Origin: a virus | Reading direction: 5' to 3' (one strand) | DNA: 64,000 bases | IMG/VR virus record: IMGVR_UViG_3300002052_000634 | Span: 36,618-100,617 of that record | In this document: positions 1-64,000 of the stretch, piece after piece | Layout of the letters: each line of letters begins with the position of its first letter | How positions within the stretch are numbered: position 1 is the stretch's first letter | Notes under the pieces: generated by a model | Seen by the model: only the letters and a program-made list of their open reading frames with translations | Told to the model about the DNA's origin: nothing | The model's database searches: none | Made by a program: the position numbers and the translations under genes

Positions 1-1371
1 TACCCATTCCGACATAAATTCTTCTCGAACTATGGGCTTACCTTTTTTATCTAATTTGATAGATTTATTAGCATCTTGTTCAAAACCAGAAATCACTTTA
101 TCATTTCCTCTATACCATACTAAATTCTTCTTATATCCTGCTTTTTCAAATTTATCATATAATCCTCTTCCACATGCTTCTCCACAATCAAAACCTAAAA
201 CATTAGCTTGAGTTTGTTCAACTAAATATTTAAAAATTTCATATTGTTCTTGTTCGGTCATATTATATAAAATAATATTATATAATAAATAATATTTATC
301 TCCGATTTCTGATAAAATAATTATATCAGAACCTCCCGCACCGTCGCCTACATCAGAACAAATAAAAATACGGTCTATATTCTTAGGTCTTTCTACTATA
401 ATTAAATTTTTAAAATTTTCAAATTGTTCTTTTTTTAATTCGAATCTTTTAATTTCTCGATTTTTTAAATATGCAAATTTAACTCTTTCCATATCAAAAG
501 TAGAAAAAGCGTCTTCAGCAACTTCGCCCTCAAAATATATTCTGAAATTTAAACTTTCTTTTCCACCGTAATCTTTTTCCGCTTCTAAAATATCTTTATC
601 TGAACAAGTGGGATTAACATATCGAGGTAAATTTAAAATTTTGTCTTTATTTATAGGGTCAAAAAATATTTTACCTATTGGAGAATGTTTAAGAAAATTA
701 GTCATCCCTGCTAATCGAAATATAGACCCTAACTCTGAACAACTATCACGACGTTTCTTATATATTTCTTCATTTTCGAATGAAATTTCGTCCCCCCACA
801 TCTTATCCACATGAAGCTGATAAAAAGCACTTCCAGGAGATTTTCCAGATAAATGCATATTAACGCCATGAAGAGTCCAATTATTTTTTCTACCGTAAAA
901 TTTAATAGCAGGTTTATATCTACAAATAAAATAGAAAATCTTAAAAATAGGATGATATTTCATTGCTTTTTCTACAGCAGTTAGAATACCTCGTAATCTT
1001 TTTTCATCTATAGAATAGAGCAAAGCTTTCAGATTTTTCTCATAAAGAGCAGAAAGGGCGATGTCTATAATAAGAGATATTAATGACTTCCCAAAAAGCC
1101 TCGCTCCAAGATTATATAAATCTCCTATATTTTTTCTTAAATCGAAAGTTTGTTTATCGCTTAATTCATGATATTTTTGCATGGCTTTAAAATCATAAAT
1201 AGATTCATATGATAACATAGGCAATTGGTATTTTCGAATTTTACCATAAGCTTTTTTATCAAAGTGCCCTAAATTATCAAAATCGTCAAATAAACATTCC
1301 GCTAAAGTTACTGGATTATACCATGAAGTTATAAAGTCTAATTCTTTTTTTGAGATTTTTTCTATAAGCAT
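1..1371 (-). CDS. terL: Terminase large subunit (3' end runs off the window; absent from the ORF track)
   Basis: Manual translation from ATG at 1371 (MLIEKISKKELDF...) is open to position 1. It has Walker A GARLFGKS, Walker B MWGDE and RNase H-like nuclease motifs IFICSDVG and GFDCGEACG. Confidence 0.85.
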   Translation of the reverse strand, partial: MLIEKISKKELDFITSWYNPVTLAECLFDDFDNLGHFDKKAYGKIRKYQLPMLSYESIYDFKAMQKYHELSDKQTFDLRKNIGDLYNLGARLFGKSLISLIIDIALSALYEKNLKALLYSIDEKRLRGILTAVEKAMKYHPIFKIFYFICRYKPAIKFYGRKNNWTLHGVNMHLSGKSPGSAFYQLHVDKMWGDEISFENEEIYKKRRDSCSELGSIFRLAGMTNFLKHSPIGKIFFDPINKDKILNLPRYVNPTCSDKDILEAEKDYGGKESLNFRIYFEGEVAEDAFSTFDMERVKFAYLKNREIKRFELKKEQFENFKNLIIVERPKNIDRIFICSDVGDGAGGSDIIILSEIGDKYYLLYNIILYNMTEQEQYEIFKYLVEQTQANVLGFDCGEACGRGLYDKFEKAGYKKNLVWYRGNDKVISGFEQDANKSIKLDKKGKPIVREEFMSEWV

Positions 1372-1427
1372 ACTATTTTAATTAAATGAGCTAAATAGAA
1401 GAAGGTAGCGACAAACAAGGAAGGAAA

Positions 1428-2042
1428 TTATGAAGCACTGTAGAAACGTTTTTCTAGAAAATCTATATATCGAACTCTAGTGTCATAGATTTTAGCTAAG
1501 TCTTCTTTTGTTATTTTTTTGTCTGTTTTATATAATTTCCATAAATAGTCGTTAGTCAAAAATTTACCTTTAAAAAAAGGGTGTTTATTTAAATCATAAT
1601 TTTTTACTTTAAATATAAAAAATATTAATTTTTGACAAAAAGGACAAGGTGCAGTATAATCGGCTTGATTTTCTTCTCTATGTTTTTCAAATTTTTTGTC
1701 TACTTCTTCAAATATTTGATAAGGGTCTTTAGCTTTTTTATCCTCAAATAATCCTAATTTTTCCCGAAGTGTAAGAGTCTGAGTTTCTATATCATTTAAA
1801 CGTTCTAACCATATTTTAGGAACAACTTCGGCATCTGTTACTGTTTTACTTTTAGTTAAATCTTCGATTTTATTTTTTATTCGAAGAATTAAGATTTCAT
1901 GGAATACTAAAGATTCTAACAGTTCTAAGTCGTTTATTTTCTCATAGTTATAAATCTTACAGTATTTGTCAAATTTCCGTTTGGCTCTCTTACGTTCCGC
2001 AGAAGATAAACCTGCTCCCTGGAACTTATAAGCTTTTGACAT
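1428..2042 (-). CDS. Probable terminase small subunit
   Basis: 204 aa helical, basic protein directly upstream of terL, with a CPFC motif. The call rests mainly on position. Confidence 0.45.
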   Translation of the reverse strand: MSKAYKFQGAGLSSAERKRAKRKFDKYCKIYNYEKINDLELLESLVFHEILILRIKNKIEDLTKSKTVTDAEVVPKIWLERLNDIETQTLTLREKLGLFEDKKAKDPYQIFEEVDKKFEKHREENQADYTAPCPFCQKLIFFIFKVKNYDLNKHPFFKGKFLTNDYLWKLYKTDKKITKEDLAKIYDTRVRYIDFLEKRFYSAS

Positions 2043-2085
2043 ATTTACCTTACTTGTTAATATTCAATAAGTTACAAATAAAAGC

Positions 2086-2105
2086 ACCGCCCTAAAATGG
2101 GCGGT
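2086..2105 (-). terminator. Intrinsic terminator-like hairpin upstream of the terS candidate
   Basis: On the minus strand, ACCGCCC-ATTTTA-GGGCGGT followed by GCTTTTATTT. Confidence 0.6.
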
Positions 2106-2112
2106 TTATTAT

Positions 2113-2181
2113 TTATATATAAAGAGAAGATATAATTGTAATAAAATATGATAATATATAATAAGATATAAAAATAGACAT
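2113..2181 (-). CDS. 22-aa hydrophobic peptide MSIFISYYILSYFITIISSLYI
   Basis: Preceded by AGGAGAGG. It lies between the promoter at 2205-2233 and the hairpin at 2086-2105. Confidence 0.35.
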   Translation of the reverse strand: MSIFISYYILSYFITIISSLYI

Positions 2182-2204
2182 ACTTTTACCCTCTCCTACT
2201 ATAT

Positions 2205-2233
2205 ATTATATCATATAAATAGCTTGGTGTCAA
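2205..2233 (-). promoter_or_regulatory. Consensus sigma70 promoter with extended -10
   Basis: TTGACA-17-TATAAT, with TG directly before the -10 (tatgaTATAAT). Confidence 0.85.
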
Positions 2234-2347
2234 GGGTAGCGAAACAATTATTTTTTATCGTCCTCTTTAAGCATTTGTTCTTTTATTTGTCTAAAAAATT
2301 TAATAGCTTTCTTCGTCTCTTTATCTAATTTAAGATTTCGATAAAAT

Positions 2348-3013
2348 TTATTTAGAGTTCTTCTTATGTTTATTTTGCTCGCCATGTTCTTGTTTCCTTT
2401 TCCATTTATAATATCTTTTCATAATTTCTTCGAAGCTTACAGGATAGAAATTCCAACAATCTACACCAACATTGATAGCATCGGTAAAACCAAAGGAGGT
2501 TTTTATCCGTTTAATTTGCCATGCTAAATGAACATGCCCTACTAGATTTATTTTATAGTTAGGGTCGACGTGAGCAGGATTGTGTACTATATTTATTCTT
2601 TTACCTCCATATCGAATTACTAATCTTTCGATAGGAGTTTTTACTCCATTATTTCCGTCATGATTTCCTTTACAAAACAAAATTTTTCCATTCAATTTCT
2701 TCTCTATTTCTGTAGGTTTAATCGGAAGTCCTTCTCCTTTTTTTCCACCTGGAGAATTCTTAAAAATGAAATCGCCAACAAAAATAACTAAATCTTCTGG
2801 TTTTACTCTTTCATTCCAACGTCTAATTAATTCTTTATTCATTTTATCTAGAGATTCGAAACTAATAGCGAATTTTCGTTGTTCTTCTTGGGATTTATTT
2901 TTATAAATTTCATATAACTCTTTATCTTCTTTAGTCATAAATTCAGTACGACCTACATATTTTAAAATATTAGCATGGTTAAAGTGAGTATCTGCTGAAA
3001 ACCAAAGTTTCAT
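2348..3013 (-). CDS. Calcineurin-like metallophosphoesterase
   Basis: ADTHFNH, VGDF, GNHD, HNP and GHVH motifs, plus NVGVD typical of phage phosphoesterases. Confidence 0.9.
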   Translation of the reverse strand: MKLWFSADTHFNHANILKYVGRTEFMTKEDKELYEIYKNKSQEEQRKFAISFESLDKMNKELIRRWNERVKPEDLVIFVGDFIFKNSPGGKKGEGLPIKPTEIEKKLNGKILFCKGNHDGNNGVKTPIERLVIRYGGKRINIVHNPAHVDPNYKINLVGHVHLAWQIKRIKTSFGFTDAINVGVDCWNFYPVSFEEIMKRYYKWKRKQEHGEQNKHKKNSK

Positions 3014-4005
3014 TTCTTTCCTTTCTCATCTGCTTCTTTCAAAGGACTATCTTGTTCTAAGTGATGTAAGACTAAATTTTTTACAATTTCTCTTCTGTCA
3101 TTAGACCACTTTAAATACAAAGCTAATCTGGTCACAAATTCTACTGCTAACAATTCATGCTTTATATAATTACTTCTATCTTCTCTATCAGTTCTCACGA
3201 AAGGTTTACCAATATCATGTAACAGTCCTGCCCATCTAAGATTTATTTCTTTAGGAGTATTAAGAACTACTCTCTTTGTATGTTCCCACAAAGTAAAGTT
3301 ATGATGAGGGCTGTTTTGTTCATAAGCTATTTGCAAAGATAATTCTGGAAGTATAAAATTCAATAATTTTGTTTTTGCCAAAAATTCTAATCCTACTTCT
3401 GGATGGTCTGCCAATAGTAATTTATCGAGTTCGGCTACCCATCTTTCCTTACTAATCTGTAATATTTTATAATTCATAGAATTTACAGCATGATAAATAG
3501 AAGGATGTATTTCAAATTCTAACTGAGAAGCGAATCTAGCTACTCTAAGCATCCTCAAGGGGTCTTCTTTGAATCTCTCATTTGGCTTTCCAACACATCT
3601 AATAATTTTATCTTGAATATCTTTTCTTCCACCAAAAGGGTCAATGTATCTATCTCCTGTTTTAGCAATAGCGTTAATGGTAAAATCTCTTCTGCTTAAA
3701 TCAGCAGTGATGTCTTTGACAAAAGTAACTTCAGGTTTTCTACTTCCAGATTTATATTTTTCATTTCTAAATGTAGTTATCTCAATTAGATTACCGTTTA
3801 TTTTTACTCCTAAAGTCCCGAATCTTTTTCCTGTCAAATAAGGTCTTCTACCTGCTTTTCTAATAGAAGCTTCAATTTCATCTGGAGTTAAAGGAGTAGT
3901 AAAATCAAAATCTTTAGGAACGTTCCCTAAAATTTTATCTCTAACTGCTCCTCCTACCATATAGAGAGGACTAACTATTTTTTTGACTTCTTCGTATATA
4001 GTCAT
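3010..4005 (-). CDS. cca: Class II CCA-adding tRNA nucleotidyltransferase with HD domain
   Basis: VGGAVRD, DFDF, RRDFTINA, EDPLRMLR, ER...E and LLHDIGK motifs. Confidence 0.9.
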   Translation of the reverse strand: MTIYEEVKKIVSPLYMVGGAVRDKILGNVPKDFDFTTPLTPDEIEASIRKAGRRPYLTGKRFGTLGVKINGNLIEITTFRNEKYKSGSRKPEVTFVKDITADLSRRDFTINAIAKTGDRYIDPFGGRKDIQDKIIRCVGKPNERFKEDPLRMLRVARFASQLEFEIHPSIYHAVNSMNYKILQISKERWVAELDKLLLADHPEVGLEFLAKTKLLNFILPELSLQIAYEQNSPHHNFTLWEHTKRVVLNTPKEINLRWAGLLHDIGKPFVRTDREDRSNYIKHELLAVEFVTRLALYLKWSNDRREIVKNLVLHHLEQDSPLKEADEKGKK

Positions 4006-4948
4006 ATAAAATCCCTATTGTAAATTTTTCGATTTCTTCAGTTCTCGGTTTAGCAGGTAGCGTACTCGATATTGTCAAAGATTCCATTTCTCTTTCTAGT
4101 TGCTCAGAAAATTCCAAGACTTGTTCTACAGTCCATTTGCCTTCTCTAATATCTAGAAGTAATTGTCTTTCTTTCAAAGGGAATTCTAATTTGCCAGTTT
4201 TCAATAATTCTATTCCTTCTAACATTAATCTTATTAAATGACTCGCAAATTTTACATCGAATCCATATCTATTTAACAACCCTCTCCTATTTCCTACTTT
4301 TGATATTCTTTCTTCTAAACTCTTTATAACTTTCTTAATTGGTAACGATGGAGAAAAATTTATATCTCCGATTGAAACAAACTTTACATTATTATATCCC
4401 GATTTTCTTAATTTAATAAAATGAGGACAAGTAGATAAAGTAATAACTTCTATTAGAAATTTATTTTTATCTATTTTCGAAAGATAATTAACTCCATTAA
4501 TCAAGTCAAAATAACAATCTTTCTTTATTATCATTTTGTGTTTTTGAGAAAAAGCATATCCTAAAAATTTTTGTTTTAATCCTTTATGTGGAAAAAGATG
4601 TTTAATATCTAATAATTTCTGTCCTAATTCATTTTTGAATACTATATTTTTTTCGTTTACAAATAATATCTCCAAAATATTAGGGTTATTTGAAAGAGCG
4701 AGTTGGATAAATTTTCTAAATTCGTAGAGTTTTCTATCTATAGCTTTATCAGTATTTTTTCCGTTTTCGTCTTTGGCTTTTATAGAAAGATTAACTTCTT
4801 CACATTTTTTAAATCCCAATATATATTCTATAGGAGATAAGAAAATCCCTATATAATCTTTGTCAGAATTTTCAGTGTTAGTTCCATACAAATGAGACCC
4901 TGATATTATTTCTAAAATTTTATTTTTATCGGCAATTAAAGGATTCAT
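3971..4948 (-). CDS. Pol-beta superfamily nucleotidyltransferase (RlaP/YcgL-like)
   Basis: SGSHLYGTNTENSDKD (GS...DxD), NPNILE, K..SHLIRL, LLDIR.G and LPAKP motifs. Confidence 0.85.
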   Translation of the reverse strand: MNPLIADKNKILEIISGSHLYGTNTENSDKDYIGIFLSPIEYILGFKKCEEVNLSIKAKDENGKNTDKAIDRKLYEFRKFIQLALSNNPNILEILFVNEKNIVFKNELGQKLLDIKHLFPHKGLKQKFLGYAFSQKHKMIIKKDCYFDLINGVNYLSKIDKNKFLIEVITLSTCPHFIKLRKSGYNNVKFVSIGDINFSPSLPIKKVIKSLEERISKVGNRRGLLNRYGFDVKFASHLIRLMLEGIELLKTGKLEFPLKERQLLLDIREGKWTVEQVLEFSEQLEREMESLTISSTLPAKPRTEEIEKFTIGILYDYIRRSQKNS

Positions 4949-5092
4949 TTATCCTTCCCCATCAACTCATCGAGTTCCTCATTATTAGTACATTCTTCAA
5001 ATACGTGAGGATAGCATTTTTGGATTCTTGCTAGTATAGTAAATGCAAGAACTAATTGCTTGAGAGTGTGTTCATATTTTTGTATTATTTTT

Positions 5093-5488
5093 TCAAATGA
5101 CATTTATCTTTTTAATCTTTCTCTTTAAATTTAAAAATAGATTAACCTCTTTAGAAGGTCTATCATAATAGTAATTATTAGACGTTGCCACCCAATAAGG
5201 ATTAATATAAAATATTTCTTTAATTTCTGCCCACGCAATCGCAGTTAAACACATAGGACAAGGTTCTCCAGAACAATATATTTTAGCTGTTGTTAAAAAT
5301 TCGGTTTTTTCTTTTTTACATACTTTTCTAATAACTTGAATTTCTGCATGGGCAGTTGGGTCATGTTTTAAGGTCACTTCATTAACTGCAAAATACTGTT
5401 TACCTTTATATTCTATACAAGCCGAAAAAGGATAGCCTTTTCTATTTCTATTTGCTAATCTAATTAATTGTTTAGCTATTTTTTGCAT
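5093..5488 (-). CDS. Zn-dependent nucleoside/guanine deaminase (CDA fold)
   Basis: PF, DPTAHAE and EPCPMC motifs. Start moved to MQKIAK. Confidence 0.85.
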   Translation of the reverse strand: MQKIAKQLIRLANRNRKGYPFSACIEYKGKQYFAVNEVTLKHDPTAHAEIQVIRKVCKKEKTEFLTTAKIYCSGEPCPMCLTAIAWAEIKEIFYINPYWVATSNNYYYDRPSKEVNLFLNLKRKIKKINVI

Positions 5489-6683
5489 TTTAATCCCATT
5501 CATACCAATGTTTGTCACGTTTTTCTAAACAGCACCTTATCGCTAATTCTACATCCCACTTATAATATCCACATTCTCCATTAGATAAGATTGGGCAAGT
5601 GTTTATTCCGAATTTTTCGTTAAATACTTTTTCGGAGATATTATAAATTTTAATAATTTTAGAAATTTCTTCTTTAGTATATCCTAATGAGTCTTTAGGT
5701 TCTGGTAAATTAAGTTTTTTCATTTTTATTCCTCTCTATATGCCAATATTTCATATTCGTCATATCGTACATACCAAACTTTATAAATTGTATATCTTTG
5801 AGAAGAAAGAGAATTTAATTCTTTTTCTAATGTTATAGCATGTAGTTTAATTTTATGTATCCATTTTTTCATAATATCTCCTTTTATATTCTCTTGCTTT
5901 TGAAGGCAATAAAGAACACATCAGATTTTCTTCCAACATTCTATCTCTAACAATTTGATATTTTTCTACTATACTTATAGCATAAAGGTCTGTATATCCA
6001 AATTGTATATTAAATTCTTTCAATAAAAAATTATAATAATCTACTAATTTATCTTTTTCACAATAATGACATTGTGCTAAAGTAGGTATATTATGCCATT
6101 TTTCAGGATTGCAATATTCTATTAATATCCTAGCCCAAGATTTTTTATACATTATTATAATCCTATTTTCAATCTTTGCATTGTTTCGTATATTTCTAAT
6201 TTTTCTTCATAGGTATAATTACAAATTCCAGAACTATCCAAATGTCCACAGCCTTCACAAAATCTCTCGCTAATATTTTCTTTTTCCCATTCGGGGCAAA
6301 AGTTTTCTAAAATTTCAAATTTCATTTCTCTTCCTCCAATGTAAATAATCCTTGATGACCACAAGGTAAACAACTTGCTCTAATTTTATCCTCATCTTTT
6401 TTAGTAACAACTTTCCAATAAGTTTTCTCTCCACAAATCATACATTTTTGAACTAAAATTCTAACTTTCATTATATTATGCCTTTCGTTCATTATATTAT
6501 TTATTGTCAGCTACTGTAATTTCTAAATGACTATGTAAAGGAACTAAATAACCATCAGAAGCCCATTTAATAATTTCACTTACTGGAGTATCAGGGTCAA
6601 ATATTTTAGTTTCTCTCCACATATCTCCTACAGTAGTGTTTCCAGCCGAGCAGTGTTTTATAGCTATGATTTTTGGAAAAGTA

Positions 6684-6896
6684 TTATTCATATTTCTCCT
6701 TTAGTTCGATTTCATCTACTTCTTTTACTTCTCTAATTATATTGTCTTTTGTAATTGCTATTTTAGGTAAACATGAGTCACAACATAGAAAAACCCTATC
6801 TGTAGTGTCATTCATAGAAAATAGGAAATATTTTTCTTTAATTTTAAGCCCACAAAAATAACAATACCAATTTTTTTTATTAAATATTATTTTCAT
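6684..6896 (-). CDS. Small Zn-finger protein, paralogue A
   Basis: WYCYFCG...TDRVFLCCDSC, clearly similar to 8033..8203. Confidence 0.7.
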   Translation of the reverse strand: MKIIFNKKNWYCYFCGLKIKEKYFLFSMNDTTDRVFLCCDSCLPKIAITKDNIIREVKEVDEIELKEKYE

Positions 6897-6909
6897 ATTA
6901 TTCTTTTTA

Positions 6910-6972
6910 TGGTGAGGGACAGTCGAGCAGGAATCCCTACTCCTTGATTATTCCATTAGGAAACTGCCCCTC
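6910..6972 (-). ncRNA. 63-nt CCA-terminated mini tRNA-like RNA without an anticodon arm
   Basis: GAGGGGCAGT pairs over 10 bp with ACTGTCCCTC, followed by ACCA. Internal hairpins are TTCC-TAAT-GGAA and GAGTAGG-GATT-CCTGCTC. It is a GC-rich island in an intergenic gap. Confidence 0.6.
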
Positions 6973-7131
6973 TTATTTTTCTAATTTCGTTAATTCATCA
7001 TCAGTAATGGTACAACATACAACATTCTCATCTTCATTATAATAAACAGCATAACCTTGTCTAACTAGAGCAGTTATAAGTTGGTCTGTATAATTTTTGT
7101 CTAATATTTGGATTTTAAGTTCGTATTTCAT
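6973..7131 (-). CDS. 52-aa hypothetical protein (MKYELKIQILDK...)
   Basis: Manual translation. Its stop codon abuts the 5' G of the mini-tRNA. Confidence 0.55.
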   Translation of the reverse strand: MKYELKIQILDKNYTDQLITALVRQGYAVYYNEDENVVCCTITDDELTKLEK

Positions 7132-7720
7132 TTAGAATTTTCTTTCTGGTTTTTTTATTCAATATTTTTATAAATCTTTTTTTTAAAGGTTTTTTCTTTA
7201 ATTCTAATCTATTGCCATAAATTTCTTTCATTTTCCCAACTGCTTGTATTCCATGTTTATCATACAAGGTTCTCGGTGAAATTCTTTTACCATCAATAAA
7301 AAATAAAGGATGACCGTCCTTTCCAATAATTCCATCAAATATCCATCCACTTGCTTTATATACCATTCCATTATGACCAGCAAAAGGGTCTGAATATGTA
7401 ACAATCAAATCATAATTATATGATTTTTTGATTTTTTTTATTACTTCTGCTGTTAAACTACTCATACTCCATTTGTGGTTATCTTTACCGACCATTCTTG
7501 CTAATTCAATAACTTTTATATTTTTTTGACTGTATTTTTTTTCATAAATCCTCGACCTACAATTTGTAAATACCAAACAACCTTCTTCGTGTCCATAAGC
7601 AAATAAAATCCCTTTTACTTCTCCAAGATAATGCCATTTATTTAACATAGTATTTGCTATTTTTTTATCCAATTTGATAATTGGTGGAGTTTTCTGTAAT
7701 CCGCTTAATTTGTAATTCAT
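7115..7720 (-). CDS. mom: Mom-family (GNAT-fold) DNA adenine modification protein, copy 2
   Basis: WHYLG, IELARM, VTYSDP..GHNGMVYKASGW, DGKRISPR and K.RF motifs. Confidence 0.8.
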   Translation of the reverse strand: MNYKLSGLQKTPPIIKLDKKIANTMLNKWHYLGEVKGILFAYGHEEGCLVFTNCRSRIYEKKYSQKNIKVIELARMVGKDNHKWSMSSLTAEVIKKIKKSYNYDLIVTYSDPFAGHNGMVYKASGWIFDGIIGKDGHPLFFIDGKRISPRTLYDKHGIQAVGKMKEIYGNRLELKKKPLKKRFIKILNKKTRKKILNEIRT

Positions 7721-7721
7721 C

Positions 7722-8036
7722 TTAAATTCCCATAGAATTACATAAATCTTCTAAATATTGTTGTTGTTTTTCGTTTAGATTTAATCTTTGTTGAACTTTA
7801 TATAATCTATCTTTTTGCCAACCTGACCCTGTTCTAAGATAATAATTTTCAGCATGTCTCCATAATAGTGCTAATCTATTTAAAACATTAAATCTTGAAT
7901 ATTTTAATTGTATATTAATAGGAATTGGGCAATTATATTTTTCAGCTAACATCGTCAAATCATGTAATGAATAAGCTACATTATTTTTATCCCATTCCTC
8001 TTGATGTAGACAAAATCCTTTATAATCTGCTTTCAT
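7722..8036 (-). CDS. Hypothetical protein
   Basis: Tightly packed in the leftward operon, with GGAGG upstream. Confidence 0.6.
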   Translation of the reverse strand: MKADYKGFCLHQEEWDKNNVAYSLHDLTMLAEKYNCPIPINIQLKYSRFNVLNRLALLWRHAENYYLRTGSGWQKDRLYKVQQRLNLNEKQQQYLEDLCNSMGI

Positions 8037-8203
8037 TTTTCCTCCTTAACCTTATTAATAACACAATCTCCTTCTATATTTATTTGACTTATACATTTAG
8101 AACAACATAAAAAAACTCTATCGGTACTTTTTCTCATAGACCATAAATAATAATTATTCTTTAAAATTTTTCCACATAAATAACAATACCACTCTTTTTT
8201 CAT
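8033..8203 (-). CDS. Small Zn-finger protein, paralogue B
   Basis: MKKEWYCYLCG...TDRVFLCCSKC. Confidence 0.7.
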   Translation of the reverse strand: MKKEWYCYLCGKILKNNYYLWSMRKSTDRVFLCCSKCISQINIEGDCVINKVKEEK

Positions 8204-8204
8204 A

Positions 8205-8453
8205 TTAAGCCTTTTCTGTATAACCACAATTCCAACATTTCTTATCATCTCCAAGTATATAATCTATTTCTTGTTTACATTCAGGACAAACCCATATGTT
8301 CTCTTTTCTTCCCCAATCATCTTCATCAACCATTACAATTTTAGTTCCTTTACATGCAGGACAAGTTATTGTTGAAGCACTGCTAACAGGCTCAGGATTA
8401 TCTATTAATCCTCTTCCTCTACAACTAGGACATACTATTGGGTATCTTCTCAT
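8205..8453 (-). CDS. Multi-CxxC zinc-finger protein
   Basis: CPSCRGRG, CPACKG, CPEC and CWNC motifs. Confidence 0.7.
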   Translation of the reverse strand: MRRYPIVCPSCRGRGLIDNPEPVSSASTITCPACKGTKIVMVDEDDWGRKENIWVCPECKQEIDYILGDDKKCWNCGYTEKA

Positions 8454-8794
8454 ATTTTTCTTGATACCTCCAGTCTATAGGAGTCAGAATCAGAGTGAGG
8501 AGTAGAAACTTCTAAAATAACAGATTTAGGAGTTAGAGAACGAAATCTATGGTAGACTCCTGGTTTAATTCTTATTTGCTTTCCTTCTCTTAATTTAATA
8601 ACAAAAGTATAATCGTTTATTTTTATATCTAATTCTACAGTTCCACCTAGTATATAAAAAGTTTCGTCTTTCTTTTTGTGCATATGTAAACTACATTGAT
8701 ACCCTTGAATCAAATTGAGACGTTTTGCACAATACTTATCCGTATTGACTAACCATTCTTCACTGCCCCATAATTTAGGAACGTATTTTATCAT
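8450..8794 (-). CDS. Cupin (sugar isomerase / PMI type II C-terminal-like)
   Basis: KLWGSE, SLHMH..KDETFYIL, HRF and EVST motifs. Confidence 0.8.
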   Translation of the reverse strand: MIKYVPKLWGSEEWLVNTDKYCAKRLNLIQGYQCSLHMHKKKDETFYILGGTVELDIKINDYTFVIKLREGKQIRIKPGVYHRFRSLTPKSVILEVSTPHSDSDSYRLEVSRKI

Positions 8795-9118
8795 ATTTGC
8801 CTTAAATTTTTCAGTTTTATTTCCATAATTTTAATTGGTTTATCACTTTCCCATCCGATAAAAACGTCAAAAATAGCTTCTTTCTTCTTTTCATTCCAAG
8901 TTCTAAAAACAACATTTTTAGCAAATACTTTAGTTTCTAAAAATCTTAAAGGAGATAAATAACTGGCTATTAAATTGTCAAATTCTGCATTACACTTTAT
9001 CATATATTCCTCCTACATTATCATGCTAAAAAATCAGTTATCCAATAATTACCGAAACGCCATCGTCCTTTTTTATCAATATGCCAATAAAAAGGACTTT
9101 TCATTATTTATGCCTCCT

Positions 9119-9628
9119 TTATAATAAAGCAATTATTCCTGCTATTCCTACTCCTAATCCTGTCATAAATTCAGTCATATTAATATAAAATCCAAAAATA
9201 AATAAAAGAGGCAAAGGCTTATAAATACAATTCCAATAAATATTATTAATAGTTGCCATAATTATTGAAATAGGAAACAGCCACCAATGACCCATTAAAA
9301 AACAAAATAAACCTACACTACCTCCATATAATAATCCCAATGTGGCACGTGTTAAAAGATTAGCTATTTGATGTTCATAAAATTTTGTCCAAAAAAGATA
9401 AACTGGAGCAGTTTTACCATATCCCGTTGCTATTGCTCCCCATATCAATAAAAAAATTATTGTAATATAGAAAATATTCGTTAGAGTTAATGGGATTTTA
9501 AATAAAGCAAAAATAGTTAATGGAACTGCAACACACATCCATCTCCATTGACCCCCAATATTGCCTCCGATAGCCCAACCAAAAGCACTAATTAAAATTA
9601 TTATAAGAGCTATGATTAAATTTACCAT
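9119..9628 (-). CDS. Multi-pass membrane protein
   Basis: About 5-6 hydrophobic segments. Confidence 0.7.
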   Translation of the reverse strand: MVNLIIALIIILISAFGWAIGGNIGGQWRWMCVAVPLTIFALFKIPLTLTNIFYITIIFLLIWGAIATGYGKTAPVYLFWTKFYEHQIANLLTRATLGLLYGGSVGLFCFLMGHWWLFPISIIMATINNIYWNCIYKPLPLLFIFGFYINMTEFMTGLGVGIAGIIALL

Positions 9629-9655
9629 TTTTCTATTTCTCCAGATATTAGGATA

Positions 9656-9679
9656 GAGGGAGAATATATATTCTCCCTC
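9656..9679. terminator. Perfect 24-bp palindrome (terminator or processing hairpin)
   Basis: GAGGGAGAATATATATTCTCCCTC. Confidence 0.5.
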
Positions 9680-9708
9680 GTATTCTATACTTTCCTTATA
9701 AATCTAAA

Positions 9709-9864
9709 TTACCCTTTAATAAAATGACCAACTACAACAGCACCTATTCCTACTAATGCCAATATAGCTACTATAGGATTAATTTTAGCTACCATAATCC
9801 CTGCTACTGCTACCGCAGTAACTCCACTACCCTGAACTATAAGACCTATTTCTTTTCGGTTCAT
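9709..9864 (-). CDS. 51-aa two-TM membrane peptide
   Basis: MNRKEIGLIVQGSGVTAVAVAGIMVAKINPIVAILALVGIGAVVVGHFIKG, with GGAGG RBS and its own promoter. Confidence 0.7.
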   Translation of the reverse strand: MNRKEIGLIVQGSGVTAVAVAGIMVAKINPIVAILALVGIGAVVVGHFIKG

Positions 9865-9917
9865 AATTTCCTCCATGTAAACATTACTGTATATAATAAT
9901 TTGTTTCTAGTACCTAT

Positions 9918-9946
9918 ATTATATCATATAATATGTTTGGTGTCAA
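9918..9946 (-). promoter_or_regulatory. Consensus sigma70 promoter with extended -10
   Basis: cTTGACAcc-17-tatgaTATAAT. Confidence 0.85.
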
Positions 9947-9956
9947 GGTTTTAAAT

Positions 9957-10576
9957 CTATTTATTTTTGTTTAGTAAATCAAAATTTATCTTATATCTTT
10001 GATTTTTTCCTTTTGGGTAAGGTAATACTTTATATCTTAAATTATGTCTAAATACTGTTTTGTCTGCCTTATTGCCAAGAAATAAGATATACCTGTGTTT
10101 TGGAAACCAGGCTACTCTTTCTGTAAAATCTCCTACATAATGTCTAGGATGTTTTCCTCCTTTTCCTTTTATATGAGTTCTTTTTTTTTCCCACATCCAG
10201 TATATATAAAATTTAATGCTTGATATATATATCCAAAATGATTCATTTTTGTGTCACTATAACTAACAATTATTTTCGTTTTTTCAATTTGTTTTAAACA
10301 TCTAGAAACAAAAAAAGAAAAGCTATTTTTAGGTAAGTTTTCTTTTATAACTAATCTATTAAGTTCTAATACGAATTTTTTAAAAGGTTCTCCGCAAATG
10401 CCTTTGCATACATTAGGACTTGCAAGTTGTCCAAAGGTACATACTCCTATCATTTCTTCTTTATCAAATAACCCAAAAGCTACTGATATAGAAGGTATCC
10501 TTTTAGCGTAATGAATATTTAATAACCATTTTTTAGTATCTTTATATTCTATTCTTCTAACTTCATATTGTATCAT
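9957..10576 (-). CDS. mom: Mom-family DNA adenine modification protein, copy 1, split by a frameshift at an A9 tract (10181-10189)
   Basis: The 10169..10576 part has HYA, FGLF, GVCTFG, ELNRL and SYSD..NHFGYIYQALNFIYTG. The -1 frame part 9957..10196 supplies the family-like C-terminus (HPRH, KHRYILFLG, LPYPK). Confidence 0.8.
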
Positions 10577-10590
10577 ATTTTGCCTTATTT

Positions 10591-10660
10591 TGGAGCGAAG
10601 AGGTCGATTTTACGCCATCTTAACTCTGGAAGAGTTATGTTTTAATTAAACTATCTTCGC
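10591..10660 (-). tRNA. Non-canonical tRNA-Gly(UCC), 70 nt, CCA encoded
   Basis: Acceptor GCGAAGA/TCTTCGC, then U73 and CCA. D-arm GTTT-AATTA-AAAC has no GG. Anticodon arm is TAACT-CTTCCAG-AGTTA. The T-arm is degenerate (GGCG-TAAAAT-CGACC, no TTC). Confidence 0.8.
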
Positions 10661-10666
10661 AATTCT

Positions 10667-10695
10667 ATTATATCATATATTACTGTTCGTGTCAA
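10667..10695 (-). promoter_or_regulatory. Consensus sigma70 promoter for the tRNA-Gly/mom unit
   Basis: TTGACA-17-TATAAT with TG. An A12 tract lies upstream (10708-10719, UP-like). The predicted +1 falls on tRNA G1. Confidence 0.85.
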
Positions 10696-10699
10696 GGGT

Positions 10700-12150
10700 A
10701 CGTATCCTTTTTTTTTTTTCTACTATGTCACATCTCCACTCCGTTCCGTTCCGTCATTTCACTAATCCTTACCCTTCCAGGGGGCTACTTTGTCAGAAAA
10801 ACTATACATCTTTTGTGACAACTATACCTTTACTTTCTGACCATAATACAAACTGCTAATGTTTACCCTACCTCAATGTTCACTAAATAGTGAACTATAA
10901 TAATCCAGTGAACCTTAATGTCTCATATATAATGGACATTTTGCGACAATGGACTTTTCTAAATAGGGTATTCTAACAGTTATATTACCCCATTTATGCT
11001 AAACGTTACCCCATTAATTACCTAACGAACTGCCGAATTCCGTACCTTGTTAGGTAAGCCCTCTTACGTAGATATAACTAAGTAACGTGGCGTATATACG
11101 TGTATATACAGGCTTATATAGGTTTATATAAGTTTATGTACGTTTCCGTATAATTTCGCTTTTAGCGTTTCGCTTAATGTGAAATGGGTATTTAAACGTA
11201 CCGCTAGGGGGCGAGTGTAGCTCTAGGAGCATTATTTAAGGCTTTTAAGGGTAGGGTGACGGTAGTAATTTTAGGAGCGTATGGAACGTAATTGTGTCAT
11301 TTTTTGAGGCGATATGAACCAATTTTAGGGCGTTACAGATGCGATTAGCCGAAGGAACGGAGCGAAGTGGAATCGGGGTATTTGTTATTGTTCGGAGCGA
11401 TAGCGGTCAGAAACGGTTCGTTATGGTTCGTTTTGGAACGTTATTGGCGTGAAATGGGGTGATAGTAGGGGTTTAAAGTATCAAAAAACTAGCTTTTGCT
11501 AATCTTAACCCCTATGGTCTTATATTTATAACTTATTGATATATAAAGACTTATATATATTTACTTTAGGCTATAATTTATTATTATAACCTTTATTACT
11601 TTAAATTCCCATAAAAATATATTTTATATAGATTTGCCTATGTTTGTATATGTTTACCTAGCTTTATATACATTTTAATTATTACCTATTTATTATTTTA
11701 ACTAATTGATACATAAAACTTTATAAAGATATTTAATAACTAACTATTATTTATATTAAAGTGACTTTTACATCTACATAACTAGCTATTTATTATACTA
11801 ATTACTTATTATAGATATTTAATAAATGGACATTTATTATCAGGCTTTTTTAAAGGATTAAATAAGTTAGAGGTATTATCTGACTATTTATTTACTTAAC
11901 ATGAGATAGAATTATTAAAAAAGTTTAAGAAGTAGGGGTTTTATAAAGATATTTAATAAGATAGGTTATTATCTAGCTTTTTATACTGTTAATAGCAGAT
12001 ATCCAAGGAATAAACTGACTTTTTATTTTTTTAATTGTAGGGATAATGTTAAGATAGACAATAGCTTAATTTATTATTTGCCTTTTCGCTTGACATAGTG
12101 TATACTTAATTTGTATTTGAAAAATAAAAACAAGGTAACAAAGGGGTAAA
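10700..12150. other. Divergent non-coding hub (candidate origin or terminus region)
   Basis: No ORF of 60 aa or more. Gene orientation switches here, C-rich changes to G-rich on the + strand near 11100, and there are palindromes and a 20-bp direct repeat (11720, 11940). Confidence 0.55.
12078..12106 (+). promoter_or_regulatory. First rightward early promoter
   Basis: TTGCCT-17-TATACT upstream of ORF 12156. Confidence 0.65.
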
Positions 12151-12155
12151 AAATC

Positions 12156-12371
12156 ATGGTATACGATACGGAAAAGAGCTTACAACATCAGGCAATTAAA
12201 AAGCTGGAAAGTCAAGGCATAAGTACTAATGACTTTTACAAATGGAAATTGTATCACTCCGAAGCCTTTGACAAGTTTATAAAACAAACGGAGATAAGCC
12301 TTGACATTGCTATTGACAGATACAAGGGAAGTATAAAAAAGCATAGATACATAGTACATACAAGAGGATAA
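12156..12371 (+). CDS. Early hypothetical protein
   Basis: AGGGG RBS; first rightward ORF. Confidence 0.6.
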   Translation: MVYDTEKSLQHQAIKKLESQGISTNDFYKWKLYHSEAFDKFIKQTEISLDIAIDRYKGSIKKHRYIVHTRG

Positions 12372-12564
12372 AACTTTATTAAAAGGTTAAAAAAGGGGGT
12401 TAAAGTATGGAAAAGTTTATTTTGTACCTAATAGTAAAAGGCAAATTGTCAAGGTCACAAAGTAAGCACAAGGGAAGAATTAAGCGGATAATAAAAAACA
12501 ATCCGCAAATAGTAAGCGAATTTTTGAACAGGAAAAAGGCTTACTGTTAGGGAAGATTAAAAGG

Positions 12565-12602
12565 CACAAAAGGCAGGTTTTATACTTGCCTTTTGTGTTT
12601 TT
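12565..12602 (+). terminator. Intrinsic terminator overlapping the next promoter
   Basis: CACAAAAGGCAGGT/ACTTGCCTTTTGTG stem plus T-tract. The 3' arm contains TTGCCT (12586), 17 bp from TATACT (12609). Confidence 0.75.
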
Positions 12603-12967
12603 ATCAGGTATACTTATATTAGATTATGATAAAATAGGAGTAAAAGAAAATGACAAAAATAAACAAAAAACATATTAAAAAATTAGATTATTTTCAATTA
12701 TCCGCATATATTACGGAATACAAGGAAAGGCTATCTATAATGACTAACGGAGAATTAAAAGAGGCAAAAAAGATATATAATAGGCTTTTACGATATCAAA
12801 AAAGACTAGCTAAAAGAGATAAAATCGAAACGTTAATACAGATGGAAAATAGAAAATTGGATAAACATATAAAATAGGGAGTATGTAAAAAAGACTAGCG
12901 TATACCTTATAAAGAGGCTAGAGACTACGATATAAGGCATACTCCCCTATATAATAAAGGATAAAAA

Positions 12968-13339
12968 ATGTATACCTTGTATATAGTAAACAATAGCAAA
13001 AAATCGGATATACTAGGTTTATGGTATAATAAAGGTAAATTATATCGGGATTATATACATATAAAGGCATACAGGACTAAAAAAGACTTGCAAGGGGATA
13101 TTGATAAGCTTTTTTTGCAAGGTGAAAATGCCATTTTTTATACTGAAAAAAATCTAGTTGACAAGGAAAGTATGGCATATATAATCAATAGGCAAGAGGA
13201 TATTACTACGTTATACAATAGGCAAGTGTTAAAGCGATATAAATTAAGTATAACAGAGATTAAAAGCTTATTAGAGCAATACGGAGGCTTGACTATATAT
13301 AAGTATGACAAGAGATATATTATAGAGATTTACAATTAA
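12968..13339 (+). CDS. Early hypothetical protein
   Basis: ORF with AAGG RBS. Confidence 0.6.
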   Translation: MYTLYIVNNSKKSDILGLWYNKGKLYRDYIHIKAYRTKKDLQGDIDKLFLQGENAIFYTEKNLVDKESMAYIINRQEDITTLYNRQVLKRYKLSITEIKSLLEQYGGLTIYKYDKRYIIEIYN

Positions 13340-13757
13340 AAAGGGGAATAAAAAACGATTAAAAAAACTTATGTATCAATAAAAAGTAAGCCCTGTAAAT
13401 TCTGCCAAGCTCCAATAGGATTTATTAGAAGTAAAAGCGGTAAATGGTTTATAGTAGAGGTATATTCTATCAATGGCGAAGAAGTGACCTATTATCACAG
13501 TAAAGGCATATATCCTTTGCATCATTGTAATAAAAATCCTTTATAATACGCTATTATAGACACGATAATTGACAAGGCTATACCTAGACAAGGGGATAAC
13601 ATGAAGATAACAAAAAAGCTTATAAAAGAGATAATACAATTACATAATTCTACATTGCAAGATATAGAAGTATTAAAAGATTATATATCTTTATGCCTTC
13701 ATAGCAAGTATGATGATAAACTTTATTATGAAGCTATAAAAAAGTATAATCTATGGA

Positions 13758-14138
13758 GTGATAGACATGAATAAAAACAAAGTCACATTATATCATTATA
13801 GCAATAAAGATTTAAAGGTTATAAATCCTTTATACTTCGGAGATAATAACTATACTTTTAATGATGTAAAGGCTTGTGACATAAAACGGACTTTTTTTTA
13901 TCTTAACAATGAGCCTTTGGAATATATTTTTAAAAAAGCGAAATACCTTTACAAGGTGACAATAGATAAAAAAAATCTTTATGACTTGAAGCTTGACAAG
14001 CTAGGACTAAAAGCAAAATATAACGGAGATATTAAAGGCTTATTATCTTACTGTAAGAGGCATTATAAAGGTATTATTTATAATGTAGGCTTTGACATAG
14101 CAAGCTTATTTTATAACGTAAAGGCTAGCAAAGTATAA
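13758..14138 (+). CDS. Hypothetical protein, possibly ADP-ribosyltransferase-like fold
   Basis: LYHYS...TFFY...YLYKVTIDKKNLYD...YKGIIY pattern; weak call. Confidence 0.35.
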   Translation: MIDMNKNKVTLYHYSNKDLKVINPLYFGDNNYTFNDVKACDIKRTFFYLNNEPLEYIFKKAKYLYKVTIDKKNLYDLKLDKLGLKAKYNGDIKGLLSYCKRHYKGIIYNVGFDIASLFYNVKASKV

Positions 14139-14380
14139 AAAAATACCTTCTATAATGCGATTACAGAGGCGATAATTGACAAGGCATACCATAGCATAGG
14201 CAAGCGGTAAACGTGCCTATAAACGCAAATAAAAGCGATTTTTTCAAGAGGTATAGAGATATACAAGGCGATAATTGACAAGCTATATATAGGTATATAG
14301 TATATAACATAGTATAGTATATATTATATATAGGTATAGTTTAAAATAAATAAAAGGCAGATTTTTTGATAATAGAAAAG

Positions 14381-14492
14381 TTATTAAAAGACTTTAAAAA
14401 GTGGTAAAAAAAGTTTACGGATAAAAAAGTTATTAAAAGACTTTATAAAGATGTTAAGAAAATAAAAAGGAAGATAACTTATTAAAAGACTT
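14381..14492 (+). repeat. Three TTATTAAAAGACTT repeats with exact 49-bp period
   Basis: Copies start at 14381, 14430 and 14479. Confidence 0.85.
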
Positions 14493-14673
14493 AATAAAGT
14501 GGTAAAATAAGAAAAATAAAAGTTAGATTTGACAATATGGCAATATGGAAAACTCCGAAGTTAATAATATGCAAAAGTCAGAAACTCCGAGATATAATAT
14601 AGAGGTATATTATAATATGGCTTTACAAAAAACTGCTGAGATTTTAAGAGTGACAAAATTTAGTTTTTGCCTA

Positions 14674-14701
14674 TTGACAAAGTTAAAAAAATCCGTATAC
14701 T
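14674..14701 (+). promoter_or_regulatory. Early promoter
   Basis: TTGACA-16-TATACT. Confidence 0.7.
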
Positions 14702-14721
14702 TTAAAGTGGAGGGGTAAAAA

Positions 14722-14820
14722 ATGAATAAACTTTGTAAAAAATGTATAGGAAAATGTAAGCAAAAAATGGCTATTGTTATAATAGCTTGTCCGAATTACC
14801 GAAAACAAAAAAAGGGATAA
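14722..14820 (+). CDS. 32-aa Cys-rich peptide, copy 1
   Basis: MNKLCKKCIGKCKQKMAIVIIACPNYRKQKKG, with GGAGG RBS. Confidence 0.7.
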   Translation: MNKLCKKCIGKCKQKMAIVIIACPNYRKQKKG

Positions 14821-14821
14821 C

Positions 14822-15358
14822 ATGAAAATAGAAAATGGAAAAATAAAATATGAATATAGGACTTGTTGGGATTGCGAAGGCAAAAAGACAGTTGTCCGAA
14901 ATAGGCTTTGTCCGAATTGGGGCAAAAAAACATATCGAAAAAAATGTCCAGTATGCGGAGGTATAGGAAAAAATGGACATAAAACTATAGGACAATATAC
15001 AAAAGTATGCGACACTTGTAACGGGGAAGGCGTAAGACTAGAAAATAGTTGTGACAGTATGACAAAAGCTGAACGGATAAACTGGCTTGAAAATGTAACT
15101 TTCAAATTTGTAGAAAATCAAAAAAAGACTTTCAACGACAGTTATATAGGTATAGGGAATTTATGCGGTATAACAGATTATACCGACCATAGACACGACA
15201 AAGGTATAGTTGAGAAAATTAAAAGTCAGTTATTAAATGATACTACGTTGCAATATACCAAAATAATAAAAAACGGTAAACTTTGTAACGTGGTATATTG
15301 TAAAGGGCAATATGGCGGTTATACTGCAGTTGCAGGTTACGAAAGTGTGGGGGGTTAA
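14822..15358 (+). CDS. DnaJ-type zinc-finger protein
   Basis: CxxCxG repeats (CWDCEG, CPVCGG, CDTCNG). Confidence 0.7.
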   Translation: MKIENGKIKYEYRTCWDCEGKKTVVRNRLCPNWGKKTYRKKCPVCGGIGKNGHKTIGQYTKVCDTCNGEGVRLENSCDSMTKAERINWLENVTFKFVENQKKTFNDSYIGIGNLCGITDYTDHRHDKGIVEKIKSQLLNDTTLQYTKIIKNGKLCNVVYCKGQYGGYTAVAGYESVGG

Positions 15359-15359
15359 T

Positions 15360-16298
15360 ATGAAAAGAGTATTTTCGAGTAACGCTAAAACGGTTGCAAA
15401 ATGGGCAGAGAGAAGTCAAGACTATGGCAGAAATTCCAGAGGTAATATCTTTTTCGAAGGCGATATGATATACTCTTATGGCAGACATTATCCTATAGCA
15501 AGGTTTTATCGAAATTTTGTATTGGTAAACTCTCGAACATATAGCGTAACTACTCAACAGCATAAGAGATTAGTATATTATGCAGTAAGACAGGATTACA
15601 ATATAACTTTGATACCAGATATAGACAATATTGATAATCCTTTAAATTTGCAATATTTAAAATCGGAATATAAGAAATTTTATAAATTGACATTGCGAAG
15701 TAAACGCTTTGGCAGGTATTATTATGAAAGTTATATCGAAGCATTAAACAGTTACAGGCGATTTTGTAACCTATTATATAATAAAAATATACCTTTAATA
15801 TCTGGTAGAAGCGATATATTGAATGAGTTAGAACAGAGACAAAAAGACTTTGAGGCTGACAGAGAAAAAAGGACTATTGACAACGTATTAATGCCGAAGC
15901 CGATTTTTAAAAAGATAGAAAAAAAGACTTTAAAGCCTATTGATATATTTAAGGAGAGAAATGCACAGAGGCGGAGTGTATTATTGAAAATATATACTTA
16001 TGAGAGACTTTTAAAAGACAGCAACGCAAAATTAATCCATAAAGACGGGGATTACGAATTGTTACTAGTGCCTACTCCAAAAACTAAACAGGTTACAAAT
16101 AGATTTTGGGAAAATGGAGAAATGAAAATCAGGACAATCAAATTACCAGAAGATATTATGTTATTGAAAGTCAAATGCCCCTCAACAGGCGTATATTACG
16201 TTTTAAGAGTGCCTCCGACAATGACAAGGTGTAAAGAGGCTTTAGCGTGGACTTTTGACATGACAGAATTGGAATACAAGTTAGAAATGGAAACGTAA
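15360..16298 (+). CDS. DUF6745-like domain protein
   Basis: C-terminal NAQRR...VKCPSTG..Y.LRVPP....CKEALAWTF. Confidence 0.75.
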   Translation: MKRVFSSNAKTVAKWAERSQDYGRNSRGNIFFEGDMIYSYGRHYPIARFYRNFVLVNSRTYSVTTQQHKRLVYYAVRQDYNITLIPDIDNIDNPLNLQYLKSEYKKFYKLTLRSKRFGRYYYESYIEALNSYRRFCNLLYNKNIPLISGRSDILNELEQRQKDFEADREKRTIDNVLMPKPIFKKIEKKTLKPIDIFKERNAQRRSVLLKIYTYERLLKDSNAKLIHKDGDYELLLVPTPKTKQVTNRFWENGEMKIRTIKLPEDIMLLKVKCPSTGVYYVLRVPPTMTRCKEALAWTFDMTELEYKLEMET

Positions 16299-16313
16299 AA
16301 AAAGGAGGATAAA

Positions 16314-16622
16314 ATGAAAAGACAAGGAGAGTTATTAATAATAAAAGTGGACAGCTTTGAAGGGTTAGAACTGAACAAAATAGAGCATAGAATATTAGCC
16401 GAAGGCGAAACGACAGGACATAAGCACGAATTAAACACAGGAGTATTATATCGCAGGGTTTATTCGTGGAAAAATAGGGAATTATTTTTTGAAGTGCCCG
16501 AAAATAAGGTTGCGATATTAAGTCATCCTGAACATAGGGAATTGACTTTTGAGACAGGCAAATATAAAGTCATTACACAAAGGGAATATGAAGAACGGGG
16601 TAACAGATGGGTTAGAGATTAA
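16314..16622 (+). CDS. Conserved partner of DUF6745 proteins (His-rich)
   Basis: RQGE.LI, LAEGETTGHKH, HPEH and QREY...VRD motifs. Confidence 0.75.
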   Translation: MKRQGELLIIKVDSFEGLELNKIEHRILAEGETTGHKHELNTGVLYRRVYSWKNRELFFEVPENKVAILSHPEHRELTFETGKYKVITQREYEERGNRWVRD

Positions 16623-16777
16623 GAAAGCGAGGTCAATATGAGATTTGATAAAAAGACGAGAGAAATAGTCCGATTTGTCCGAGATATGCAAGGCACAAGG
16701 CGATACAAAATCAATATCTGGAAAGTAAAGCCAGTTAAAGTTAAGATAGCCAATAGGAAGATTTTTACTCTTGACAA
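16623..16777 (+). repeat. ~155-bp direct repeat, copy 1 (RBS + small ORF + -35 box)
   Basis: An ~88-bp core (16678-16765) is identical to 17948-18035. ORF 16638..16802 encodes MRFDKKTREIVRFVRDMQGTRRYKINIWK... Confidence 0.9.
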
Positions 16778-16822
16778 AGTTAAAAAATATGATATACTTT
16801 AAATAACAAAGGAAAAAATAAA

Positions 16823-16921
16823 ATGAATAAACTTTGCAAAAAATGCACAAAAAAATGTAAGCAAAAAAAGACTATAATTATTATCCGTTGCCCAAATTAT
16901 GAAAAAATAAAAGAGAGGTAA
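16823..16921 (+). CDS. 32-aa Cys-rich peptide, copy 2
   Basis: MNKLCKKCTKKCKQKKTIIIIRCPNYEKIKER, following TTGACA-16-TATACT at 16771. Confidence 0.7.
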   Translation: MNKLCKKCTKKCKQKKTIIIIRCPNYEKIKER

Positions 16922-17892
16922 TATCATGGAAAAAATATTTGACTATGAAAAATTACAAGCGGAAAAAGAAAATATTTACAATGCTATAAAAGCGGAATAT
17001 AAATATATACAAGTCTCTACACTAGGAGGTAAGGAAAATGTAACTTTACTTATTAGATTATCACTTGACAAAAAAGAAACTTGGCAATATGGAATATTTG
17101 AAAATAGCAGATATTATCATTTTCATATTGATAATAATGGAACGGTTGAAAATTTTTCGAAAAGTTATAGGCTAGAAAAAATCAGGAAAAAAAGAGTTAA
17201 AAGCTTAACTGAGGCAATAGAATATATCAATAAAAAAATAGGAGGATAAAATAATATGAAATGCGAAAAAATTATAAACGGTAAAAAGTGCGATAGAGAA
17301 GCCACGAAAAAATTGTTGATAGGGTTATTACCATTGCGGTTGTGTGACGAATGTTTTGAAAAAACATGGAGTAAAAAATTAAAAAGAAAGTGAGGTTGTA
17401 TGTTTTGTTTAAGTAAATTTGACGGAATACCGACAAAAAACGAAATAGCTTATAAACAATTTTATGATTATATAAACGATAATAAAAAAAGAAGCGATTT
17501 TCTATTAAAAGGTTATCTTGTATTAAAAAGACATGAAACAGGAATATATAAAGGTTTATTATCAACATTTTATTATGTAAATAAGCCTAAAAAAGCAATA
17601 GTTATTTATAAAATAAAATAAAGGGCAATATATGACAAATTATATTAAATTAGGTAAATGTAAAATAAAGGGTTGTAATAATTTTATATCTTGGCATTGG
17701 CAAATGACTATTGATAGCGAAAATCCGCTTGTGTTTATACCTCTAGGGTATTTTTATCGGAGTTTTACAGCGATAAATATATGCAATAAGTGTAAAAATA
17801 AAATAAAACAAGGCGAAAGTGTGAAATTTAGTTATAAAAAGAGACAATTTATATTTAAAAATTTCAAATTGATAGAATACAAAATATAAAAC

Positions 17893-18047
17893 GAAAGTGA
17901 GGGCAATATGAGATTTGACAAAAAGACACAGGAGATAATAAAATTTATCCGAGATATGCAAGGCACAAGGCGATACAAAATCAATATCTGGAAAGTAAAG
18001 CCAGTTAAAGTTAAGATAGCCAATAGGAAGATTTTGGCTCTTGACAA
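17893..18047 (+). repeat. ~155-bp direct repeat, copy 2
   Basis: Offset 1270 bp from copy 1. ORF 17908..18057. It ends in the -35 of TTGACA-16-TATACT (18041-18068). Confidence 0.9.
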
Positions 18048-19093
18048 TATCCGATAATATGGTATACTTGAATTAAGGAAAGGAAAAGGTGATAATATGA
18101 CATTACGAGATAAATTGATAAACGAAATAATAGATAACGATTTTACACAGATGACAAAAGAAGATTTGGAAAGTCAAGGTTACGACTCTACAAAATTTGA
18201 GGCAGAAGGGTCAATCTGGATTGTGTATATTTACGATTGCATGAGGAATTATTACCAGAAAAATAAAACAGAAATTGATAACAGAGTGAATGAAATTTTG
18301 AAAGAGAATATAATAGAATAACAAAAGGAAAATAAAATGAAAATTAAAGCAATATCACAAGTTAAAACAAAAAACGAAGCAAGGACAATAGCTATAAACT
18401 GGCAAATATGGCAAAGTAAAAAATCGTTAAGTTATAAGGAAATAATAAACTGGTATAATTATTTTATATCATTAGCCGAGAAATTTAATTTAAAAAAGGA
18501 ATTTAGAGAAAACGCTATAATATAACAAGGAGATGAAAAAATGAAAACTATTGACGAAATAAAAAAAGAATATGCAGAAAAATATAGACTAGAGTTAAGC
18601 GATTATCAGGCAAAAATTGCCCAGAAGCATGAAGTTATTGATAATGACATAAAATTAAATGGTTGTGACGTTGTTAGAATTAGCTTTTATTCTGACGAAG
18701 CAAAAAAAGCTATAAAAGAATATATCACTAATAACGAAATACCTGTTATAAGAGACGGAAAAGTAAATGCTGGTTGGTATTTTGGCAATTATTGTCTCTG
18801 TTTTTTAAGAATAAAAGACGCCGATAGGCTCATAGAGGTATTAAAAGACCATAAAATAGTAAAGGACTTGACAAGGCATTATATAGGCAAAAATGACGTT
18901 AAGGACTTCAAAATAGGCGATAAAGTGTATTGTTACGCTGAAAACTTTTTCGGCGGTATATCGCAAAGTAAAGGCACAGTTTACAATATTACAGATAATA
19001 ATATCACTATACGGAAATATAGAAGTAAAAGCAAAGGGTGGATATTAAATTTTGGAGATGTAGGTAAAATAGAAAAAAGAAAGTGAGGACAAT

Positions 19094-19513
19094 ATGACCA
19101 CTAAAGAATTGAAAAACATTATAACAGACTTGAAACAGAATTTTGATAAAGATGAACGAAAAGAGATAATCGAAAATATGCAAAATGAGGAAACTGACTT
19201 TGAAGTTGCAGATTATCGCTTTATTCACAAAGATAATATTGACGAAATTTTAAAAGATGAGTTGTTAAGTGATGAGTATATGTTAGGGTGTTTTTCGGCA
19301 TGTTTTATAGCTGATATTACAGGACTTGACTATAATATCGTTGAGAAGGCACAGAAAGCCGAGAATTTTGAGTTATTAGGGGCTTTAATGGCTCAAAAAA
19401 TAGATGATGTAGTTGACGGATTTATTTCAAATGACGGATACGGACATCATTTTGGACATTATGACGGTACGGAATATGAAACGGGAGAATATTATTATTT
19501 TCGTATTAACTAA
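19094..19513 (+). CDS. Acidic conserved phage early protein
   Basis: Very acidic, with C-terminal DGYGHHFGHYDG.E....YY.FRIN. Confidence 0.55.
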   Translation: MTTKELKNIITDLKQNFDKDERKEIIENMQNEETDFEVADYRFIHKDNIDEILKDELLSDEYMLGCFSACFIADITGLDYNIVEKAQKAENFELLGALMAQKIDDVVDGFISNDGYGHHFGHYDGTEYETGEYYYFRIN

Positions 19514-19524
19514 TAGGGGCATAT

Positions 19525-19869
19525 ATGGAGATTAAAAAATTATATAAATTTAGAGATTGCATATCTGAAAGTCAACGAGTATATCATTATTTAAAAAATA
19601 AAGGATATAATCCTTATATGATAGAGGGATATGTAGAAGTAAATAATCCTCTTGACATTTTACCAGATAAAGAATTTTTATTTTTCTTTTATCCCGACGA
19701 ACTCAAAAAAGTTGAACAGGATATATATTATGAAGATTATCCGAAAGTATTAAAACATACTTGGATAGAAGTTAATAATCATAAAATAGATATTACAAAA
19801 AATCAATTTGATATTTATAATGGAATATCAAAATATTATTCATTAGAAAAATATAATATAGAGGTATAA
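19525..19869 (+). CDS. Transglutaminase/papain-like protein
   Basis: Candidate Cys-His-Asp triad: DCISES, HTWIEV, IDITKNQF. Confidence 0.6.
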   Translation: MEIKKLYKFRDCISESQRVYHYLKNKGYNPYMIEGYVEVNNPLDILPDKEFLFFFYPDELKKVEQDIYYEDYPKVLKHTWIEVNNHKIDITKNQFDIYNGISKYYSLEKYNIEV

Positions 19870-20220
19870 TATTATGAAGTGTAAATATTGCGATGGAGAA
19901 GTAAACGAAAAAATTTGTATTAAATGTTTAATGCCCCAAGATATACCAGAAAAAGAAAAGGAAAAAAATAATGAATAATATGACTTTATTTTCATTAGCA
20001 TATTTACAGTTAAAAAGAGAGGGTAAACTTGACGCTGATAATTTTATGGAATTGCTTTTTGATAGAACCGAAACTATTGGCAAATATATGAGCAAACAAA
20101 GGTGGAGTGAAGGGTTAAGAAAAAGAAAAGTTGGCTTAAAAAACTAACTTTTGAGAACAAGTTGTCCGTTAAAATAGACAATAGATAGTTTTTTCGACGA
20201 AAGAAAAATTTTGTGAGGAC

Positions 20221-20249
20221 TTGACAAGTTAGGAATATTCAAGTATACT
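20221..20249 (+). promoter_or_regulatory. Early promoter
   Basis: TTGACA-17-TATACT. Confidence 0.75.
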
Positions 20250-20850
20250 ACAATTAGAGGTGATAAAAATGAAAGTAAAATATGAAACTATAAAATTATA
20301 CTCCGAAAGAGATTTTGAAAGAGCCGAAAATCTAAAACATAGAGGATATAAAATAATATCAGTAGGATTTGAAACTGTAACTTTAATGAAAAAAGGAATA
20401 CAATATGACTATAAAAGAAATTAAAAAAAGTATAAGACAGCTTAATAAGCTAAAAAAGAATACACAAGTAGGCACAGAAGCTAGGCGAGATATTAACCGC
20501 CATATACGGAAATTAAAGAATAAACTTGACAATATAATACATTGTGACAATCCTGAAAAATTAGAGTTAATACAAAAAATAAATACTATAAGACCGTATT
20601 TTACAGATTTAAGGAAGTTTACAGTTAAGCAGTTGCAATATCACTATAATAAAATAAAGGAGGAAAAATAAAATGACAAAAGAAGAATTGTTACATGGTA
20701 TTTATGAAATTGGGGAATGGATTTATGGTGTTAGTGACGTAGCAGATGAAGATATTGAAACAGAAGAAAACGCCCATATATTGTATTTTTATAAAATATT
20801 AAATGAATTAGAACAAAAATTAAGAAAAAACTAAAAAAGGAGAAAAAATA

Positions 20851-21447
20851 ATGAAAGCCACAAAAAAAGTAACTTATCAAGTAGAAGATTTTGAAACGAC
20901 CTTTGAGCCGATTGAAGATAGTATCACGATAGAAAAAACAAAAGAAGGTTATACTATGAAATATCTTGTTAGAGATGATATACCATTAAGCCCTAGAGAA
21001 TGGGATAATCTTGGCACAATGGTATGTTTTCATAGGCGTTATGACTTAGGAGATAAACACGACTATACAGTTGAGGATATAAAGGAATTAGTAAAGAGAG
21101 AAGATATTATATCCTTACCTTTATATCTATATGACCATAGCGGTATCTCTATGAGGACATATCCTCATGGACACCACGTTGCATGGGATTGCGGACAGGT
21201 GGGGTATATATTTGTTACTAAGGAACGGATAAAAAAAGAATATGGAAAAGTTACTAAAAAGACTATTGAAAAGGCAATAGAAGTATTGAAGGGAGAAGTT
21301 GAAAATTATGACCAGTATATTCAAGGTGACGTTTATTGTTGTGTAGTAGAGACATATGACAAGGAAAAAAATCATCTTGATTATGACGTTGTAGGCGGTT
21401 ATTATGGTGTAGATTATGCTTTACAGGCATTAAAAGAGGAATATTAA
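20851..21447 (+). CDS. Conserved phage hypothetical protein
   Basis: PREWDNLGTM..FH.RY.LGD, LPLYLYDHSG and WD.GQVG motifs. Confidence 0.65.
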   Translation: MKATKKVTYQVEDFETTFEPIEDSITIEKTKEGYTMKYLVRDDIPLSPREWDNLGTMVCFHRRYDLGDKHDYTVEDIKELVKREDIISLPLYLYDHSGISMRTYPHGHHVAWDCGQVGYIFVTKERIKKEYGKVTKKTIEKAIEVLKGEVENYDQYIQGDVYCCVVETYDKEKNHLDYDVVGGYYGVDYALQALKEEY

Positions 21448-22281
21448 AAGGAGGATAACATTATGGCTAACGATATTGATATGTGGAGAGATATTGAAGA
21501 ATATGGGCAAGACCCTAACTCTACTCACGAATTTAATCAAGATTTGTTAGATTGTTATACAGCAAAGTATATTGAAGGGAATGAAGAAAACGCAGAGAAG
21601 TTTAAAGAAATGTTTATTGACAAGTATAAATTTTGGAATAATTGGTATTAAAAAAAGGAGGGAACGCTATGAAAAAGTATCAGGTACGGATAACTTACAA
21701 TGGAGATATTACTTTAGAAATTTTAGCTGATAGTAAAGAACAGGCTAGATTTTTTGCTGACGAAGAAATTAACAATATGAACGATAAAGAATATCTTGAA
21801 CATCTGAATTTAGAAATAGACAACGCAGAAATTACTGAAATATAATACTTGACATAAACAAGTAAGAATATGGTATACTTTAGATATAGGAGAAGATGAA
21901 ATGAATAATAACTATTCTTGTAAAAAATGTAAAAGAATATAACGATAGAGGATTAAACGAAAGAGAATAAAATGAAAAAATTTAAATTTTATTGTCCTAA
22001 TTGTGGTTGGGAAACAATGTTAGAAGAAGATTATTTAGAGCAGGGTGAACGTTGCTCTTTATGTGGAAAAATTTTAGTGTTAGACGAAGATAGCCTTGAT
22101 AATTTGATAGCAGAAGATATAGAAAGAGAACAATTAGAAACTATGCGAGAAAATATACAACGTAGAGGAAACGACGCAACGTGGTATGCTATTGAAAATA
22201 ATATAGACAATCCTTATACCAGAATGATGTTAAGGGGGCAGTTTTTTAGGGCAAGGGGACATTGTCCAGAGAAAGAAAATT

Positions 22282-22854
22282 ATGAACAAATATAAAATTT
22301 ATCAAAAACAATATCGAGAAAATCATAAAGAATATTTTAAAGAATATCAAAAGGAATATCAGAGAAAGAATAAACAAATCCTAAAAAAGAAACAAAAAAG
22401 ATATAGGCTTAAAAATAAAGAGAAAATTAAAATCAATAGAAAAGAATGGGTTAAAAATCATAAATATTATCAACATTATCATGGAGCAAAAAGACGTTGT
22501 AATAATATCAATAATAAAAACTATAAAAATTACGGAGGTAGAGGTATTAGATTTTTGATGACATTGACTGATTTCAAGTATTTATGGTATAGAGATAAAG
22601 CATATAATATGAAACAAGCAAGTATTGACAGAATAGATAATAATGGAAATTATGAATTAAGTAATTGCAAGTTTATAGAATTTACAGAAAATAATAGAAA
22701 AGATAAATGTAAATTAACTAAGTCACAAGTAAAAACGGTAAGAAGATTATATAAAAAAGGAAATATAACGCAAAAACAGCTAGAATTAAAATATAATGTA
22801 ACTAGAGAGGCTATAAAAAATATAATAAATAGAAAGACGTGGAAACATATTTAG
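22282..22854 (+). CDS. HNH-type homing endonuclease with C-terminal HTH
   Basis: RRC.N.....Y.NYGGRGI, SIDRIDNNGNY...NC and KLT...V...TWKH motifs. Confidence 0.85.
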   Translation: MNKYKIYQKQYRENHKEYFKEYQKEYQRKNKQILKKKQKRYRLKNKEKIKINRKEWVKNHKYYQHYHGAKRRCNNINNKNYKNYGGRGIRFLMTLTDFKYLWYRDKAYNMKQASIDRIDNNGNYELSNCKFIEFTENNRKDKCKLTKSQVKTVRRLYKKGNITQKQLELKYNVTREAIKNIINRKTWKHI

Positions 22855-23544
22855 GAGACGTTATGAATAAATTTAGAGTAGCAATTATGACAGACAAAAA
22901 AGTAATGAGCAAAAATTGTGATACGAGAGAAGAAGTTGACCAATTTATACTCGAAAATGACGCTAAACGGTTTAGGATATTAGATAGAGATTTGAATAGA
23001 GTTATTGAAAGTGATAAGGGAATAATTATAAAGGAGGAAAAATAACATGGATAAAACTAAACAATTAGATTATATCATTAATAGTTACAAAGGAATAACT
23101 TTACTATTGGAACAAGTAAGAGATAAAAAAATTACACCTGAACAAGCATTAAAATATTCTGATAGATATTTAAGAGACGAAGTTTATAGTGCGTTAGATA
23201 ATGCAGGGTATTTCGAGTAAAAATAAATTTGACATAGTAAAGTAGGAATATGGTATATTATAATTAAGGAGAAATTATGCAAATAATTTTGTTGAGTTTT
23301 TTAGGATTAACTTTGCTTGTTTTTTGTGTAGTAGACTTATATCATCTAAAACAAATATTAAAAACTTTACGGAGTATAGAGTATTATATAAGCAATATGG
23401 AAGAATTTGAAAGGATTAAATTAAATAATTGGAAATAATATGGGAATATTTCAAGATGTATGTAATTTAATAGAAATGATTTTTAAAAGTATATTTATAT
23501 TTACAGCATGGTTGTGTATGATTAAATATTTAACAAAAGATGAC

Positions 23545-23574
23545 TTGACACAGTAAATAATAATATGATATAAT
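23545..23574 (+). promoter_or_regulatory. Promoter
   Basis: TTGACA-18-TATAAT with TG. Similar sites occur at 21849, 23229, 24858 and 28559. Confidence 0.7.
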
Positions 23575-26500
23575 AAAAACAAAGGAGAATAAAATGAAAT
23601 ATAAAGTAGCGGATTTACAAATTAATGGAAGATATTTCAATGACGGACACATATTTGACGGTATAGAAGAAGTAGCCGACCACCTGATAGATTATCATAG
23701 CGTAGATTTTTCTGGTGCTGATGAAAACGATAATGAATTAGAAATTGAAGAATATTTAAAACATTATGGAATAATTACGCCAGAACAAAGACTTAATTGG
23801 GTATTAGAATATGGACAATGGGAGCTTGAAGAAGTGCCTGACTATGATAAAATAAGAGACATAATTGATAATTTCATAATATATGTTACTAGCAATGATG
23901 AATATAGAGAAGAATTAAGAGAAGCATTGGATATGTATTTGGAAGAAGGAGAACCGTTTTTTTAAATTAGGAGGATAATATGAAGAAAATTTTACTATTA
24001 ACGTGGTTAATATTGTTGACTATTGTTGCATTAGCTTTTGCTAATCCTATTTGTGACAGATGTGGACACGAAATGACTAGAGTGCCATGTGAAATAGGAG
24101 ACTTATATATTTGCAGGGATTGTGCGAAAGATATTATTGTTGACGTGGAAATTGAAGATGATACGAGAGAGAAAATAGATGAAAAGAATAAAGAAAGGAA
24201 AAATTATGAAAATATCGAGAAAAATTGATTGTCCTTATTGTGGAGTTGGAATAGTATATCATAATATAAACTTGGCGTATTTAGGCGAACAAGAAAAAGT
24301 TTTAACTTGCAATCTTGATGAGGAAGGTTGTGACAGGACTTTTGTGATAAAACTTAAACCTTCTTTAAATATCGAAGTAGGGAGAATAGAATATGACAGT
24401 CAGAAAACTACTTAAAAAATATCAGCGAATTCAAAAGGACGGATTTGAAATGGTTATTGTTCATCAAGTAGTAAATGACCTTTATCAAATAGTTAGAGAA
24501 TTAGATTATAAAAAGTATAAAAGGAGAGAAAGATATGGCAAATAGAAAGAAAAGAATAGGTTGGCAATTACTTCCTTTAAACAAAAGATTAACATTTGCA
24601 CAAAAAAAGAAACGTATTAAAAAAATAAATAGACGTAAAGAAAAATACGAATATCAAGAAAAGAAAGGGGAATAATATGATTAAACATGAAATAATTAAC
24701 AAAACAGAAGGGCATATAATAATTTATGCGAATGAACCTATCAGATTTGAAATATTAAAAGGGGCAGATAGTGGTTATTTAGTGTATGGATATAAAGGAA
24801 CAAAAATTAATAAAGAACAAGAGCCAGATTTTATTTACGACACTTTGCAAGATTAATTTGACATAGAAAAGAATAATAGGATATAATATAAATAGGAATA
24901 AAGAAATAAAAGAGGTAATAAATGCTAACAAAAGAAAAATTATTAAAAAAATTAGATAGATTTTTACCTGATACTGTTTTGGAATTAGTAAATTCTGGCG
25001 GTCATCTTTGTCTAATTATATTAGAAAGTGGAAAAGTATTATATAACACGAAAACAGAAATTTTAGGGTATAAATGTCCAAATAATTCAATGATATGTAA
25101 TCAGCAATATGCGTGTGACGCTTGTCCATATAATGAAGATTTAAAAAAGGAGAAATAATTATGAAATATCCAGAACATGAAAAATTGCAAAAAATACAAG
25201 ATAAATCTCAAACTATTGGAGAATTTTTAGATTGGTTAGGATATGAACATGAATATTTTATTTGTGAAAAATCTGGAAAATATCAAGAATGGTATCCTAT
25301 TTCACAAAATCATCAAAAATTACTGGCACAATATTTTGATATTAATTTAGATAAATTAGAACAAGAGAAAAAACAAATGTTAGAAGCATTAAAAAATGAG
25401 AGACGTTGAATTATTAGAAATTTTATATGGATTGGGTTGTCAAGGGGATAAAATAGCCTCTAATTATTATAACAGTTTAATTATGCCAAATTCACGATTT
25501 ACTTATGAAGAATATAAAACATTGAGAAAAATGGCAGAAAGGTATATTAATGAGACTTAAAACTTATTTAATTTGGGATTACAAAAATAGTAAAGTTACT
25601 TTTCAAGATGATTTGCCAGTTACTCATGCGGGAATAGAAATAGGGAAAATAATTAATGTAAAATTTAGTAAATTAACTGGTGTAGCAAAAATAGAAATGA
25701 AAATTTATGATAATAACGTGAAAAGAGTTAAACAATTATTGGAAAAAAAATAATGTTTACTTTTATTTATGCAAGACATAAAATACACCCAAAAGTAGAT
25801 AAATTACATGAACAATGGTATTTATTAATAGATTCAATACTCTCTTTTAATCAATTTATAGATAGAAGAAGTAAATTATTAGTCCAAAAATATTGGAATT
25901 TGAAAACCCGAAATAAAACTTTTGTTGGACATTTATCTGATACCGATGAAATACTTATCGAAACTGTTATGGAAAATAGACCTTTAAGAAAAACAATAGT
26001 AGATGACTGTACTACTTTAGATACTTTATTAGAAGGCTATTTTAATATATTTTTAAGAGAAGGTAGATTTGTGGTTAGTCCTAATAACGCTTTTAGAAAT
26101 ATTGACAGTAGTTTTAAAATTTTAAATAAAATAGAAAGAGAAGAATTAATTTTCCCAATTACTTCTGAGAAAGATATTCGTATATTAAAATGGAACAATG
26201 GAATTCACTATTACGCAAAGATAGGAAATCAGGACGTTATTTGGAATAGAAAACAAAAATGGAATAGCCATGAGGAAGCTTATGCCTGTGCTAATTTTTA
26301 TCTAAATAATTTATTAAAGGAGAATAAATGACAAAACCGAAACTAAATAAATGGAAAATTGAAATAGAAGTTATAGATAAAGGAGACCCTTTACTCTCTA
26401 ATATTTTAACTAATAAAAGAGACCGATATTATATAACTAAACGAGATATAAAAAATGATTTAAACTATTTTTTTAGAAAGATGAACCCATATTACAAAAT

Positions 26501-26944
26501 CAAGAACATCAGGAAAATAATATGAAATACGAGCTATATAAATATTTTGAAAGTAGATGTAATTACTTAGAAGCACAAAATCAAGCGTTAATTGATTTTA
26601 TATGTGCTTTTATTAGAAACGACTTGCCTAAAGATTGGGTAGCTGATAATTGGATTAAAAAACGAACAGAACAATATCTAAAAAATAAATATTAACATGA
26701 ACAAATGTAAAAAATGTAATAATCAATTAGTAATAATCCCTCCTACTGAACGATTGCAGGGGAAAGCTAAGGGGGATTTTTGGTGTAGAAATTGCCAGAA
26801 ATACTTTGATAAAGACGAAATAAAAACAGAGCCAGATTATATAACTCTCTGTCCTTATTGTAAAAAATATTTGGCAGATTGCGGATATATTTTTTGTTAT
26901 CATTGTGGAGAAAAATTAAAAAACCGATTAATAAAGGAGGTATT

Positions 26945-27688
26945 ATGATTAGAGTATTTTTTATAGGAATAATTGTAGCAATTTGTCTCTTTTTTGTTTC
27001 TTTATTTGCTTATGGAGAAGATTATTTAGATAATTATGGATTTTATCAATTCACCGACGAGAAATCTGCAAAAGATTATTTAATTGATAAAGAAATAGAT
27101 TACATTTATGACTATGAATATCCGAGTAAAAATGCAGGAGGAGAATATATACCTAGAGGAGATTATTATATTCCTATAAGATATTGGGATTGTAATGGAA
27201 GTAGAGTTGTTGATGAGGATTATATTGCAATAAAAGATTTTATGAATATTCCTTCTGACTATGATGAAAGACAAGATATTACTATAAATAATAATACCTC
27301 TATATTAAACGACCATAACAACATACTAAATAATCATTCTTCAAGATTAGATAATCACGAAAATCGATTAGATAGCTTAGAGGACACTCAATTTAATTTA
27401 ATGGGAGAAGTTAATATCTTGCAAGGAAAACGTTGGAAATTTGGAGCGTATGGTAAATATAATCTAAACAGAAACGTAACTTCGGAAGTTGGTCTTAAAA
27501 TTACAATAGATTTAGATAAATCTTGGAGTGTTAAGGAATTAGAGAAAGTTAATAAGAGATTAGAGGCACTAGAGTCAAAATTGAATAGACATAATATCAA
27601 GACCGAAACGGTAAAGACAGGCGACAAAACTTGGAGTATTAGAATTAAGGACAAGACCGACGCTATGAAAGTTATCAAGAGGTTTTAA
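26945..27688 (+). CDS. Exported protein with Asn/His coiled coil and beta-strand domain
   Basis: Signal peptide ending AYG, heptads NDHNNILNNHSSRLDNHENRLDSLE, then alternating beta-strands. Confidence 0.55.
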   Translation: MIRVFFIGIIVAICLFFVSLFAYGEDYLDNYGFYQFTDEKSAKDYLIDKEIDYIYDYEYPSKNAGGEYIPRGDYYIPIRYWDCNGSRVVDEDYIAIKDFMNIPSDYDERQDITINNNTSILNDHNNILNNHSSRLDNHENRLDSLEDTQFNLMGEVNILQGKRWKFGAYGKYNLNRNVTSEVGLKITIDLDKSWSVKELEKVNKRLEALESKLNRHNIKTETVKTGDKTWSIRIKDKTDAMKVIKRF

Positions 27689-27689
27689 T

Positions 27690-28208
27690 ATGCCAACTGG
27701 ATATGGAGAAGCAATATACTTATCAGAATTAGAGGCAAAAGTTGAACGACTTGAAGCAGAGGTTAAGAAGTATAAACGTTTGTCTCTAAAAGACCCTCTC
27801 ACGAATTTATGGAACGAAAGAAAACTGAAAGAAGATTTAAAACGTTATGTTGAAATTCAGAAAAGGTCAGAAATAAAATTTACTGTTGCTCTGATAGATA
27901 TAGATAATTTTAAACAATATAATGATAAATACGGACATGAATATGGAAATAAAATTTTAAAACAAGTAGCTAAAGTATTGAAAAATTCTATAAGAAAATA
28001 TGAAAATGTTTATCGAATAGGAGGAGGGGCTGATGAATTTATAATAATATTATCTCACAGTAACAATCCTTTATTTGTAATTGAACGAATAATAGACCGA
28101 TTATTAAAAAAAGATATTAATTGTAGTATAGGGTATGCTACTTTAGATAAAGATATATTAAAAACAATAGACGAAAGAATGTATGACTTTAAACAAAAAA
28201 AGAAATGA
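27690..28208 (+). CDS. GGDEF-domain (diguanylate cyclase-like) protein
   Basis: Coiled coil followed by DPLTNLWN, DIDNFKQYND.YGH, RIGGGADEF and SIG. Confidence 0.85.
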   Translation: MPTGYGEAIYLSELEAKVERLEAEVKKYKRLSLKDPLTNLWNERKLKEDLKRYVEIQKRSEIKFTVALIDIDNFKQYNDKYGHEYGNKILKQVAKVLKNSIRKYENVYRIGGGADEFIIILSHSNNPLFVIERIIDRLLKKDINCSIGYATLDKDILKTIDERMYDFKQKKK

Positions 28209-28456
28209 AATTTGTGGAATATGCAAATTACCTATCCATGAAACAAATTTGCATAAAATTAGCAAAGGGTATGTTCATTATATCTGTTGGTTACAATTTG
28301 AACAGAAAATTGATAATATGATAAAAGAAGATATAAAAAAACGCAGACCTATTATGTGGCTTAAAGCCATTGGAATATCAATAATTATTAATTTCTTTTT
28401 ATGGTGGGCTATATTGGAATTAATTAAACGAGCAATTAATATTTGGGGAGGATAAT

Positions 28457-28570
28457 ATGAGTAATAGAAAAAGATTAACGCATAATACTCGTATAGCTAA
28501 ACGTAAGAGACGCAGGAAACAACGTAAAAGATTAGGATTGCGTAGAGGAAGAAAGCACTTGACAAAGTAA
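28457..28570 (+). CDS. 37-aa Arg/Lys-rich peptide
   Basis: MSNRKRLTHNTRIAKRKRRRKQRKRLGLRRGRKHLTK, with GGAGG RBS. Confidence 0.55.
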   Translation: MSNRKRLTHNTRIAKRKRRRKQRKRLGLRRGRKHLTK

Positions 28571-28605
28571 GTTATAATATGATATACTAGAAGTAGGAGG
28601 ATATT

Positions 28606-29082
28606 TTGCAAACATTTTTACCTTATTCCGATTTTAATAAAACTGCTAAATGCTTAGATTATAAACGTCTCGGAAAGCAACGTGTCGAAACGTGGCAAAT
28701 ATATAAAGCATTAACAGAAGAAGAATATGGGTGGAAAAATCATCCTATTGTTCGGATGTGGAAAGGATATGAAACCACTCTTTTATGTTATGGAATGGTA
28801 ATATGTAAAGAATGGATTTCAAGAGGATATAAAGACAATATGTTTAGCAAATTTCTATTAGAATATATGACATTACAAAAATTAGATGTAGTTTATGAAC
28901 TTTTAAAATATTTAAATAATTTCGGAAAATGTTTAAAATATCCTTCATGGCTCGGCAATAAAAAATTTCACGCTAGTCATAGGTCAAATTTATTACGTAA
29001 GAATAAAGAGTATTATTCTCAATTTGATTGGACAGAACCTGATAATTTACCGTATGTGTGGATAACAGGAGATAAAAAATGA
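28606..29082 (+). CDS. Pyrimidine-dimer DNA glycosylase (DenV/MSMEG_6728-like)
   Basis: QTFLPY, LD.KRLGKQRVE, HP.VRMW.G, SHRSNLLRK and LPYVW motifs. Confidence 0.85.
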   Translation: MQTFLPYSDFNKTAKCLDYKRLGKQRVETWQIYKALTEEEYGWKNHPIVRMWKGYETTLLCYGMVICKEWISRGYKDNMFSKFLLEYMTLQKLDVVYELLKYLNNFGKCLKYPSWLGNKKFHASHRSNLLRKNKEYYSQFDWTEPDNLPYVWITGDKK

Positions 29083-29266
29083 AAGTCCAATTAAGATATA
29101 AAATGAATGGGCAATTATATGGATTAAAACAAAATATATCTATAAAAGAAGCAAAAAAATTATATAATAAAAGATTACAAAACAATCCTAACATTAAAGA
29201 AGTTTATTTAATTAGATTTGACGGTTAGAAATGGATAAGATATAAAACCTTAAAGGGTTAAATAAT

Positions 29267-30355
29267 ATGCTATTTTTAATTCTAACAATAATATTTATAG
29301 TTATATCTCTTTACCTGACAGGTAAAGCATTATTAGCATTTATATTCAGACCTATCGAAAATACGCCTATAAACGCCTCGTCTGACGAACCTCAGAAAAT
29401 GATTATTAAAGAGGCACAGATTAACGTGGATAACATTATAGAATATGAGGGAGAAGGAATTAAGAGCTTTGAATTTAGACCTCAGACTTGGGAGCAGTTT
29501 ATTGGTCAGGAAGATGCCAAAGAAAGAGCAAAAACTATATTAAGAAAAGCCAGAAAAAAGATGAAATGTCACTTTCTCGTAGATGGTATAAAAGGACATG
29601 GGAAAACTACCTTCATAGAACTCGTAGCAAAGAGTTTAAATGCCCATATCATTGAAAGGATAGGTAAGCAAATAGACGAGGAAAATATAGTAGATATAAT
29701 TAATGAAATAAATCAAAGTGCAGAAGAATATGTAATGCTTTTCGTAGATGAAATTGATACTATGGATTGGAAAGTGGTTAAAATTCTTAATCCTATTATA
29801 GAGTCTTTTAAGATTAATAATAAAAAAATAAAACCTTTTATATTCACAGGGGCGACCATCAGTAAACATATTCTTATCAAAAATAATCCAGATACCCTTG
29901 ATAGAATTCCTACCCACATAAAATTCACTCGATACAATGAAAAAGAAATTGCAAAAATTTTAACACAATATAAACAGCAGATGTATTCTGGCGAGCTTGT
30001 AACAAAAAAGGTAGTGGAAATAATATCAAAAAATTGTAAATTCAATCCGAGAACTTCTATTGCTCTCCTTGAGGAATATATTGTGGAGAAGAATATGGAC
30101 AAAGTTTTAAAAAATTGTAGAATAATATATGAAGGATTAACAAAAACAGATATTAAAATATTGAAAATTTTGGAAAAAGCTACACGTCCAATGGGAGCAA
30201 ATGCTGTTGCTTTAAGGGCAGGTTTATCTCAGTCAGAATATATTAGAGAATTTGAACCTTATCTTTACGAATTTGGCTATATTAATCGAACCCCAAGTAG
30301 AGTATTAAGTGATAAAGGTAAACAAATATTGGAGGAAATAAATGAAGTTAAGTAA
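29267..30355 (+). CDS. ruvB: RuvB-like AAA+ ATPase with N-terminal TM helix
   Basis: RPQTWEQFIGQ, GHGKTT, LFVDEI, GAT, PR, and EPYL...G.I.RTP head domain. Confidence 0.85.
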   Translation: MLFLILTIIFIVISLYLTGKALLAFIFRPIENTPINASSDEPQKMIIKEAQINVDNIIEYEGEGIKSFEFRPQTWEQFIGQEDAKERAKTILRKARKKMKCHFLVDGIKGHGKTTFIELVAKSLNAHIIERIGKQIDEENIVDIINEINQSAEEYVMLFVDEIDTMDWKVVKILNPIIESFKINNKKIKPFIFTGATISKHILIKNNPDTLDRIPTHIKFTRYNEKEIAKILTQYKQQMYSGELVTKKVVEIISKNCKFNPRTSIALLEEYIVEKNMDKVLKNCRIIYEGLTKTDIKILKILEKATRPMGANAVALRAGLSQSEYIREFEPYLYEFGYINRTPSRVLSDKGKQILEEINEVK

Positions 30356-30693
30356 ATGTTTACAAGAAAAAAGTATAACATATTTAGAACATTATATTAC
30401 AAAGAAAAGAAAAAGACCTTTGCCATATTGGAAAGAAAAAAAGATAAAGACTTTAATTAAAAGAAAACAAAAAGGATTAAATAAACTTACTACTCAAATC
30501 TTAAATTCTCCTTTATATAAATTGGCAGAAGCAGAAATAATAAGGGAAGGAAAAGTTCATAAATTTACTGTAGACGGACAATTAAAATATGAAATCCCAC
30601 CTGCTCAAACTTTATTAATGATGTTAAAAATAGTAGATGTAACAAATAAACAAGGACAAAAAAATAAATTAGACGAATATTGTAGGAATTATT

Positions 30694-31485
30694 ATGCTAA
30701 CTAAATTTAAAAATTGGTTGACAGTAAATGGCAAATCCGAAGCTACTATTATAGCTTATCTTCAAAGAATAAAAGAATTTTTAAAAGAAAATTCTATTGA
30801 CGATATAACAGAAGAAATTATAATTAATTATTTGTTAAAATTAAAAGAAACTAATTCTAATTCAACTGTAAACGGTTATAGATGTGCTATTAAATCCTTT
30901 TTGGAATTTCTAAAAAAAGATATAACATTACCTAAACAATTAAAAATAGAAGAAAAATTACCAGAATTTATTACCAGAGATATATTTGAAAAAGAAGTAA
31001 TAAAAGTAGCAGAATGTATATGTCCTAATCCTATGCGAACTAAAGCAGTATTATATTTTCTATTTTTTACAGGAATTAGAGAAAATGAATTGTTATCTCT
31101 TAAAAGAAAAGATATAGATTTAGAAAATAGAACTGCCAAAATTTATAATAAAAAAGGAAAAAAAGAAAAGATAATTATCTTTACTGAAAAAGTAAGAGAT
31201 ATATTAAAATACTATTTCTCCGTAGAGATAGAACAAAATAACGCTTTTAATATTACTGATAAACAAATAGAATATATATTTAATTTATTGAAACCTAAAT
31301 TTAAAAATATAAATTTACACCCTCATATGTTTAGACATTCTTTTGCTACTTATCTAAGAAATAGAGGATTTTCTATTGAAGATATTAAAGAACTGTTAGG
31401 ACATAAAAGTATTCAATCAACTATGAGATATGCTCATGCAGATATTAAAGATATTAAAGAAAAATATGATAAAAAAATAAAGTAG
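30694..31485 (+). CDS. Tyrosine recombinase (XerC/D-like)
   Basis: TGIRENE, KGKKE, HMFRHSFAT and LLGH.SI.STMRY motifs. Confidence 0.92.
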   Translation: MLTKFKNWLTVNGKSEATIIAYLQRIKEFLKENSIDDITEEIIINYLLKLKETNSNSTVNGYRCAIKSFLEFLKKDITLPKQLKIEEKLPEFITRDIFEKEVIKVAECICPNPMRTKAVLYFLFFTGIRENELLSLKRKDIDLENRTAKIYNKKGKKEKIIIFTEKVRDILKYYFSVEIEQNNAFNITDKQIEYIFNLLKPKFKNINLHPHMFRHSFATYLRNRGFSIEDIKELLGHKSIQSTMRYAHADIKDIKEKYDKKIK

Positions 31486-32177
31486 GAGTAAACATGTATT
31501 ATCAAATTAATTGTCCTGAATGTGGAAGTTTTAATGTAAAAATTTATGAGAAAGACCTTAATCCTTTTTTACAAGAACATTATTATATTTGTAATGCTTG
31601 TGGCAATATATGGAAAGAAACAATAAAAACTATGCCAGATTTAAATACCTATAAAAGAGAACAATTAAATAAAAAAATAGAAATGCTTAAACAAGAACGA
31701 CTACAATATATTAAATGGGGTAAAATTAAAATTGACGATATAATAAATTGTTTAATAGATTTATTTGAAATGGGAAGCAATAAATTTTCTAAACATAAAA
31801 AAAGGAATATAAAAAATGGCGAAAATAAAAGGAATAATATTAGCAGGTAATTATGAACAATATAAAGAATGGTGTGCAAAATATTATCTAAATTTAGACG
31901 AGTATATTTATGTCTCAGAACCTAAAGATATTAAAGGAATACATAACGTATCTGTTTATTATGTAGGGCAATATTGGGATAATTTAATGTGGGGAAATCC
32001 TGATATTGCTAAGATTAACTGTAGAAATAATAGGAGAAAAAATATGAAAAATTATACTTTTTTACAAACTACTTTTATTATTCTAATTATAGTTTTAATG
32101 TTATTTGTAGCTATATTTGGAATATGGAAAGTAATTGATTTATTAGAAAAATTAAATATTACTTATTTTATTAGATA

Positions 32178-32296
32178 GTATTATATTATATAATGTATTA
32201 CGTATACGTATTATAATATATTATAAAAACGTAACGTAACGTTATATATAATATATACGTTACTTATACTCGTAATTACTAACGTAATTACTCGTA
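32178..32296. repeat. Intergenic island of CGTA/TACG micro-palindromes
   Basis: TACGTATACGTA, AACGTAACGTAACGTT and two copies of CGTAATTACT. Confidence 0.65.
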
Positions 32297-32307
32297 GGAG
32301 ATAAACA

Positions 32308-32646
32308 ATGCTAGAGAAAAAATTAAAGTTAAATATTTATTCTTATCTTTACAAACATGAGAAAAAAAGGAAATTAACTTTTCTAAGAAATTTTGTTGGA
32401 TATTTCAGAGATGTAGAAGGTAAAAAAGTAAAAATAGGTAGAAAAGGATTTTCCGATTTCACAGTATTTTTAAAGACAGGTAAAGTCCTATTTATAGAAT
32501 TGAAAACGGAGACAGGAACTATATCGGAAGAACAAAATAAATTTAAAAGTTTAATTGAAAATTTGGATTATGAATATCACATAGTAAGGTCTACTTCTGA
32601 GTTATATTATATATTTAATAATAATAGAGTTTATGTAGGGGAATAG
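32308..32646 (+). CDS. VRR-NUC domain nuclease
   Basis: GFSDF, FIELKT..G.IS.EQ and IVRS motifs. Confidence 0.85.
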   Translation: MLEKKLKLNIYSYLYKHEKKRKLTFLRNFVGYFRDVEGKKVKIGRKGFSDFTVFLKTGKVLFIELKTETGTISEEQNKFKSLIENLDYEYHIVRSTSELYYIFNNNRVYVGE

Positions 32647-32658
32647 AAAAGAAACAAA

Positions 32659-32985
32659 ATGGATTTTAACGAATATCAAGAAAAAGCATTAACAACTTTA
32701 ATAGAAACGAAAGACAAAGATAAAATTATTGCTAGACTTACTTTAGGAATAGCAGGAGAAAGTGGTGAAATTGTTGAGAAGGTAAAGAAATATATGAGAG
32801 GCGATTATCCAATAGATTTTTTATCAGAATATTTATTTGGAGAGTTATCGGATTGTTTATGGTATATTGCAATTTTAGCTCATATTTTAGGTTTTAATTT
32901 GGATACTATAGCAAAATATAATATACGTAAGTTACAATCTCGTAAGGAAAGAGGTAAAATTAAAGGGTCTGGAGACATTAGATAA
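32659..32985 (+). CDS. MazG-like NTP pyrophosphohydrolase
   Basis: FNEYQ, GIAGESGE..EKVKK, ELSD.LWY and N..KL.SR..RG...GSGD motifs. Confidence 0.9.
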   Translation: MDFNEYQEKALTTLIETKDKDKIIARLTLGIAGESGEIVEKVKKYMRGDYPIDFLSEYLFGELSDCLWYIAILAHILGFNLDTIAKYNIRKLQSRKERGKIKGSGDIR

Positions 32986-33001
32986 ATCTGTTTCGCTACC
33001 C

Positions 33002-33030
33002 TTGACACCAACGATATTATATGATATAAT
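33002..33030 (+). promoter_or_regulatory. Consensus promoter sharing a 23-mer with the promoter at 2.2 kb
   Basis: TTGACA-17-TATAAT. 32989-33011 is the reverse complement of 2224-2246. Confidence 0.85.
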
Positions 33031-34252
33031 AGAAATGAATGTAAGGGGTGTATAGTGGCACGTCATTTAAAAAGTAAGGGAAGGTCTTACAGGACTAACC
33101 AGAATAAGCTTCGAGCATTAAAGAAGTTTTATCGGTTGACCTATAGACATTCTAAAGAAAATCACAAACGTAATGAGGAGAAAGGTTATAAGAAGCCTGA
33201 CTCCTCTTATTTTTTTATGAAGTATCCAGATGAGAAATCTTTTTTAAAAACTGTAGAACTAAAAAAGGTATCGGAGAAAAGACAGTGAAAAAGAAGAAAA
33301 ACTTAATTTGGATAACCGATATAGACACTATATTAGAAGTATATGATTTAGCAAAAAAGAGAGGTAAAAATGCAGGAGATAGTGTCGAAAAAGAATTTAT
33401 GGAAATAGTAAAGAAGAAAAAAAATAAAGCCAAAATAATAGGAACGACTAATAAAAATATTGACCTTATAGCAGGTGAATGTCGAGAAAATGGTCTTAAA
33501 GTTTTTAATATGAAAGAATATGAAAGGAAACATGGTAAAAGAAAAAGATAAAAGATTAAGTGAAACTGACAAAAAGTTAGGTGTGAAAATTTTAAACTGT
33601 CAGAATTGCAATAGAGAGTTTTATACTCTTCATAGAGAAGATAAATATTGTCCTTATTGTGTATTGTACAAAGAATTTAAAAATCCTAAATAAAAAAAAA
33701 AATGAAAAGAAATAAATTATTTAATAATTTGGCTTTATTTTTATCAGAAAATTTATTTCCCATTTTAAGTATTATTTTAATTTTTGTGTTCTTTTGGAAT
33801 GGCATAAAATTATTGATTTTTTTTACTGGTATATCAATTTTAAAAACTTTAATTTTATTAATTGGAATATTTACAATAATATCTATTTATAAGTGGGCAA
33901 ATATAAGGACAAAAAATTATTATAAAAATATACTCAAAGGAGGAAAATAAAATTAGTTGGAATAAAAATACTATTAATATGAGTGCTATAGACGGAACAA
34001 TATCTATTCTTGAGAAATTAGGGATTTCCTATAAAGTGACAGAATTAGGTCGTATATTGGGACTAGGACTTAATGATGATTATCGAGAAGAAAAGGATTA
34101 TCCTATCAGAAAGTTAGAATATAGAGATACTATTTTATTAGAAAAAATGATGAGAAATTCTGATTGTGATATGGATGATTATATAATATCTTATGAATTT
34201 GTGAAAGGACATGAACCTAAAAATTGGAAAATAGAAGAAAGAGAAGAAGAAA

Positions 34253-35029
34253 ATGATTAATTTTTTATTTGGAATATTATCCTTTGTAATTATAATAGTT
34301 ATATTTTTTGCTGTTAGAACTTTTATAATAAAAAAATCTCTTAAAACTTTTGACAAAACTTTAACAAATTGTTCCATAGGAAAAGTTTATGGCAAAGATG
34401 GTAGAGAAATATTTTCATGGGCGAAATTTAGAAACGGAATATTTAATTTATTAAATTCAGTTGAATGGGCAAAATCTTTAAAAGAGATATTAGATTTACG
34501 CAAATTAATAATATATCTTTTAATAGCAAGTTCTATATTTGCATTTGCGTGGTATCGGGGAAGATTAGGTGCTCCCGTTCAAGTAGATTTAGGGCATGGC
34601 AAAGAAGCCTACATACGCTTAAATAACCATTTTTTACATATAGATAAAGATGGTTATCTTTTTATTGAGGATAAATTAGGAAATAAATTAAAACAAATTG
34701 CTGTTAAAGATATACCTGCTCTTAAAAAGAAGCTATCTCCAATAGGGCTAGAACTGAAGCCCGTTGGTGTTATCGGAGGAGGAACAGATATTATAGGACA
34801 TGGAGCTTTAGAAGCAGGCATTGGAGTAAGTTTTTTCCGTTTCTATAAGGCAAGGTTAGAAGCGTTTGTAACTAGTTATCCTGCTATTTATATAGGAACG
34901 AGTTATAAATTAGATGGTATAGGACTTGAAAATTCTAGGATAGGAATTGGTATAGGTAAAGGAATGAGAGATTGGAAATTAGACCAAACGGAAACAAGAG
35001 CTATAATATATTTTGCTGTGGAGTTTTAA
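34253..35029 (+). CDS. Membrane protein with Gly-rich beta-strand C-terminus
   Basis: Two TM helices, then amphipathic strands ending IIYFAVEF. Confidence 0.55.
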   Translation: MINFLFGILSFVIIIVIFFAVRTFIIKKSLKTFDKTLTNCSIGKVYGKDGREIFSWAKFRNGIFNLLNSVEWAKSLKEILDLRKLIIYLLIASSIFAFAWYRGRLGAPVQVDLGHGKEAYIRLNNHFLHIDKDGYLFIEDKLGNKLKQIAVKDIPALKKKLSPIGLELKPVGVIGGGTDIIGHGALEAGIGVSFFRFYKARLEAFVTSYPAIYIGTSYKLDGIGLENSRIGIGIGKGMRDWKLDQTETRAIIYFAVEF

Positions 35030-35604
35030 AATGAAAGAAATATTGATTCCTTTTTATATTATAATATATATTCTTAATATTTTCTTAGCTTTATGTCTAG
35101 CAATTTGTATAATTAATTTATTATGTTGCACAACTGCTCATTTTTTGTATTGGCTTATCACTTTATAAGGAAATTATATGAAAAAGAAATTAATTAAAAA
35201 AGTAAGGAAAGAAATTCGTAAAAAAATGAAAAAATATAGAGGAAATTGGATAGCTATTCATAGAAACACTGCCAATCACATTCTAGAAGTTACAGATAAA
35301 AGGAAAAATAAATATGCGAGATAGTCTCCTTCTTATGGACATATATAAACGTTATCTTAATGTTACTCATGATTTAATAAGTATATTAGAACGTAATTAT
35401 GAAAAAGAAATTAATAATGGGGATTCTGAAGAATTAAAAGTAAAATATAAAGAATTTAGACAACACGCACATAGACTTATAGAAAGTTTGAATGAAGATT
35501 TGCATAAATTATTGAGGCTAGATTGGGAATTAAAAGAATTGGAAGATAAGGCAGAGCATTAATGAAGATTGGGGAATAGGGAGTAGGTGAAAGTATAATA
35601 CTAG

Positions 35605-35796
35605 TTTTACCTAGAGTATTTGTGTGGGGATACTGCATGTATAGGTTGTTATAAAACTGGGGGATATGGAAGTACGCTGACATGGAGAATATGGGATGGG
35701 AACTATTACCGTATGCACACTTTTTATATTGGAGAGAACGGGATAAAAGCGAATACAGCATATAAGTTTATTGATGGGAAAATTAAGAAAGTTTAG
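35605..35796 (+). pseudogene. Possible remnant of a phage repeat-protein C-terminal domain
   Basis: Frame reads ...TGGYGSTLTWRIWDGNYYRMHTFYIGENGIKANTAYKFIDGKIKKV*, with stops just upstream and no good start. Confidence 0.4.
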
Positions 35797-35835
35797 CCAG
35801 TCATAATGGATAAAAGGGGAAGGAGATGAAGAAAA

Positions 35836-36285
35836 ATGCCTTACATAAAACGAAATAGACGTGAACAATTAGAACCTATTATACAATTGATAGGTACTTT
35901 AGATATTCTTGGAGATACTTGTCCAAAAGAAAACAACTGGAAAAGAAAAGCAATAGTACAACTGATGATAGATTTAGAAGTGAAAGTAGATGGAGATTTG
36001 AATTATATTATATATTCAGTTTGTAAACGATATGTTAAACCGAGTTATAATAATTATAAAAAATTCTTAACCAGGTTAAGTTTTTATAATCATAATATTG
36101 AACCTCAAGGAGAATTGGACGATATTTTGTATAAATTTTTTAATGATTATAGTCTAACCTGTAAAGATTATATAAAATATAATAATTTTATTGGAGAAAT
36201 AGATTGTTGTGTTCTAGAAATATATCGTAGATTAATAGCAAAATACGAGGATGAAAAAATAGTCGAAAATGGAGATATAGAATGA
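35836..36285 (+). CDS. DUF6899-like helical protein
   Basis: MPYIK, GDLNY.I and LEIYRR....YEDEK...NGD motifs. Confidence 0.65.
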   Translation: MPYIKRNRREQLEPIIQLIGTLDILGDTCPKENNWKRKAIVQLMIDLEVKVDGDLNYIIYSVCKRYVKPSYNNYKKFLTRLSFYNHNIEPQGELDDILYKFFNDYSLTCKDYIKYNNFIGEIDCCVLEIYRRLIAKYEDEKIVENGDIE

Positions 36286-36503
36286 AATTAGGACAAGATT
36301 TATCAATTATGTTATTAGGAATAGGTTTTGTTCTTGTTATTATTCATGGAATTATTTGGTTAATAGTTAAGGGGATAATATGGATGACCTACGAGCTATT
36401 TAATGTTAATTGGTATTCGAAATTTTGGATAGTTTATATGGGTCTTATATTAGCTAAGTGTATAATTGGAACTACAATAAAAATTAATTATAAGAGGTAA
36501 AAT

Positions 36504-37103
36504 ATGTCAGAAAAAATAAAATATACTACTTATACCGCAGGATATATAGAAGCAGACCCTCAAGGAGCGGGGGATTGGAGAGATGAAATATATAATTCTC
36601 TTAATCATCCAGATTTAGAAATTTATGACCCTGTTAGACGTGAAGCTCAAAAGACAAGTAAAAAATCTGGCGAGTATGTAGATTATGTTATTGGATTGAA
36701 AAAAGCAGGACGTTGGGAACAGTTTATGAAAGAAATGAATAAAATTTGGCTTGGTAACATTCACCCAACACACGACCTTCTGGAAATTTTTAAGTTATTG
36801 AGATACAGAAAAATTATTGACGGAAATACCAAACCTGAGATGGACGTATGGGCTGATTATGAAGCGGTTATTCGCTCCGATTTTGTAATTGCTTATATGA
36901 AAAAAGGAGTGCAAACTGTAGGAACTGTTATTGAAATTTTCTTAGCTATGTTATTTAGAATCCCTGTTTATCTAATTTTAGATGCTCCGAAAACGGAAAC
37001 AAATTCTACTCTTGTAATGATGGTTATGTATTCTGGAGGAGAATTTTTTTATTCAACGAAGGACTTAATTAAGTATATAAAAGAGAAATATAATTTAGAA
37101 TAA
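36504..37103 (+). CDS. Nucleoside 2-deoxyribosyltransferase-like protein
   Basis: YTAG.IE..WR, YDP and SDFVIAY...GT..E motifs. Confidence 0.7.
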   Translation: MSEKIKYTTYTAGYIEADPQGAGDWRDEIYNSLNHPDLEIYDPVRREAQKTSKKSGEYVDYVIGLKKAGRWEQFMKEMNKIWLGNIHPTHDLLEIFKLLRYRKIIDGNTKPEMDVWADYEAVIRSDFVIAYMKKGVQTVGTVIEIFLAMLFRIPVYLILDAPKTETNSTLVMMVMYSGGEFFYSTKDLIKYIKEKYNLE

Positions 37104-37113
37104 TGGAGGAATA

Positions 37114-37476
37114 ATGACAGGGAAAATAAGAAAGTTCGCAGGTGGAGCTACTAGAGATACTGACGAAAATAAATATGATTATGAAGGATTTTTAAGTCCT
37201 TTAGTATTAAAACGTTATGGTGAATATATGAATAAACATAGAAAGCAATCGGACGGTAGTCTAAGAGATTCGGATAATTGGCAGAAAGGGATACCTCTTG
37301 ATGCTTATATAAAATCAGGATGGAGACATTTTCATGACTGGTGGATGGAACATAGAGGATTTGGAAGTAGAGAAGGACTAGAAGACGCTTTAATGGCAAT
37401 ATTATTTAATGTAATGGGTTATGCTCATGAGATTTTAAAAAGAAAGGAGAGTAATAAAGAAAATGTGTCAGGATAA
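37114..37476 (+). CDS. dATP/dGTP diphosphohydrolase-like (DUF5664)
   Basis: F..GATRD, DNWQKGIP, S..RH and A..FN motifs. Confidence 0.7.
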   Translation: MTGKIRKFAGGATRDTDENKYDYEGFLSPLVLKRYGEYMNKHRKQSDGSLRDSDNWQKGIPLDAYIKSGWRHFHDWWMEHRGFGSREGLEDALMAILFNVMGYAHEILKRKESNKENVSG

Positions 37477-37601
37477 TCGTGATGTCATTGGATTTTGCGT
37501 CTACTGTAAAGACGAAATCTATGACGGTGACGATTATGTTGTAGTTAAGGATAATAGTTATCATATATATTGTTATAATTTAATTAAAGAAGAATTAGAG
37601 G

Positions 37602-38420
37602 ATGAGGATGAATTTTAAGGAAAAAGTCATCGTAATAGATTGGTCTTTATTATTGCATATGAGCGTACATGCTTCTAGAACTGCTAATATGTATGCTCCA
37701 TATATGGCAACTACTATGTTACTAGGTAGTTTAAAAAGGATAGGATTAGAACCCTGCGATGAAGTAATTATAGCATGTGATGGTAAACATAATTGGAGAA
37801 AAGATTTAATTCCTCAAATTAAAGCAGATAGAGTTCCTTTAGATAAAGAAATATATCAAAAATTTAATGAGTTATTAGAACGATTAAAAGAAAGTACCTT
37901 TTTTCATGTTCTTTGGTTAGACCATATAGAAGCAGATGATATTGCTTCAGTTTGTTGTAGATATTATAAGGATAAAGAAGTGATATTAATTAGTTCAGAT
38001 GGAGATTGGGAATTACTATGGAAATATGATAACGTAAAAATTTATAGCCCTCATGCTAAAATGAAACGATATAAAGTTCGTCCTAATAATTTTAATGTAT
38101 ATAAAGTTATTGTAGATATGGTAATGACAAAAGGACATAATAATTTAAATATTCCCATAGAAAACGAAGATAATTATAAATTAAAAGAAAAATGTATAGA
38201 CCTTACTAACTTACCAGAATGGGTAGAAGAAACGGTTAAAAAAGAATTAGATAAACTTGAACCTAAAGAAGATAATATAGACTTATTTCCTTTTCATAAA
38301 TTAAAAGAGAGATATGGTAGTCTTTATAATTGTAAAAAAAATATAATTACGTATGAACAATGTGTAGCAAAAGAAGAACGTAAAAAGAGACGTAAGAAAA
38401 AACAGAAGGTAAAGAAATGA
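37602..38420 (+). CDS. 5'-3' exonuclease / flap endonuclease (T4 RNase H-like)
   Basis: VID, CDG..NWRK, EADD and SSDGDW motifs. Confidence 0.85.
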   Translation: MRMNFKEKVIVIDWSLLLHMSVHASRTANMYAPYMATTMLLGSLKRIGLEPCDEVIIACDGKHNWRKDLIPQIKADRVPLDKEIYQKFNELLERLKESTFFHVLWLDHIEADDIASVCCRYYKDKEVILISSDGDWELLWKYDNVKIYSPHAKMKRYKVRPNNFNVYKVIVDMVMTKGHNNLNIPIENEDNYKLKEKCIDLTNLPEWVEETVKKELDKLEPKEDNIDLFPFHKLKERYGSLYNCKKNIITYEQCVAKEERKKRRKKKQKVKK

Positions 38421-38777
38421 TAGAATGTGTCAGTTTAAATCTTGCAAAAAAACTTAAAAAAATAGGATATAAGCAACAAGGGTCTTGGTGGTGGGATTTA
38501 GTAAGAAAAAAAGAAGATTGTGATATTGGAGATACATCTAAAGATGAATGGCAATTGGCTTATGAAGAATGTTATCATGGAGACCGAGATGATTTAGTTG
38601 TCGCTCCAACGATAGCAGAATTATTATCTAGAATAACTAAAAAAACGCATATAAATATTAATATATCTCATGATTTACTTACAATTTATACTAAAACTAT
38701 CCGATTAACTGGAAAAAATCTTGTAAATAGTTTAGCAAAAATATATATTTATTTGGTAGAAGAGGGGATACTTTAAT

Positions 38778-39449
38778 ATGAAAATATTTTGGAACGACGT
38801 AGAAACTTCGGGATTAGACCCTAAAAGAAATGATATAATATCTCTCGCAGGAATTATAGAAGTAGACGGAAAGATTAAAGAAGAATTCAAATTTAATATA
38901 CAACCGTTTGATTGGGATAATATAGAATTATCTGCTCTTAAAGTCAATGGAATTACTGTAGAGCAATTAAAAACTTTTATGACTCCAAAAGAAGCACATA
39001 AAAAATTAACAAATATTCTTGGTAAATATGTAAATAAATATGATAGAAATGATAAATTCCAATTCGCAGGATATAATAACGATTTTGATATTAAATTTAT
39101 GTCTGAATTTTTTAAGAAGTGTGGAGATAAATATTTTGGTTCGTGGATAGATTATCATCGATTAGACCCACAAGTATTACTTCAATTTTTACATTTAAAA
39201 GGCGACATAGACTTACCGAATTATAAATTGGAAACAATTGCAAAATATTTTGACATAAAATTAAACGCCCATGACGCAATGAGCGATATAAAAGCGACAA
39301 GAGAAATAGTGTATAAACTTATACCTAGAATAAAATATTTACAAGATGAGAATTTTTATTGTCCTAATACTAATGGAGATAATATAATCTGCAATAAAAG
39401 ATATGCTTGTGACGCATGTTCTCATAATAAGGATAAAAAGGAGGAATAA
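38778..39449 (+). CDS. DEDDh 3'-5' exonuclease with C-terminal Cys module
   Basis: DVETSG, GYN..FD and HDAMSD motifs. Confidence 0.9.
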   Translation: MKIFWNDVETSGLDPKRNDIISLAGIIEVDGKIKEEFKFNIQPFDWDNIELSALKVNGITVEQLKTFMTPKEAHKKLTNILGKYVNKYDRNDKFQFAGYNNDFDIKFMSEFFKKCGDKYFGSWIDYHRLDPQVLLQFLHLKGDIDLPNYKLETIAKYFDIKLNAHDAMSDIKATREIVYKLIPRIKYLQDENFYCPNTNGDNIICNKRYACDACSHNKDKKEE

Positions 39450-39820
39450 AATGGACGTTAGAAAAGAAATGCCTAATGAAGTAAAAAATGAAATTGTTGA
39501 TGGTAAAAAAAAAGTAGTTACTGTTCTTTTACCCGAAAAACAAAAAACAGTCATTGAAGCAAAGCGAGAGGAGAGAAATAAATTAGCACAACGATTCTAT
39601 CAAATCAGTATTAACGTTACTAAAGGTCAGCGAATGTTAAATGAAATTTCTATACGAATGGAAGAAATTGATACTCTAATTGGAGATAGAATAAAAGAAG
39701 GTTTTAAAAAATTAAAATTAGATAAGCAAAAAGAAAGACAATGGAGATTTGATGGAAGAGATAGTTTTATAGGTATCTATAATCCACCACCAAAAAAGAA
39801 AGAAGAAGGAGGAAAGTAAC

Positions 39821-40273
39821 ATGATATTTAAAGTAGCATATTCTAAAGGAAATAGAAATTCAATTAAAGTTGTAGATAATGAAGGAAAAGAAGTTTGGAT
39901 GGGTTGTTCTAAAAATGTTTATAGTTGGTGTAAGAAAAATTATAACGAAGGTGATGAAGTTGATGTAGAATATACAGTTAAAGATGGACAATATACCGCC
40001 ACTAGAGTTACAAATAAAAGACAAAGTAATTACAATCCTCTTCCTAAAGATGAGACTAGACCTTCTAAGCCAACACCTTCTGCACCAACAAAAAAATATA
40101 CTGGCAATTATATGAACAGAAAACATCCAGAAGAATCTAAACAGATAAGAGCCTTGAGTATCTTATCTTCTATTTGTGAAGCTATTCAAGGTCTTGCAGG
40201 ACATATAGACCCAAACAATATAGGGGAAATTATTGAAACTTTATTTGACCGTTTTGATAAAAAACTTCCATAA
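39821..40273 (+). CDS. Possible ssDNA-binding (OB-fold) protein
   Basis: Beta-rich N-terminus (EGDEVDVEY), Pro-rich linker, replication-gene context. Confidence 0.4.
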   Translation: MIFKVAYSKGNRNSIKVVDNEGKEVWMGCSKNVYSWCKKNYNEGDEVDVEYTVKDGQYTATRVTNKRQSNYNPLPKDETRPSKPTPSAPTKKYTGNYMNRKHPEESKQIRALSILSSICEAIQGLAGHIDPNNIGEIIETLFDRFDKKLP

Positions 40274-40295
40274 ATAATAGTTAGGAGGTAACTGA

Positions 40296-41270
40296 ATGAA
40301 AAAATATAAATGGCTGACGTATATTTTGTTAATTTGTATATCGTTGACTTTATTTAGTCAGCAACTAGAAATAAGAAGTTATAATTCTTTGATAAAAGGA
40401 AATCAAGAAGTGATTACAGAACTTCAGGGATATACAGAAATGATAATAGGATTACTTCTACAGTTGGCTATAAAACAAAATATCATAGCTAATCAGGTAT
40501 CTGTCTTACAGGAAGAATCAGTAGAAAGAACCATCTACCCTGCTATCAGAAAACTTACTCACGTGATTTTGCAGTTAGTAAATAATCAGAAAGAAATGGC
40601 AACTTATTTAAGACAGAATATAGACCCGAAGCCTTTCTTTTTGAAATTAAAAATTGCTACAGTTGAAGTGAGAGTAGGTAAAGCAGGTGGAGCGGGGACA
40701 ATTATTAAAGTAACTGACGATTATCTTTATATTTTAACAGCTAAACATGTGGTAGATTGTAAAGGTGAAATTGAGATTCAGGCAACTAACGTTGAAAATC
40801 AATGCTTTGTAAGAATCAAAGATATTAATAGAGAAAATGTTTACAAAAGCGACGAAATAGATATGGCAGTTATTAAAGTTCCTAAACCAGAAGGTAAGTT
40901 TATTACGTTAGATTTAGCGACGGAAAGACCTGAAATCGGAACTAAAATTTATACAATAGGACACCCTCTTAGTATAGGTTATACTGTTCAAACAGGTATA
41001 GTTTCTAACTATACTAAAAGAAATTTTGGAGATAATAAAAAAGAATATATGATAATTTCTGCTCCTGCATTTAATGGTAATAGCGGAGGAGCATGTGTGA
41101 ATTGTTATAATGAAGTAATTGGTATAGTAGTTGGCATAGCGTATATAAGAGAAGAAAAATTATTTAATGATAATAATTTTTATATAACTCATATGGTATT
41201 TGTTGTAACGATAGATGATATAAATAAATTTATAGAGGAAGTAGAAATTGAAATATCCGATAATAACTGA
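40296..41270 (+). CDS. Trypsin-like serine protease with N-terminal anchor and coiled coil
   Basis: LTAKHVV, DMAV, GHP and GNSGG motifs. Confidence 0.9.
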   Translation: MKKYKWLTYILLICISLTLFSQQLEIRSYNSLIKGNQEVITELQGYTEMIIGLLLQLAIKQNIIANQVSVLQEESVERTIYPAIRKLTHVILQLVNNQKEMATYLRQNIDPKPFFLKLKIATVEVRVGKAGGAGTIIKVTDDYLYILTAKHVVDCKGEIEIQATNVENQCFVRIKDINRENVYKSDEIDMAVIKVPKPEGKFITLDLATERPEIGTKIYTIGHPLSIGYTVQTGIVSNYTKRNFGDNKKEYMIISAPAFNGNSGGACVNCYNEVIGIVVGIAYIREEKLFNDNNFYITHMVFVVTIDDINKFIEEVEIEISDNN

Positions 41271-41676
41271 TATTAATTTTCTTAGAAAAAGAAGTGAACC
41301 AGTTGAACAAGATAGAGTAACTTCTATAATTAAAGCTTTAGAAGATAGTCTTGATATTAAAAAGGGAGTTGGGTTAAGTGCTATACAAATAGGATTGCCT
41401 TTACGAGTAGGAATAATAAGATTACCTAATTGTAAATTTGATTTATGGAATTCTAAAATAATAGAAAAAAGTTATCGTTTTAGATTTCAAGGAGAAGGAT
41501 GTTTAAGTATTCCAGGAATTTATGTAGATACTATTAGATATAAAGAAATATTATTAGAGAATGGAGATGGCAGAAAATATTATTTGGAAGGAATAGAAGC
41601 TATAGTTTGCCAGCATGAAGTAGACCACTGCAACGGTATCACTATGTTAGATAGAAAATGGCGAAAGAGAAGATGA
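41248..41676 (+). CDS. def: Peptide deformylase
   Basis: GVGLSAIQIG, EGCLS and QHEVDH motifs. Confidence 0.92.
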   Translation: MKYPIITDINFLRKRSEPVEQDRVTSIIKALEDSLDIKKGVGLSAIQIGLPLRVGIIRLPNCKFDLWNSKIIEKSYRFRFQGEGCLSIPGIYVDTIRYKEILLENGDGRKYYLEGIEAIVCQHEVDHCNGITMLDRKWRKRR

Positions 41677-42110
41677 AAAATATTGATAAAGAAAAAATAA
41701 AGTTTTTTGGAAAAACTACTTATAAATTCTGTTCTAATTTTAAAATTAAAAAACCTATATTTATAAAACAAGACAGAAGACTAAAATCAACAACTGCTGG
41801 AATTTGGTTAGTTAATCATAAAAAAAATAATAGAAAGGGATACTGTATTAAATATAATCCTGAACATATATCTAAAATAGCATATTGGAAAATAACCTAT
41901 GTAATTTTACATGAATTAGGTCACGTTAAAACTAAACAATCTGGAAATGAATTTGATAATGAATATCGAGCAGAAAAATTTGCTCATGATATGATTAAAA
42001 AACATTTTTCTTTGCAGTATCCTAGATATTGTGAATATGTAGACTGGTATATAAATTATGCTAAAGAAGATATTTATAAAAAGGTATTTAGAAAATTAAG
42101 AAAGAATTAA
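41673..42110 (+). CDS. Zincin metallopeptidase (HExxH)
   Basis: LHELGH...E..AE.FA. Confidence 0.7.
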   Translation: MKNIDKEKIKFFGKTTYKFCSNFKIKKPIFIKQDRRLKSTTAGIWLVNHKKNNRKGYCIKYNPEHISKIAYWKITYVILHELGHVKTKQSGNEFDNEYRAEKFAHDMIKKHFSLQYPRYCEYVDWYINYAKEDIYKKVFRKLRKN

Positions 42111-42275
42111 TTAATGAAAAGCAATTGCTTATTTTGTAATCGAGTTATAAAAGAAAAGAAAAATACTCTTTGTTTCGAATGTAGAGTCAAAATGGTAAAA
42201 GAGGTCTTAAAACCTTCTTTTGAGTTGATTGTGGATTATAAGAATAAAATTTATAAAGTGGTAGAAAAAAAGTAA

Positions 42276-43502
42276 ATGATAAGAAATAAAATCAATAGAA
42301 AAATACCCCTAACGATAGCTTTATTATGTATTATTCAATATTTTAATCAAGGTATCAGTAGTTTACCTCAACAGAGTTTGTACTATTTGTTAAGAGAATA
42401 CTGGAACTTGTCAGCCAGTATAATAGGATTAATAAGTTGGATAATAGGATTAGCTTGGTATTTAAAAATTTTTGCAGGATATTTGATTGACAATGTAAGT
42501 ATAAAAGGAAAACGGACTACATATTATTTAAGAGGTAGTTATATTGGATTATTATTAGTTTATTTATATATCATCTTTTTTGGTTTTAATTTAATTAGTC
42601 TTATTATTACAGGAATAATTATAAATCTTTGTATAACATTTGCCGATGTTTCAGTTGATAGAGAAATGGTTATAGCTGAGTGTAAGTATAATTTACATGG
42701 ACGATTGCAATCGCTCCAATGGACAAGTCTTGGTATAGCAGGATTGATAGTAGCTCTTGGAGGAGCTTGGATTGCAAAATATTTTCCTGAACATATCAAT
42801 TATAAAATTGCTTATGGATTATCAAGTTTAGTTCCTTTAGGAATGTTAATTTATTTAATTAAAGGATTTAAAGAGAAAACGGTTAGAAAAATAAAGAAGA
42901 TTCTTTTTTTTCAGATATTAAAAAATAATTTGAAAAAAATTAACAATAAAAAATTATTATTAGGATTATTATTTGTTACTTGTTTACAGTTTTGTCCTTC
43001 TTTTGGAACAGTTTTAATGATAAAGATAAGAGAAAACTTACACATTGATAAAATGTTTTTAGGTTATTTAGGGGCTATGGGAACTGTTTTAGGAGTGGTC
43101 GGATATATTCTTTATTATAAATGGGCTTATAAATTTCCAATGAAACAATTATTATATTTTATGATATTATTTTCAACAATTACAAATTTATTTTATTTAT
43201 ATTTACCTAATAAATGGATTTTATTAGTTTATAATTTAGCGTTTGGGGCTTTTGGAGGAATTACTTTTATGACTTTATTAGCTTTCTTTGTAAAAATTAT
43301 TCCTATTGGTAGTGAAGCTTTTTTTTATGCCTTAATAACTTCAATTTCAAATTTTGCTTCCAGAGGAGGAAATTTTATAGGAGGAATTATTTACGATTGC
43401 AGTAATTATTCTATAACTGTAATCGTTAGCAGTATATGTACATTTCTATGTATATTTTTCATTCCTCATTTAAAAATTGGAGAAACACATGTTAATACCT
43501 AA
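42276..43502 (+). CDS. MFS transporter, folate/biopterin (BT1)-like
   Basis: About 12 TM segments with QGI..L, W.LK...G.L.D, FADV..D..MV and G.LQS.QW. Confidence 0.8.
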   Translation: MIRNKINRKIPLTIALLCIIQYFNQGISSLPQQSLYYLLREYWNLSASIIGLISWIIGLAWYLKIFAGYLIDNVSIKGKRTTYYLRGSYIGLLLVYLYIIFFGFNLISLIITGIIINLCITFADVSVDREMVIAECKYNLHGRLQSLQWTSLGIAGLIVALGGAWIAKYFPEHINYKIAYGLSSLVPLGMLIYLIKGFKEKTVRKIKKILFFQILKNNLKKINNKKLLLGLLFVTCLQFCPSFGTVLMIKIRENLHIDKMFLGYLGAMGTVLGVVGYILYYKWAYKFPMKQLLYFMILFSTITNLFYLYLPNKWILLVYNLAFGAFGGITFMTLLAFFVKIIPIGSEAFFYALITSISNFASRGGNFIGGIIYDCSNYSITVIVSSICTFLCIFFIPHLKIGETHVNT

Positions 43503-43749
43503 TTTGCTCTATGTAATTTCAGGTACATTATGGGCGATAGAATTATTACCTCAACTTTTACGAACCTATAAACGAAAAAAAGTAGGAGATATATCCTTAT
43601 TATTTTCTTTAATATGCTTTATATCATTTTTATGTTTTATGACAGCTATTATACTCTGTAAAAATTGGGTATTAGTATTTACTCATATATTTCCTTTTAT
43701 TTGTAATATTTTATTTTTGTTACAAGTACTTACATATAGGAGAAATTAA
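43489..43749 (+). CDS. PQ-loop / SemiSWEET-like transporter
   Basis: Three TM segments with LPQL.RTYKRK..GDIS. Confidence 0.8.
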   Translation: MLIPNLLYVISGTLWAIELLPQLLRTYKRKKVGDISLLFSLICFISFLCFMTAIILCKNWVLVFTHIFPFICNILFLLQVLTYRRN

Positions 43750-44540
43750 TGAAAAAATTAATTTTTATATGCGGTCTTTGTGTTATCGAGAACAAAAAAG
43801 AAACCATAAACATTGCTAAAAAATTGAAGGAGATAACTGACAAATATCCTGTTGAATTTATTTTTAAAGCGAGTTATGATAAAGCAAATAGAACTTCTGA
43901 CCTTTCATTTAGAGGAATCGGATTGATGCAAGGTATATATGTTTTAAGTGAAATTAAAGAAATGGGTATTAAAGTTTTGACAGATATTCATTGTTCTCAT
44001 CAAGTTAAAATGGCAGGGTGTTGTGCTGATGTTATTCAGATACCTGCATTTTTATGTAGACAAACTGATTTAGTTAAAGCAATCGGGGCGACAGGAAAAA
44101 CTGTCAATATTAAAAAAGGGCAGTTTCTTGCTCCAGAAGACGTAAAATATATAATTCAAAAGATAGAACATACAGGTAACAATGATATAATGATTACAGA
44201 ACGAGGTACGTGTTTTGGTTATCATAATTTAATCGTAGATTATCGTTCTTTTTTGATATTAAAGAAAATGGGTTATCCTGTCATTTTCGACGCAACTCAT
44301 GCCCAACAACGACCATCGGCAGGGGATGGAATATCAGAAGGTAATCGAGAATTTACAGAACCTATGATATTTGGAGCTATTGCTTGTGGAGTAGATGGAA
44401 TATTTATTGAAATCCATCCTGACCCGACAAAAGCAAAATCTGATAGTGCTACATCTCTTTATCTCGATAACGTAGAATCCTTATTGAAGAAAATGGTAGC
44501 AATTAAAAATGTTATCGAAACTTTGACAGAAAGCAAATAA
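43749..44540 (+). CDS. kdsA: KDO 8-phosphate synthase
   Basis: KASYDKANRTS..SFRG, QIPAFLCRQT, NIKKGQF, ERG..FGY, DATH and E.HPDP..A.SD motifs. Confidence 0.95.
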   Translation: MKKLIFICGLCVIENKKETINIAKKLKEITDKYPVEFIFKASYDKANRTSDLSFRGIGLMQGIYVLSEIKEMGIKVLTDIHCSHQVKMAGCCADVIQIPAFLCRQTDLVKAIGATGKTVNIKKGQFLAPEDVKYIIQKIEHTGNNDIMITERGTCFGYHNLIVDYRSFLILKKMGYPVIFDATHAQQRPSAGDGISEGNREFTEPMIFGAIACGVDGIFIEIHPDPTKAKSDSATSLYLDNVESLLKKMVAIKNVIETLTESK

Positions 44541-44551
44541 TATGATATAAT
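44523..44551 (+). promoter_or_regulatory. Consensus promoter
   Basis: TTGACA-17-TATAAT with TG. Confidence 0.75.
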
Positions 44552-44561
44552 AGGAGAAACA

Positions 44562-45194
44562 ATGGAAAACAAAAAAAGAAATCGTAGAAAGGCAGATAGA
44601 AAAGAGACTCCATTAAATCCTAATGCGATACTTGATAAAAGAAGGATAATTACTTTGTTTGGAGAAATCAATAAAGAACTCAGTAAAAAAGTTATAAAAG
44701 AATTAATTAAATTGGAAAATGTGTCTGATAAACCTATAACTTTATTAATAAATTCTCCAGGTGGAGATTGCACCGAAGGACTTGCAATCGTAGATGCTAT
44801 GAAGATGAGCAATAGCCCCATTAATACTATAATCACAGGAATGTCTGCTTCAATGGCAGGAATAATATCTATCTGTGGAGATATAAGAATGATAACTAAA
44901 AATGCTTTCTGGATGGCTCATCCAATGGCAGGGGGTACTTATGATTATAAACAACACGTAATAGATTATATAGATTTTTTGAAAAGATTAGACAAAAAAA
45001 TGGAAATAATATTAAACCAACATACAAAATTGACAGAGGAAGATATTGAAAAATTTACTCATGGACAGTTATGGTTAGATGCAGAAGACTGTATTAAGAA
45101 AGGCGTTTGTGACGAAATAATTAATAATGAATATGTTCAGCAGAGAATTCCATTATCGTTTCAAGTACAGAAAAAAAAGAAGGGAAAGAAATGA
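44562..45194 (+). CDS. clpP: ClpP-family protease
   Basis: INSPGG, ASMA (catalytic Ser), MAHP and WL.AE....G..D motifs. Confidence 0.85.
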   Translation: MENKKRNRRKADRKETPLNPNAILDKRRIITLFGEINKELSKKVIKELIKLENVSDKPITLLINSPGGDCTEGLAIVDAMKMSNSPINTIITGMSASMAGIISICGDIRMITKNAFWMAHPMAGGTYDYKQHVIDYIDFLKRLDKKMEIILNQHTKLTEEDIEKFTHGQLWLDAEDCIKKGVCDEIINNEYVQQRIPLSFQVQKKKKGKK

Positions 45195-45558
45195 AACATC
45201 CTGTATTAAAGTTAAAGAAAAAAACGAAATTAAAAGGAATTCGTAAAATAAAAAACGAAATTCGAGAAATAGTCCATGATTGCCTCCTAGATATAGAAGA
45301 CTATATTCTAAATGATATTATGAGTTATTTAAAAAAGATAGGGGTTATCTATGCGGAAAAGAAGACGAAGAATAAAAAGAAAAACAAAAGGAAAAAATAA
45401 AAATAGGAGAAAACGTAACTGGTGGATAAAACGGTATGATGTTCCAGTTACTCATAAATATACCCGACTTACTACAGAGTTAATTATTTTGTTGGAATTA
45501 TTATGGATAGCTATCGAAGTATCTTGGTTTGTAATTGATGTATTTATAAAGAGATAAA

Positions 45559-45996
45559 ATGGAAGATATATATATTCAATTAATTAAAATAGGACTATCA
45601 GTTTTTTTAGGTTTGTTTATAGGATTTGAAAGAGCACAGCAAGATAAACCTACAGGATTAAGAGACGTTGCTATGGTTACTTTAGGAGCTACGTTATTTG
45701 CAATTATAGGATTTGAATTTCATAACGAAATGAATATGGACATGACTCGTTTATTATATGCTCCTGTTATAGGTATTGGATTTATGGCAAGTGGCGTTAT
45801 CTTACAGAGCAAAACAAAAACCAAAGGACTAACGTCAGCAGGGGTGTTATGGGTTATGGTTGCAGTAGGGCTTCTTTGTGGTATAGGTAAATATATTTTA
45901 GCTATAATATCTTCTATAGTCATATATTTGTTACTTAAATTAAAATATGTAACTGTTAAAATAAGAAAGAGAAAAAAGAGATGCAAAATTCTATAA
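45559..45996 (+). CDS. MgtC/SapB family membrane protein
   Basis: IG.ER....P.GLR, GIGF...G.I and GLTSA..W....G...G motifs. Confidence 0.88.
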   Translation: MEDIYIQLIKIGLSVFLGLFIGFERAQQDKPTGLRDVAMVTLGATLFAIIGFEFHNEMNMDMTRLLYAPVIGIGFMASGVILQSKTKTKGLTSAGVLWVMVAVGLLCGIGKYILAIISSIVIYLLLKLKYVTVKIRKRKKRCKIL

Positions 45997-46191
45997 TTAT
46001 AAAAAGAAATGGGCACACTGTAGAATATATTCCTATTATAAAAAAATGTACTTATTATAGTCCCAATGAGAATGGAATATGTAGAAATTGTAATGGAACT
46101 GGCAAATATATTGATGGTTATTATATGATTTTGGATGGCATCGTAGGATTTATAGTAGATACTATTAAGTAGATTAAAGTAAGGATAAAAA

Positions 46192-48072
46192 ATGACGAAT
46201 ATTTCCAAACAAATAATTTTAAAATATTTGTTACCGTATCTCAAAGCGAAAGATATACCTTACAGAAAATGCGGTAAAGTAACAATGGTAAAATGTCCTT
46301 TCTGTGGGAAAGAACCTTTTACTGCTAATATACTTCCTAATACTAATATTGTAAAATGTTTACCATGCGAAAAGACATATAATCTTTTAGGTATTGTTAA
46401 AGAAGTTGAATTTAAAGATAAAGATAGTACAGAAGAAGACCTTATTCAACACGTAAAAGAATTATTAAATATAGATGTTACTACTGCAAAAGATGAAAAA
46501 GAAATAAGAAGACATTTAAATTTTTATGAACAACAAGGATTTGATTTAGTGCCCATTGTAAAAGGTAAGAAAATCCCTTGTGAAGCTGGATGGACAAATA
46601 AATCTCATAAAGATAAATCAGAATGGATACGTTGGTTGAATGACGGACTCAATATAGGAATTAAAACTGGTAGTAAAAGTAATATATTAATTCTAGATAT
46701 AGACCAAAAACCAGTACCAGAAGAACTAAAAAAATTATTAGAAAATACTTTAGTACAAGAAAGCACCAATGGATTTCATTATTTTTATAAATATGACGAA
46801 GAAATTCCTAAGACACGAATAGATGAATTTAAAATTGATGTAGAATCAGAAGGTGGTCAGGTGGTGATTTATCCAAGTATAATTCAAGGAATACAAAGAA
46901 AAATTTTAGAATTAAAGCCTATAATATCTTTACCTCCAGAATTAAAAAAACTGATAAAAGAAAAGATAACAGTAGCTAGAAAAACAGATAGCGAACAAAT
47001 AAGAGAAGATATAGAGACTGAAGCTTTCAATATGGGAATAGGAGTTCAAGGAAAACGGAATTCTTCTCTTATTAAATTAGGAGGAATAATTCGCAAACAT
47101 TTAAATGCGAAAAATACAGAAGCAATGCTTCATATAATAAATAATCACATATTTAAGACTCCTCTACCATTTAGAGAAGTTACTGCTATGGCGACTGAAT
47201 TAGATAAATATATCAAAATGGACAATCAAGAATTAGCTCACGAAATTTTGAAGTATTTAAAAGAAGTGGAAAGTTCTACTAAGAACGATATAGAATTGGC
47301 GGTAGTGGGAGGATTCACTTCTGGAGAAAAGAAAAAAATTGTAAATTCCACATTAAATTATTTACAGAGGGAAAATAAAATTATAAGAAAAGGGAAGTAT
47401 TATAAAGCTCTAAAAAGTATGGAATGGAAAGATAATATTTTGGATGCAGGTGAACCTGTTAAATTTAATGTTCCCTATTTACATGACATAGCTTTTTTCC
47501 AATATGAAGATTTAGTTGTCATAGGTTCTCAAAATAAATACGGGAAAACAATTCTCTGTATGAATATTATTAAAAGATTGGTTGAACAAGGATTAAAACC
47601 TTACTACATTTATAATGAAACAGGAGCAAGGTTCGCAAAGACAGCTTTGAAATTAGGAATGAAAGACGGAGATTTTAATCACGTCTTCGTAACTGACCCT
47701 GAAGAAGTTATATTTGAACATAATTCATTAGTTATTTTCGATTGGGTAAAGCCAACTGATTTTGCGAGAACTGATAATGTTTTTGCTAAGTTGATAGAGA
47801 AAGCGAAAAAGACCCATAGTTTTCTTATCTGTTTCGTTCAATTAAAGAAAGACAATTCTTTCTTTGCTCAGAATATGATAGGACAATTCCCTGCTTTACT
47901 TTGTAGATATTTATATGAAAAAGAAGACGACGGGACTTACACAAAATTCCAAATAGACGCTATGAGAGACCCGAAAATATTGAACGGAAAAAAGACATTT
48001 GAAATACCTTGTATGTATGATTGGAATACCAAAGAAGTCAAAACTATAGAAGAAATTAAAGGCGAAAAATAA
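46192..48072 (+). CDS. Zn-finger + Prim-Pol + PriCT + RecA-type helicase fusion
   Basis: CPFC/CLPC, K.P...W, NIGI.TG, LDID, STNG.H.FY, G.RN..L and Walker A GSQNKYGKT. Confidence 0.85.
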   Translation: MTNISKQIILKYLLPYLKAKDIPYRKCGKVTMVKCPFCGKEPFTANILPNTNIVKCLPCEKTYNLLGIVKEVEFKDKDSTEEDLIQHVKELLNIDVTTAKDEKEIRRHLNFYEQQGFDLVPIVKGKKIPCEAGWTNKSHKDKSEWIRWLNDGLNIGIKTGSKSNILILDIDQKPVPEELKKLLENTLVQESTNGFHYFYKYDEEIPKTRIDEFKIDVESEGGQVVIYPSIIQGIQRKILELKPIISLPPELKKLIKEKITVARKTDSEQIREDIETEAFNMGIGVQGKRNSSLIKLGGIIRKHLNAKNTEAMLHIINNHIFKTPLPFREVTAMATELDKYIKMDNQELAHEILKYLKEVESSTKNDIELAVVGGFTSGEKKKIVNSTLNYLQRENKIIRKGKYYKALKSMEWKDNILDAGEPVKFNVPYLHDIAFFQYEDLVVIGSQNKYGKTILCMNIIKRLVEQGLKPYYIYNETGARFAKTALKLGMKDGDFNHVFVTDPEEVIFEHNSLVIFDWVKPTDFARTDNVFAKLIEKAKKTHSFLICFVQLKKDNSFFAQNMIGQFPALLCRYLYEKEDDGTYTKFQIDAMRDPKILNGKKTFEIPCMYDWNTKEVKTIEEIKGEK

Positions 48073-48659
48073 TGATACTCACTTTGGACTTATCCACGAA
48101 ATGCACAGGATGGGCAAAGTTTACTAAAGACGGTAAACTGGTAAAAAGAGGACAAATAATTCCTGACAAAGATATTGGCATCTATCATAAGATTCAATAT
48201 ATCACTGACCAAGTTAAAAGCTTGTATGCAGGTGTCAATGAATTAGTGATAGAAGGATTATATTATGGAATAAATGTTAAAAGCCTTCTATTGCTTGCTA
48301 GATTAAGCGGAGCAGTTATTTACAGTTGGATGAGTTACAAATTTAGATTACCCATTATTTACACAGCGTCCCACGCTAGAAAATTGACAGGGATAAAAGG
48401 GAATTCTCATAAAGCAGAAATACAAATCTATGTGGTAAAAAAGTACAAGTATGCACCTAGTAGTGCAATTAGACATTATGAGAAATTGATAGAAGACAGT
48501 AGATTTGCATTAAAATTTAAGGAAATAAAAAAGAGCGGTTATAAATATCGTTTGAATAAAATCAGTAAGTTAATAATGGAAGAAACAGGAATCGGTGAAG
48601 ACCAAGCGGATGCGATAATCCTCGGACTTGCTTATATGGAGGATAAAAATGAGTCTTAA
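48072..48659 (+). CDS. RuvC-like Holliday junction resolvase
   Basis: LDLST..TG, VIE and EDQADAI motifs. Confidence 0.8.
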   Translation: MILTLDLSTKCTGWAKFTKDGKLVKRGQIIPDKDIGIYHKIQYITDQVKSLYAGVNELVIEGLYYGINVKSLLLLARLSGAVIYSWMSYKFRLPIIYTASHARKLTGIKGNSHKAEIQIYVVKKYKYAPSSAIRHYEKLIEDSRFALKFKEIKKSGYKYRLNKISKLIMEETGIGEDQADAIILGLAYMEDKNES

Positions 48660-48838
48660 TAATAAAACTTTGACATTTAAAAAATTAATAGAAGAAATTA
48701 TTAAAGAACATAATGAAATTTGGGGCGATATTTCTTGGAATTTACCGTTTCACCGTAGACCAAAAGGATACAATAATATGAATTTAAAAGAAGAAGATAT
48801 TATTGTAATAGCTTCTGGATTAAGTAGAAAGTTAAAAA

Positions 48839-49171
48839 ATGAGTGATAGAAAAAACAGTTTAGAAAGATACATTGTAGAGAAATTGTTACCTCTCGACCC
48901 TTACGCAAGACCAACTAGAGGTTCGGGTTGTGGTAATGAGAATTTAGACGTATCTAATAAATTCTTCTACATAGAATGTAAACAGAAACTTACAAAAGAT
49001 AATATTATAGTTGACTATAAAAAAGAGTGGTTAAAATCTCTCAACTCTATGCCAGTAAATACATTAAAACCTCTTATAATCGTGACCGAAAATAAACATG
49101 GAGAACGATTTGTAACTTTAAGTGCAGAAGATTTTTTTGAATTAGTCTATGAGGCAAAAGATGACAGATAG
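48839..49171 (+). CDS. Hjc-like PD-(D/E)xK resolvase
   Basis: LER, GSG, LD and IECK motifs. Confidence 0.7.
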   Translation: MSDRKNSLERYIVEKLLPLDPYARPTRGSGCGNENLDVSNKFFYIECKQKLTKDNIIVDYKKEWLKSLNSMPVNTLKPLIIVTENKHGERFVTLSAEDFFELVYEAKDDR

Positions 49172-49655
49172 CGAAATATTAAAAAAAGCTATAGAAAAAG
49201 CTATTGCTAGTGGTTGGAATTATAAAGAAATCTATTGTAATTGGCTAATAGAAGATTTCTTAAAAGGGAAATTAAAATTGAACGATAACCATATTAATGA
49301 CTATAATGGTATGGTTAATATTAATGAAATCATTTTTAATCGTAATTTCGCTAAAGTATTTTGGGGAGACATACAAATAAACGAAGAAGATGAAAATGGA
49401 AATGTAATATCTTATTTTACATTTTCAGATGTCTCTCCAGAAGTTAGATATGATTGGGAAGCTCATTTACAGAAAATGGTATTAGAAAAAGAACCTTTAA
49501 AATATCTTGAAAGGTTTTTAGATGAAGATTAGTCCTTATTTTACTATATCACAAGCTAAAAAAGCGATAAGACCAACTTTATATTGGGTTAGACGAAAAT
49601 TAGTTAGACAATTATATTTTTTAAAACAAGAACTGATTCAAGAGTTAAACAAATC

Positions 49656-50387
49656 TTGGCTAACAAAATGGATGAAAATATTTATATGAATAATTTTCAA
49701 GACAAAATAAAAGCATTAGAACAACAATATCGTAATATACCTAATTTCAAAACTTCTAAACTTATTCCTACTGGTATAAAAGAGTTAGATGGAATATTAG
49801 ACGGTGGATTTCCAAGAGGTAATATTATAGAAATTTTTGGAGACCATTCGGTAGGAAAGACAACACTTGCTTGGCAAATAATTAAATCGGCTCAAAAACA
49901 AGAACTTATTAGTCTTTATTTCGATTGTGATTATAGTTGGAATTCTAAATATGCTAAACAAATAGGCATAGATATAGATAAATCTGATGTAGTAATAGCT
50001 AAACCTAATGAACAATGGTTACAAGCCATTACTCATTTAATTAATAAAGGACTTATAGACGTATTAGTAATAGATACGGTATCATCTTTAGCAATAGATA
50101 AAGAGAGATTGTTAGATATTTTGAAGAGATTATCGAAAAAAATTAAAGAAAATAATGTTTTGGTAATTTTATTGAATCAAGTTCGCACTAGTTTTAATCA
50201 TAAAATTGTTGTAATGTATGAACAGTTAATGAAATTATATGGAACGATTAGGATATACTTAACCCATAAAGAATATAAGACAAAACATTTTAATAATATA
50301 ACGAAAATTATTCAGGCAGATATTATACAGAATAAATTGGATAATTGTCAATCAGCAACTTTTACAATAGAAGTGCAAAATGGATAA
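49656..50387 (+). CDS. Short RecA paralogue
   Basis: PTG..ELD..L.GGFPRG..IEIFG..SVGKTT, VIDT and NQVR motifs. Confidence 0.85.
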   Translation: MANKMDENIYMNNFQDKIKALEQQYRNIPNFKTSKLIPTGIKELDGILDGGFPRGNIIEIFGDHSVGKTTLAWQIIKSAQKQELISLYFDCDYSWNSKYAKQIGIDIDKSDVVIAKPNEQWLQAITHLINKGLIDVLVIDTVSSLAIDKERLLDILKRLSKKIKENNVLVILLNQVRTSFNHKIVVMYEQLMKLYGTIRIYLTHKEYKTKHFNNITKIIQADIIQNKLDNCQSATFTIEVQNG

Positions 50388-50587
50388 TAAATGGATTAAA
50401 GAATTTGAAGATGAATTAGTCATTTTTAGAGGACATATTGACCCTGATTTTAATAATCATAGTCTATTAGCTTTATTAGAAAAAAATTTAAATTGGAATA
50501 CTAACGAAGAAAATAAATTTTTACGTTCAACAATTGAAGTCAGAGTTAGTTCTAGTAAAGGAGCTATATTGATTGAAAGGATAAATA

Positions 50588-61588: not shown

Positions 61589-62518
61589 ATGCGTTTTTTA
61601 TATATCCAAGATACTCATATTCGAGGAATAAATCCATCCTCTAGAAAGGGAGATTATTATTCTGATATTATGAATAAAATATCTGAAGTTATTTCTTTTT
61701 CTAAGAGATTAAATGTAGATTGTGTAATACATGGGGGAGATTTATTTGATTCTGCTATAGTAAGTAATACTATAGTAGACGATTTTGTAGATAAAATAGA
61801 AGATGTGGGTATTCTTTGGTATATAGTACCTGGTAATCATGATATGGTTGCTCACAATTGGGAAGTTTCAAAAGCATCTAGTTTAGCTCATATTTTTAGA
61901 AGGTCAGATTTAATTAGAGAATTTACTTTATTAACGGATAAGTCAACTCATATTCAAGGTTTTAGATATTGGCACAATATAGAAGAAGATATAAAACAAG
62001 GAATGTTATGTAATGCAAATGTAGAAAAATATTCGTTTACTATAGCTATAGTTCATGCTTTAATTACTTTAAAATCGTTACCATATCAAGCTATGCACGT
62101 AGTAGCTAAAGATATTAAGACTAATTATGATGTAGTTTTAGTAGCCCATAATCATCAAGCATGGGGTATTAAAGATGTTAATGGAACGACATTTATTAAT
62201 ATGGGAAGTTTAGGTAGAAGGAAAATAGACGAAGCTGATGTAAAACCTTCCATTTTATATGTCGATACTGAAAAAAAAGAATTAAAAATTATCGAATTAA
62301 AATCGGCTAAACTAAAAGAAGAAGTGTTTGATTTGGATAGAATAGAACAAGCAAAAGATTTTAATGCTGATATAGAATTATTTATAAAATCGTTAAAGGA
62401 AACTAAAGTTTCAGGCTTAGACCTTCGTGGGATTATAGAACACATTGCCTCGCAACGAAATATCGACAGAATAATAATAAAAGAGGTTATAGAGAGGATA
62501 GGAAAATATGAATTTTAA
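61589..62518 (+). CDS. SbcD/Mre11 nuclease
   Basis: QDTH, GGDLFD, PGNHD, AHNH and N.GS..R motifs. Confidence 0.88.
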   Translation: MRFLYIQDTHIRGINPSSRKGDYYSDIMNKISEVISFSKRLNVDCVIHGGDLFDSAIVSNTIVDDFVDKIEDVGILWYIVPGNHDMVAHNWEVSKASSLAHIFRRSDLIREFTLLTDKSTHIQGFRYWHNIEEDIKQGMLCNANVEKYSFTIAIVHALITLKSLPYQAMHVVAKDIKTNYDVVLVAHNHQAWGIKDVNGTTFINMGSLGRRKIDEADVKPSILYVDTEKKELKIIELKSAKLKEEVFDLDRIEQAKDFNADIELFIKSLKETKVSGLDLRGIIEHIASQRNIDRIIIKEVIERIGKYEF

Positions 62519-62744
62519 AGACGAACTAAATAAAATTGAAGAACAAATTAATATATATAAAGAAGAAAAAATTCGATTAGAAGAACAGGGAAAACAACTT
62601 GAAAAAGAAAGGCAAGAAATTCTAGCACAGCTTAAAGAAGAAGATGTAACGGAAGATACAATACGAGATAAAATTCATGAATTAGAAATCGAACTTCAGG
62701 AAGGAATAGCGAAATGTCAGAATATACTGAAGTCGGACAGTTAA
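62508..62744 (+). CDS. Small acidic coiled-coil protein
   Basis: Heptad pattern; overlaps both neighbouring ORFs. Confidence 0.6.
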   Translation: MNFKDELNKIEEQINIYKEEKIRLEEQGKQLEKERQEILAQLKEEDVTEDTIRDKIHELEIELQEGIAKCQNILKSDS

Positions 62745-63328
62745 AAGAAAAACTCGACGAAATTAAATCTAGATTAGATTCTCAGCGAGGACAATTTTCT
62801 CTTTTAACTAGACAAATTAATATCCAAAAAAATAAATTAAATAATTTAGAATTAGATAGAGAAAAATATAAAAAAGTAATTGAACTATTAAATTTTGTTC
62901 AACAAGTTACTAAACAGAAAACCAAAGAAAGCTTTGAACGTTTAGTAACATATGCTTTACGATTTATATACTCTAAAGAATATAAATTTGAATTGGAATT
63001 TGGAAGAAGAGGTAATTTGTCTGAAATTAATTTCAATGTTAAAACTCCAGAATTTGCAGAAGCTTACGACCCTCTTGATTCTAGTGGCGGTGGAGTATTG
63101 GATATTTTATCATTGGCATTAAGAATTTGTCTTCTAGAATTAACAAGACCAAAAATAGAAGGGTTTTTAGTATTAGACGAACCTTTTAAACATCTAAGTT
63201 CAAATTATTTAGAAACTGCTATAAAATTTTTAGAAGCTATTACAAAAAAAATCGGAAGGCAGATAATTTTAATTACTCATAAACAAGAACTAATAAATAA
63301 CTCAGACTATAAAATAGAGATAAAATAA
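62714..63328 (+). CDS. SbcC/Rad50 C-terminal half
   Basis: Coiled coil, signature SSGGG, Walker B LVLDEP and H-loop ITH. Confidence 0.88.
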   Translation: MSEYTEVGQLKEKLDEIKSRLDSQRGQFSLLTRQINIQKNKLNNLELDREKYKKVIELLNFVQQVTKQKTKESFERLVTYALRFIYSKEYKFELEFGRRGNLSEINFNVKTPEFAEAYDPLDSSGGGVLDILSLALRICLLELTRPKIEGFLVLDEPFKHLSSNYLETAIKFLEAITKKIGRQIILITHKQELINNSDYKIEIK

Positions 63329-63490
63329 AGGTTATTTTGAATAAATATTATACTATTCAACAAGGATGCCAAAAATGTAATCATATTTGGTGGTTAATAT
63401 CCGACCAACCTATCGATTATTACTTATATATTACTTGGATAATTACAATTTCAACAGAGCATCAAATAATAAAACAGGAACGAGATAATA

Positions 63491-64000
63491 ATGAAAATGA
63501 TTCCATGTAAAAAATGTAAAGGACATGGAGTAAAATTTAATAAGTTTATGGAAGCTATTCCTTGTAAGAAATGTCAAGGAGTTGGCTATTTTTTAAAAGA
63601 TTTAGATATAAAAAATAAAAAATATGTAATAGCTGTGGATTTTGATGCTGTAATTTCTAGCTATAAACGACCCTGGAAACATGACGATATTGGAGAACCA
63701 ATTCCTGAAATTATAAATACAATGAGACATTATCATGATAAAGGATATTATATTTTAATTTTTACTGGTAGACATTCGACTCCAAAACTAACGAAGTGGC
63801 TTAAAAAATATAACATTCCTTATGATGGTTTTAATATAAATCCGAGACCCACTCCGTATGCTTCAAGATTTAAACCATATTACAATGTTATTATAGATGA
63901 TAAAGCGATTAATTTTGATTGGAAAAACAATAGGAAAACCGAAAAGCACTTAAAAGAAGAGATTGATAGAATTATAAAACTCACACAAGAAGAAAATTAA
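63491..64000 (+). CDS. Zn-finger + HAD-family phosphatase
   Basis: CKKC.G.G twice, then VDFDAVI, FTGR and KP...IIDDKA. Confidence 0.8.
   Translation: MKMIPCKKCKGHGVKFNKFMEAIPCKKCQGVGYFLKDLDIKNKKYVIAVDFDAVISSYKRPWKHDDIGEPIPEIINTMRHYHDKGYYILIFTGRHSTPKLTKWLKKYNIPYDGFNINPRPTPYASRFKPYYNVIIDDKAINFDWKNNRKTEKHLKEEIDRIIKLTQEEN

Follow-up and report, generated by a model that had tools for sequence, protein, structure and literature searches.

A 70-nt RNA encoded immediately upstream of a mom gene in the genome of an uncultured phage is probably a phage glycine tRNA that has been freed from the demands of decoding and dedicated to carrying glycyl groups to the phage's Mom enzymes. The assignment derives from the comparison of sequences and predicted structures. 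The RNA belongs to a family that adjoins Mom genes in more than 100 viral contigs besides that of the phage described here, and because of this adjacency the family is most likely Mom's own glycine carrier. The window, by which we mean the whole 64-kb stretch of DNA that was analysed (64,000 nt), is part of a 100.6-kb phage genome with a G+C content of 27-30%.

A tRNA-Gly-like gene and two mom genes in one phage genome

All elements of the tRNA-mom cassette lie on the minus strand of the window (Table 1). The promoter ahead of the tRNA-like gene matches the sigma-70 consensus and has a TG preceding the −10 hexamer, the end of which is 7 nt from G1 of the RNA. Judging from this promoter spacing alone, transcription would start at or adjoining G1. 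The promoter is one of six copies in the window of a common promoter motif (TTGACAC..., ...TATGATATAAT), and the next promoter of the same class bounds the cassette on its far side. An in-frame TAA within the T loop of the RNA (10612-10610) closes the upstream frame, so that Mom copy 1 starts at 10576.

Table 1. Features of the tRNA-mom cassette and of related genes, in window coordinates
Feature	Position	Strand	Basis or description
CCA-adding enzyme, class II nucleotidyltransferase with HD domain	3010..4005	-	phrog_2244 tRNA nucleotidyltransferase, E 4e-73; PolyA_pol head, RNA-binding and HD domains
RlaP-type RNA-repair nucleotidyltransferase	3971..4948	-	PF10127, E 4.8e-21; phrog_388
Mom copy 2, intact 201-aa paralogue	7115..7720	-	PF25680, E 2e-19, 70.5 bits, profile positions 6-193
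Next promoter of the same class, bounding the tRNA-Mom1 cassette	9918..9946	-	12/12 matches; common promoter motif
Mom copy 1, C-terminal part, −1 frame (KHRYILFL...LPYPK)	9957..10196	-	weak PF25680 match, profile positions 171-202
Mom copy 1, N-terminal 135 codons, catalytic part	10169..10576	-	PF25680, E 1.5e-31, profile positions 2-132 of 202
A9 run, frame break of Mom copy 1 (GGG-A9-G)	10181..10189	-	relatives read GCGKKRTH straight through
Spacer from CCA to Mom ATG, 14 nt, weak AAGG ribosome-binding site	10577..10590	-	read from sequence
tRNA-Gly(UCC)-like gene, non-canonical, 70 nt, CCA encoded	10591..10660	-	cloverleaf fold; covariance models R1 and R2
Sigma-70-type consensus promoter, extended −10	10667..10695	-	TTGACA-17-TATAAT, 12/12 hexamer matches, 17-nt spacer

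Folded at minimum energy, the 70-nt RNA forms a cloverleaf (−17.8 kcal/mol, z −3.3), with 1 of 200 shuffled sequences folding equally well. Its four helices include an acceptor stem of 7 Watson-Crick pairs (GCGAAGA/TCTTCGC, containing G1-C72, C2-G71 and G3-C70), which is followed by U73 and an encoded CCA, and a canonical anticodon arm (TAACT-CTTCCAG-AGTTA) with a 5-bp stem and a 7-nt loop carrying U33, the anticodon UCC and A37. The D loop, AATTA, is without the GG of canonical G18G19. The T loop, TAAAAT, is 6 nt long and without the TTC that represents T54-psi55-C56 in the canonical 7-nt loop, and the T stem, GGCG/CG-A-CC, has 4 pairs and one additional A on its 3' side instead of a regular 5 bp. 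The determinants by which bacterial GlyRS identifies its tRNA, G1-C72, C2-G71, G3-C70, U73, C35 and C36, are known from classical work in E. coli. All six members of this set, as also cited in PMC7826273, can be read in the sequence of the 70-nt RNA.

In standard mode, ARAGORN did not call the RNA, relaxed thresholds (-ps, -ps80) included, and the Rfam tRNA model RF00005 gave no match at E ≤ 10 in positions 9000-12000 and none at gathering score in the whole window. The mitochondrial mode of ARAGORN, the only mode to call the RNA, did so as Gly(tcc) amid 16 other dubious calls in the 100-kb genome; this mode is too permissive, and we therefore did not count its call as evidence. A covariance model, R1, was built from only two look-alikes that lie beside Mom genes in unrelated phages (L159 and L163), with the window RNA excluded. 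Against the 64-kb window, R1 yielded one match, covering the 70-nt RNA at full length (10591-10660, minus strand; model positions 1-75; 35.6 bits, E 5.5e-7). A further model, R2, also yielded one match in the whole 100.6-kb genome, again the 70-nt RNA (E 4e-12). The 70-nt RNA is not a chance fold and, according to ARAGORN in standard mode and R2, it is the only tRNA-like gene in 100 kb.

The first-pass annotation of this DNA had described a consensus promoter ahead of a 70-nt tRNA ending 14 nt before the ATG of a Mom-family gene. It had also described a retained GlyRS identity set together with UCC and CCA, as well as the loss of the D-loop GG, the T-loop TTC and a regular T stem, and had anticipated low or pseudogene scores from tRNA finders. 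The present data agree with it on these points, down to the blindness of standard-mode ARAGORN and the Rfam tRNA model to the RNA.

The N-terminal part of Mom copy 1, directly behind the RNA, scored 110 bits against PF25680, for which the cut-off is 27.1. In this copy, R74 and S87 occupy the aligned positions of R111 and S124, which are essential in Mu Mom (PMC13219725). In an alignment of Mom sequences, the catalytic Arg was invariant (8/8 sequences) and the Ser was present in both copy 1 (S87) and copy 2. The frame of copy 1 is split at the A9 run, and its C-terminal part aligns with the C-termini of intact relatives. At the site of the run, the closest Mom relative with DNA, L081 (73% identity), has A7; either A10 or A7 would be in frame. 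An identical 135-aa product of copy 1 occurs on 4 contigs and a 144-aa variant fits an A11 reading. In none of the assemblies seen (A9 and A11) is the Mom gene that immediately follows the tRNA in frame. The text of the first-pass annotation is silent on this interruption of the Mom ORF after 135 codons. Mom copy 2 has an uninterrupted frame of ∼200 aa, keeps the catalytic R and S positions and is a possible user of the tRNA.

The window further encodes a CCA-adding enzyme and an RlaP-type repair nucleotidyltransferase, both on the same strand as the two Mom genes, and a phosphoesterase. The CCA-adding and RNA-repair genes may maintain the 3' end of the RNA, a connection that is circumstantial. 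No phage-borne GlyRS was found, as judged by the class-II synthetase core family PF00587 alone. A 63-nt CCA-ended RNA after Mom copy 2 did not resemble the tRNA model (8 bits, E 2) and had no homologue in 424 loci by nhmmer or blastn.

Linkage to Mom and conservation of the RNA family

To select loci independently of Mom, a reverse test was performed on 80 viral loci chosen by an 18-base T-arm/acceptor motif alone. Mom was present in 73 of the 80, with the Mom frame ≤150 nt from the RNA in 70 and farther off in 3; the 7 loci without Mom were all at locus edges. At the 57 loci where R2 and the Mom HMM located both partners, these were invariably on the same strand (57/57), the RNA being downstream of Mom in 38 and upstream, as in the window, in 19. 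Forward counts, in which linkage meant a tRNA against or within about 100 nt of Mom, gave 8 of 80 metagenome Mom loci, 17 of 80 loci retrieved with the L117 Mom as query and 3 of 12 retrieved with the L159 Mom. The pair is also present in a cultured phage, Salinibacter phage B2_17, which grows on S. ruber M8; its tRNA-Gly occupies positions 19761-19833 of OR896349.1.

The arrangement of the pair varies. At several loci the first base of the tRNA immediately follows the Mom stop codon, or the tRNA starts 0-2 codons past a conserved YPK; some lineages have a Mom frame that extends across the tRNA. The RNA is on the strand opposite to Mom in L232 and L233, and 2-3 kb from Mom in L120 and L005. 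Other types of tRNA were almost absent near Mom, with one tRNA-Tyr and one multi-tRNA array among the first 252 loci. Overall, the mom + tRNA unit is widespread and not unique to this phage.

Many Mom loci nonetheless have no such RNA: ∼90% of those sampled were without a linked tRNA. Among the 80 IMG/VR Mom loci nearest to the window Mom, an adjacent tRNA-Gly was absent throughout; L005 alone has one, 2 kb off and on the other strand. In L081 an ORF abuts mom and the RNA is missing. The RNA was found beside Mom at none of 36 Mom loci in GTDB genomes and was absent in 11 of 12 sampled GenBank phages. IMG/VR, searched with a single protein, returned no close relatives of the window Mom, the L158-type Mom had no IMG/VR relatives, and GenBank phages showed no DNA similarity to the window. 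The first-pass annotation had looked to mom homologues for a conserved degenerate tRNA-Gly upstream with covarying stems. The covarying tRNA-Gly does accompany Mom at many loci, upstream at 19 and downstream at 38 of the 57 oriented loci of the reverse test, but is not general among the Mom genes sampled.

We aligned 22 distinct Mom-linked sequences of the family, which is defined here by the covariance models R1 and R2. In this alignment, 97.8% of stem cells pair, as opposed to 64% in shuffles and ∼40% when slid, and 18 of 22 pairs show double (both-side) changes. The covariation score was 0.82 versus 0.19, and none of 500 shuffles scored as high. The 70-nt RNA belongs to a real, structured and covarying family of tRNA-Gly-like RNAs.

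Conservation in the family is highest for features of the acceptor stem. A GCG start pairing with CGC occurs in 76 of 78 members, U73 in 75 and CC at positions 35-36 in all 78, and the window RNA has each of these. Random decay of homologous loci, identity elements included, which the first-pass annotation had named as an outcome that would count against its reading, is thus not seen. The additional A on the 3' side of the T stem (GGCG[G]-loop-[C]CG-A-CC) is common to the window RNA, 14 of the 22 aligned sequences and every motif-selected locus. The anticodon loop is 7 nt long in 45 of 78 members and combines this length with U33 in only 19; loops of 6, 8, 9, 11 and 14 nt occur, and about three quarters of the family have an abnormal decoding loop. 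This pattern of conservation fits RNAs that are charged but do not decode. Among loci with the 6-nt-loop form, the RNA is 94-96% identical, compared with 73-83% for the adjacent mom DNA and 47-68% for downstream DNA, and purifying selection appears to act on this abnormal form. ARAGORN called a tRNA-Gly at 12 of the 80 motif-selected loci and few members are canonical; if the carrier function is correct, standard tRNA finders overlook a class of functional viral tRNAs.

A probable private glycyl carrier and the alternatives

We propose that the strong phage promoter would start a transcript at or next to G1 that carries the tRNA followed by Mom copy 1. A cut after the encoded CCA would release the tRNA and leave mom with a 14-nt leader. 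Host GlyRS would then charge the RNA through the six identity determinants. By analogy with the staphylococcal non-proteogenic tRNA-Gly, the lost D-loop GG and T-loop TTC and the extra A, situated in the EF-Tu-facing strand of the T stem, would keep the charged RNA off EF-Tu and the ribosome. Mom, in the form of the intact copy 2, or of copy 1 if the A9 run is bypassed, would move the glycine onto N6 of adenine in the phage DNA. The N6-glycyl adduct would rearrange to N6-carbamoylmethyl-adenine and block restriction, for which Mu Mom with host tRNA is the precedent. The first-pass annotation had arrived at a chargeable tRNA that is excluded from translation and supplies Mom, and the comparative evidence, comprising Mom linkage at 70 of 80 loci, retained identity elements and an abnormal decoding loop, lends support to this idea. 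Mu Mom accepts all three host isoacceptors (PMC13219725), so a private tRNA is unnecessary in principle. The window RNA keeps a normal anticodon stem-loop, so the loop itself would permit a role in decoding.

An ordinary, if degenerate, phage tRNA-Gly(UCC) could supplement the translation of GGA codons in this AT-rich phage, its proximity to mom being incidental. The regular 5-bp anticodon stem and 7-nt loop with U33, UCC and A37 are in keeping with such a role, as are a G+C content that would favour GGA and the few family members that ARAGORN finds canonical. We nevertheless consider it very unlikely: the gene is the single tRNA-like gene in 100 kb, the RNA is without the D-loop GG and T-loop TTC of the elbow used by the ribosome and has an extra T-stem base, and a normal loop with U33 is found in only 19 of 78 members, loops of 6-14 nt being unable to decode triplets normally. 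Nor does translation supply predict that 70 of 80 motif-selected members abut Mom. The inability of most members to decode also bears on a role as a replacement for, or decoy of, host tRNA-Gly targeted by defences such as acceptor-end-modifying toxins or anticodon nucleases, in which the CCA-adding and repair genes would belong to the same counter-defence. Toxins specific for the acceptor stem of tRNA-Gly exist, for example FaRel2 (bioRxiv 10.1101/2024.07.05.602228), the window encodes a CCA-adding enzyme, an RlaP nucleotidyltransferase and a phosphoesterase, and it is the acceptor stem that the family conserves most. A replacement, however, must decode. A decoy need not adjoin Mom, yet linkage is near-absolute in the reverse test, on the same strand at every oriented locus there. 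As the function of the RNA, defence evasion seems unlikely to us; a decoy role could coexist with that of glycyl donor.

That the RNA shares its transcript with Mom, forms the 5' end of the mom mRNA in the window and frequently overlaps the frame of Mom or takes the place of its stop or start context would equally suit a cis-acting, tRNA-shaped element. Such an element, whether an RNase P or RNase Z cut site or a mimic bound by GlyRS or Mom, would set the ends, stability or translation of the mRNA without carrying glycine in trans, and Mom is tightly regulated in Mu, where Com is annotated as a translational regulator. A processing signal needs no Gly identity elements, C35C36 or encoded CCA, yet all of these are conserved, and the RNA is found on either side of Mom, in places on the opposite strand or 2-3 kb away. 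We judge a purely cis-acting element improbable; cis processing as such is compatible with the donor role. That the RNA has no function, being either a tRNA pseudogene in decay or a chance cloverleaf, might be suspected from its rejection by standard detectors, the frameshift in the adjacent Mom copy and the 16 other, likely false, calls by the mitochondrial mode of ARAGORN in this AT-rich genome. This is extremely unlikely in view of the single match to an independent covariance model (E 5.5e-7), the intact stems, the RNA's own consensus promoter and relatives that covary and are more conserved than the neighbouring coding DNA. An attP site or integration remnant was rejected on the grounds that the cloverleaf is complete, has its own promoter and recurs beside Mom rather than integrases. 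A T-box or other riboswitch was also rejected, the element having no Rfam match and being found downstream of Mom as well.

A broader version of the carrier hypothesis is offered tentatively, as a possibility that we do not favour at present. According to this version, many phages would supply Mom with a built-in co-substrate in the form of an encoded tRNA that can be charged with glycine but does not decode. The fusion of gene and RNA, with the tRNA often starting at or before the Mom stop or inside an N-terminal extension, would make tRNA excision and Mom translation alternative fates of one transcript and so set the ratio of enzyme to donor. In the present phage, the A9/A11 slippage site would throttle Mom copy 1, and the Mom clades with linkage may have acquired, by co-evolution, a preference for the private over the host tRNA-Gly.

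If the RNA is indeed Mom's glycyl carrier, a phage tRNA kept for chemistry instead of decoding would represent a third use of phage tRNA genes, the other two being translation and the evasion of defences. Such a carrier would also account for the way in which a phage spends thousands of glycyl groups on each genome while neither competing with EF-Tu nor draining the translational pool. The family supplies natural 'minimal' variants of tRNA-Gly that could show what GlyRS and Mom need in a substrate, and Salinibacter phage B2_17 on S. ruber M8 provides a tractable system with the pair.

Comparison with known systems

The 3' tRNA-like structures of plant viruses (e.g. Rfam RF00233, Tymo_tRNA-like) are likewise viral mimics of the acceptor end that can be charged without decoding, as is predicted for the 70-nt RNA. 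Unlike it, they stay within genomic RNA and act in replication and translation; the Rfam comparison revealed no sequence or model similarity between them and the window RNA. Ordinary phage tRNAs, such as those in the arrays of T4, T5 and Herelleviridae, are also virus-encoded, transcribed from phage promoters and processed from longer transcripts, the start and the processing being predictions for the window RNA. They are canonical and occur in arrays of multiple specificities, and their presumed role is in translation or as substitutes for tRNAs that defences have cleaved, whereas the window RNA is single, Gly-only, non-canonical and attached to the gene of a tRNA-dependent enzyme.

The use of a charged tRNA by Mom for DNA modification was published only in 2026, with the donor assumed to be host-derived. 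In Mu, Mom takes glycine from Gly-tRNA-Gly and attaches it to N6 of adenine (Silva et al., Nat Commun 2026; PMC13219725), which bears out the donor given by the first-pass annotation; N6-carbamoylmethyl-adenine, which it had named as the product, was also correct. Mom is selective for tRNA-Gly, Gly-tRNA-Ala being inactive as a donor, and the donor is described as a co-opted host resource (PMC13219725). The first-pass annotation knew of no described mom + private tRNA unit, and our literature search likewise found no prior description of one. Both window copies belong to the same family as Mu Mom (PF25680) and have its essential Arg and Ser; a glycine tRNA as donor and protection of the phage DNA from restriction would be further similarities. 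By contrast, Mu is without a tRNA gene and draws on any host isoacceptor, whereas the window phage and more than 100 viral contigs carry a non-canonical tRNA-Gly fused to the mom unit. A further difference is that window copy 1 is broken at the A9 run, and the Com, Dam and OxyR control elements of Mu were not seen in the window.

In Staphylococcus, the non-proteogenic tRNA-Gly species NP1-NP3 are the donors for FmhB, FemA and FemB, and their lineage is confined to staphylococci (PMC7826273). We treat them as functional analogues only of the phage RNA, similar to it in keeping the GlyRS identity set while deviating in the D and T arms. NP1-NP3 interact poorly with EF-Tu and the ribosome and supply a non-ribosomal glycyl transferase, properties that the phage RNA would share. 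Unlike the phage family, they are cellular and serve peptidoglycan synthesis; they can still be recognised as tRNAs, and their anticodon loops are normal. Degeneration has gone much further in the phage family, with loops of 6-14 nt, frequent loss of U33 and an extra T-stem base, and this family is virus-encoded, gene-linked to its enzyme and associated with DNA as the target. If the phage RNA does carry glycine for Mom, the staphylococcal non-proteogenic tRNAs would have in it their first viral counterpart.

The tRNA-like RNA and its genomic setting

The first-pass annotation described a promoter, a 70-nt tRNA, a 14-nt spacer and the ATG of a mom gene in direct succession, and every detail was confirmed on the minus strand (table). 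The RNA's minimum-energy fold (−17.8 kcal/mol, z −3.3) takes the form of a cloverleaf with a 7-bp acceptor stem, read from the sequence as GCGAAGA/TCTTCGC, a 4-bp D stem, a regular anticodon arm with the loop CUUCCAG, and an encoded CCA after the discriminator U73. The GlyRS identity set attributed to it (GCG/CGC acceptor, U73, UCC anticodon, CCA) was read directly. The reported losses were also found: the 5-nt D loop is without GG, and the T arm, GGCG-UAAAAU-CG-A-CC, has UAAAAU in place of a TTC-containing loop and carries an extra A. As the annotation had anticipated, neither ARAGORN in standard mode nor the Rfam tRNA model reported the RNA. The ORF that follows, Mom copy 1, matched Pfam Mom PF25680 with an E value of 1.5e-31.

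The window belongs to a single 100.6-kb IMG/VR virus record of 27–30% G+C, and the genome codes for a DNA polymerase, a primase, a clamp loader and a UvsX-like recombinase. The whole genome contains two Mom genes, both retaining the catalytic Arg and Ser, and one tRNA-model match; a search of it for the class-II synthetase core family PF00587 found none. A cluster that includes a CCA-adding enzyme (table) lies on the same strand as both Mom genes, in a phage without a canonical tRNA.

The promoter is one of six copies in the window of an extended motif, TTGACAC..AA...TATGATATAAT, which probably represents a temporal class of phage promoters recognized by the host primary sigma factor. One copy lies directly after Mom copy 1; the tRNA and Mom copy 1 therefore constitute a promoter-to-promoter cassette. 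Downstream of Mom copy 2, the interval from the stop codon of a 52-aa ORF to the following ATG is taken up entirely by a 63-nt RNA candidate. Its fold (−31.6 kcal/mol, z −5.3) combines two internal hairpins with a 10-bp terminal stem, and ACCA follows the stem. It bears no resemblance to the tRNA-Gly model and has no homologue among 424 fetched loci.

Features of the window, and Mom-linked RNAs and split Mom matches at other loci
Feature	Location	Strand	Remarks
sigma-70 consensus promoter	10695-10667	minus	12/12; TG preceding −10
tRNA-Gly-like RNA, 70 nt	10660-10591	minus	starts 7 bases past −10 hexamer
Mom copy 1, ATG	10576	minus	14 bases past the RNA
Mom copy 2, intact paralogue	7720-7115	minus	same strand as the RNA
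63-nt RNA candidate	6910-6972	minus	
metallophosphoesterase, class II CCA-adding enzyme with HD domain, RlaP-type nucleotidyltransferase (RNA-repair), cytidine/dCMP-type deaminase	2348-5518	minus	cluster
promoter motif copies	2205-2233, 9918-9946, 10667-10695	minus	
promoter motif copies	33002-33030, 44523-44551, 58329-58357	plus	
linked RNA	L157/L158		ends ~6 nt ahead of Mom ATG
linked RNA	L105, L117, L129, L131, L173, L174		begins at base following Mom stop codon
linked RNA	L230-L252		in 15 loci; mostly starting 0-2 codons past Mom's conserved C-terminal YPK
Mom-like gene and linked RNA, cultured Salinibacter phage B2_17	L264 = OR896349.1:19225-19833		annotated tRNA-Gly 33 nt after the gene
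split Mom match	OQ870554.1		Bacillus PSYJ-YH
split Mom match	OP902294.1		Staphylococcus BSwM-KMM1
split Mom match	KJ094021.1/NC_024392.1		Listeria LP-114

A family of RNAs beside Mom genes

Using ARAGORN in permissive mode on 80 metagenome Mom loci, we identified a Gly(tcc)-like element in one locus, L159, where it ends ~40 nt ahead of the Mom domain. The same element occurs in a second, L163, beside a Mom 56% identical to that of L159. The two elements show paired changes in the D, anticodon and T stems and are identical in the anticodon loop and 3′ end. A covariance model, R1, was built from these two sequences alone, with the window RNA excluded. Its sole site on either strand of the 64-kb window was 10591–10660(−), matched at full length (35.6 bits, E 5.5e-7). 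By this independent test, the window RNA is a member of a Mom-linked family.

Further Mom-side members were found with R1 and a broader model, R2 (table). The B2_17 tRNA-Gly has the loop CGUCCAG, with G33 rather than U33, and the extra-A T stem; this phage is a possible experimental system. The first-pass annotation had suggested searching mom homologues for degenerate tRNA-Gly with covarying stems, and such covariation was found across 22 distinct sequences: standard pairs filled 97.8% of stem cells, versus 64% in column shuffles and ~40% with slid partners, and 18/22 pairs had changes on both sides. Nor was random decay seen to reach the identity elements, an outcome that the annotation had named as refuting. 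In 78 distinct family members, the glycylation determinants (PMC7826273) were retained: the GCG start in 76, U73 in 75 and CC at anticodon positions 35–36 in all 78. CCA is encoded in 54/78. The anticodon loop is 7 nt in 45/78, only 19 of those 45 having U33, and 8 nt in 25/78; the remaining members have 6, 9, 11 or 14 nt. TGC replaces TTC in the T loop of about half of the 78, the D-loop GG is missing in about half, and ARAGORN called tRNA-Gly in 12/80. The 6-nt-loop form is 94–96% identical between loci, as compared with 73–83% for mom DNA and 47–68% for downstream DNA. By this measure, the abnormal forms are under selection. The window RNA is the family's AT-rich extreme, having lost its elbow but kept its decoding loop intact.

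To avoid selecting on Mom, we scanned IMG/VR with an 18-base motif that spans the unusual T arm, whose 3′ strand has one additional A, together with the first bases of the acceptor 3′ strand. At least 120 stretches matched, of which 80 loci were listed and examined. Among these listed matches, a Mom-family frame was present in 73/80 and within 150 nt in 70/80; in all seven loci without Mom, the motif lay at the locus edge. RNA and Mom were on the same strand in 57/57 listed loci where R2 and the Mom HMM placed both; the RNA followed Mom in 38 of these and preceded it, as it does in the window, in the other 19. Other tRNA types near Mom were scarce in the first 252 loci (one Tyr, one multi-tRNA array). 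A linked tRNA was absent from ~90% of sampled Mom genes, including L081, the nearest Mom relative with DNA, and from 36/36 Mom loci in GTDB genomes. Since most sampled Mom genes lack it, the RNA is an accessory, not a requirement.

Two loci held other RNA features. L120 has two tandem tRNA-Gly-like genes (613–689 and 709–791) with 9-nt anticodon loops, CUUUUCCAG and UUUUUCCAA, no encoded CCA, and a Mom gene 2.8 kb downstream. L137, from a 146-kb contig that also has a 7-tRNA array, has a sub-threshold match to Rfam YrlA (Y-RNA-like) at 3594–3659 (39.8 bits, E 2e-5), ~340 nt upstream of Mom.

Mom reading frames

In L159 and both L163 paralogues, an ORF that is coupled to the gene ahead of it runs in frame via the tRNA into Mom, and many downstream-type loci have no Mom stop codon ahead of the tRNA. 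Therefore, tRNA excision and Mom translation may be alternative fates of the transcript. This does not apply in the window, because a TAA inside the T loop closes the frame. A 224-nt repeat precedes each tandem L163 Mom paralogue (L163:2249–2472 and 3302–3525; compare L159:3831–4669). Within each repeat lie the upstream-gene tail, a tRNA-Gly-like element that is the same in both, and a short, conserved leader ORF (MDLSKLS.EEL...). It is this ORF that reads in frame via the tRNA into Mom in 3/3 cases (L159 and two in L163). Nine loci (L235, L237, L241, L242, L244, L247, L249, L251 and L252; about 1900–2150) have no stop between YPK and the tRNA, and their Mom frames close inside or past the tRNA in varying phases.

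The frame of Mom copy 1 is broken after 135 codons at GGG-A9, 10181–10189(−), and the −1 frame continues to 9957. The 135-aa product of the A9 reading is identical on four contigs; a 144-aa variant on another contig matches an A11 reading. Both lengths are out of frame, only A7 or A10 being in frame, and relatives have A7. The A-run, which varies between assemblies, may make expression depend on slippage during transcription or on −1 frameshifting (A AAA AAA), may be a hypervariable off-switch, or may mark inactivation. Split Mom genes may be recurrent, as several cultured GenBank phages have a Mom match that is broken in two or spread over two annotated CDSs (table).

A putative glycyl donor

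In bacteriophage Mu, the glycine that Mom attaches to N6 of adenine in duplex DNA comes from Gly-tRNA-Gly, and the product rearranges to the carbamoylmethyl adduct (PMC13219725, Silva et al.), bearing out the donor that the first-pass annotation had named. Gly-tRNA-Ala is not accepted, and the authors regard the donor as a host resource (PMC13219725). We found no description of a Mom-linked phage tRNA in the literature searched.

A pseudogene or chance fold is ruled out by the model score, covariation and conservation. A translational tRNA, a decoy against toxins that target tRNA-Gly and a processing signal acting in cis each explain part of the observations, but none accounts for the Gly identity, the loss of decoding features and the linkage to Mom together. 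The overall pattern, in which charging determinants are kept, decoding parts are relaxed or destroyed and linkage to Mom is near-obligate, fits a dedicated glycyl donor. As such a donor, the window RNA would be transcribed from G1 and its CCA end released from the transcript; host GlyRS would charge it, the charged RNA would be kept from EF-Tu, and Mom would draw on it. A precedent is provided by the staphylococcal non-proteogenic tRNA-Gly species, which are set apart by their D and T arms, evade EF-Tu and supply FmhB (PMC7826273).

What the first reader, a model, noticed from the sequence alone, without database searches (positions are those of the whole stretch)
10591..10695. Predicted transcription start coincides with tRNA G1: a leaderless tRNA that is also the mom 5' UTR
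Seen: TATAAT is followed by six bases (AGAATT) and then G1 of the acceptor stem, the usual +1 position. Known: RNase P recognises the D/T-loop elbow, which this RNA lacks. Inference: the promoter is placed so that no 5' processing is needed. The cut that frees the CCA end would also set the 5' end of the mom mRNA, coupling donor supply to expression of a toxic enzyme. Mu mom is likewise controlled through its mRNA leader.
Basis: partly seen in the sequence, partly recalled or inferred. Interest (0 to 1): 0.7.

Follow-up and report, generated by a model that had tools for sequence, protein, structure and literature searches.

The report
Promoter starts exactly at Mom's tRNA
In this uncultured marine-sediment phage, a textbook bacterial promoter is placed so that transcription should begin on the first base of a deformed glycine tRNA lying 14 bases ahead of the Mom DNA-modifying gene, so the enzyme and its likely glycine carrier would come from one RNA; no RNA data exist to confirm this.

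Summary
Observation confirmed. On the minus strand, TTGACA, 17 nt, TGaTATAAT and AGAATT are followed by G1 (10660) of a 70-nt tRNA. The tRNA ends in UCCA at 10591, 14 nt before the Mom ATG. The tRNA is real: Rfam tRNA model 38.4 bits (cut-off 29), and it is the only tRNA hit in the 100.6-kb genome. It has anticodon UCC and the full bacterial GlyRS identity set.

It belongs to a large tRNA-Gly family that touches Mom genes. Of 116 viral loci found by its T-arm alone, 108 carry Mom on the same strand. This scan has noted the Mom/tRNA-Gly link many times on other DNA. The RNA embedded in mom was published in 2011, and Mom's use of Gly-tRNAGly in 2026.

What is particular here is the promoter. Relatives carry the tRNA in frame inside the mom ORF or just behind mom, so they must be 5'-processed. 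Here the tRNA is out of frame, mom has its own SD and ATG, and a consensus promoter puts +1 on G1. Ordinary phage tRNA-Gly genes leave 7-12 nt between TATAAT and G1, never 6 (0 of 51).

The leaderless start and co-transcript are well-founded predictions. The RNase P rationale is not supported. No RNA data exist.

The parts
10708..10719 (-). A12 tract at -48 to -59, a possible UP-element-like A tract
   Evidence: Sequence. Position worked out from G1 = 10660. Function inferred. Metagenome contigs break here.
10690..10695 (-). -35 hexamer TTGACA
   Evidence: 12/12 site. It is part of a conserved promoter module, cccTTGACAc...atatgaTATAATa, seen at least five times in the genome.
10667..10675 (-). 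Extended -10, TGaTATAAT
   Evidence: Perfect sites with TG: 7 observed against 0.01 expected.
10661..10666 (-). Six-base discriminator AGAATT between -10 and the predicted +1
   Evidence: In the intergenic promoters among the 22 promoter-like sites listed, I counted a purine at the 7th base after -10 in 13 of 15.
10594..10660 (-). Non-canonical tRNA-Gly(UCC), positions 1-73. It has a 7-bp acceptor stem, a 4-bp D stem with a 5-nt loop, a 5-bp anticodon stem with loop CUUCCAG (anticodon 10630-10628), and a 4-bp T stem with a bulged A and a 6-nt loop.
   Evidence: Rfam RF00005 scores 38.4 bits (cut-off 29) over model positions 1-71. It is the only hit in the genome, E 5.6e-8. Fold z-score is -3.3. 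It aligns with the Mom-linked family, which shows covariation.
10591..10593 (-). Encoded CCA end
   Evidence: CCA is encoded in most family members.
10577..10590 (-). 14-nt AU-rich spacer with the weak Shine-Dalgarno AAGG (10586-10583). Candidate site of the cut that separates the tRNA from the mom mRNA.
   Evidence: Left unpaired in the fold of the first 130 nt. The cut itself is inferred.
10169..10576 (-). Mom-family ORF, N-terminal 135 aa, ending after an A9 run
   Evidence: Pfam PF25680, 110 bits, E 1.5e-31, profile positions 2-132 of 202. Translation.
9957..10196 (-). Continuation of Mom in another frame (C-terminal KHRY...PYPK motifs)
   Evidence: Translation matches the C-terminal consensus of alignment A2. 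The genome search reports one stop inside the Mom match.

Best explanation
A strong sigma-70-type promoter (consensus -35, 17-nt spacer, extended consensus -10, A tract upstream) starts a transcription unit. Its first nucleotide is, or lies within two bases of, G1 of a degenerate, Mom-linked tRNA-Gly(UCC).

The primary transcript would be ppp-tRNA-CCA, then 14 nt, then mom. The tRNA therefore needs no 5' cleavage. One cut in the AU-rich spacer, with trimming back to CCA, would release the tRNA and leave a short-leader mom mRNA.

The tRNA keeps what bacterial GlyRS needs (G1:C72, C2:G71, G3:C70, U73, C35, C36) but not the elbow used in translation. Its likely role is private glycine carrier for the phage's Mom enzyme(s).

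Shown: the geometry, the identity of the tRNA, the family-wide Mom linkage, and the promoter class.

Inferred: the start site, co-transcription, the cut, charging, and use by Mom.

Compared with relatives, where the tRNA is embedded in frame in the mom ORF or trails it, this looks like a derived, uncoupled layout. Here both products could come from one transcript.
For: - Geometry.
- Promoter class is real: 11 perfect sites against 0.22 expected, and 7 with TG against 0.01. The sites sit just ahead of genes, and I counted a purine at the 7th base in 13 of 15 intergenic ones.
- In the allowed start window, only G1 (position 7, T at -1) and G3 (position 9, C at -1) are purines after a pyrimidine. 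No upstream start that would create a leader is favoured.
- tRNA identity.
- Family and Mom linkage: 108 of 116 T-arm hits have Mom on the same strand, abutting the tRNA. Among 108 canonical phage tRNA-Gly loci only 2 do.
- Covariation in the acceptor and D stems.
- Mom uses Gly-tRNAGly (PMC13219725).
- GlyRS determinants (PMC7826273).
- No terminator-like site is called, and only 14 nt lie, between CCA and the ATG. The fold keeps the cloverleaf and leaves the RBS open.
- A gap of 6 is unusual: 0 of 51 ordinary phage tRNA-Gly genes with TATAAT nearby have it.
- Leaderless ppp-tRNAs function in N. equitans (PMC10100707).
Against: - No transcript data exist. Only three marine-sediment DNA runs hold the sequence.
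- The host is unknown, so use of this promoter by its RNA polymerase is inferred from consensus and enrichment only.
- The arrangement is a single case. Family members show no -10 box 6-7 nt upstream, and the closest relative's DNA could not be fetched.
- This phage places promoters tightly against whatever follows, so a zero-length leader may simply be the end of a compact-design range.
- The mom copy behind the tRNA is split at an A9 run.
- Tolerance of a 5' triphosphate by Mom or GlyRS is untested. The Mom study favoured 5'-monophosphate transcripts.
Confidence: 0.6

Rival explanations
1. Compact design without special meaning. The phage drops a roughly 45-bp promoter cassette directly against each unit. 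Here it happens to abut the tRNA. A zero-length leader is tolerated but not selected, and RNase P plays no part in the story.
For: - Other copies of the same promoter module sit a few to about 35 nt from the next start codon.
- Ordinary phage tRNA-Gly genes also have very short leaders, with a gap of 7-12 nt.
- Family members that need 5' processing have similar odd loops.
Against: - A gap of exactly 6 was never seen among the 51 control genes.
- This tRNA has the most eroded T arm of the aligned family, with a 3-nt deletion. That fits relaxed need for RNase P recognition.
Confidence: 0.3
2. The tRNA-like 5' end is not released. It acts in cis on the mom mRNA as a 5' stabiliser, or as an operator that Mom or GlyRS binds to limit mom translation.
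For: - It lies 14 nt from the start codon.
- Mom recognises tRNA-Gly, probably at its acceptor end (PMC13219725).
- In relatives the RNA overlaps the mom start region.
Against: - Half of the family has the tRNA behind mom, where an operator role makes no sense.
- The GlyRS identity set and the encoded CCA are kept, which points to a free, chargeable 3' end.
Confidence: 0.12
3. A decaying cassette. The mom copy behind the tRNA is frameshifted and the tRNA has lost part of its T arm, so the unit is on its way out. The second, intact Mom (7115-7720) would do the work with host tRNA-Gly.
For: - Mom is split at A9.
- The same truncated product occurs on 4 contigs.
- The T arm has a 3-nt deletion.
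- ARAGORN in its normal mode does not call the tRNA.
Against: - All four stems are intact and all GlyRS determinants are kept.
- The promoter is perfect.
- The frame after the A9 run is still open and carries the conserved C-terminal motifs. This fits slippage or a recent change.
- The phage also carries a CCA-adding enzyme although it has no other tRNA.
Confidence: 0.12
4. Transcription starts elsewhere, from an upstream promoter in the 10700-12150 hub or a few bases upstream. The tRNA would have a normal leader removed by RNase P.
For: Weak promoter-like sites exist upstream on the same strand, at 9/12. The host and its polymerase are unknown.
Against: The 12/12 +TG site is far stronger than any upstream site. 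There is no favoured purine between the -10 and G1.
Confidence: 0.15

Closest known systems
Leaderless tRNA genes of Nanoarchaeum equitans (PMC10100707)
   Same: A promoter at a fixed distance makes transcription begin at tRNA position +1. No 5' processing is needed and the mature tRNA would carry a 5' triphosphate.
   Different: That case is an archaeal TATA/BRE promoter 26-27 nt upstream, applies to every tRNA of a cell that has lost RNase P, and was shown experimentally. Here there is one phage tRNA, a bacterial sigma-70 promoter, an unknown host that presumably has RNase P, and only a prediction.
tRNA-Gly-like 'pseudo-tRNA' embedded in the mom homologue of Dehalococcoides ssrA genomic islands (McMurdie 2011, PMC3146451), together with the Mom-linked tRNA-Gly family seen in viral contigs
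   Same: The same RNA family. It shares the T-arm signature, the G1-C2-G3 acceptor start, an NCC anticodon, U73 and CCA, and it lies on the same strand touching a Mom gene.
   Different: There the tRNA lies in frame inside the first part of the mom ORF. In my set the phase was the same in 40 of 40, with an ATG about 10 nt upstream or in the D loop. Here the frame is closed by stops, mom has its own SD and ATG 14 nt downstream, the T arm has a 3-nt deletion, and a promoter starts at G1.
Phage Mu Mom with host Gly-tRNAGly (Silva 2026, PMC13219725)
   Same: A Mom-family GNAT. The donor chemistry gives a reason for a tRNA-Gly next to the gene.
   Different: Mu uses host tRNA-Gly and carries none of its own. 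Its mom is controlled by Dam/OxyR, C and Com (my own knowledge), not by a tRNA leader. Activity of this Mom is untested and its gene is split.
Non-proteogenic tRNA-Gly(UCC) of staphylococci, which feed FmhB/FemA/FemB (PMC7826273)
   Same: A tRNA-Gly with a UCC anticodon and intact GlyRS determinants, but altered D and T loops, dedicated to a non-ribosomal glycyl transfer. The Mom-linked family often reads UGC in the T loop, as those tRNAs do.
   Different: A different lineage and a different acceptor (DNA rather than peptidoglycan precursor). This copy's T loop is UAAAAU. Nothing here measures EF-Tu binding.
tRNA-mRNA co-transcripts such as the E. coli thrU-tyrU-glyT-thrT-tufB operon (my own knowledge)
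   Same: tRNA and mRNA on one transcript, separated by endonucleolytic cuts.
   Different: Those tRNAs have leaders and are cut by RNase P, and their products are not enzyme and co-substrate of one reaction.

Membership tests
tRNA (Rfam RF00005) | Covariance-model score at or above the curated gathering score (29 bits) over the full model | tested here: met
   38.4 bits over model positions 1-71 at 10594-10660 on the minus strand. A 3-kb scan missed it because of speed filters.
tRNA (Rfam RF00005) | Canonical elbow residues: G18G19 in the D loop and a 7-nt T loop of UUCRANY type | tested here: not met
   The D loop is AAUUA. The T loop is the 6-nt UAAAAU on a 4-bp stem with a bulged A. ARAGORN in standard mode finds nothing.
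Bacterial tRNA-Gly (GlyRS substrate) | Identity set G1:C72, C2:G71, G3:C70, U73, C35, C36 | tested here: met
   All are present in the sequence. The determinants are as listed in PMC7826273. Charging itself was not tested.
Mom-linked tRNA-Gly family (McMurdie 2011 'pseudo-tRNA') | Signature T arm GAUGGCGG-U(G/U)CAA-NN-CCGACC with a bulged A, and an NCC anticodon | tested here: met
   It aligns with 36 family members. It shares GAUGGCG and CGACC but has a 3-nt deletion in the T arm.
Mom-linked tRNA-Gly family (McMurdie 2011 'pseudo-tRNA') | Same strand as a Mom-family gene and touching it | tested here: met
   14 nt lie between CCA and the Mom ATG. In the family, 108 of 116 do the same.
Mom-linked tRNA-Gly family (McMurdie 2011 'pseudo-tRNA') | tRNA lies in frame inside the mom ORF | tested here: not met
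   In the frame that relatives keep open, this copy has TAA at tRNA positions 24-26 and again further on. Mom starts at its own ATG in another frame (compared).
Leaderless tRNA genes (N. equitans type) | Promoter spaced so that +1 is tRNA position 1 | tested here: inconclusive
   The geometry fits exactly, but the start site is predicted, not mapped. No RNA run holds the sequence.
Leaderless tRNA genes (N. equitans type) | Mature tRNA carries a 5' triphosphate, and the cell lacks RNase P | not testable with these tools
   The host is unknown. Only metagenome DNA is available.
Sigma-70 extended -10 promoter | TTGACA, 16-18 nt, TGnTATAAT, above chance | tested here: met
   12/12 with TG. 7 such sites in the genome against 0.01 expected. 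Activity was not tested.
Mom family (Pfam PF25680) | Profile score above the curated cut-off | tested here: met
   110.1 bits against a 27.1-bit cut-off.
Mom family (Pfam PF25680) | One uninterrupted ORF of about 200 aa | tested here: not met
   The ORF stops after 135 aa at an A9 run. The rest is in another frame.
Staphylococcal non-proteogenic tRNA-Gly | UGC or UGU instead of UUC in the T loop, plus weak EF-Tu binding | tested here: inconclusive
   Many family members read GGUGCAA. This copy reads UAAAAU. EF-Tu binding cannot be tested here.

The most novel reading that the evidence does not exclude
A bacterial virus makes a tRNA that is born with its mature 5' end. A sigma-70 promoter fires on G1 of a non-translating tRNA-Gly that is also the leader of the mom mRNA. 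One primary transcript would then yield, after a single cut, both the glycine carrier (5'-triphosphorylated, independent of RNase P) and the message for the enzyme that consumes it. This layout would have evolved from an ancestral form in which the tRNA was buried in the mom reading frame and tRNA and message excluded each other.
Probability: 0.35. Interest if true: 0.62.

Novelty: new variant of a known kind. Interest (0 to 1): 0.45.

Why it matters
If the start site is as predicted, I know of no other reported leaderless tRNA outside the RNase P-free archaeon N. equitans (my own knowledge; the literature searches turned up none). It would also be an easy one to test, because the promoter is an E. 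coli-type consensus.

It also gives a natural contrast within the Mom/tRNA-Gly system. In most relatives the tRNA overlaps the mom reading frame, so one transcript can presumably be message or tRNA but not both. Here the two are separated and could both be made from each transcript. This makes the question of how donor and enzyme supply are balanced directly testable.

The wider Mom/private tRNA-Gly link is not new to this scan, and the embedded RNA was published in 2011. The added value is therefore limited to the expression architecture.

Tried and rejected
- **RNA evidence.** The look-up of sequencing runs listed no RNA holder, only three marine-sediment DNA runs. Laying their contigs showed near-identical copies, contig breaks at the A12 run, and no informative variants in the tRNA.
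- The DNA of the closest Mom relatives (P0004 to P0007) could not be read. Only P0006's protein shows that a tRNA 3' half is translated into its N-terminus.
- **Mom-based locus searches.** Searches of viral, metagenome and genome collections gave 239 loci. The nearest relative (L083, 73% identity) has a coding gene directly upstream and no tRNA. ARAGORN found 3 tRNAs in 1 Mb. A strict Gly-like scan found 5.
- **Exact acceptor-stem scan of viral contigs.** No homologue of this copy was found.
- **ARAGORN mitochondrial mode.** It calls the RNA Gly(tcc) but gives 17 hits per 100 kb, so I did not use it as evidence.
- **blastn of the region against phage records.** No match. tblastn with the DNA polymerase gave only 23-27% identity, so no host could be inferred.
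- **Test for a conserved -10 box 6-7 nt before G1 in the family.** None was found, so conservation cannot support the leaderless reading.
- **The 63-nt ACCA-ended RNA at 6910-6972.** The Rfam tRNA model does not match it.
- **5'-triphosphate tolerance.** I considered citing the Mom paper's in vitro transcripts as evidence. I rejected this because GMP was added to favour monophosphate ends.

Full report
**What is there.** The window is part of a 100,617-bp IMG/VR virus record with 28% G+C. It carries T4-type replication genes: family B polymerase, a UvsX-like recombinase and a clamp loader. The only sequencing runs that hold it are marine-sediment metagenomes.

On the minus strand the sequence reads as follows:
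- A12 at 10719-10708.
- TTGACA at 10695-10690, then 17 nt.
- TG at 10675-10674 and TATAAT at 10672-10667.
- AGAATT, then G at 10660.
- From 10660 to 10591, a 70-nt RNA with a 7-bp acceptor stem, D, anticodon and T arms, discriminator U and CCA.
- Fourteen nucleotides containing AAGG.
- The ATG at 10576 of a Mom-family ORF (PF25680, 110 bits).

**Is the tRNA real?** ARAGORN in normal mode finds no tRNA in the window or the genome, and a 3-kb Rfam scan found nothing. With laxer filters the Rfam tRNA model matches 10594-10660 at 38.4 bits, above the curated 29 bits. The match is end to end, with model position 1 on 10660. It is the only hit in the whole genome, E 5.6e-8.

The RNA has anticodon UCC and all bacterial GlyRS determinants: G1:C72, C2:G71, G3:C70, U73, C35 and C36 (listed in PMC7826273). 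It lacks G18G19 and has a 6-nt T loop on a 4-bp stem with a bulged A. The statement that it lacks the canonical elbow is correct.

**It belongs to a Mom-linked family.** Mom of phage Mu transfers glycine from Gly-tRNAGly to adenine N6 in DNA (PMC13219725).

Two pattern scans of viral contigs, built from this RNA's D arm and from its relatives' T arm, recovered a large family. The T-arm scan gave 116 loci with 63 distinct sequences. Of these, 108 have a Mom-family hit on the same strand touching the tRNA: 59 with the tRNA ahead of mom and 49 with it behind.

As a control, 108 loci of ordinary phage tRNA-Gly genes with canonical T loops contain Mom only twice.

The family alignment includes the window's copy, which differs by a 3-nt deletion in the T arm. 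Acceptor and D stems show many compensatory changes.

This association is not new:
- A tRNA-Gly-like 'pseudo-tRNA' embedded in the first 150 bp of a mom homologue was described in 2011 (PMC3146451).
- This scan has noted the Mom/tRNA-Gly link in many other genomes.
- Many family members read UGC in the T loop, as the staphylococcal non-proteogenic tRNA-Gly do.

**How relatives express it.** Where the tRNA precedes mom, the mom reading frame runs open through the whole tRNA. It has the same phase in 40 of 40 cases, although the offset of the first conserved Mom residue varies from -2 to +49 nt. An in-frame ATG lies about 10 nt before G1, sometimes overlapping the stop of the upstream gene as ATGA, or lies in the D loop.

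Where the tRNA follows mom, the mom stop codon usually lies 7-15 nt before G1. In some cases it lies inside the tRNA, or beyond it after reading through. In three of these the tail reads TTGA, TTAA or TCAA where CCA would stand.

The closest relative with a visible trace, P0006 (73% identical Mom), has an N-terminal extension that is the translation of a tRNA 3' half.

Across 74 distinct upstream sequences there is no excess of -10 boxes 6-7 nt before G1. These relatives are therefore internal to transcripts and must be 5'-processed, despite similar odd loops.

**What is special here.** In the window the frame that relatives keep open is closed by stop codons. Mom has its own weak SD and ATG 14 nt after CCA in another frame. 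The tRNA is the first thing behind a promoter.

That promoter belongs to a class that is clearly functional in this phage:
- 11 perfect 12/12 sites against 0.22 expected, and 7 with TG against 0.01.
- A shared module, cccTTGACAc...atatgaTATAATa, recurs at several sites.
- The sites sit just ahead of genes with strong SD sequences.
- I counted a purine at the 7th base after the -10 in 13 of 15 intergenic sites.

By established knowledge of sigma-70 start-site choice (my own knowledge), the start is usually the 7th base after the -10, with a range of 6th to 9th, preferring a purine after a pyrimidine. Here position 7 is G1 after T, position 9 is G3 after C, and positions 6 and 8 are pyrimidines. 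Any start from this promoter should therefore give no leader.

In the control set of ordinary phage tRNA-Gly genes with a perfect TATAAT nearby, the gap to G1 is 7-12 nt (peak 8-10) and never 6 in 51 distinct cases. These genes keep a leader of a few bases. A zero leader is thus unusual, though it sits at the edge of a generally tight range.

**Co-transcription and the 3' cut.** No terminator-like site was called between CCA and the ATG. The fold of the first 130 nt keeps the cloverleaf and leaves the mom RBS unpaired.

Family-wide same-strand contiguity makes a joint transcript the rule. A cut in the AU-rich spacer would free the tRNA 3' end, after trimming to CCA, and leave a short-leader mom mRNA. 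That step is inferred.

The phage encodes a CCA-adding enzyme in the same gene block although it has no other tRNA. This fits a need to maintain CCA ends.

**Caveats.**
- There are no RNA data.
- The host is unknown.
- The arrangement is a single case.
- The mom copy behind the tRNA is split at an A9 run, although its downstream frame still carries the conserved C-terminal motifs.
- Tolerance of a 5' triphosphate by GlyRS or Mom is untested. The Mom study favoured monophosphate transcripts. Leaderless ppp-tRNAs do work in N. equitans.

**Verdict.** A leaderless start and a tRNA-mom co-transcript are the best-supported predictions, at roughly 0.6. Selection for RNase P independence is possible but unsupported. 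This is a new variant, in expression architecture, of a known and repeatedly seen system, Mom with a private tRNA-Gly.

Noticed in passing
window 10169-10198 and 9957-10196 (-): Mom copy 1 stops after 135 aa at a GGG-A9 run. The next frame carries the conserved C-terminal motifs (KHRY..PYPK). The same truncated product is on record from 4 contigs. This could be slippage, a recent frameshift or decay.
   Followed up: partly
window 6910-6972 (-) and 7115-7720 (-): A second, intact Mom paralogue (201 aa, PF25680, 70 bits) is followed about 140 nt later by a very stable 63-nt RNA. That RNA has an 11-bp terminal stem and two hairpins, ends in ACCA, and has a fold z-score of -5.0. It starts right after the stop of a 52-aa ORF, so it has no promoter of its own. 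The Rfam tRNA model does not match it.
   Followed up: partly
window 2348-5518 (-): The same gene block encodes a CCA-adding enzyme (PolyA_pol head, RNA-binding and HD domains), an RlaP-type nucleotidyltransferase, a metallophosphoesterase and a dCMP-type deaminase. The genome has only the one tRNA-model hit.
   Followed up: partly
genome-wide, for example window 2233(-), 9946(-), 10695(-), 33002(+), 58329(+): A conserved roughly 45-bp promoter module (cccTTGACAc...atatgaTATAATa) recurs. There are 11 perfect -35/-10 sites against 0.22 expected. In a few cases (for example 44523) the SD-like purines lie inside the discriminator, which would give nearly leaderless mRNAs.
   Followed up: partly
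viral loci L349-L499 (for example L400, L407, L438, L382, L424): Where the tRNA precedes mom, the mom frame is open through the whole tRNA in the same phase in 40 of 40 cases, with an in-frame ATG just upstream or in the D loop. Frame 2 of the tRNA is stop-free in 51 of 56 distinct family members, including copies that lie behind mom.
   Followed up: yes
L392, L445, L395, L422 (tRNA behind mom): In these copies the tail reads TTGA, TTAA or TCAA where CCA would stand. In L392 and L445 the mom ORF runs through the whole tRNA and stops just beyond it. In L395 and L422 it stops inside the D arm. The CCA end would have to be added after cleavage.
   Followed up: partly
L387: One viral contig carries three Mom-family paralogues around a single tRNA of this family.
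   Followed up: no
L500-L607 (for example L507, L515, L528): A large family of ordinary phage tRNA-Gly genes (canonical T loop) each has a clear TTGACA-17-TATAAT promoter 7-12 nt before G1. This implies leaders of only about 1-5 nt. Mom is absent from nearly all of these loci.
   Followed up: partly
L594: Another 70-nt degenerate tRNA-Gly-like gene with an eroded T arm sits behind a consensus promoter with a gap of 12. The ORF that follows begins MKIAILNDTHCG, which looks like a metallophosphoesterase (not tested), not Mom.
   Followed up: no
P0006 (Logan contig, DNA not seen): The closest Mom relative with a visible tRNA trace (73% identity) has an N-terminal extension, MEKQQIFQFEDSGSNPTSSLQ. 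It reads like a translated tRNA from the D loop to CCA, so that relative keeps the in-frame layout this phage has lost.
   Followed up: partly
window 10700-10720: Metagenome contigs from two runs break at the A12/T12 run next to the promoter, and one contig shows a 2-base length difference there.
   Followed up: no
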